34,861 nucleotides of DNA, taken from the NCBI GenBank assembly GCA_021399345.1, contig JAAFKI010000040.1, positions 1 through 34,861 of the forward strand, written 5' to 3'. The notes beneath the pieces were generated by a model that did no database searches, was not told the DNA's origin, and was given only the letters and a program-made list of their open reading frames with translations. The DNA comes from Candidatus Heimdallarchaeota archaeon (lineage in GTDB: Archaea > Asgardarchaeota > Heimdallarchaeia > Heimdallarchaeales > Heimdallarchaeaceae). This document shows, piece by piece, positions 1-34,861 of this stretch; position 1 is the stretch's first letter; the number at the start of each line of letters is the position of its first letter. The translations under genes were made by a program, and so were the position numbers.

Positions 1-152
1 CATTATAAATTTCCAAATTCTGCGCATATTTGTTTTCCAAAACTACCACTTCTCAACAATTATAGGAAATTTAATCCTATAAGGTTATTATATTTTTACC
101 CTAAACATGTCCAGTTCATAAAGATTATTAATATGAACGTTTTTCAGCTCTT

Positions 153-1130
153 ATGTCATCAGATGATATGTTTCATGGAGATCTTGGAATCATAGGTGGA
201 GGAGTTGGTGGTATGGGTACAGCCATCATTGCCGCCTATAAAGGACTTAAAGTAACTGTCTTTGAAGGAGGTAGGTTGGGTGGTATAGTTACTACACTTT
301 ATGGCCGAAAAATAGTTGAAAATTATCCAGGTGCCCCCAGTATTTTAGCAAAAAGACTTATTGATGAATTTGTTATTCAAAGTCAAGAAGTAAATGCCGA
401 AATTATTGATGAAAGAGTTGTTAAAGTTGAGAAAAAGGATGATGTTCTCACTATTATAACAAATGAAAACCGCTATAATTTTAGAAGTCTAGTTATCGCT
501 ACTGGTTCAAGACCAGCCGAACTAGGTGTTCCAGGAGAAAACAAGTTCAAACGAAAAGATAGAGGATTGTACAACTTCGTTACAGATCCTAATCGCTTCA
601 AAGGAAGTACTGTCATAGTTGTTGGTGGAGGAGATACAGCAATTGATGCTGTTAGGACTATAGCTGGCATTGCTAAAAAGATCTATCTATGTCATAGAAG
701 AGATGCCTTTAGAGCAGCTGAAACAACAGTTCAGGAAATCGTAGACAACAATTTAGCAGAAATAATCTACTCACATCAGCTAAAAGCTTTAGAGGGTGAA
801 GAAAACTTAGAAAGAGCAGTACTTGAACAAGTTGAAACAAAAGAAGAAAAAGTTGTAGAAGTTGATAAATGTGTTCTAGCTGTTGGTCTAAAAACAAGCT
901 TAGAAATTTTTGAAGATATAGGTTTAGAAACAGATGGAAAATATATTACCGTTGATAGAGAGATGAGAACAAGCGTTCCAGGTGTTTTTGCTATAGGAGA
1001 TATAGCTTCAAAATATCAACTGATTGTGATTGCAGTAGCTCAAGGAGCAGTTGCAGCTCATAATGCCTTTGGAATGATCAGAAAACCCTACTGGTATAAA
1101 GACGAAGAATGGCCAACAGAGGTTTGCTAA
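153..1130 (+). CDS. Thioredoxin-reductase-like FAD/NAD(P)H oxidoreductase, probably TrxR-type ferredoxin-NADP+ reductase
   Basis: FAD motif GGGVGG, ATG motif (VIATGS), NADPH motifs GGGDTA and HRRDAFRA, C-terminal TSVPGVFAIGD. The TrxR CxxC position reads GLYNFVTD, with no cysteines. Confidence 0.85.
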   Translation: MSSDDMFHGDLGIIGGGVGGMGTAIIAAYKGLKVTVFEGGRLGGIVTTLYGRKIVENYPGAPSILAKRLIDEFVIQSQEVNAEIIDERVVKVEKKDDVLTIITNENRYNFRSLVIATGSRPAELGVPGENKFKRKDRGLYNFVTDPNRFKGSTVIVVGGGDTAIDAVRTIAGIAKKIYLCHRRDAFRAAETTVQEIVDNNLAEIIYSHQLKALEGEENLERAVLEQVETKEEKVVEVDKCVLAVGLKTSLEIFEDIGLETDGKYITVDREMRTSVPGVFAIGDIASKYQLIVIAVAQGAVAAHNAFGMIRKPYWYKDEEWPTEVC

Positions 1131-1186
1131 TTTTCTCTTTCCTTTTTTTTACATTTATTTATATGTAAGTTCTTTTTTTAGAGTTT

Positions 1187-1747
1187 ATGGATTTATTTTC
1201 TTGGATTGCTAAAAGATATGATAAAATCATCCCAGGTTTTGACCTAAGTACAATTCTGGATAATCTAACATTGTTCCAAAATGAAGTTATTTTGGATTTA
1301 GGAGGAGGAACAGGAAGAATAGCTGCATTATTTGAAGAACATGTTAATGGTTGTATTCTTCTAGATAGATCCTTTGAGATGTTAAATCAGGCGAAAAAGA
1401 AATCTAATAGTGTTATGATGGTACAAGGTGTAAGTGAAGCTTTACCTTTTCGAAGAGGATCAATTCCCCAGATTTTTGCTAATGACACTCTTCATCATAT
1501 ACATAAGCAAGATGAAACAATTGAACAATGTTATGAAATTCTAAGCAGTCCGGGTCACTTAATGGTAAGAGAATTTGATCCTGACCACTGGAAAACATTC
1601 TTTCTTATTTTGTTCGAGAAATTATTATTCTTTGGAAGCAAATTTCTTTCCCCCAAAAGTCTCGAAGATATGTGTAAGAGATTCAATTTCACCGTAGAAT
1701 GGGAGAGATTGACAAAATCCACCTATCTTCTTAATGCTAAAAAATAG
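1187..1747 (+). CDS. Class I SAM-dependent methyltransferase (UbiE/Methyltransf_11-like)
   Basis: ILDLGGGTG motif I, LDRSFEML, EALPF, DTLHH. Confidence 0.85.
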   Translation: MDLFSWIAKRYDKIIPGFDLSTILDNLTLFQNEVILDLGGGTGRIAALFEEHVNGCILLDRSFEMLNQAKKKSNSVMMVQGVSEALPFRRGSIPQIFANDTLHHIHKQDETIEQCYEILSSPGHLMVREFDPDHWKTFFLILFEKLLFFGSKFLSPKSLEDMCKRFNFTVEWERLTKSTYLLNAKK

Positions 1748-1750
1748 CCT

Positions 1751-2464
1751 TCACAGTATAACGAAGAATAAATAGACCATTAGGGCAGTAATACCTGGAA
1801 GCGTAGCATTATCAAGGAATTTGTAACTCAAAGATTCAACAATTGCTCCAATTACAGCTATTACAAGAATTTTCCACCATACTCCAGGTAACATAATCAT
1901 TGAGTTAACTGCGAGAGAAATTGTAACGGCAATAGCTGCTCCTACAAAAACTGCTAAAGACCCCTCCAAGCTTTTCTCTGAAAAGATTTTATACCTAATT
2001 CTGCCAAAGGGTCTACCTATCATTTCACCCAAACCATCACCTAAACTCATGGTTAGATATGCTGCTGAAAAAATGAACAAAAGAGCTTGATCTTTTAAGA
2101 ACCAAAGAAGGACTAAGAGTGTTATACCCGTAAATATTGAGTTAAAAAACAATTCCCATGGGTTAATTTCCTCTCTTGAACACATTTTGAATATTCTCTG
2201 AAGATACTGAATTTGTGGTATAGCTGAAAGAAATAAGAAAAGCCCTAGAGCTAATAGTACTGACACATAAATATCAAATAGATTATCGAAGAAATATGGA
2301 AAGAACGCAACAACAATATGCAAGATCATATGCCCTATCTTTCTTATCTGCCACCTTTTGCAGCCTAATGCTTTAAGCAAGAAAATAGAGTTCACTGTTA
2401 CAATAATAACTAGGAGAGCAATTATGTCTCGTACCCAATCTACTTGAGTGATGTTAAACTCCAT
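1751..2464 (-). CDS. Polyprenol (phytol/farnesol/dolichol) kinase family membrane protein
   Basis: Multiple hydrophobic helices; RKIGHM, GDGLGEMIGRPFG, EKSLEGSLAVF and DNATLP motifs of CTP-dependent polyprenol kinases. Confidence 0.85.
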   Translation of the reverse strand: MEFNITQVDWVRDIIALLVIIVTVNSIFLLKALGCKRWQIRKIGHMILHIVVAFFPYFFDNLFDIYVSVLLALGLFLFLSAIPQIQYLQRIFKMCSREEINPWELFFNSIFTGITLLVLLWFLKDQALLFIFSAAYLTMSLGDGLGEMIGRPFGRIRYKIFSEKSLEGSLAVFVGAAIAVTISLAVNSMIMLPGVWWKILVIAVIGAIVESLSYKFLDNATLPGITALMVYLFFVIL

Positions 2465-2482
2465 TTCTTCACGCCAACTGAT

Positions 2483-3028
2483 TCACTCTGGTTTACATAA
2501 CAACTCTTTCATCTTCATGTGGAAAAAAGTACTGGAATGAGCAGGTTTTACAACCCATGCAGTATCAGCTCCTTTTCCAGTTCCTCCGATAACGATTACA
2601 TCGTTCAAGGAAATGACACCAGCATCTGCTGCCATAGCAACAATTTCTGCGCAAACCTTAGTACCTTGACCAAATATTCTCAGAGTCTCAGCCATAATTT
2701 CAGCTGTCAACCACGTACCATGTTTTTTCCTAACTGCTCTATCAACACCAGCTAAAACATGAGTAGCAGTTACAACTGTTACATCTTTAGATTCAAGTTC
2801 TTGAATTGCTTCAGCAGGAATTTCCATTTCACCAGGTTCTCGAAATCCAGCTTGATGAGTGACGGCTATCAACTTAACCCCAGTAAAGGCTTTAGCTGCT
2901 TTTAAAGCGGTGTTTCCTGAGGTTGTAGCTATAATAACTTGGTTAATATCCCCCTTTTCTAGTCGCTTTTTCACTAGAGTAAATATTTCTTCAGAATAAT
3001 CACCCGATTTGGGAAAATGAACGGTCAT
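2483..3028 (-). CDS. Pyruvate kinase C-terminal-like domain protein (MTH1675-like)
   Basis: IATTSGNTA, VTHQAGF, TLRIFGQGTKVCAEIVAMAADAG, GGTGKGADTA. Confidence 0.85.
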   Translation of the reverse strand: MTVHFPKSGDYSEEIFTLVKKRLEKGDINQVIIATTSGNTALKAAKAFTGVKLIAVTHQAGFREPGEMEIPAEAIQELESKDVTVVTATHVLAGVDRAVRKKHGTWLTAEIMAETLRIFGQGTKVCAEIVAMAADAGVISLNDVIVIGGTGKGADTAWVVKPAHSSTFFHMKMKELLCKPE

Positions 3029-3133
3029 ACAATAGGTTAGGTGCTTGTAATTTAAAATTGTTTGTCATGTGATATCTAGACAAGTTTACAACTTTCTTTT
3101 GTGAAATAGCATATAGTTTGAAAATATTTATAG

Positions 3134-3565
3134 ATGAGCAATCAAATTTATAGTATAATGAGTATAAGTTTTGAGCTTGAACAAGGAAAACTCAATGCGA
3201 TTATAATTAAATCGAGAAAGATTATGCTCAATAAGGGACAGTTGGAAATTTTTGAAAAACTCCTCGAATGTGTTATGAATGCTATGCCTAGCACGAAAAG
3301 ATCTGGAATTGAGACAGTTCTAAAAAAGACATGCCGAGAGTGGGAAATAGAGAAAGGTCGCCCAATAAATGAATTCAGATTTATTCATGCAAATGAAAGA
3401 ATGAAAGCTTTTGATGAGATTTTGATAAAATTCTTCTTGACTTTAAGGGAAATAATGATTCATTCTATTAATGCAGAAACTGTTGCTTTTCTTAGAAGTG
3501 CGATTCTAACTAGCTATAAAGATTTTCTAGAAGCAGAAGGATATGTGGTGGATTACTCCTCTTAA
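3134..3565 (+). CDS. Hypothetical protein (true start may be ATG at 3224)
   Basis: 143-codon ORF with helical composition. A TATA-like TTATAATT lies near 3201, upstream of the ATG at 3224. No recognised motif. Confidence 0.6.
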   Translation: MSNQIYSIMSISFELEQGKLNAIIIKSRKIMLNKGQLEIFEKLLECVMNAMPSTKRSGIETVLKKTCREWEIEKGRPINEFRFIHANERMKAFDEILIKFFLTLREIMIHSINAETVAFLRSAILTSYKDFLEAEGYVVDYSS

Positions 3566-3679
3566 AAGTGAATTTACTCAAATCAAAGTAGATATACTCA
3601 ATTTTTGAAGAGGCTGCAGCTGAAGCTGAACAACTCACAAAGGAAAAGGCACAATTAGTCATCTAATAGCCTTTTTTCT

Positions 3680-4141
3680 TTATTTTCTTGTTTTAAGAGC
3701 TGATTGAATAGTACGTTGAATCCACTCTTCTATATTTGGATCCCCTTCCAGTTCATAACAGAAGTTCCAATGTTCTCCAACTATTAACCCCATTAGAGCA
3801 ATTTTTTTGAACTTTCTTGGTTTATTTTCAAGAGTTATGAAAAGAAAAAGTAATTTTGCAGCTTTTAGTTTTAGTTTTTCCTTGTCTAATGAATAATCTA
3901 GTAACACTTCATCGTCTTGTAAAGTAATTGCAACTTCCTCAGCATTTGTATTAACTGAAGCAAATTTAGTTAGAGCTAGAAGTGAATAATTTCTTACCCA
4001 ATCAATCCTTGAAGAGGTTTGAGCATGCCCAAAGAGAGAAGTTAAGCAGCCGTTTTTTATTAAATCTTGAAGTGCTTCCCGTCTAGCTGAATCCCCTAAA
4101 GAAGGTGTAGATATGATTTTATCAAACGTACTGCAATCCAT
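3680..4141 (-). CDS. Hypothetical alpha-helical protein, possibly HEAT-like repeats
   Basis: 153 aa with recurring D/E-x-x-R-x-x-A-L-x-x-L-like segments; SD-like GGAAGGT upstream. Confidence 0.6.
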   Translation of the reverse strand: MDCSTFDKIISTPSLGDSARREALQDLIKNGCLTSLFGHAQTSSRIDWVRNYSLLALTKFASVNTNAEEVAITLQDDEVLLDYSLDKEKLKLKAAKLLFLFITLENKPRKFKKIALMGLIVGEHWNFCYELEGDPNIEEWIQRTIQSALKTRK

Positions 4142-4214
4142 TAAAATAATATTACCTTCCTTTTAAATAAACTTTGAGAAAAGGTTGATGATAAAATTTT
4201 TAACTATCATTTGA

Positions 4215-4745
4215 TTGAAGAGCATAATGGATGCTGTGACTCATGGTAGCGTTTCTGTTCTAATTGGGCTGATATTTGTTCAATTCTATCATGATATACC
4301 TATTTGGCTGCTTCTTATTGTTATGTTTGTTTTTGGAATTCTTGTAGACTACGACCATGTTTTTTACTATCGAAAAAATTTCAAGGAAATCAAAATTTGG
4401 AATGTTCCAAAACTAATCAAAGTATATTTCCAAACACTAGATGAAAGAGATGACTTCATTTATCATACTTGGTTGCATGAACCTTTTGGAGTGTTAGTTG
4501 TAGGAGGATTAAGTTATCTTATATTTGGGATAAGGGGACCGTACCCCGAACTTGCAATTCTTGCTTCTTGCGTCTATTTAGGGCATTTTCTGCTGGACTT
4601 GTTGTCTGGTAAAATGAAACCTTTAGCTCCATTTTATCCTAAATTCACAATTGATCTGAGAATTCTTCCCGCAAGCTCATTTACAGCAGCGTCAATTACT
4701 CTTACTGCATTTTTGATAGGGTTATTAGTATATATTTTCACTTAA
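4215..4745 (+). CDS. Membrane-bound metal-dependent hydrolase (YdjM-like); start probably ATG 4227
   Basis: TH near the N-terminus, DYDH, HTWLH and HFLLD metal-ligand motifs between TM helices. Confidence 0.8.
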   Translation: MKSIMDAVTHGSVSVLIGLIFVQFYHDIPIWLLLIVMFVFGILVDYDHVFYYRKNFKEIKIWNVPKLIKVYFQTLDERDDFIYHTWLHEPFGVLVVGGLSYLIFGIRGPYPELAILASCVYLGHFLLDLLSGKMKPLAPFYPKFTIDLRILPASSFTAASITLTAFLIGLLVYIFT

Positions 4746-4796
4746 ATTCAGTTTTCTCTAGATAAATTTTTGAATTCTTAGCTAATTGTACAATTA

Positions 4797-7205
4797 ATGT
4801 CTTCAGATATTGTTGGAAAAATTCCCTTTTGGTTGGTAAAATTCGCAATAAATAATGTCTTCAGAAAGAAAATGTTAGAGTACAATAAGGTGGTTTTGCC
4901 TAAAGATGAATCAAAATGGAACAAAATGAATAATATGGTTTCCAGTAAAGCTCGTAAGTATGATTTTGATGCATCCTTAGAGGATGGGGAATTTCAGATC
5001 AAATCTGTAGCTAATGGAATTATAAATATTCGATTTTCTAAGAATTTATCTGATATTCCACAAACTGATGCAATTATACTTGAAAGTAAAAAACCTCCAG
5101 CTTTAGTAACCACGGAAGAGAAAGATAAAATTACAATTAGTCAGGAATCAGGACCAATTGTATTTCTTGTTACTGAGATAGATAAGGAAAAGGGACAAAT
5201 TATCTTTAAAGATGGATTTGGATTCCAAATATTTGCTGAGGAATTTCCTAGTTATCATGAAGAAGACTGGTATAAGGTAGAAAAATTACCAGAAGTTGGA
5301 TGTGAGAATTATTATGGATTTGGGGAAAAAGGAGGACCATTAGATAAGAAGGGTGAAACAATTTCCTTCTGGAATACTGATTCGTTTTCATATAACACAG
5401 ATGATTCAAAATTATATCAATCTCAACCTGTGCAAATTGTAGTTCGATCAAACGGATTCTGTTATGCAATTGTATTTGATAATCCAAATCGTAGTCAAAT
5501 CAAGATAGGTGACACTGATGATTGTTCAACAAAATACTATGTTAATGGGGGAGGAATCAATTATTATCTTATTGTTGGTCCAACAGTAAATAAAGTATTT
5601 TCAAAATTAGCTGATCTTCTCGGTAAAGCTCCATTTCCTCCAATTTCTGCTCTCGGTCACCATCAAAGCCGTTGGTCATATTATCCAGAATCAGAAGTAA
5701 GAAAACTAGCTTCAGAATTTCGAAACAGGAATATCCCATGTGATTACATACATTTAGATATCGACTATATGAATGAATACCGAATTTTTACATGGAATAA
5801 AACTCATTTTCCCAATCCTAAGAAATTATCAAAAGATCTTCTAGAACAAGGTTTTCGTTTAATGGCCATGACAGACCCAGGAGTTAAAGTAGATCCTAAA
5901 TATAAAATTTACAAAGAAGGACTTAAAGGAGGTCATTTTTGCTTAAATCCCGATGGTTCTGTATTTACTGGTCCTGTATGGCCTGGTGATTGTCATTTTC
6001 CTGATTTTACTCAGATAAAAACTCGTGAATGGTTTGGTGGTCACTTTTCTGCTCTAACAAATGTAGGCATTAGTGGTTTTTGGATTGATATGAACGATCC
6101 ATCTCTTTTTAACGAAAAAGGAACAATAGGGGATGATATTATCCATCCAAATGAAGGCAATCCTCGTTTACACAAAGAGGTGCATAATGAGTATGGTCAT
6201 TTAATGGCAAAAGCAGCTTATGAAGGATTAGAAAAACTGTTACCAAACAAACGAATCTATATCAACTCCAGATCAGCTTATTTGGGAACTCATCGGTATG
6301 CAGGGACTTGGACAGGTGACAATATCGCCAACTGGGACCATTTACAAATTTCGATTCCTATGATGTTAAATATGGCTGCTTCTGGTCAATTAATGATAGG
6401 TCCAGATATTGGAGGATTCGCAGGAAAACCAGGAGCTGAGTTGCTTATTCGTTGGTATCAAGCTGGATGTCTGTATCCATATTTCAGAAATCATACGATT
6501 AACAAGAAGTGCTCTCAAGAACCATGGGCTTTTGGAAAGAAAACAGAAGAAATTATTAGAAAAACAATTCAATTAAGATATTCTTTGATGCTATATATCT
6601 ACACAAGTGTCAGACAAACTTGTTTAACTGGCATTCCAGTTTTTCGAGCTTTATGGATAGATTACCCGAATGATCCAATGGCTCAAATTGCAGAATGGTC
6701 AGAAACTGAATATCTGTTTGGAGATAGTTTACTTTTAGCACCAATTCTTAAGAGAGGTAAAAGGAAACGAGATGTTTATTTTCCTCATGGAAAGTGGTAT
6801 AGTTTCTGTGGAAAACATATTTTTGAAGGTGGTAAAGTACATGAAATTGATGTTCCTTTAGATGTGACTCCATTGTTTGTTAAGGAAGGTTCGATAATAC
6901 CTTACATTGAAAAACCGATTCAACATACAGGAGAAATATATAACTCTATAATTTCTCTTAGAGTATATCCAACAGTTTCTCTAACAGATTCTATAGCTGA
7001 AGGAGAGATCTATCTAGATGATGGAGATTCTCTTGAATTTTCAAAAGGAGACTATGAGATTGTTAAAATCCAAGGAGAAAAGAAAGCAAAAGACACATGG
7101 TATTTCAAAATAAGTCGAGAAGGAAAAAAGAGAAAATATATCGAATTAGGAGAAATAACAATTTTCGGTGAAGAAAAATCAAACTATCTTGTATTTGAAA
7201 AATAG
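4797..7205 (+). CDS. Glycoside hydrolase family 31 alpha-glucosidase
   Basis: GHHQSRWSY, IHLDIDYM, nucleophile motif WIDMNDPS, acid/base motif WTGDN, GPDIGGF, FRNH. Confidence 0.95.
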   Translation: MSSDIVGKIPFWLVKFAINNVFRKKMLEYNKVVLPKDESKWNKMNNMVSSKARKYDFDASLEDGEFQIKSVANGIINIRFSKNLSDIPQTDAIILESKKPPALVTTEEKDKITISQESGPIVFLVTEIDKEKGQIIFKDGFGFQIFAEEFPSYHEEDWYKVEKLPEVGCENYYGFGEKGGPLDKKGETISFWNTDSFSYNTDDSKLYQSQPVQIVVRSNGFCYAIVFDNPNRSQIKIGDTDDCSTKYYVNGGGINYYLIVGPTVNKVFSKLADLLGKAPFPPISALGHHQSRWSYYPESEVRKLASEFRNRNIPCDYIHLDIDYMNEYRIFTWNKTHFPNPKKLSKDLLEQGFRLMAMTDPGVKVDPKYKIYKEGLKGGHFCLNPDGSVFTGPVWPGDCHFPDFTQIKTREWFGGHFSALTNVGISGFWIDMNDPSLFNEKGTIGDDIIHPNEGNPRLHKEVHNEYGHLMAKAAYEGLEKLLPNKRIYINSRSAYLGTHRYAGTWTGDNIANWDHLQISIPMMLNMAASGQLMIGPDIGGFAGKPGAELLIRWYQAGCLYPYFRNHTINKKCSQEPWAFGKKTEEIIRKTIQLRYSLMLYIYTSVRQTCLTGIPVFRALWIDYPNDPMAQIAEWSETEYLFGDSLLLAPILKRGKRKRDVYFPHGKWYSFCGKHIFEGGKVHEIDVPLDVTPLFVKEGSIIPYIEKPIQHTGEIYNSIISLRVYPTVSLTDSIAEGEIYLDDGDSLEFSKGDYEIVKIQGEKKAKDTWYFKISREGKKRKYIELGEITIFGEEKSNYLVFEK

Positions 7206-7209
7206 AAGC

Positions 7210-7917
7210 TTAATCAAGATGATTAAATGCTTTACGCCAAGTATATTTTTTGAAAGCTTCTCCATATTTTGCAAATGCAACTCTTCCAATCATAAGCATT
7301 CCTGCAATCTTGAAGGCTCTAACTGGCCATTCACCATAAGCTTCTTCATAAACATCAAAGAATTTCATTATTCTATCTTGCTGGTGAGTTACATCAACAT
7401 AAACACAATTATCACTAGATGAATCTAAACTTATCATTGGAGTATAAAGACTGATTGGTTTTCTATTAGGAGTTAAGTTATCCCCATCATCATTATATCT
7501 GGCATAAGATATGGCATCTAGTGCAATGTCATGAGTATATCTATGATCAGGATGACCTGTACCAATATTATGTGATTTTCCCCAGGTAATAACAATATCT
7601 GGTTTAAGCTGTTTAAAAATACGTGCAAGTTTTTTCGCGTTTTCTACAGATGGAAATACACCAGAATCAGGTAAGTCAAGTAATCTATATTGTGCCCCCA
7701 ATATTTTCTCAATTTTATTTACATGTCCTTGTCTAATCAGGGTTATTTCATCATGTGTTCCTTGCAAAGAAGAGGCATTTTCACCATGAGTTAGTAGAAT
7801 GACATAGACATTATCCCCACGATCGCTGTGATTCATTAGAGTACCAACAGCTCCTGCCTCATCATCAGGATGAGCAAAAACTGCTACAACATTTAGAGGA
7901 GTATATTCGTTGTTCAT
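7210..7917 (-). CDS. PIG-L/LmbE family N-acetylglucosaminyl deacetylase
   Basis: AHPDDE, LTHGE and GHPDH zinc motifs. Confidence 0.92.
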   Translation of the reverse strand: MNNEYTPLNVVAVFAHPDDEAGAVGTLMNHSDRGDNVYVILLTHGENASSLQGTHDEITLIRQGHVNKIEKILGAQYRLLDLPDSGVFPSVENAKKLARIFKQLKPDIVITWGKSHNIGTGHPDHRYTHDIALDAISYARYNDDGDNLTPNRKPISLYTPMISLDSSSDNCVYVDVTHQQDRIMKFFDVYEEAYGEWPVRAFKIAGMLMIGRVAFAKYGEAFKKYTWRKAFNHLD

Positions 7918-7982
7918 TAATCAATAATCAAAACTAACCTATTAAAAAACGTGCTTTTTACAAAAAAGGGGAGTAATGGTTT

Positions 7983-9494
7983 CTAAAAACCATATAAGTA
8001 TGAATATTTGTCTTTAAGATGCTTTATTAGATACTTGGTATCTGGTAATTCTCCTGTTACTTCTTTAACAAGTTCTGGTGGATCGTAAAGATTCCCTTTG
8101 TGATGAACATTCTTTGTTAACCAATCAGTTAGGGATTTAATATCACCTTTTTCCAATCCTACATTCCAATCGGGGATTTCTTGCACTAATTTAGCAAAGA
8201 ATTGGGCTCCATAGACGTTTCCAAGAGTATAAGTTGGGAAATATCCAAAGGATCCCCCACTCCAGTGAATATCTTGAATTACTCCATTACTGATCTTATC
8301 AACATCTATACCTATCGTCTCTTTCATTTTCTTATTCCATACTTCAGGAAGTTCATCAATACTGATTTTTCCTTCAAAGAGATCTCGTTCTATTTCAAAA
8401 CGAAGAATGATATGTAAATTATATGTAACTTCATCAGCTTCAACTCTAATAAGTGATGGCTGCACAGCATTAACAGCTAGAATAAAATCATCATATTTTA
8501 CATCACTAAAAATATCTCCCATGAGTTTCTTGAATTTCTCAAGATAAAACCACCAAAATGATTTACTTCTACCAATTATGTTTTCGTATAATCTGGATTG
8601 TGATTCATGAATTCCCATTGAGCAGTAATTCCCAATAGGTTGGTATCTAAGTTCATTAGGTAGATTCTGTTCATAACACCCATGTCCAGTTTCATGCATT
8701 ACTGCAAATAATGATCTAGTAAAATCATCCAATGCATATCTAGTTGTAATTCGAATGTCATCATATTCTCCTCCAGTAAAGGGATGTGCAGATGCATCAA
8801 TTCTACCTTTATCCATGTCAAAATTAAATAATTTCATAAGTTCTAAAGAAAGTTTTTCCTGTAGTTCTATTGGAACTTTTCTTCTAATTAGAGAAAAATC
8901 AGGCTTTCTCTTAGACTGTTTAATCTTTTCTAGTAATTCTACAGTTGCTTCTTTCAAAGGATCAAAAATCTTGTTATATTTCTCAATCGTCATTCCAGGT
9001 TCATAGAGATCTAGTAAGACTTCATAGGCAGGTAAATCTGGATTTAAGTAATTTGCATATTTCTTTGTAAGTTCGAACAACTTTTCCAAATGGGGTTTAA
9101 AGAGATTATAATCATTATTAGTTCTAGCTTCTTTCCATTTTTCAATGGAAATAACTGATTCTTTTGTATATTCCTCTACAAATTCTGGAGGAATTTTAGT
9201 CGCTCTATCATAATCTCTTTGCATCAGATATATGTTTCTTTTTTCTTGATAGCTTAAGGTTTCATAATCTGTGTGTTCTTTGATTTCCTTTAGCAATTTT
9301 CCAATCACAGGATCTGTTTGTTTTTTATGAGCTAATGTAGCTACATATGCTTGTTGTTCACTTCTTTGCATAACTGAACCCTTAGGCATCATTACTTCTT
9401 GATCCCAGCTAAGTATCTGAGCTATCTGTTCAATTACTCTTAACTCCTTCATTTTTTTGAGAAGTGTATCATATTGTTTTTTCATATACATCAA
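7983..9494 (-). CDS. Carboxypeptidase, M32 (carboxypeptidase Taq) family
   Basis: HPF, DIRITTR, HETGH (HExxH), HESQS, IRVEADE, QDIHW, GYFPTYTLG. Confidence 0.97.
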   Translation of the reverse strand: MMYMKKQYDTLLKKMKELRVIEQIAQILSWDQEVMMPKGSVMQRSEQQAYVATLAHKKQTDPVIGKLLKEIKEHTDYETLSYQEKRNIYLMQRDYDRATKIPPEFVEEYTKESVISIEKWKEARTNNDYNLFKPHLEKLFELTKKYANYLNPDLPAYEVLLDLYEPGMTIEKYNKIFDPLKEATVELLEKIKQSKRKPDFSLIRRKVPIELQEKLSLELMKLFNFDMDKGRIDASAHPFTGGEYDDIRITTRYALDDFTRSLFAVMHETGHGCYEQNLPNELRYQPIGNYCSMGIHESQSRLYENIIGRSKSFWWFYLEKFKKLMGDIFSDVKYDDFILAVNAVQPSLIRVEADEVTYNLHIILRFEIERDLFEGKISIDELPEVWNKKMKETIGIDVDKISNGVIQDIHWSGGSFGYFPTYTLGNVYGAQFFAKLVQEIPDWNVGLEKGDIKSLTDWLTKNVHHKGNLYDPPELVKEVTGELPDTKYLIKHLKDKYSYLYGF

Positions 9495-9609
9495 CTGATT
9501 ATTGAGAATTTTTTCCTAAGTATACTGATAAATGTTTTTACTAATGTAACAAAATGGTTAGCAGAATATTTCATAAAAGTATAAAAGGGATTGTCGACTA
9601 AAAGAGTAT

Positions 9610-11931
9610 ATGAACCACCTAAAAAGGAAATATGGTTTTCTTTTTCTTTGTTTAATCTTAGTATCTTCTTCTTTATTCTTGATTGTAGGTCAGAATGAAG
9701 AATTAACTGAAAGTCCAACTCTTGAAGCAGGAGCAAAAGATTGGACCGTTATGATCTATGTTTGTGCAGATAATAACCTAGAATATTTTGGATTAGAAGA
9801 CTTGAATGAAATGGAACAAGCTGGGGGAACTACAGCTGATGTCAATATTATAGCCATGGTTGACAGATGTGAATATGAATATGAAACTCCAGATTATTCA
9901 AACGACTGGTCAGAAACTAGATATTATACCATAGTCGGAGATAGTGATACTACAACCTTCTCATCTCCTATGAATCAATCACTAGGTGAAGTGAATATGG
10001 GCGATCCCCAAAGTTTGAGGAACTTCATAAACTGGGGGTTGGCAAATTATCCAGCAGATAAAACAGCTCTGATTCTTTGGGATCATGGTGGAGGTCTAAG
10101 TGGAGTATGTTGGGATGAAGATAATGGAGATGATCATCTTACAATAAATGAATTGGAAACAGCCCTTACTGGATATTATTTTGATTTCCTTGGCTTTGAT
10201 GCATGTTTAATGGGTCAAATTGAAGTTCTTTATGAATTGAAAGATTATTGTGAGATTTACACAGCAAGTATGCTAAATGAACCAGGAGACGGATGGGATT
10301 ATTATGAATCATTATCAGCACTAATTACTAGTCCATCTATGTCAGCTAGTGATTTTGCTCAAAATGTTTGTGAAGATTATGTTGATTATTATTCCTTGTA
10401 TGGCATAGATGTGACATTAAGTGCTTATAATACATCTGAACTCATAGGCATTGAAACTTTAATCGATAGTGTATCTTCAGAATTAATCAGCCATTTACCC
10501 ACATATGGAAGTGAAATTTATGCTGCTAGGTCTAATTCTATGAGTCAACTCCCTGACCTCGAATGTGATTTCTATGAATTTTTAGCTAATCTGCAATCAA
10601 TTTCAGCTCCTTCTCTAAATACAGCTGTTGGTAATTTGATTAATACGCTAGATAATGCTCTCGTAATATCAAGTTCTACATTCATCATCGACCCTTATGG
10701 ATTATGGATATTCCTTCCAGCTTTACCATATCAATACTACAATGATTTCTATATTTACTCCAATCAAAGTGTAGTGGATTCTTACGATAATTTCTATTAT
10801 GATTTAGAATTTGTTTTGAATACCAACTGGGAGGATTTCTTGTATCAATGGAAATTAGGTCTAGGGAGCTTAATACCTTCAATCACAACAAGTACTCCGC
10901 ATTCAAATTCTCTAACAGATGGAGGATTTATGTATGTACAAGCTGATTTGCCAGCTCCAACTCCAGGCTATACATATCAAGCTACTTTATCCATGGATTT
11001 TGATGTGGATTTTGATATTGAAATCTGGAATGAAGCAGATTGGATTGGATTGCCTAACAGTTACTACGGCTACGGAGGAGAAGTAGGAGCAACAACAGAA
11101 ATTGTCTTAATCTCACCTTCAGCTGACTTTCCATTATTCTTCTACATTTACAGTTATACAGGAGCTGGTTCTTTTACTTTAAGCTTATCAGAAGTCGAAT
11201 ATATAGATGACATTTATGAAGAAAATGATGATTTTGATAATGCAGCTGAAATAGATACCGACATCACCTATAATCTAATTGCTAGTGATGATGACTATTT
11301 CTATGTAAATCTACCTTCAAGTGCATCAGTTACAATTCAGCTTAATTTCAATTATATTGATGTAGATCTTGATCTCTATCTTTGTGATGATGAAGGTTAT
11401 GTAGTAGATTACAGTGAGAACTACAATTCTGTAGAATCTATTTCAACTACTACTTCTTACTCTGGCTTATTTTATGTAGTTGTTAGTTATTTTGATGGTT
11501 TAGCTGGAGAATCATATTCATTATTAGTCTCTGTTGATAATGCTCCTCTAATATCGGACATTTATTCTTCTCCACCAGTTCTGAATCAAGGAGATACATT
11601 AACAATCTCATGTATTGTTACTGGTGTATATACAATAACTTCAGTGATTTTATCCTATAGTTATGATTCCCTTATATGGTACAACATCTCCATGATAAAT
11701 GGCTTAGGGGCATCTTACGAAATGTCCATTGCTTTACCAAATGATATAGACATAATTTATTTCAAGATAATTGCCTACGATAACGAAGGAAACTGGGATA
11801 TTTCTTCAGAACTTCACTTAGAGATTCAAGATGACAATACTTTTACATTTTCATCATTCCCATGGTATTTGATGCCATTAATTATCATTGGAACAGCTCT
11901 TATTTTCCGAAGAAGAATATTTCAAAAATAA
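9610..11931 (+). CDS. Secreted, membrane-anchored clostripain-family (C11) cysteine peptidase with PPC and Ig-like domains
   Basis: N-terminal signal/TM segment; WTVMIYVCADNNLE; catalytic His in WDHGGG and Cys in FDACLMG; PPC-like DFDIEIW and DLDLYL; C-terminal TM helix followed by RRR. Confidence 0.92.
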   Translation: MNHLKRKYGFLFLCLILVSSSLFLIVGQNEELTESPTLEAGAKDWTVMIYVCADNNLEYFGLEDLNEMEQAGGTTADVNIIAMVDRCEYEYETPDYSNDWSETRYYTIVGDSDTTTFSSPMNQSLGEVNMGDPQSLRNFINWGLANYPADKTALILWDHGGGLSGVCWDEDNGDDHLTINELETALTGYYFDFLGFDACLMGQIEVLYELKDYCEIYTASMLNEPGDGWDYYESLSALITSPSMSASDFAQNVCEDYVDYYSLYGIDVTLSAYNTSELIGIETLIDSVSSELISHLPTYGSEIYAARSNSMSQLPDLECDFYEFLANLQSISAPSLNTAVGNLINTLDNALVISSSTFIIDPYGLWIFLPALPYQYYNDFYIYSNQSVVDSYDNFYYDLEFVLNTNWEDFLYQWKLGLGSLIPSITTSTPHSNSLTDGGFMYVQADLPAPTPGYTYQATLSMDFDVDFDIEIWNEADWIGLPNSYYGYGGEVGATTEIVLISPSADFPLFFYIYSYTGAGSFTLSLSEVEYIDDIYEENDDFDNAAEIDTDITYNLIASDDDYFYVNLPSSASVTIQLNFNYIDVDLDLYLCDDEGYVVDYSENYNSVESISTTTSYSGLFYVVVSYFDGLAGESYSLLVSVDNAPLISDIYSSPPVLNQGDTLTISCIVTGVYTITSVILSYSYDSLIWYNISMINGLGASYEMSIALPNDIDIIYFKIIAYDNEGNWDISSELHLEIQDDNTFTFSSFPWYLMPLIIIGTALIFRRRIFQK

Positions 11932-12003
11932 AGAATAGTTTTCCTTTTTTCTCTTTTTCTGTTAAAATTATATACTAGTAATTTTTCTTCTCTCTAGATA
12001 GCT

Positions 12004-12900
12004 ATGTTGAAGATTCTTGGAATAGACAAAGAAAAATGTATCAAATGCGAGAAATGTATAGCTTCTTGTACAGTCGAATTATTCTCAGTTGAAAGAAAAG
12101 ATAATATGGAAAAAGAGATACATTTTGAGGATCCGTTGAGATTTTGTTTCAGATGCGCTCATTGTATAGCAATTTGTCCAACTGAAGCAATACTCTATGA
12201 GGGAGCCGATGAAGTATATAATTTTAAAGAAGCCAAGAATCCTTCAAAGTTACTATCGTATGAAGATTTTATGAAATTCTCACGTAGTAGAAGATCAACT
12301 AGGATTTTCAAACAAAAACCTCTTTCAGAAGAAGAAATTACACAAATTCTTGAAGCTATGAGATTTTCCCCAAGTGCGAGTAATAGACAAAATCGTTACT
12401 ACATTGTCCTTTCTAAGAAAGAAGAGATTGATTTCTTATCTGATAAAGTTGCTACTTTAATGGTTAGGGCAAAGAAGTATCTTAAATTAAAATACCTTGT
12501 AATTCCATTCACTAGTGGATTATTACGAAAAAGATTACTTAGTCCAAAAACAAAAATAAGTTTGGATAGATTTTTTGATAGAAGAAGTAAAGGTGTTGAT
12601 CAAATCTTTTTCAACGCTCCGTGTGTCATCATATTACATGCACCACCATATTCAAAAATGACAGCTTCGGATGCGGGAATTGCGATAACTCATGGAATGC
12701 TAGCAGCTCATTCAATGGGTTTAGGAACATGTTGGATTGGTTTTGCTCAAGAATATCTTTGGAGGAGTAAAAAAACAAGAAAACAACTAGGGATACCAAA
12801 AAATCACAATGTTCATGGAGTTTTCATAATTGGACATCCTGAACAAGAGTTTCTAAGAGCTCCCCCTCGTCGTGAAATCAACTTGAATTGGAAAAAATAG
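12004..12900 (+). CDS. Nitroreductase family protein with N-terminal 2x[4Fe-4S] ferredoxin domain
   Basis: CIKCEKCIASC and CFRCAHCIAICP; RRSTR, SPSASNRQ, GLGTCWIG. Confidence 0.93.
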   Translation: MLKILGIDKEKCIKCEKCIASCTVELFSVERKDNMEKEIHFEDPLRFCFRCAHCIAICPTEAILYEGADEVYNFKEAKNPSKLLSYEDFMKFSRSRRSTRIFKQKPLSEEEITQILEAMRFSPSASNRQNRYYIVLSKKEEIDFLSDKVATLMVRAKKYLKLKYLVIPFTSGLLRKRLLSPKTKISLDRFFDRRSKGVDQIFFNAPCVIILHAPPYSKMTASDAGIAITHGMLAAHSMGLGTCWIGFAQEYLWRSKKTRKQLGIPKNHNVHGVFIIGHPEQEFLRAPPRREINLNWKK

Positions 12901-12916
12901 ATTTAGTGAGAGTCTT

Positions 12917-13360
12917 TTATTCTGGTCTTACTTCTGTTTTTCCTGTTTTAATGTTGAATATATATATGTCTCTTTTTACAGGAATTTGGACGCTTACTTG
13001 TTCTAAATCAATTTTATATAGGAAAAATCTAGAGTCTTCTGATGATTCCCAATATCCATCAAACCAAGGAATAGCATTAGCTAAATCTTGTCTTATTTCT
13101 TGATCATCAATTAAAATTGCTCTTCCAGCACCTCTTATTGTACTCAAATCAGCCCTATCTTGTGGGTTGATAGCAAATTCAACGTTATCATTAGTTTCAA
13201 TTTCCTTAATCTTTTTTCTTCCAGCAATGCTAACAAACCAGCATGTATCATTATGATAGATTAAAGCCATTGGTCTTACTTTAGGTTGGTTTCCATCTAC
13301 AGTCGCTAGATACATAAGAGGTTGAGATTTGAAATAATCAATCACAGTTTCAATTTTCAT
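12917..13360 (-). CDS. Pyridoxamine 5'-phosphate oxidase-like FMN-binding split-barrel protein
   Basis: YLATVDGNQPKVRPM, KIKEIETNDNV. Confidence 0.88.
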   Translation of the reverse strand: MKIETVIDYFKSQPLMYLATVDGNQPKVRPMALIYHNDTCWFVSIAGRKKIKEIETNDNVEFAINPQDRADLSTIRGAGRAILIDDQEIRQDLANAIPWFDGYWESSEDSRFFLYKIDLEQVSVQIPVKRDIYIFNIKTGKTEVRPE

Positions 13361-13445
13361 GAATATAGGATTTATTGAACATTAATATGCATTTTTCTTT
13401 TGGTCGATGTTAATCCTTTTTAAACTGAAAACTTAGAATCCATTC

Positions 13446-13844
13446 ATGACTGACGAAAGAGAGTATCCTGTTCCTATTAAGGAAATTTATTTCCAAGTTA
13501 AAGTCACAGATATAGAGAGAGCTAAGAAATTCTATGAAGACATTTTCAATTTTGAGATATCTTGGTATATGGGTCCTGAAGCTGGTTGGTGTGAATTTTT
13601 CCTTCCTGGTAAAGTAGCAAAGCTAGGATTGAATCTTGTTGAAAAAGATCATGAATATCTCCCCAGCTCAGGAGTACTTACATTTAATGTCCCAGATCTA
13701 GAAGCTACTAAGAAATACTTCGAAGGTAAAAGCATAGAAACTACTGATATTGTTGACATACCTAAGATGGTATCGTATTTCAATATTAAAGACTCAGAAG
13801 GAAATTCTATACAGATTATTAGTGAACCCAAAATCAACGAATAA
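13446..13844 (+). CDS. VOC/glyoxalase family protein
   Basis: VTDIERAKKFYEDIF, FNVPDLE, IKDSEGNSIQI. Confidence 0.9.
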   Translation: MTDEREYPVPIKEIYFQVKVTDIERAKKFYEDIFNFEISWYMGPEAGWCEFFLPGKVAKLGLNLVEKDHEYLPSSGVLTFNVPDLEATKKYFEGKSIETTDIVDIPKMVSYFNIKDSEGNSIQIISEPKINE

Positions 13845-14067
13845 AGCTATCTCTCTCTCATTTTTTTTGTAAAATATTAAATTTTCATCTAGATAACTAG
13901 GTCTTTTTATGTATATTTAGCTTTAAAGCTGTGAGAACAGTCTAGACGCCAACATAATTCCGACAAAAAGCGAATTACAATCGTATTATTTTCGTACAAT
14001 TTTCTTTAAAAAGATTTTTCTCTGGATAAAACTTAATATAATCAGATTCTATCTTTATTTGAGAAAG

Positions 14068-14931
14068 ATGACATTTTCAATAGTAGCTTATGATTCTGAA
14101 AAGAAAGAGTGGGGAGTAGCTGTGCAGTCAAAATTCATTGCAGTTGGAAGCATTGTTCCATTTGCTAAAGTGAATGTTGGAGCAGTTGCTACTCAAGCAT
14201 GGGCGAATACAAGTTATGGCCCAAAAAGCTTAGCATTATTGGAACAAGGTATGTCAGCAGAAGAGACAATCAAAATAATCACTCAGCATGATGAAAAAAG
14301 AGAACATAGACAAGTTGGTATAGTTGACTCTTTTGGAAACGCTGCTTCATTTACAGGCAAGAAATGTTTTGATTGGGCAGGACATGTGACTGGTGAAAAT
14401 TATGCATGTCAGGGGAATATACTTGTTTCTGAAGATACTGTTTTAGCAATGTCTCATGCCTATAGAGAAACATCTGGGGATCTTGTTGAAAAACTTCTAG
14501 CAGCTTTAGAAGAGGGACAAGAAGCTGGTGGGGATAGTAGAGGAAAACAGTCAGCTGCAATTCTAATTGTTAAAGAAGAAGGTGCATATGATGGAGGAAC
14601 AGACAGATACATCAATGTAAGAGTTGATGAACATGAGCATCCAATTAAAGAACTCCGAAGAGTGTTTGAACTTTATGATCTCTCCCTTTTAAAAAGAGAT
14701 GACCCAGATGATAAGGTGAAATTATCAGGAGATATCATGAAAACAATCAAGGAAGTTTTGAAGAAGGATGGCTTCTTTGATGGTGAAATTAACAACAAAT
14801 ATGACGATGTTACCAAGGAATCCTTACAGAAATGGATGCACACAAATAATTTTGAAGTTAAAGAAAGAGAAGACAACTATATGTGGGGAGCTGTTTATAG
14901 ATTTATAGAAAAGAGAAAAGAAGAAGGGTGA
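14068..14931 (+). CDS. DUF1028 family Ntn-hydrolase-like protein with C-terminal peptidoglycan-binding-like domain
   Basis: MTFSIVA N-terminus (ATG 14068 preferred over TTG 14059), GAVATQ, RQVGIVD, GGDSRGKQSAA, RVDEH. Confidence 0.92.
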   Translation: MTFSIVAYDSEKKEWGVAVQSKFIAVGSIVPFAKVNVGAVATQAWANTSYGPKSLALLEQGMSAEETIKIITQHDEKREHRQVGIVDSFGNAASFTGKKCFDWAGHVTGENYACQGNILVSEDTVLAMSHAYRETSGDLVEKLLAALEEGQEAGGDSRGKQSAAILIVKEEGAYDGGTDRYINVRVDEHEHPIKELRRVFELYDLSLLKRDDPDDKVKLSGDIMKTIKEVLKKDGFFDGEINNKYDDVTKESLQKWMHTNNFEVKEREDNYMWGAVYRFIEKRKEEG

Positions 14932-15065
14932 ACTTACTATCAGGTGCTGAATTAAATCCAGACAGATATAACAACATATTCAGCCGTAAAAAATCATACT
15001 TTAGTCTAATTTAGTAAATGTGCAAAATGAAACTTATTTTATAGGTGAGGTAATTTTTCATATTA

Positions 15066-15512
15066 ATGAGAATTCCAAAACAAGTACTGGTCTATCCTGT
15101 AAAAGAAATAGATGATGGTTGGGAGTATCTTCTGCTTAAAAGAATTGAAAGCATTGGTGGCTTCTGGCAAGGAGTAACTGGAGCCCCCGAAAAAGGAGAG
15201 GATCTTTTAGATGCAGCTAAAAGAGAATTATTAGAAGAAACAAGTTATATCCCGAATTTTATTTTTCAGACAGATTTTTCCTATTTAATTGCAATAGAAG
15301 AAAAATACAATAAGGATTATCCTGAAGATGTTAAAGAAATTCCCGAATATGTTTTTGTTGCAAGAATCAACCAACCAGATTTACCTAGTATTGATCCAAA
15401 GGAACATGATGAATGGAAATGGTGTTCTTTTGAAGAAGCAATGGAACTGCTCAAGTGGGAAGATAACAAAAAAGCTCTAGAACATGTAAGAAACATTTTA
15501 GAAGAAAAATAA
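15066..15512 (+). CDS. NUDIX hydrolase (NudB-like)
   Basis: FWQGVTG followed by Nudix box GAPEKGEDLLDAAKRELLEET; EHDEWKW. Confidence 0.9.
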   Translation: MRIPKQVLVYPVKEIDDGWEYLLLKRIESIGGFWQGVTGAPEKGEDLLDAAKRELLEETSYIPNFIFQTDFSYLIAIEEKYNKDYPEDVKEIPEYVFVARINQPDLPSIDPKEHDEWKWCSFEEAMELLKWEDNKKALEHVRNILEEK

Positions 15513-15527
15513 GCAGAAGTGAATTCT

Positions 15528-16001
15528 TCATTCTTCACTCTGTTTGAAAGTTTTTATTATTGAAATAGCTCTATATCCGGAGTAAATAGAACTCAAAAAT
15601 AGAGCAACAGAAGCGAATATTATAGCCGCTAGAGGAGTAAGTAGGCTGTAAAACAAAATAGTAATTATCAAACTGCTTACCAAAAATCCAGAAAAAAGTC
15701 CTAAAGAAGGTATCATCCAACCTTTGAATACATAGATTTCAGTAAGAATACCTATCTTTAGACTTCGTAAGTTTTCATACTCCTCTTTTAAGTTATATCT
15801 ATTATTCGTGTTTTTTTCAAGAAGTCCTAGTTGCTCTAATCTTTGAAGGTGATATTGAGAATGACTGGCTGATTTAAATCCTAAATCTCTTTGGGTTTCT
15901 CTAACTCCAACATCTTTAGCTTTCTTTAATGCATATACAAATACACGTAAAGCTGTTCCTGTCAAAGAAGAGATTATGTCTTCATCATTTTTTTCAGTCA
16001 T
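15528..16001 (-). CDS. Winged-helix transcriptional regulator with two C-terminal TM helices
   Basis: GVRETQRDLGFKSASHSQYHLQRLEQLGLLEK wHTH, then two hydrophobic helices; GGTGA SD upstream. Confidence 0.82.
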   Translation of the reverse strand: MTEKNDEDIISSLTGTALRVFVYALKKAKDVGVRETQRDLGFKSASHSQYHLQRLEQLGLLEKNTNNRYNLKEEYENLRSLKIGILTEIYVFKGWMIPSLGLFSGFLVSSLIITILFYSLLTPLAAIIFASVALFLSSIYSGYRAISIIKTFKQSEE

Positions 16002-16017
16002 TCAGATTTCACCTAAT

Positions 16018-16722
16018 TTAGAAGTATGGGGCGAATAAGTTACTTAATATGGTTATATAATCATCAAATGCGCTTTCAGGTATAAGAACAGCTGCTCCCA
16101 AAAGATCTTGAGTATATTGATAGTTATCATACCAAGTTAATGATTTGAAGAGAATTAATCCATCTAGATCCACAAATAGGATAATAACAGTATTGTTCTC
16201 AAAATATATTTCAGTTACAAATTTCAAACTAGCATGGTATTGATCAGATGGGTATGGTTCTTGACCATATGTTCCAACTTTGGATGTTTTGTTTATTGAA
16301 TCGAATAATCCAACAGCTATTTCATCAACTTGTGATTTCGATAGAATAAAATTAACATCTTCTGAGGGATTGATTGCATCTGCTGAAACATTCCATTCGT
16401 ATGAGATACTATCACCAATTCTATCAAAATATGCCCATATCAATCTGTTGTTTATCTGAGCTGTTCCATTTCCGATTACTTCCATATGAACTACATTAGG
16501 AATTGAGCTGGAAACTGATTCAGCTAACCTTGTCGAGAACCCTGTGTCATCATTTATATCCGGTGGAGTTGTATCTTGCATACCAAAATATACGCCAATT
16601 CCGACGATACCGCCAGTAACAACTGCTATTCCGAAACCGATAGCTATCCATTTTATGAAACTACCTTTTAAGTTTCTTGAGATTGCTTCACTTAATATTT
16701 TTTTATCACTCATTTTCATCAT
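16018..16722 (-). CDS. Single-pass membrane protein of unknown function
   Basis: Basic N-terminus, Gly-rich TM segment (WIAIGFGIAVVTGGIVGIGVYFGM), acidic external domain. Confidence 0.75.
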   Translation of the reverse strand: MMKMSDKKILSEAISRNLKGSFIKWIAIGFGIAVVTGGIVGIGVYFGMQDTTPPDINDDTGFSTRLAESVSSSIPNVVHMEVIGNGTAQINNRLIWAYFDRIGDSISYEWNVSADAINPSEDVNFILSKSQVDEIAVGLFDSINKTSKVGTYGQEPYPSDQYHASLKFVTEIYFENNTVIILFVDLDGLILFKSLTWYDNYQYTQDLLGAAVLIPESAFDDYITILSNLFAPYF

Positions 16723-16779
16723 CCGAAGCGTATTTACTTCAAGAAACTCACGCTCAAAGACTCTTATAATAAAATGTTT

Positions 16780-16834
16780 TGTACAGCCATTATCAAATCT
16801 TGTACAAGAATTTGAACACTACTCTAGTGTCAAA
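16780..16834. promoter_or_regulatory. Candidate operator palindromes in the divergent promoter
   Basis: TGTACA at 16780 and 16801 (the latter inside the perfect palindrome TCTTGTACAAGA, 16798-16809), plus ACACTA-ctc-TAGTGT at 16816-16830. Confidence 0.5.
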
Positions 16835-16875
16835 CAAAAACTGTTTTTAATCCCCCTTGTCTACCTTATTCGAAA

Positions 16876-18366
16876 GTGGTCATCATGAAAGTTGATGTAA
16901 AAAGGATTAGTTTAAAAGAAAATGACCTTCCTCTAGTCATTCTTGGAGTTTTAGAAGAAGCAAAAGAGGATATAATGCTTAAGGGATTAAATGAAATCGT
17001 TGGTGAAATTTTAGAGCTGGGTGATTTCAAAGGAAAAACAGGGCAAATGTCCCTAGTATATACTCAAGGCTCTATTGCAACCAAAAGACTTCTCCTAGTA
17101 GGTTTAGGAAAGGAAGAAAAACTAACTGTAGAAACAGTTCGAAAAGCATTGGGCAATTCTTCAAGGAAAGCTAGAGATCTTGATGTAAAGAAAGTAGGAG
17201 TCAATCTTGATTTCTTTTCAAGAAACAAATTAGATATTGTTGAAACAACAGAAGCCATCGTTCAAGGCGTGGTTATGGGGAGTTTCCAAAATATTACTTA
17301 CAAAACAGAAAAACTTGAAAAGTATAAAAAACTCGATGAACTACAGGTTTTCAGTGAAACAGTTGAAGAAGACATCATGAAGAAAGGAGCTGAAAGCGGA
17401 AAAATAATCGCTGATTCAGTTAACTTATGTAGAACATTAGCATGGGGTCCTGCTAATTATATCACTCCAACCAAACTTGCTGATGAAGCCCTACGAATGG
17501 AAAAGGAAACGGGAATTAAAACAACTATTTTTGATAGAGAAAAAACCAAAGAAATAGGTCTAACTAGTTTTCTAGCCGTTGCAAGAGGAACAAAAGAACC
17601 ACCTAAATTTATAATAATGGAGCATGGTGCTGACAAACAAGGAGTCGAAACAGTTGCATTAATTGGTAAAGCAATCACCTTTGACAGTGGTGGCATAAGT
17701 ATCAAACCTGGTCAAAATATGGAAAAAATGAAAGCTGATATGACAGGTGGTGCTGTAGTTATTGCAGCTATGGAAGCAATAGCCAAATTAGACATCAACC
17801 TGCATGTAGTAGGGATTGTGCCTGCAACAGACAATATGCCTTCAGGGACAGCTTATCATCCTGGCGACATAATAACAAGCTATAGTGGTCACACAATTGA
17901 AGTCATCAATACTGATGCCGAAGGACGAATGGTTTTGAATGATGCTTTAACTTATGCTGCTAAACATTATGAACCAAAAGCTATGTTTGATTTCGCAACA
18001 TTGACTGGAGCGATGATGATAGCTTTAGGTGAACATGCTGTAGGATACTTTTCCAATCATGATTTCGTAGTTGATAAGCTAGAAGAAGCTTCTAAATCTA
18101 GTGGTGATAAAATTTGGAGAATGCCTTTATGGGAAGACTACGATGAGCAGTTAAAAAGCGATCTAGCAGACTTCAAACATACAGGTGGAAGACCTGGTGG
18201 CTCAATAACAGCAGCAAGGTTTCTAAGTAAATTCACTATGGACGTTCCATGGGCTCATTTAGATATAGCAGGTGCAATGGAACAAAGCAGTGATAAAGAC
18301 TACAATCCAAAAGGTAGCAAAGGTCCAGCTGTTAGATTAATCATTGATGTATTAAGAAATTGGTAG
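16876..18366 (+). CDS. pepA: Leucyl aminopeptidase (M17); start may be ATG 16885
   Basis: GKAITFDSGG, MKADMTGGA, NTDAEGR, ATLTGA, WAHLDIAG. Confidence 0.96.
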   Translation: MVIMKVDVKRISLKENDLPLVILGVLEEAKEDIMLKGLNEIVGEILELGDFKGKTGQMSLVYTQGSIATKRLLLVGLGKEEKLTVETVRKALGNSSRKARDLDVKKVGVNLDFFSRNKLDIVETTEAIVQGVVMGSFQNITYKTEKLEKYKKLDELQVFSETVEEDIMKKGAESGKIIADSVNLCRTLAWGPANYITPTKLADEALRMEKETGIKTTIFDREKTKEIGLTSFLAVARGTKEPPKFIIMEHGADKQGVETVALIGKAITFDSGGISIKPGQNMEKMKADMTGGAVVIAAMEAIAKLDINLHVVGIVPATDNMPSGTAYHPGDIITSYSGHTIEVINTDAEGRMVLNDALTYAAKHYEPKAMFDFATLTGAMMIALGEHAVGYFSNHDFVVDKLEEASKSSGDKIWRMPLWEDYDEQLKSDLADFKHTGGRPGGSITAARFLSKFTMDVPWAHLDIAGAMEQSSDKDYNPKGSKGPAVRLIIDVLRNW

Positions 18367-18373
18367 AAAACTG

Positions 18374-18408
18374 TCAAGTGTGATACGATTATCACCTTGA
18401 ATTTTTTT
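18374..18408 (+). terminator. Hairpin plus T-tract between the convergent pepA and nitroreductase genes
   Basis: TCAAG(T)GTGATA-cgat-TATCAC-CTTGA followed by ATTTTTTT. Confidence 0.55.
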
Positions 18409-19021
18409 ATTCATGCCAAATAGTAACTTCCTCTACAGTTTTTTTAGGAGCTCGTTTTGGATCTTCATCAGGATACCCTAAGGCTATAGCTGCAATTAGT
18501 GGACCAGAATAACCTATTTCAATGCCAGCTTTTTGATCAAAATCTAAAAACATTTCCTTAAACTCTGATTCCACTTTTTTAATATCAAGGAAATCGATAA
18601 TTGCATTCTCAACAAAAAGAACATCATTTATCCAGACTGTTCCCAAACCCATGCTATGCGCTTTCAATAACATATTCTGAATTGCAGCTGACACAGACTG
18701 AATCTCTGCACTGATTCCCCCCCATTCGCATGTTTGTAAAACTAAAATCACAACTGGTGCTTGATCCATTATATTGTATGAATTAGCTGTAGAAGCCATT
18801 AAAGGGATCATTGGAAGTTTTTCAATTCCTTCTCTACAAACTTGTATCAATTTAGCTTTGGCTTCGTCTTGAAAAACATGAAATCTCCACTGAACACGGT
18901 TTTTTGCAGATGGAGCTCTATTTCCTGCGTCAAGGATTTCTACAATTTGTTCTTTTGTAAGAGGTTTTTCCTTGTATTTTCTTATGGATCTTCTATTACG
19001 AATAACATCATCTATATTCAT
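18407..19021 (-). CDS. Nitroreductase family protein
   Basis: RRSIRKY, APSAKNRVQW, AAIQNMLLKAHSMGLGTVW, LGYPDE. Confidence 0.93.
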   Translation of the reverse strand: MNIDDVIRNRRSIRKYKEKPLTKEQIVEILDAGNRAPSAKNRVQWRFHVFQDEAKAKLIQVCREGIEKLPMIPLMASTANSYNIMDQAPVVILVLQTCEWGGISAEIQSVSAAIQNMLLKAHSMGLGTVWINDVLFVENAIIDFLDIKKVESEFKEMFLDFDQKAGIEIGYSGPLIAAIALGYPDEDPKRAPKKTVEEVTIWHE

Positions 19022-19060
19022 AGATAAACAATAGATGAAATGAATAAAAGATTTGTGTGG

Positions 19061-19588
19061 TTATTTAATTTCATCAGTAGTTGCCAAAGATTGAATTCTC
19101 TTAATCCCTTGATATTTCTCAATAAGAGGAAGAAGTTCATCAGGAAGGGCTTGTTGCCAGTTCTCTCCTTTAATCATTTTTTCTCTTATAATTTTTCCAC
19201 TTAATTTTTCTCTTTTGTTGAGGGGAATTTCTCTTACTTCTTTGTTACTTAAGTCTGTAAACAGCTCTTGAACAAGAGAATTATTTGTGAAGATTACATC
19301 AAAACCTGGAACTAGGTCTATAACATTAGCAGCCCAGATTGTGTTTCGATTAATATCTGGAATTGCAGAAATAAAGAATTGATCATAGTTGAAGTGTTTC
19401 TTAACCATTGTCACAACCATTTCATACCTCTCCCCACCAGTGAAAGGATTCTTTAATGAATAAGCTTTTTCTCCACTTCCAATAAGTATGATTATCTCAT
19501 CAATATCTGGTTGATTTAGTATGTACTCTAATGCATAGATATGTCCCTTGTGAGGAGGATTAAAACGTCCCAAGTATAAAGCTCTCAT
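19061..19588 (-). CDS. nadM: Nicotinamide-nucleotide adenylyltransferase (archaeal NadM)
   Basis: GRFNPPHKGH, IGS, NPFTGGER, SGKIIRE. Confidence 0.92.
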   Translation of the reverse strand: MRALYLGRFNPPHKGHIYALEYILNQPDIDEIIILIGSGEKAYSLKNPFTGGERYEMVVTMVKKHFNYDQFFISAIPDINRNTIWAANVIDLVPGFDVIFTNNSLVQELFTDLSNKEVREIPLNKREKLSGKIIREKMIKGENWQQALPDELLPLIEKYQGIKRIQSLATTDEIK

Positions 19589-19870
19589 TTCATATCATTC
19601 TAATCTTCCATCTAATATATATTTTTGCTAAAGGAAATAATTACCTATTGACAGAGGTTTTACCTTTAGTTTTTGTAAGAAAACCCTCTTTAATCATTTT
19701 CGTTAAATTGCGTCCAGATGGGCTTTAATTTCACTTAGAAGTTTTTTTAAATTTGTAAGTGATGCTTCTTTGATTTCAAGAATAAACTTGAGTATTTGGC
19801 CTCTTTTTTTCTATTTGAACCCTTGAAACGGAAATATTTTGAAGTTTCCCGCTATCATAGAAGAAACCTT

Positions 19871-21223
19871 TTACCCCGAGATTTTTTTGGTTAGATAATC
19901 TTTGATGATGAGTAAAGCCTTGCAATCGTCAGAGTTGTAAGAGATAGCTTTATCCAGAGCTTCTCTGTTATTATGTAAATACCATTTGTCGAAAAGGATT
20001 ATACTAGTAGCTCCATCGACTAGTGGATCAAACCATTCAAAACCTAGCCAGTTTGCAACATCTTTCAAAGTGTAGGTATATACTGGAAGAATTATTTTTT
20101 TCTTGAAAATAGGAAATAAGTCAAAGGAGCTTTGTATCAGTTTTGCTATCCTTTTTGATTTAATTGAGTATTTAGATGCTAAATTCTGAAAGTATTGAGG
20201 TTCTGCTAATGACCAATGGTAGAGTGTGTAATTTCCATTTAGTTCTTCTAGAAACTTCAAAAATGACCTAAACATTTGTTCCTCTTTCTGTGGTGATTCC
20301 GCTAAGAAATGAAGGTATCTATGTTCAGTTCCTTTCCTTAGCAAACAACCAATAATCCAAACAAAGTTATGATGAGACGACCCCTCTATATCTACATAAA
20401 GTTCGTAAGAAGACGAAGGAAAATCAATTTGTCCTCTTATTTTTTCTTTTTTATCCACTAACGATTGAGCCTGAAGTACAAGATATTCTAATTCTTTCTT
20501 ACTTACATTTTCCATTTTCAAATTAGTTAAATCAGCTTGAGCTAAACTTGGAACATCAGTAATTCCATTATCAAGTAGCTGTTTTTTAATACGTTTTCCA
20601 ATTCCACTAATTAATGTGACATCCAAACTATCGGCGACAAGCTTTTTGCAATATTTTCTCCACTCACACACTCTACAACTTCTTGTATAATTTGGAGATA
20701 TTTTTAACTCACCAACAAGAATTTTGTTGATTTTAACTAAATCTTCTTCTAATTCATCTATCAAATTCTCTGTCGAATGAGTTTCATATTCATTATCTCT
20801 ATAAATCTGAAAATAATCTATATTAGCTTCTTGAAAGAGTGAACAGACATAAGCAGCATAAACTCCTTCCATAATTATTGGTTTTCTTAAATATTTGACA
20901 TTTCTTAATAAAATAGGAATATATGAATACGAACCAAAAGAACCTTCCAAGTCTATCTTTTTCAAACGATCAACTCTGGAAGTTAAATTTTCTGCTAGAA
21001 TCCAACCCTGACTGATTTGAGATTTTCCTTGAATCATTCTTGCCTTTGTTTGTTCAGCTTTTTCTCTTATCTCTTCTTCTGAGGTTATATGATATTTAGA
21101 TCTATCTCTACTTCTTCCCAAAATGGGATGTACATCTTTTTCCTGCTCAGGACCAAACTTACTTAGGTAAAATAACATTGGGCATCTGTAAAATAGTCGT
21201 ATATCGTAGTTGCTAATGAGCAT
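19871..21223 (-). CDS. TM0106-family RecB/Cas4-like + HhH + DEDD (RNase_H_2) nuclease
   Basis: RCP at the N-terminus plus CRVCEWRKYC (4 Cys); ISGIGKR HhH; YVDIEG, FDLF, YTLKDVA, YNSDDC. Confidence 0.88.
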   Translation of the reverse strand: MLISNYDIRLFYRCPMLFYLSKFGPEQEKDVHPILGRSRDRSKYHITSEEEIREKAEQTKARMIQGKSQISQGWILAENLTSRVDRLKKIDLEGSFGSYSYIPILLRNVKYLRKPIIMEGVYAAYVCSLFQEANIDYFQIYRDNEYETHSTENLIDELEEDLVKINKILVGELKISPNYTRSCRVCEWRKYCKKLVADSLDVTLISGIGKRIKKQLLDNGITDVPSLAQADLTNLKMENVSKKELEYLVLQAQSLVDKKEKIRGQIDFPSSSYELYVDIEGSSHHNFVWIIGCLLRKGTEHRYLHFLAESPQKEEQMFRSFLKFLEELNGNYTLYHWSLAEPQYFQNLASKYSIKSKRIAKLIQSSFDLFPIFKKKIILPVYTYTLKDVANWLGFEWFDPLVDGATSIILFDKWYLHNNREALDKAISYNSDDCKALLIIKDYLTKKISG

Positions 21224-21283
21224 TGTTAAGACCGATTTAGTTGAAATCTAAAAAGTTTTTGAACATAACAAAAGGAAGGGATG

Positions 21284-22675
21284 TTAAAGATTCTTCAGAA
21301 TCTGATCTATCCCTGGTTCAATTCCTTGCATTATCATAAAACCTCTAGGACTTTCTCTATTTGTTATTTCTCCTGCAATAGGAGTAAGCATGATGTCTCT
21401 TACTTCATCAAGATTTCTAGTATGTCCAAGTGCCCAGATTAATTTGGTATATGCAGCTGATGGAAGCATATTTTCTCCTTCGATAACTCCTCGTGCTAGC
21501 ATATCTCTTCCTGTCTCATAGACGCGTAACTGTGCAAAACCATACAATGGTTCAACTACCATTACTACAGGTATTTCTTCTTCTTGACACCGCTCTAGGG
21601 CAGGATAAACATCTGTTCCCACATGAGCTAATCCAGTACCTATCACCACAACACCATGATATCCTAGGTCAACCATTGATTCTAGAAGATCAGGATTCAT
21701 ACCTGGATAGAAGTAAAGCATCCCAACTCGACTGTCGATTTTGGCATCAAGATAGAAGTCTTCAGGATTTGATCGAGGTCTTATATCGTCCTTGAACCAA
21801 GTAGTCCCGCTATCATCTATTTTACCAAGTGGTATGTCGCTCAAACTTTTAAAAGTATCTCGACGTGCTGAATGCATTTTCCTGCATCTAGTAGCTCTAT
21901 GAACCAGATTATAGCTGTCACTGGGAGTACCATGCATAGATATAACAACTTCTGCAAAATTTTCATAACCAGCTAGTTGAGCAGCATAGAGAATATTTCG
22001 AGGTCCATCTGATGAAGGTCTATCTGAACTTCTTTGACTACCTACAAGAACAACAGGTACTGGTAGATTTCTTAAGAAATAAGATAATGCGCAACCAGTA
22101 ACACACATAGTATCTGTTCCATGCCCAATTATAATCCCATTTGCTCCAGATTCAATCTCTTTGGCAATTGCTTCTGCTGTTTTTACCCAATATTCAGGTC
22201 TGAAGTTTTCACTCAGAATTTGATAAAGAGTTTTAGGAGTAAGATTGACGGTAGAGATTAATTCAGGTACCGCTGAAAATAATTCTTCAGGAGTGAAAGC
22301 AGGTAACACTGCTCCAGTTCGGTAATCTAGTCTTGAAGCTACTGTTCCACCAGTCCCAAGTAAAGTAACGTTTGGAAGTTCTTCCTTGAATTTCACCTCT
22401 ACATGTGGAAGCTGATAATGTCCCTTCTGATAACCAATTTCTTGAACTTGTGTTTCCTCATCAACTAAAATACCTAGGTTGTACCCAGTGTCTACTTTAA
22501 GTGTAATGTAATCATCATCTGTATTCTGACTTCGAGGAAGCAATAATCCCTCATAATAAGCTTCACCTTTTTTGACAGAAACTTTACTCCAAGTTCTGAT
22601 TTTATCTCGGATTAACCGTTCTCTTAACGATCCTCTATATCCCTCTGGATCATAAATAATTTCACCTTCAACCAT
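21284..22675 (-). CDS. gatD: Glu-tRNA(Gln) amidotransferase subunit D
   Basis: TGGTVASR, HGTDTM, GSQRSSDRPSSD; ATG directly follows the gatE stop, with GGAGGT SD. Confidence 0.97.
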   Translation of the reverse strand: MVEGEIIYDPEGYRGSLRERLIRDKIRTWSKVSVKKGEAYYEGLLLPRSQNTDDDYITLKVDTGYNLGILVDEETQVQEIGYQKGHYQLPHVEVKFKEELPNVTLLGTGGTVASRLDYRTGAVLPAFTPEELFSAVPELISTVNLTPKTLYQILSENFRPEYWVKTAEAIAKEIESGANGIIIGHGTDTMCVTGCALSYFLRNLPVPVVLVGSQRSSDRPSSDGPRNILYAAQLAGYENFAEVVISMHGTPSDSYNLVHRATRCRKMHSARRDTFKSLSDIPLGKIDDSGTTWFKDDIRPRSNPEDFYLDAKIDSRVGMLYFYPGMNPDLLESMVDLGYHGVVVIGTGLAHVGTDVYPALERCQEEEIPVVMVVEPLYGFAQLRVYETGRDMLARGVIEGENMLPSAAYTKLIWALGHTRNLDEVRDIMLTPIAGEITNRESPRGFMIMQGIEPGIDQILKNL

Positions 22676-24613
22676 TTAGATTACCTCCTTCCTGAATGAA
22701 TTAACAAGATTCACAACCGTTTGTCCTTTAATTGAGTAATTACATTCTTTTAAAACAAGGGCAACAATCTTGGGAAGATATCTTTGTTCATCTTCAGGTG
22801 ATTGTAATTTCTCATCACCAATAAGATTGATTTTTTGTTTAACTATATTTTCTAATTCTTCATCAGAGAATTTTTTGATATTTAATTGTTCGATTATTTC
22901 TTGCTTTGTTATTTTTTTGTTCTTAGCAATAATCGAAACTACTTGGTGCAATTGCTCAGTTATAATGGACTCTTGTGCTAACAACTCTGCAATTCTCTCG
23001 AAATCTTCTTCATCGAGAGTGATGCCTTTTCTTTTATTTTCCCTATAAATCTCAATCAGTAACTTGTAAGATAAATGAGCGTTCAAATTAAGCTCTTCAG
23101 TAAATTTGTAGAACAGATCTAGCTGTTCATCTCGAATGAGAAGGTCTACTTTGTTCTGACTGAAACCATATTTTGAATTTAATTCTTCAAAAACGTCCCA
23201 TGGTCGCTTACCTATATTTCTAGTTATCTCTTCAATCTTATCTAGAGAGATTACAACAGGTGGAGTATCAGTATCTGGGTAGATCCTATCCTTCCCATGA
23301 ATAACTCTTAGAAATTCGGAGTTACCATCTCTAATAAATCTCCTAGTTTCTTGTGGGACTCCATCCAACGCTATCTTGATTCTTTCTATGACTTTCTTTA
23401 GAGCATGCATAGCTTGTTTCTCTGAACCTCTCACAACTATGAAGGCATCATTTTCTTTTGGGTTCAGGATAGAACATATTTTTTGATAAAGTTGATCGTT
23501 AATTTCCAAATTGCTAGAAAAATCAGAGTTTTTTCTAATTGCTCCTTCTTCATTTTCATCGCTATGGTAATGATTCTCCCTGGGAACACCTGTTATCAGC
23601 ATGCTTTTTTCAAAAATTTCCAAACCAAAATCTTTGTTAGGTTGAACTTCTAATCCGAATAATCCTTTCATTTTTGGGCAGATAACTGCAAAATGCTTTA
23701 CTTCAGATTCAAATAGATGAGAAATATCTACATAAGTATGTTCGAGAGCATCTTTAGTTATACCTCGTTTAAGCATTTCATCTTTTATTTCTATCAAAGT
23801 ATACTGTCGTACTACTTCATTGCGACACATTAAATCAAATAAATCTAAATCTTGAACTCCCTTAATCTCGACACGATCTCCACCAGTAATGCTAATATTG
23901 ACATCTTGTCGTGCTGTACCTAAACCTCTTCGTCCAATTTTACTTATTCTCAAAACTCGTCCAATCTGTTTAGCAGTTTCAATTAATTCCTCAGGAGTAT
24001 CAACATCTGTGTATTCAGTAATAATTTCAGTCAAAGGAAGACCTAATCTATCTAGATTAAAGTAGACTGTGCGATTTGAAGTATCTTCCCAATTAACTCT
24101 ACGAGCTGCATCTTCTTCAACATGCAGATTAGTTATTCGCACCTTTTTACCATTTACAGGAACCCAACCATCTCTTGCGGAAATAAAAGTTCTTTGAAAT
24201 CCAGTGGTAATAGAACCATCTAAATACTGTTTTCTATTCACTACAATTTCTTCAGCAAATGATGTACAATGGAAGTATTCGGAGAGAATATAACCCTTTT
24301 CAATAGCTTCCATATCAGGGAAAAATGGAGGGGTTTCATCCATTTCGTAAGTGCAAGTATTTCTTTCATTAGCAAGATAAATCACTTTGTACCCTTTTTC
24401 GAATTCTACAAGCATACCTGGGTCGAAGTCTCCCATCTCGCCAAGAACTGGTCGAAAATATCTATAAAAACTGTATTCCATATTTTCTGGATCTTCCTCA
24501 AGAATAGTGGGACAATTACAAAAAAGTTTACGCTTAGATTTTATTTGATGGTGAACTTCCAAACCCGCATGAAAGCCTAATTTTTTAAAATCTAGATTGT
24601 TTGAGTCTATCAT
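22676..24613 (-). CDS. gatE: Glu-tRNA(Gln) amidotransferase subunit E
   Basis: GLEVHHQ, KLFCNCP, DGSITTGFQRT, EEDAAR, LDRLGLPLTEI, RQDVNISI, RIYPDTD. Confidence 0.97.
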   Translation of the reverse strand: MIDSNNLDFKKLGFHAGLEVHHQIKSKRKLFCNCPTILEEDPENMEYSFYRYFRPVLGEMGDFDPGMLVEFEKGYKVIYLANERNTCTYEMDETPPFFPDMEAIEKGYILSEYFHCTSFAEEIVVNRKQYLDGSITTGFQRTFISARDGWVPVNGKKVRITNLHVEEDAARRVNWEDTSNRTVYFNLDRLGLPLTEIITEYTDVDTPEELIETAKQIGRVLRISKIGRRGLGTARQDVNISITGGDRVEIKGVQDLDLFDLMCRNEVVRQYTLIEIKDEMLKRGITKDALEHTYVDISHLFESEVKHFAVICPKMKGLFGLEVQPNKDFGLEIFEKSMLITGVPRENHYHSDENEEGAIRKNSDFSSNLEINDQLYQKICSILNPKENDAFIVVRGSEKQAMHALKKVIERIKIALDGVPQETRRFIRDGNSEFLRVIHGKDRIYPDTDTPPVVISLDKIEEITRNIGKRPWDVFEELNSKYGFSQNKVDLLIRDEQLDLFYKFTEELNLNAHLSYKLLIEIYRENKRKGITLDEEDFERIAELLAQESIITEQLHQVVSIIAKNKKITKQEIIEQLNIKKFSDEELENIVKQKINLIGDEKLQSPEDEQRYLPKIVALVLKECNYSIKGQTVVNLVNSFRKEVI

Positions 24614-24822
24614 TTTGGACTAAAATTAGGAAAATTCAAAGCGTTAAAAAGTTTCTTCAATATGACATGAAACATCAACTTGCTAATCATTGTTTGGAAA
24701 TGAGTGATTCTGCTGTTCAGTGTAGCAATGATTGAAATTAATAGATTTTTATTTCAAAGAACAAGACGGGAAACATCAAAATAATTATAAACAATAAGGT
24801 TATCGAGTCTTTTGAATAGTAA

Positions 24823-25353
24823 ATGTCAAGCTACAAGTATACATTCAAGATTCTTTTACTAGGAGACGGTGCAGTAGGTAAGACTAGTTTAGTCCAGAGA
24901 TTCATTCACAATAAATTTCAAGCAGGATACCTCATGACAATAGGAATGGAACCCTACAGCCGATTTGAGACAATTAAAGATACTCGAATTTGTTTGCAGC
25001 TTTGGGATATTGCTGGACAAGATAGGTTCGCATCAATGCGTCAAATTTTCTTTAAAGGCAGTTTAGGAGCATTAGTAACTTATGATATTACTCGTCGCCA
25101 GTCCTTTGAAAATCTGGATACTTGGATTCGAGAAGCCAGAACAGAGAGTCCTCGAATTATGCTCATGCTTGTAGGTAACAAAAATGATCTTGAAGATTTG
25201 CGAGATGTTTCTACAGAAGAAGGTGAGAAGTACGCAAAAGAATCTGGATGTATCGGCTTTATTGAAACTTCTGCTAAAAACGGAATCAATGTTGAAAATG
25301 CATTTATTGTAATGGGAGAGGAAATTCTTCAGGGAATTGAAACTAGAGATTAA
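24823..25353 (+). CDS. Rab-like small GTPase (Ras superfamily)
   Basis: G1 GDGAVGKTS, G2 TIG, G3 WDIAGQ, G4 GNKND, G5 ETSAK; RabF-like LQLW, RF and YDIT. Confidence 0.95.
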   Translation: MSSYKYTFKILLLGDGAVGKTSLVQRFIHNKFQAGYLMTIGMEPYSRFETIKDTRICLQLWDIAGQDRFASMRQIFFKGSLGALVTYDITRRQSFENLDTWIREARTESPRIMLMLVGNKNDLEDLRDVSTEEGEKYAKESGCIGFIETSAKNGINVENAFIVMGEEILQGIETRD

Positions 25354-25375
25354 TGATCCCAAAACAAACTCTTTT

Positions 25376-25846
25376 CTAATTCTCTTTAACTTCAGCTAGT
25401 TGTTGTCTTATTCTTCTTGAGCTTATAATTATTCCTTGTTCATCATAAACAAAGGGAATTACCAAAATTAATAATTGATCCATACCACTTAATGGTCTAA
25501 GTTTATTGATATCAATAGCCGTTGGATAGGTTTCTTCTGTTACTACTATTCCTTCAGCATTTTTTGCATTCAATGCGAAACCATATCTATGATCAATTTC
25601 AATAATTTCAAAATCTGTACAACCTCTTTTTTCCAGATATTTCTGTAATTCTCTTTTTCTTATATCAAATGTTTGCATTAAGTTCAAATTTCGATCAGAT
25701 CGTCTAAGACTCTTAGCAAATTGATCATTAGTTAAACCAATGCGGATTAGTTTACCAAAACTTAAAGCAGCTTCTAAAAGTGCTTTGTGCCCCTGATGAA
25801 GATGGTCAAAAGTTCCTCCCATGATGACTTCATCAACCCACGGCAT
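25376..25846 (-). CDS. coaD: Phosphopantetheine adenylyltransferase (archaeal/eukaryote-type)
   Basis: GGTFDHLHQGH, IGLTND, VVTEET, ISSRRIR; GGTGA SD upstream. Confidence 0.92.
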   Translation of the reverse strand: MPWVDEVIMGGTFDHLHQGHKALLEAALSFGKLIRIGLTNDQFAKSLRRSDRNLNLMQTFDIRKRELQKYLEKRGCTDFEIIEIDHRYGFALNAKNAEGIVVTEETYPTAIDINKLRPLSGMDQLLILVIPFVYDEQGIIISSRRIRQQLAEVKEN

Positions 25847-25914
25847 ATTTTCACCTTAATATTGTATCAATAATAACTCTTCTTTAAATCTTCCTCATTT
25901 ACTACAGAATTAAT

Positions 25915-25923
25915 AAAAAAAAA
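25915..25923 (-). terminator. Oligo-T terminator after tRNA-His
   Basis: T9 run two nucleotides downstream of CCA on the minus strand. Confidence 0.6.
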
Positions 25924-25925
25924 GC

Positions 25926-26000
25926 TGGTGCCCCGAGCAAGATTCGAACCTGCCTCTATGGAGCCACAATCCACAATACTAGCCGCTATACTATCGGGGC
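25926..26000 (-). tRNA. tRNA-His (GUG), intronless, CCA encoded
   Basis: Reverse complement folds as a cloverleaf: acceptor GCCCCGA/TCGGGGC, D stem GTAT/GTAT, anticodon arm GTGGA-TTGTGGC-TCCAT, T arm GCAGG-TTCGAAT-CTTGC, then A-CCA. Confidence 0.96.
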
Positions 26001-26025
26001 AATTAATGTCTATTTTACATCTTTG

Positions 26026-26035
26026 TTTTTAAAAA
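26026..26035 (-). promoter_or_regulatory. TATA box of tRNA-His
   Basis: TTTTTAAAAA 26-35 nt upstream of the mature 5' end. Confidence 0.55.
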
Positions 26036-26098
26036 TTGTCGTAGAATACTAAAAGAAGAATAGCTATCCTTTTTTAGTGGCACGATTTTCTCTAAACA

Positions 26099-26578
26099 AT
26101 GAGCTCTGGGAAAATAATTGTTCAATTGCACAATTTCAGTAGCGTTAATTACTGTAGAGAATTCGTCAAAATAGCTTTAGGATTAGGGGCGCGAGATATA
26201 GTCCTTTCTAAGGCATCAGGAACTGCTGCAACAAGTGGAGTTCCAGTTGCACAAAAGCTAGTTCATTCAAAAAAAGCTAATCTTCTATATTTACAAGATA
26301 TTGATGATTCTATTGAACTGTGCCAACCTGATGAGGTTTATCTCTTTATCAAACAACCTTTTTCAAAAGAAATCTTTAATCCAGAAAAAATAGCTGATTC
26401 TTATAATAAAGGAAAAAATATTTTACTAATATTTGGTGGATCTGAACCTGGTTTAACTAAACAAGAGCTAGATAAAGGCATTTCAGTTTACTTTGATAAA
26501 GGAAATGAACTGGGTTGCTTAGGAGAAATAACACTCGCATTGTATCAATTAAGAAAAGAAATAGAAATAGATGAATAG
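26099..26578 (+). CDS. DUF2122/COG4080-like protein (predicted SPOUT-class RNA methyltransferase fold)
   Basis: LHNFSS, SKASGTAATSGVP, IFGGSEPGLTKQEL, LGCLGEITLALY. Confidence 0.75.
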   Translation: MSSGKIIVQLHNFSSVNYCREFVKIALGLGARDIVLSKASGTAATSGVPVAQKLVHSKKANLLYLQDIDDSIELCQPDEVYLFIKQPFSKEIFNPEKIADSYNKGKNILLIFGGSEPGLTKQELDKGISVYFDKGNELGCLGEITLALYQLRKEIEIDE

Positions 26579-26633
26579 CTAAATCGTTACACTAAGCTAG
26601 GTCCTTTTTTTACAATATGGATATCATTATTCT

Positions 26634-28451
26634 CTAACGATTTTTACTATTCTTTCTCCTTCTTATTAGTAGTATAGAACATAAACCTACAACAGTTATT
26701 AAGAAAATATTTATGTTGCTGAATTCTCTTATTGTGATAACATATCCGGCTAGTTCCATAAATAATCTTGCCATATCTATATCATAAGGATAAGGCTGAA
26801 GACTATCAAGAAATCCAACTATTGCTTCAGAAACAGGAAGGATTCCTGGATCATAACTATAGTTATATTGAGATTGAGATGTAGCATTAGCGGCTATATA
26901 ATCTCGTGGGATTGAACAACTTATTGCTTTTCTAATATTTCTAGCTGCTCCAGCTAATCCAATTGGCGTCAACTCTCCTGTTCCAATTATTGGGTGTTTC
27001 ATATTGATAGCTAATTGTTGATGACTCGTAGATTTTGCTTTTGCACCAATAATTCCAGAAATATCTTCAAAAATACTTAAGGGGGAATAGTAGTAACGGT
27101 CCATTATATCAGCTTCTCCAGTTAACAATTCCTCAAATGCAGCCTCTTTTGTAGGAATATGTTTGAAATTTAACTCGGAGAGTTTTGCAGGACTTCCACC
27201 TGAAGCTATTAGATTTACCCAGTACGGTTGTGTTTTTAGGTTTACGATATTTAGTGTAGGATTATATTTGTCTACAACAAATGGTCCGCAGGATTTGACA
27301 AGAGACCAACCTACGTTACCTGTGCCTGGGGTTTCCCAGAAGATATTATAACCATAGGTTGAGATAAGAGGTTCAACTTCACTCTTATCTATAATACCAG
27401 CATCAAAAGCATTCATCCAATAGTAATCCATTACTTTCATTTTGAATAATAATTGTCCTCCAGAAACATCTGGTCCAATTATTTCAATTGAATCATTGCT
27501 TTCAAAATAGACAAAAGCAAATTCTCCGTAACGATCTGAATTTACTTCGGGTGTCATATATAATTCATAGCTGTATTTTACATCAGATGGTAATACTGGA
27601 CTTAAATCACTGAATTTAGCATTTGGATCAAGGAAAACTGTAATGTTAATTTCATCGTTGATTATTGGAGAATATGAAATATTTTTTGCAATTTCAGGTT
27701 CAAAAATACGAGAATTTTGAGCTCTTCTTAATAAAGAACCATAAACAGCTTGCGTCCATTGTGCATCAAGGTATGAAAAATAACGGAAGATATTAGTCCC
27801 GTCAAATGTTGTGGGGGAAACAAAAGTAAGATTATGATCATTCGGAACATCCCAAAACTGAGTTTGATCTGAAGCTTGACCGAACAGAGTTGTATCCAAA
27901 CCTACTAGATTTTCATTGAACCCATAGACATATTTTAAGTATACAATTCCTATAGCGGGTAAATCTTCATAAATAATACCTTGTAGTTCTTTCCCTTTTT
28001 CAATTCTAGTAGTGATATTAGCTTCTAAAAGATATTCAGTTAGTTTTTGGTCAAACTGAGTATTGTTATATTGATAGAAATTATCACCATAAGGTACTAT
28101 ATTTTCTGAAGCAAACCAGCCTTCGGGATTCCAATCAAAATGATCATTCCATCCCATAAATAATACATCGTAGCCGCCTTCATCATAAGTTGGTATATAG
28201 TCATAATCAATTAATGGATAACCCCAAGTTCTGGAACCAATCTCACCCCAGCCTGTTATATTATTCACATTAACTTCAACACCTATTTGTTCAAGCTCTT
28301 GGGCTATTAGCTCTGACCATTCAATTCTTTCAGTTGAAGTATTTGGAGTTAGGAAAGAAAGAGAGAAAAATGGATCTGGATTTTGAGCATTAATTTGAGT
28401 AATAGAAGGTAAGAGAAGAAGAAAGATAAAAATTATAATACTCTTTTTCAT
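26634..28451 (-). CDS. Family-5 (peptide/nickel) ABC solute-binding protein, circularly permuted, with C-terminal membrane anchor
   Basis: Signal peptide; AKFSDLSPVLPSDVKYSY, SCGPFVV, IRKAISCSIPR, YPYDIDMARLFMELAGY; C-terminal TM helix followed by RRRK. Confidence 0.9.
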   Translation of the reverse strand: MKKSIIIFIFLLLLPSITQINAQNPDPFFSLSFLTPNTSTERIEWSELIAQELEQIGVEVNVNNITGWGEIGSRTWGYPLIDYDYIPTYDEGGYDVLFMGWNDHFDWNPEGWFASENIVPYGDNFYQYNNTQFDQKLTEYLLEANITTRIEKGKELQGIIYEDLPAIGIVYLKYVYGFNENLVGLDTTLFGQASDQTQFWDVPNDHNLTFVSPTTFDGTNIFRYFSYLDAQWTQAVYGSLLRRAQNSRIFEPEIAKNISYSPIINDEINITVFLDPNAKFSDLSPVLPSDVKYSYELYMTPEVNSDRYGEFAFVYFESNDSIEIIGPDVSGGQLLFKMKVMDYYWMNAFDAGIIDKSEVEPLISTYGYNIFWETPGTGNVGWSLVKSCGPFVVDKYNPTLNIVNLKTQPYWVNLIASGGSPAKLSELNFKHIPTKEAAFEELLTGEADIMDRYYYSPLSIFEDISGIIGAKAKSTSHQQLAINMKHPIIGTGELTPIGLAGAARNIRKAISCSIPRDYIAANATSQSQYNYSYDPGILPVSEAIVGFLDSLQPYPYDIDMARLFMELAGYVITIREFSNINIFLITVVGLCSILLIRRRKNSKNR

Positions 28452-28517
28452 TGTTGTTCGCCTTTTAGATTCTTAAAAATGAAACCCTCCCTAGATAATA
28501 TAAAGGTTTCTTAGATT

Positions 28518-28576
28518 AGTGATTTTCAAAAATTTATGGATAAACTATAAGAATTAGGTTTTTTTGGAAAATCACT
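28518..28576. repeat. Intergenic inverted repeat / long hairpin
   Basis: AGTGATTTTCAAAAA ... TTTTTGGAAAATCACT, with inner pairing TTATGG/CTATAA. Confidence 0.65.
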
Positions 28577-28635
28577 CTTGCTTTGAACCTTATAAAGAAA
28601 GAAGTTCAAACTAATCAAGGTAGTTATTCTGATAA

Positions 28636-29181
28636 CTATACTATATCTTCTTCAGCAACCATAAGTCTGGTTAAGTTGATGAAAGCTTTTTCAGCGTTTG
28701 TTCCATCTTTTGCAGAGGAATACAGATATTCAGAGTTACTAAAATCCTTAGCCAATTGTTTCATGTCATCTTCAGTGACTTTTTGATCTTTTAAATCACA
28801 TTTATTTGCTAGAAAAATGATAGGTTTGTCGCCCACTTCCTTTTTAAAAGATTCAACCCAAGAGGGGAGATTTTTGAAAGATTCATAATTAGAAGCATCA
28901 CAAATAGCCAAAGCACCTTTGCTTCCAAAGAAATATTTACTTCTTATTTGTCTGAAAACTTCTTGACCGCCGATATCCCAGATAGCTAGTGTCACATTGT
29001 AAGAAAGATAATCAACTACTTTTTTCATTATTGTTGTGCCTAAAGTAATCTTGTAAGATGGATCAAACATATTGGATACAAATCTTCTAACCAAGGAGGT
29101 TTTTCCCACTCTTGCGTCACCAATAAGAACTATTTTGTTAGTCAGGTATGTTTTCTTTGACACGTAGCTCACTACTCCCAA
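28636..29181 (-). CDS. Rab-like small GTPase (Ras superfamily); start may be a downstream GTG
   Basis: GDARVGKTS, TLG, WDIGGQ, ANKCD, SSAK. Confidence 0.94.
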   Translation of the reverse strand: MGVVSYVSKKTYLTNKIVLIGDARVGKTSLVRRFVSNMFDPSYKITLGTTIMKKVVDYLSYNVTLAIWDIGGQEVFRQIRSKYFFGSKGALAICDASNYESFKNLPSWVESFKKEVGDKPIIFLANKCDLKDQKVTEDDMKQLAKDFSNSEYLYSSAKDGTNAEKAFINLTRLMVAEEDIV

Positions 29182-29219
29182 GAGTCTGTTATTGCTGATA
29201 ATTGTTTCTATGGAGACAG

Positions 29220-30083
29220 CTAGATAATTAACTCATTTTTATAGAAAACAGCTGATCCATATCCCACTACTTGACTCCTATCTCCAGAAACGTCCCCTGA
29301 TGTGGCATAATTAAGTATTCTGCACTTTTCCCTACCAGTTTGTTTAGCTGCTTCGATAGTAGCTGCTATTGGTCCATAACCACACATTGACACATTATCT
29401 TTATATTTTATTTCATACATAGTTTTAGGATCCATTTTTTCAATTGCTTTAAGCACACGTGTGTCTTTCTCCTTAGCTGAATCATGACTTTCAAAATGAG
29501 TGAAATCACTACTAGCTAATACAATTATATTTTCTTTATCAATCATCTTTCCAATGGTTTCACCTAGTAACATACTTGAGTCATAACCTTGGTTCAACAT
29601 TGCAATTGGAACAAGAGCTGGAGGATCATCATATAGAAACTGAATGAAAGGTAATTGAACTTCAATTGAATGTTCTCTACTGTGGGATGAATCACTTTTT
29701 GTGATTAAACTGCATTTGTCAATTAATTTATCAATAAATTCATGATCAATTTTCATTGTCCCTAGAGGGGATTCCCATCCTTCTACTTCTGGAACAGCTA
29801 TTTCAGAACCCATACCAGTGTGATTAGGTCCCAAAATCACAATAGTATCAGGTTTTCTATATTTGCTCAACTCCAGAAAGCTTGAAGCTGCGACTGAACC
29901 GCTATACATATGACCAGCATGTGGAACGAGAAAGAAGGGTGGAGTTTCTTCTGTTTCAATTATTCTTTTAGGAAGTTTTTCTGGCCCTAAGGAATTCATA
30001 AAACAGGCTTCTATTGATTTAATCAATGTATCTGGATTACTTTTATAAAATGAACCAGCATAAATTGCTCTACGTGTCATCAT
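29220..30083 (-). CDS. MEMO1 family protein (AmmeMemoRadiSam protein B)
   Basis: AGSFY, VPHAGHMYSG, GPNHTG, EHSIEVQLPF, SSDFTH, SMCGYGP, YATSGD, VVGY. Confidence 0.96.
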   Translation of the reverse strand: MMTRRAIYAGSFYKSNPDTLIKSIEACFMNSLGPEKLPKRIIETEETPPFFLVPHAGHMYSGSVAASSFLELSKYRKPDTIVILGPNHTGMGSEIAVPEVEGWESPLGTMKIDHEFIDKLIDKCSLITKSDSSHSREHSIEVQLPFIQFLYDDPPALVPIAMLNQGYDSSMLLGETIGKMIDKENIIVLASSDFTHFESHDSAKEKDTRVLKAIEKMDPKTMYEIKYKDNVSMCGYGPIAATIEAAKQTGREKCRILNYATSGDVSGDRSQVVGYGSAVFYKNELII

Positions 30084-30122
30084 ACTTAGATAATATTCTG
30101 AAATAAAAAATCTATCCCCATT

Positions 30123-32468
30123 TTAAGACAAAATTTGGTAATTTATCTGCATATCGTCCAGCAGCTTAACATAATCTCTTCCCTCGTTCGAAGAAAGCAG
30201 AATACCATTGATTTGCTTGATTCGTATAATTCTTTTTCCTTCTTCTTTTGTTTTATTTAAGAAATCCTGAATTGCACTGAAAATGAACATTAATGTGTGC
30301 GTATCATTGAATTCAGGTAAAATTTCAATGTTGTTAATGAAATCTATTTTTTCTACTTTTTTAATGTGTAACAGAGCAATGGGTTCCCCATTTTTGAGGA
30401 TTATTTCACCATAATCAGAAGGAACAGAATGAGAGAATAGAGAACGAAGTTTGAATCGTTTCAGAAGATAATTTCTATAAACTATTAACATAGGGTCATT
30501 TCGAGGAAGGTAAATTAATTCTACACTGTCTTCTTGGATCAAATTATCGTCCTTCTGATAAATATATCCAGATATCAAGCTTTCAACCTCTTTTGTTGTG
30601 AATTGGACATTTTCCTCATCTTCCATAAATCTTCCAGATCTAACACCTTTCGAAGCTATTAGTTCCTTGATATTAACTTCAATCTGAGTATTAGATAGAC
30701 CTGTTAGATTAGCTAATTGATCAATTGTCAATGGTAAATTTGATGATAAAATCCTGTAAATAACATCTAACCATGATTCTCTTTGAGTTTCATATTTTTT
30801 GGTTTGGATACCACTTAGAAATTTAGACACTGACATCCAGATAATCTGATTAGAAATAGATTTTAATTGAACTATTTCATGAGAATTTTCTAATTTCTGA
30901 ATAGATGAAAGGAGGACTCGATTGGACAGATTTAGGGAGGATTTTAACTGAGAAAAATTAATTCTCTCTTTCTTTTTAATTAGATTGAGGATTCTTTCTT
31001 CTAACACTCCGTGATATCTAGAAGGACTAAGTTTTGCAAAGACAGAGTAGTCTTTTGATATAACTGAACCGCGAGTAAATGACCCGAATTTACCAAGAGC
31101 AAATTGCTTATCTTTCACCAGTTCATCTATATAATGTTCTTTTCCAGAATTTGTTCTAATTAGAATAGAAGTCATAGAGAGAGGTATTCCCAATGATTCC
31201 AACCCCTTCAAAATTTCAATTTTAGTTGTGAATTGAGTTTTGCTACTAAGATATTGCTTACTCAGCAGAAGAGGAAAAATATCTTCTGTTGGAAATAGAT
31301 TTTTATCACCAACAAGTGCTTTCTTTCCTGATATCGAATAAACTAATCCAGAAGATCGAGACCTATATCCTCTCTGAGAAAGAATATTGGCAAAAACTCT
31401 TGATTGATTTTCAACAACTTCTGAGTGTAGTTCTGGAAAGACAAGAATTTTTCCTTTATTTTCGGTAAACTCCTGAATCTTATCTCTGATTTCCTTTTCC
31501 AGAACAGTATATTCCACTGACCGTATAAAATTAGAAACATGCAATTTGTCTCCTATAATTTTATAATCGAAAGAACATACGGGCTTACCACCAACATATA
31601 CAATTTCACTCTTTATTTCATCTATGTTCAAGAAATCAGCAGAAGCCCAATATTCTGAAAGAGGATCGTTTCTTGGAAGTATCACAATCTGACGAGTTAC
31701 TGGTGGAGTGTATGCTTCTAGATATTTCCTCAAATAATCCAATTCATCACTAATTAGAAAAGCTTCATAACTTGAGTTCTCTATGAAATTACCTCTTACG
31801 ATTTTCTTATTTTCGAATAATTCAATTATACTCGTGCTTATCCTTCCTCCAGTCATGTTAAGAATTCGTATAATCTGAGGAACTGTAATTGGCCCGAAGC
31901 TTTTGATAACAGAATAAATTAAGTCTGAAATCGCAGATGTTTTGCTTTTTGTATGAACCTCCATCAATAGTTTTGTGCTGAAAATAGACCAGTTAGTTCC
32001 ATCATAAAACATGAAGATTTGAAAATTATTTCTAAGCTCAGAAAGTATTTCCATCACTGCATCCTTAGTTAATTCAAAGTGTTCCATTATTTTAAAGCGA
32101 GTAGAAGAATCCTCTTCTTTAATATAGTCAAGAACAGCTTTGGCTTGTGGTTTCTTGTACTCAATATTTTCTTTAATTGAGATTTTATGAAAAGCTGATA
32201 GATTGTCTCTACCAACATATGAGAGTTTGTTTTCTTTGAAAGGAGCATGAACCAAATGCTTGTTCTTTACAAGCGATTGAAGAAGATTAGAAGAAAAGGT
32301 TCTCATTCTCACAAAAAGTGATTCAGAATCTTGAAAAATAACTATGTTATTTATTATGGATATTGCATGACTATAGTTGACACCTTTGAATTCCTTATCG
32401 AGATTTTGTTTCTCTGCAAGATACTGAGCTAATTGTTCAAGGGATAAGGATACTTCGCTAATTGTCAT
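30123..32468 (-). CDS. Stand-alone protein of two tandem AlkZ/YcaQ/Lhr-CTD-like winged-helix modules
   Basis: Repeated wHTH segments; FGPIT..RGNFIE..ILPRNDP in repeat 1 and NLPLT..SGRFME..YLPRNDP in repeat 2, about 390 aa apart. Confidence 0.65.
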   Translation of the reverse strand: MTISEVSLSLEQLAQYLAEKQNLDKEFKGVNYSHAISIINNIVIFQDSESLFVRMRTFSSNLLQSLVKNKHLVHAPFKENKLSYVGRDNLSAFHKISIKENIEYKKPQAKAVLDYIKEEDSSTRFKIMEHFELTKDAVMEILSELRNNFQIFMFYDGTNWSIFSTKLLMEVHTKSKTSAISDLIYSVIKSFGPITVPQIIRILNMTGGRISTSIIELFENKKIVRGNFIENSSYEAFLISDELDYLRKYLEAYTPPVTRQIVILPRNDPLSEYWASADFLNIDEIKSEIVYVGGKPVCSFDYKIIGDKLHVSNFIRSVEYTVLEKEIRDKIQEFTENKGKILVFPELHSEVVENQSRVFANILSQRGYRSRSSGLVYSISGKKALVGDKNLFPTEDIFPLLLSKQYLSSKTQFTTKIEILKGLESLGIPLSMTSILIRTNSGKEHYIDELVKDKQFALGKFGSFTRGSVISKDYSVFAKLSPSRYHGVLEERILNLIKKKERINFSQLKSSLNLSNRVLLSSIQKLENSHEIVQLKSISNQIIWMSVSKFLSGIQTKKYETQRESWLDVIYRILSSNLPLTIDQLANLTGLSNTQIEVNIKELIASKGVRSGRFMEDEENVQFTTKEVESLISGYIYQKDDNLIQEDSVELIYLPRNDPMLIVYRNYLLKRFKLRSLFSHSVPSDYGEIILKNGEPIALLHIKKVEKIDFINNIEILPEFNDTHTLMFIFSAIQDFLNKTKEEGKRIIRIKQINGILLSSNEGRDYVKLLDDMQINYQILS

Positions 32469-34861
32469 TTATTTCACCAATGTGTTTGTTGGAATCCCAT
32501 TTATCTTTTCAACAACTATAGATTTGATTTCAAGATTATCAAAAGAGGGAATGTCTTCAATAGCATTTACTACATAGTTCAATGAGCTCTCAGAATGTAT
32601 CCAGGGGGCAAGTAGAAGATTCTTGATTGCAAGTGTTCTCTGATTTAATTGTTCAGTATAGCATTGTGCAGCTACTTTCTGGTTTAAAACAACTATGTAA
32701 TTATTTGTTGAAACATCAAAATGCTCAGGTAATTGATTTCTGAGAATATTAATAGCTAAATCTTTTGGGTATAACAAGTAATATCTCTCTCTAACTTCTT
32801 TGGGGGAATAATCAACTTTAGATTCCTCTTTCTTTTCTAGCTGGAGAAGTTTATCATAATCTTTTATTGATATATAATAAAATTCTAAATCATTTTCAAC
32901 AAATCTACCACCATAGATTTTATCCTCATCAATTAGAGCTGCTAGAACTTCTTTGATTCTTATCTTAGTTAAAATCCCTGGAATAACTCCTCTTTCAGCG
33001 ATATGGTCTTCAGTAGCAACACCTAAACCGCATAAAATATCAAAGATGTATTTTTTCCTTATTTCAGCAATATCTTTTTTCAGTTCAACTAAGAAGGACT
33101 CAATATCCCAATATTCTTGAGGTTCAAACAGATTATTTAAGGATCTTACTCCAATTTTCATATTTTCTTCAAGAGTACCTAAAGCAGATTTTAATGATGC
33201 AGTGGCGCCTTTCCATTTTTTGGATAACTCTACCTGATTAGTACTTCCTTTCTGAATATGCCTATAGACTTCCTCAATTTCAGTGTTCATTCTTTTTCTT
33301 CTTCTTAAGCCACCCTTCTTATACAGTGCAAAATCTAGTGATAGGAATACATTTCCTTGACAAATAACTTCTTTGTCCTCAAGAAGATTATTCAGAAGAT
33401 AAATTATAATTGAGGACATATTTTCAGGAAATCTTGAAAGAATCTCTCTTAAGCTGATAAAACTGAAGTGGTTGATCATCTGTAGGAGTGTTTCTATAGT
33501 TAAGGAAGGTGTTTTTTTCTTCAACCATAAAGACTCCATAATATATTTGTTTATGATTCTTTCTGGAAATACTTTGGTTACTGTATCTCCTCCTACTAAA
33601 GTATCTTTTATTAGTTTGAAACCTGTTTTTACCAAAGTTGTTTTTATGAAATTGTTGCTTTTGGAGAGAACTGATTTCCCGTTAATATCTTCTATCTGAA
33701 GACTCAAGACCCTATGAATCTTTCTGGTATAGGAAACTAGTTCAGAGGCAATTTTCTGAAGAGTGATTGAATGAAAAGCTACTTCATCTTTAAGCTTCAA
33801 ATCATAAATCTGTAAATATTGTCCTCTATGAAGTTTGTATTCAACTGATCCTACCATCTCACCATCTAGTAAAATGGGATCTATTTGTCCTTCTCCATAA
33901 ATATCACGTAGATGTAAGCGCATCCCTAATCTAGTGAAGGGATCATTTTTAGGAAGTATTACTATTCTTTCTTCCTCTTTCAATGCCATGTTTATCAGAT
34001 TGTTTTTTATCTGATCAATATCTTTGAATCTTTCAGATGTCATATAGTAATTAGTTTCTCTTTCAGTTAGTTTTCTCTCAATAATTTTCTTTTTGCTTAA
34101 CAGACTCTTAATCAATTTCTCGATATTACTATATCTGAAGCCAATTAAATGGGTTAACTCTACCAGAGAAACAGGGCCTAGAGATTCAACAGCTTGCAAA
34201 AGAATAAACTCTTGACTCTTTTCAAATGAAGGAAGCTTATCTACGGCAAAATATCGTTCAGATATTTCATAAACATTAGGAACAAATTGTTTCGGAATAA
34301 AAGACTCTTGAGATACTGATTTTCGAACTAAATACAGTGTTTTATCAAGTATCGTCAAGCTTTCCTGAATTATATCTCCATCCATTTCCGTAAATTCTAT
34401 AATTTCTCTCTTTGTTAGTGGTCCATACTTTCTTATTGTTGAAAGTATTTTTTCATCAACTCTAGAGAGATCAAATGGTTCTCTATAAGCAACATAATAG
34501 TATGGAAACATTTCTCTACTTACAAAAGATAATCTTTTGTGGCTGAATCTTCCTTTGATAAGTTCATTTTTTTCAATTAAATCTCTTATCCAATCTAGAT
34601 CAAAGTCATTTATTCTAACAGATAATGAACTTAAATCCTCAATTGAGCCAAAGCGATTTAGGAGATTAAGAACACTCTCTTCTCCCTGTAAATTCTCATC
34701 AAATATGCTCTCAACTGCGAAATTATAATGCATATAGTTCAAATCTTCAGGTGTTAATATTATCGAATCTGGTTTTCGATTACTGAGATTCCGAAGTAAT
34801 TCTCTATCTTCTAAACGAATGTATTGAAGGTCAGTGGACGATTCAGTAATTCTTCCTTTTA
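32469..34861 (-). CDS. 5'-truncated large protein with two AlkZ/Lhr-CTD-like modules, probably the C-terminal half of an Lhr-type helicase
   Basis: The frame stays open from 34742 to the window edge (KGRITESSTDLQYIRLEDRELL...). Motifs KGRFSH, YGPLT, LGPVS, ILPKNDP, GGRFVE, LLYPKD. Confidence 0.65.
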   Translation of the reverse strand, partial: KGRITESSTDLQYIRLEDRELLRNLSNRKPDSIILTPEDLNYMHYNFAVESIFDENLQGEESVLNLLNRFGSIEDLSSLSVRINDFDLDWIRDLIEKNELIKGRFSHKRLSFVSREMFPYYYVAYREPFDLSRVDEKILSTIRKYGPLTKREIIEFTEMDGDIIQESLTILDKTLYLVRKSVSQESFIPKQFVPNVYEISERYFAVDKLPSFEKSQEFILLQAVESLGPVSLVELTHLIGFRYSNIEKLIKSLLSKKKIIERKLTERETNYYMTSERFKDIDQIKNNLINMALKEEERIVILPKNDPFTRLGMRLHLRDIYGEGQIDPILLDGEMVGSVEYKLHRGQYLQIYDLKLKDEVAFHSITLQKIASELVSYTRKIHRVLSLQIEDINGKSVLSKSNNFIKTTLVKTGFKLIKDTLVGGDTVTKVFPERIINKYIMESLWLKKKTPSLTIETLLQMINHFSFISLREILSRFPENMSSIIIYLLNNLLEDKEVICQGNVFLSLDFALYKKGGLRRRKRMNTEIEEVYRHIQKGSTNQVELSKKWKGATASLKSALGTLEENMKIGVRSLNNLFEPQEYWDIESFLVELKKDIAEIRKKYIFDILCGLGVATEDHIAERGVIPGILTKIRIKEVLAALIDEDKIYGGRFVENDLEFYYISIKDYDKLLQLEKKEESKVDYSPKEVRERYYLLYPKDLAINILRNQLPEHFDVSTNNYIVVLNQKVAAQCYTEQLNQRTLAIKNLLLAPWIHSESSLNYVVNAIEDIPSFDNLEIKSIVVEKINGIPTNTLVK

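Follow-up and report, generated by a model that had tools for sequence, protein, structure and literature searches.

The G-1 residue of tRNA-His is among the most universal of tRNA identity marks, and the only exceptions known to us come from a single clade of Alphaproteobacteria and from a few protists. The stretch of DNA analyzed here (34,861 nucleotides, referred to as the window; contig C163 of a Candidatus Heimdallarchaeota archaeon genome of 3.27 Mb in 199 contigs, 88.6% complete) carries a tRNA-His gene in which neither G-1 nor C73 is encoded, which raises the question of how histidine tRNA is recognized in this lineage: is a G added after transcription, or is the residue dispensed with altogether? 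Reviews describe archaeal tRNA-His as carrying C73 (PMC3245924, PMC9976931), and a 2026 paper mentions in passing that archaeal tRNA-His has both C73 and A73 (PMC13433404). In the full-text literature we found no paper linking tRNA-His identity with Asgard archaea.

The tRNA-His(GUG) gene occupies positions 25926..26000 on the minus strand and was identified by both ARAGORN, as tRNA-His(gtg), and the Rfam model RF00005, which was covered in full (55.3 bits, E 1.9e-9). The predicted product is a cloverleaf with a GUG anticodon, no intron and a G1-C72 pair. Direct reading of the minus strand gave a 7 bp acceptor stem (GCCCCGA/TCGGGGC) with G1 at 26000, the discriminator A73 at 25929, a genome-encoded 3' CCA at 25926..25928 and a T at position -1 (26001), so that G-1 is not encoded. 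The stem, A73, the encoded CCA and the T before G1 had all been described in an earlier note made from the letters of this DNA, and the description was confirmed by the sequence, ARAGORN and Rfam. Canonical prokaryotic tRNA-His is defined by G-1 together with C73; the window gene has T-1 and A73 at these positions. CCA is encoded by 39 of the 43 tRNAs of the genome, and the D-loop of the window tRNA-His is 8 nt long, compared with 7 nt in many relatives.

Nine consecutive T residues (25915..25923, minus strand), two bases past the CCA, are a likely archaeal transcription stop. Upstream of the gene TTTTTAAAAA (26026..26035, minus strand, -35 to -26) resembles a TATA box and would imply a leader just a few bases long; a similar TATA-like box is located at -32 to -24 in two further versions of the locus found on contigs C11 and C94. 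The tRNA-His gene is 100% identical across four congeneric genomes while its flanks diverge, which argues for a real, conserved gene and against a chance match.

Only one GTG tRNA was found in the genome by ARAGORN, run with and without intron search, and a scan of unpredicted T-arm/acceptor 3' halves revealed no hidden or intron-rich C73 tRNA-His. Indeed, no CCA-encoding tRNA of this genome uses C73, and the C73 tRNA-His elsewhere in the genome that the earlier note had named as a possible refutation was thus not found by either ARAGORN or the T-arm scan. A BLAST search with the window gene did return two more partial copies, at the extreme ends of contigs C11 and C94, which are 87% identical to the window gene, break off near position 67 and have G at -1. 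Both contigs share the gene order of the window (Ras-like GTPase, variable cassette, DUF2122 gene, tRNA-His), their proteins are approximately 79% identical to the window counterparts, and over the tRNA body the two copies match a relative (G006) exactly, in which -1 is T and 73 is A. The shared gene order and the level of protein identity indicate that these are the orthologous locus of co-binned congeneric populations and not paralogs; we therefore rejected them as a canonical second gene in spite of the G at -1, and the search for other tRNA-His copies left the window gene as the only one.

The two loci (G000 C11:1-6370, L025, and C94:1-2060, L021) are additional versions of the 25.9-29.2 kb region of the window, and the two contigs begin and end at matching homologous points. 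Between the conserved flanks the cassette differs: the window has an SBP_bac_5 protein there, C11 three repeat proteins and C94 another gene. On either side of the tRNA locus lies a Ras-family small GTPase gene (24823-25353, plus strand, and 28636-29181, minus strand, of the window), with Pfam Ras matches of E 1e-52 and 2e-38 and many paralogues in the genome at 32-38% identity. The DUF2122 gene (PF09895, 159 aa) is located at 26099-26578 on the plus strand, divergent from and upstream of the tRNA-His gene, and this pairing was present in every genus member seen and absent in other genera. Its product contains a GGSEPGLT motif which we take to resemble a SPOUT methyltransferase motif, and a homologue with 43% identity is found approximately 1.3 kb from hisS in genome G025.

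To follow A73, C73 and position -1 across lineages, two covariance models, R1 and R2, were built and the bases beside their top hits were read in the class of the window genome (83 genomes), in other families of the Asgard phylum and in one DPANN phylum. A73 was present in all 45 examined genomes of five families, f1 (the family of the window genome), f3, f4 and f7 of the same Heimdall class and f12 of a different Asgard class, and CCA is encoded in most of the A73 genes of f1, f3, f4 and f7. Within f1, the closed Ca. Heimdallarchaeum aukensis and Ca. Heimdallarchaeum endolithica chromosomes contain A73 tRNA-His only. Heimdallarchaeota AB_125 is a member of the same genus as the window genome. 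The A73 gene of f12 is intron-rich and lies directly beside hisS; intron-rich tRNA-His genes of related lineages were missed by ARAGORN.

Position -1 itself carries no conserved base in the tRNA-His genes of these lineages and is without constraint, being T in 28, A in 12, G in 1 and C in 1 of the 42 A73 genes that could be parsed. T was found at -1 in 17 of 29 distinct upstream contexts, compared with 30% T at positions -2 to -6. Within the window genome, T precedes 21 of all 43 tRNAs, and since T-1 is equally common there in tRNAs of every kind we attribute it to a general leader bias and not to a His-specific U-1:A73 pair, which was rejected as an identity element for this reason.

Elsewhere the canonical form prevails. 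Encoded G-1 with C73 was found within the same class in f5 (22 genomes, 3-5.9 Mb) and f6, and outside it in f8, f9, f11, f15, f17, f18, f20 (read in five genomes), f22, f24, f30 and f31. Families f5, f7 and f12 may correspond to the Hod-, Gerd- and Hermod-groups. Among 41 genomes of the DPANN sample G was at -1 in all of the approximately 24 tRNA-His genes seen, and position 73 was C in all but one, a second copy with U. Two Asgard genomes, G307 (f28) and G309 (f29), have C73 with T at -1. Family f21 has A73 in two genera (G279:C1:2957394-2957493, L251; G280:C388:6237-6306, L267), with neither a G at -1 nor an encoded CCA, and seems to represent a second occurrence of A73 that arose independently or by transfer. 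The single f2 genome (G025) has a tRNA-His with U73 and CCA, A at -1 and two introns (L142:1501-1632, minus strand), a further departure from G-1:C73 within the same order. The tabulation of -1 and 73 that the earlier note had called for thus gives A73 as a lineage-wide trait of five families and G-1:C73 in most others, with A73 patchy across Asgard lineages as a whole.

If G-1 were added after transcription a Thg1 or Thg1-like protein (TLP) would be expected, and the earlier note had proposed a search for one. No match to Thg1 (PF04446) or Thg1C (PF14413) was obtained in the window genome, tblastn with three Asgard TLP queries gave no credible match (best E about 1), and PF04446 was absent from all 83 genomes of the class, closed genomes included. 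The same PF04446 search detected TLPs in 16 of the 400 genomes of the phylum (E 1e-21 to 1e-34), which indicates that the search works. These 16 include G307 and G309, the only two genomes seen with C73 lacking an encoded G-1, and the combination of TLP, C73 and T-1 in both fits templated G-1 addition. In G307 the TLP gene (C1:153867-154244) is 7.5 kb from the tRNA-His gene (C1:161785-161854, L252). No TLP was found in the f21 genomes, nor in any genome that combines A73 with the long histidyl-tRNA synthetase described below.

The histidyl-tRNA synthetase (HisRS) follows the tRNA. The window genome has one hisS, on contig C41 and so on a separate contig from the tRNA-His gene (C163), which encodes a protein of 498 aa (P0001) with tRNA-synt_His and anticodon-binding domains in Pfam. 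Full-length relatives of this type are approximately 500 aa long with 37-97% identity, and this long HisRS was found in 30/30 genomes of f1, 10/12 of f3, 3/3 of f4, 11/12 of f7 and 17/19 of f12, and in no other family among the 400 genomes. It forms a single clade in the tree (support 100/99), with f12 nested inside the clade and weakly sister to f7. Every family with the long HisRS has A73, and every family read as G-1:C73 has other HisRS types. The tRNA-His gene is 0.3-9 kb from hisS in f7, f12 and f2; neighbor loci in f7 and f12 include G082:C325:20867-22710, G075:C33:17538-23902 and L229-L232. In f21 the HisRS, read in G280-G282, is of a different type (434-479 aa from the first Met, open frames 480-486 aa), and hisS of G279 was not found. 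The f2 HisRS (G025) is of a third type, 460 aa with a long insertion before motif 1, and is encoded 6 kb from the tRNA-His gene.

Among solved structures the best relatives of P0001 are the HisRS of Thermoplasma acidophilum (232 bits) and then those of trypanosomes (3hri/3hrk, 188/187 bits), with human HisRS at 117 bits. The motif-2 loop, which the earlier note had suggested inspecting, is FRDETPQRGRVKE (ETPQRGR) in P0001. The motif-2 Gln, which in the E. coli enzyme reads C73, is retained, and the Ala-Met-Thr-like insert found at this place in eukaryotes (PMC10100707) is not present. P0001 also has Val in place of the Tyr of GRYRE and Lys at the site of E. coli R123. In Thermus thermophilus HisRS a Gly-Gly forms the G-1 pocket, with Asp-Asp in Caulobacter (PMC4357726). 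The corresponding residues are Glu-Lys in P0001 and mostly acidic/polar pairs in the long clade, while trypanosome HisRS keeps GG and the HisRS of canonical G-1:C73 Asgard lineages varies too, with GD, AD, EG or G[KNQ]. Since canonical Asgard enzymes vary at the same sites, neither the motif-2 loop nor the Gly-Gly site was accepted as a decisive marker of G-1 independence; the Glu-Lys of P0001 agrees with a closed G-1 pocket without settling the matter. In the AlphaFold prediction for P0001 (mean pLDDT 77.9) an all-helical insertion of approximately 150 residues (about 170-325) is modeled with confidence. The pocket and motif-2 loops (47-91 and 114-123) have low confidence values, so that the model gives no answer on the pocket.

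When the lack of an encoded G-1, the ordinary leader, the absence of Thg1/TLP from the searches, the exchange of HisRS together with A73 and the proximity of tRNA-His and hisS in three families are considered together, the simplest account is a tRNA-His without G-1 that is charged by a co-evolved, G-1-independent long HisRS, and we regard this as probable on sequence evidence. RNase P would cut at +1 as for any tRNA, leaving G1 as the mature 5' end, and the sole HisRS of the genome (P0001, C41) would then charge the window tRNA-His. The long HisRS would need neither G-1 nor C73; its recognition of the tRNA presumably depends on the GUG anticodon together with other features of the acceptor. 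We thus infer a mature tRNA without G-1 and a HisRS that is independent of it, the change in histidine tRNA recognition being probably a rewiring and not a shift to the eukaryotic mode. Counting against this reading are the motif-2 Gln, which P0001 retains in spite of the loss of the C73 that this residue reads in E. coli, the 88.6% completeness of the genome and the variability of the Gly-Gly site in canonical Asgard enzymes. Of the two options the earlier note had left for this archaeon, a eukaryote-like non-templated Thg1 lost ground with the negative result in 83 genomes, and a G-1-independent HisRS gained ground as A73 was seen to track the long HisRS.

Three other explanations have to be weighed. 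A G might be added opposite A73 after transcription by an enzyme unrelated to Thg1, or one too divergent to be recognized, with the HisRS still dependent on G-1. In eukaryotes it is A73 that faces the non-templated G-1 (PMC3245924), P0001 retains both the Asp-Arg...Arg flanking the pocket and a basic Lys/Arg at the E. coli R123 site, and homology searches are blind to a G-1-adding enzyme unrelated to Thg1. We nevertheless think this unlikely: the HMM that readily detects TLPs in other Asgard genomes (E 1e-21 to 1e-34) found none in 83 genomes of the class, closed ones among them, addition of G opposite A73 is not an activity of the known archaeal TLPs (PMC3245924), and the whole HisRS has been swapped for another type in precisely the lineages with A73.

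The encoded base at -1 might on the other hand be retained, with RNase P cutting one base upstream as in the bacterial G-1:C73 case, to give an 8 bp stem closed by U-1:A73 in which N-1 serves identity. Aeropyrum HisRS accepts A-1 or C-1 (PMC9976931), in C. elegans an encoded G-1 is retained opposite A73 (PMC4338351), and T at -1 is in excess over the neighboring upstream positions in distinct contexts. The same T is general in the window genome, however, and A, which cannot pair with A73, occupies -1 in 12 of the 42 genes, among them all those seen in f4, which makes this explanation quite improbable. A third possibility, that assembly missed a canonical G-1:C73 tRNA-His and the A73 gene is only a spare or is inactive, is hardly credible. 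The assembly is incomplete and in 199 contigs, tRNAs often go unassembled and ARAGORN misses intron-rich tRNA-His genes in related lineages, but no tRNA-His other than the A73 type occurs in the two closed chromosomes of this family, A73 holds in all 45 genomes even as the flanking sequence changes, and the window genome offers neither a hidden C73 candidate nor any CCA-encoding tRNA with C73.

If the reading of a G-1-less tRNA-His with its own HisRS is correct, whole Asgard lineages, including the cultivable or closed-genome Ca. Heimdallarchaeum group, would have dropped G-1 and C73 and swapped their HisRS. This would be the first archaeal case of a G-1-less tRNA-His and would provide a ready-made orthogonal HisRS/tRNA pair, and histidine identity would have been rewired repeatedly near the archaeal-eukaryotic boundary. 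Some caution is called for in that A73 alone is no eukaryotic signature.

This bears directly on the comparison with known systems. The eukaryotic cytosolic system shares with the window gene A73 and the lack of an encoded G-1 (PMC3245924), but it combines non-templated G-1 addition by Thg1 with a G-1-dependent HisRS, whereas no Thg1 was found here, and the Ala-Met-Thr-like motif-2 insert of eukaryotes (PMC10100707) contrasts with ETPQRGR and its prokaryotic Gln in P0001. The description of this tRNA as having a eukaryote-type identity, which headed the earlier note, is not borne out given the absence of Thg1, the prokaryotic motif-2 Gln and a HisRS that is nearer to the Thermoplasma and trypanosome enzymes than to the human one. 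Its suggestion that the locus bears on the origin of the eukaryotic system fared no better. The HisRS of f5 (L104:1456-2787, minus strand, and relatives) is closer to human HisRS (219 bits) than to Thermoplasma HisRS and has a eukaryote-looking REFxQCDADIIG motif, yet its tRNA-His has an encoded G-1:C73, and A73 is patchy in Asgard archaea. The connection with eukaryotic origins is accordingly weak. A scheme in which eukaryotic A73 was inherited from a Heimdall-type ancestor already without G-1:C73, the Heimdall state (A73, no G-1, anticodon-driven HisRS) being an intermediate and the G-1 added by Thg1 a later overlay, would be a long shot.

Archaeal C73 tRNA-His repaired by a TLP likewise lacks an encoded G-1 (PMC3061083, PMC3245924), but templated repair needs both C73 and a TLP, and the window lineage has neither while G307 and G309 have both. 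Trypanosoma brucei and Acanthamoeba castellanii (PMC4338351, PMC3561963) are similar in having A73, G1-C72, no G-1 and no Thg1, and the trypanosome HisRS is G-1-independent by experiment (PMC4338351). This enzyme is also the second-best solved relative of P0001, a likeness taken from the ranking of scores. Both organisms are eukaryotes, however, and unlike P0001 their HisRS keep Gly-Gly and are without the motif-2 Gln.

The alphaproteobacterial system, as described for Caulobacter crescentus (PMC3064791, and Wang et al. 2007 as cited there), resembles the present one in having A73, no encoded G-1 and no Thg1. The two differ in detail. Caulobacter HisRS prefers a G1-U72 wobble and its tRNA type has an enlarged 9 nt D-loop with U20a, compared with the archaeal G1-C72 and a D-loop of 8 nt in the window gene; its pocket dipeptide is Asp-Asp (PMC4357726) where P0001 has Glu-Lys, both being charged replacements. 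In Caulobacter, as here, a lineage-specific HisRS co-varies with the tRNA, and the Asgard counterpart, known here from its sequence, belongs to another, enlarged clade of approximately 500 aa with a helical insertion of approximately 150 residues.
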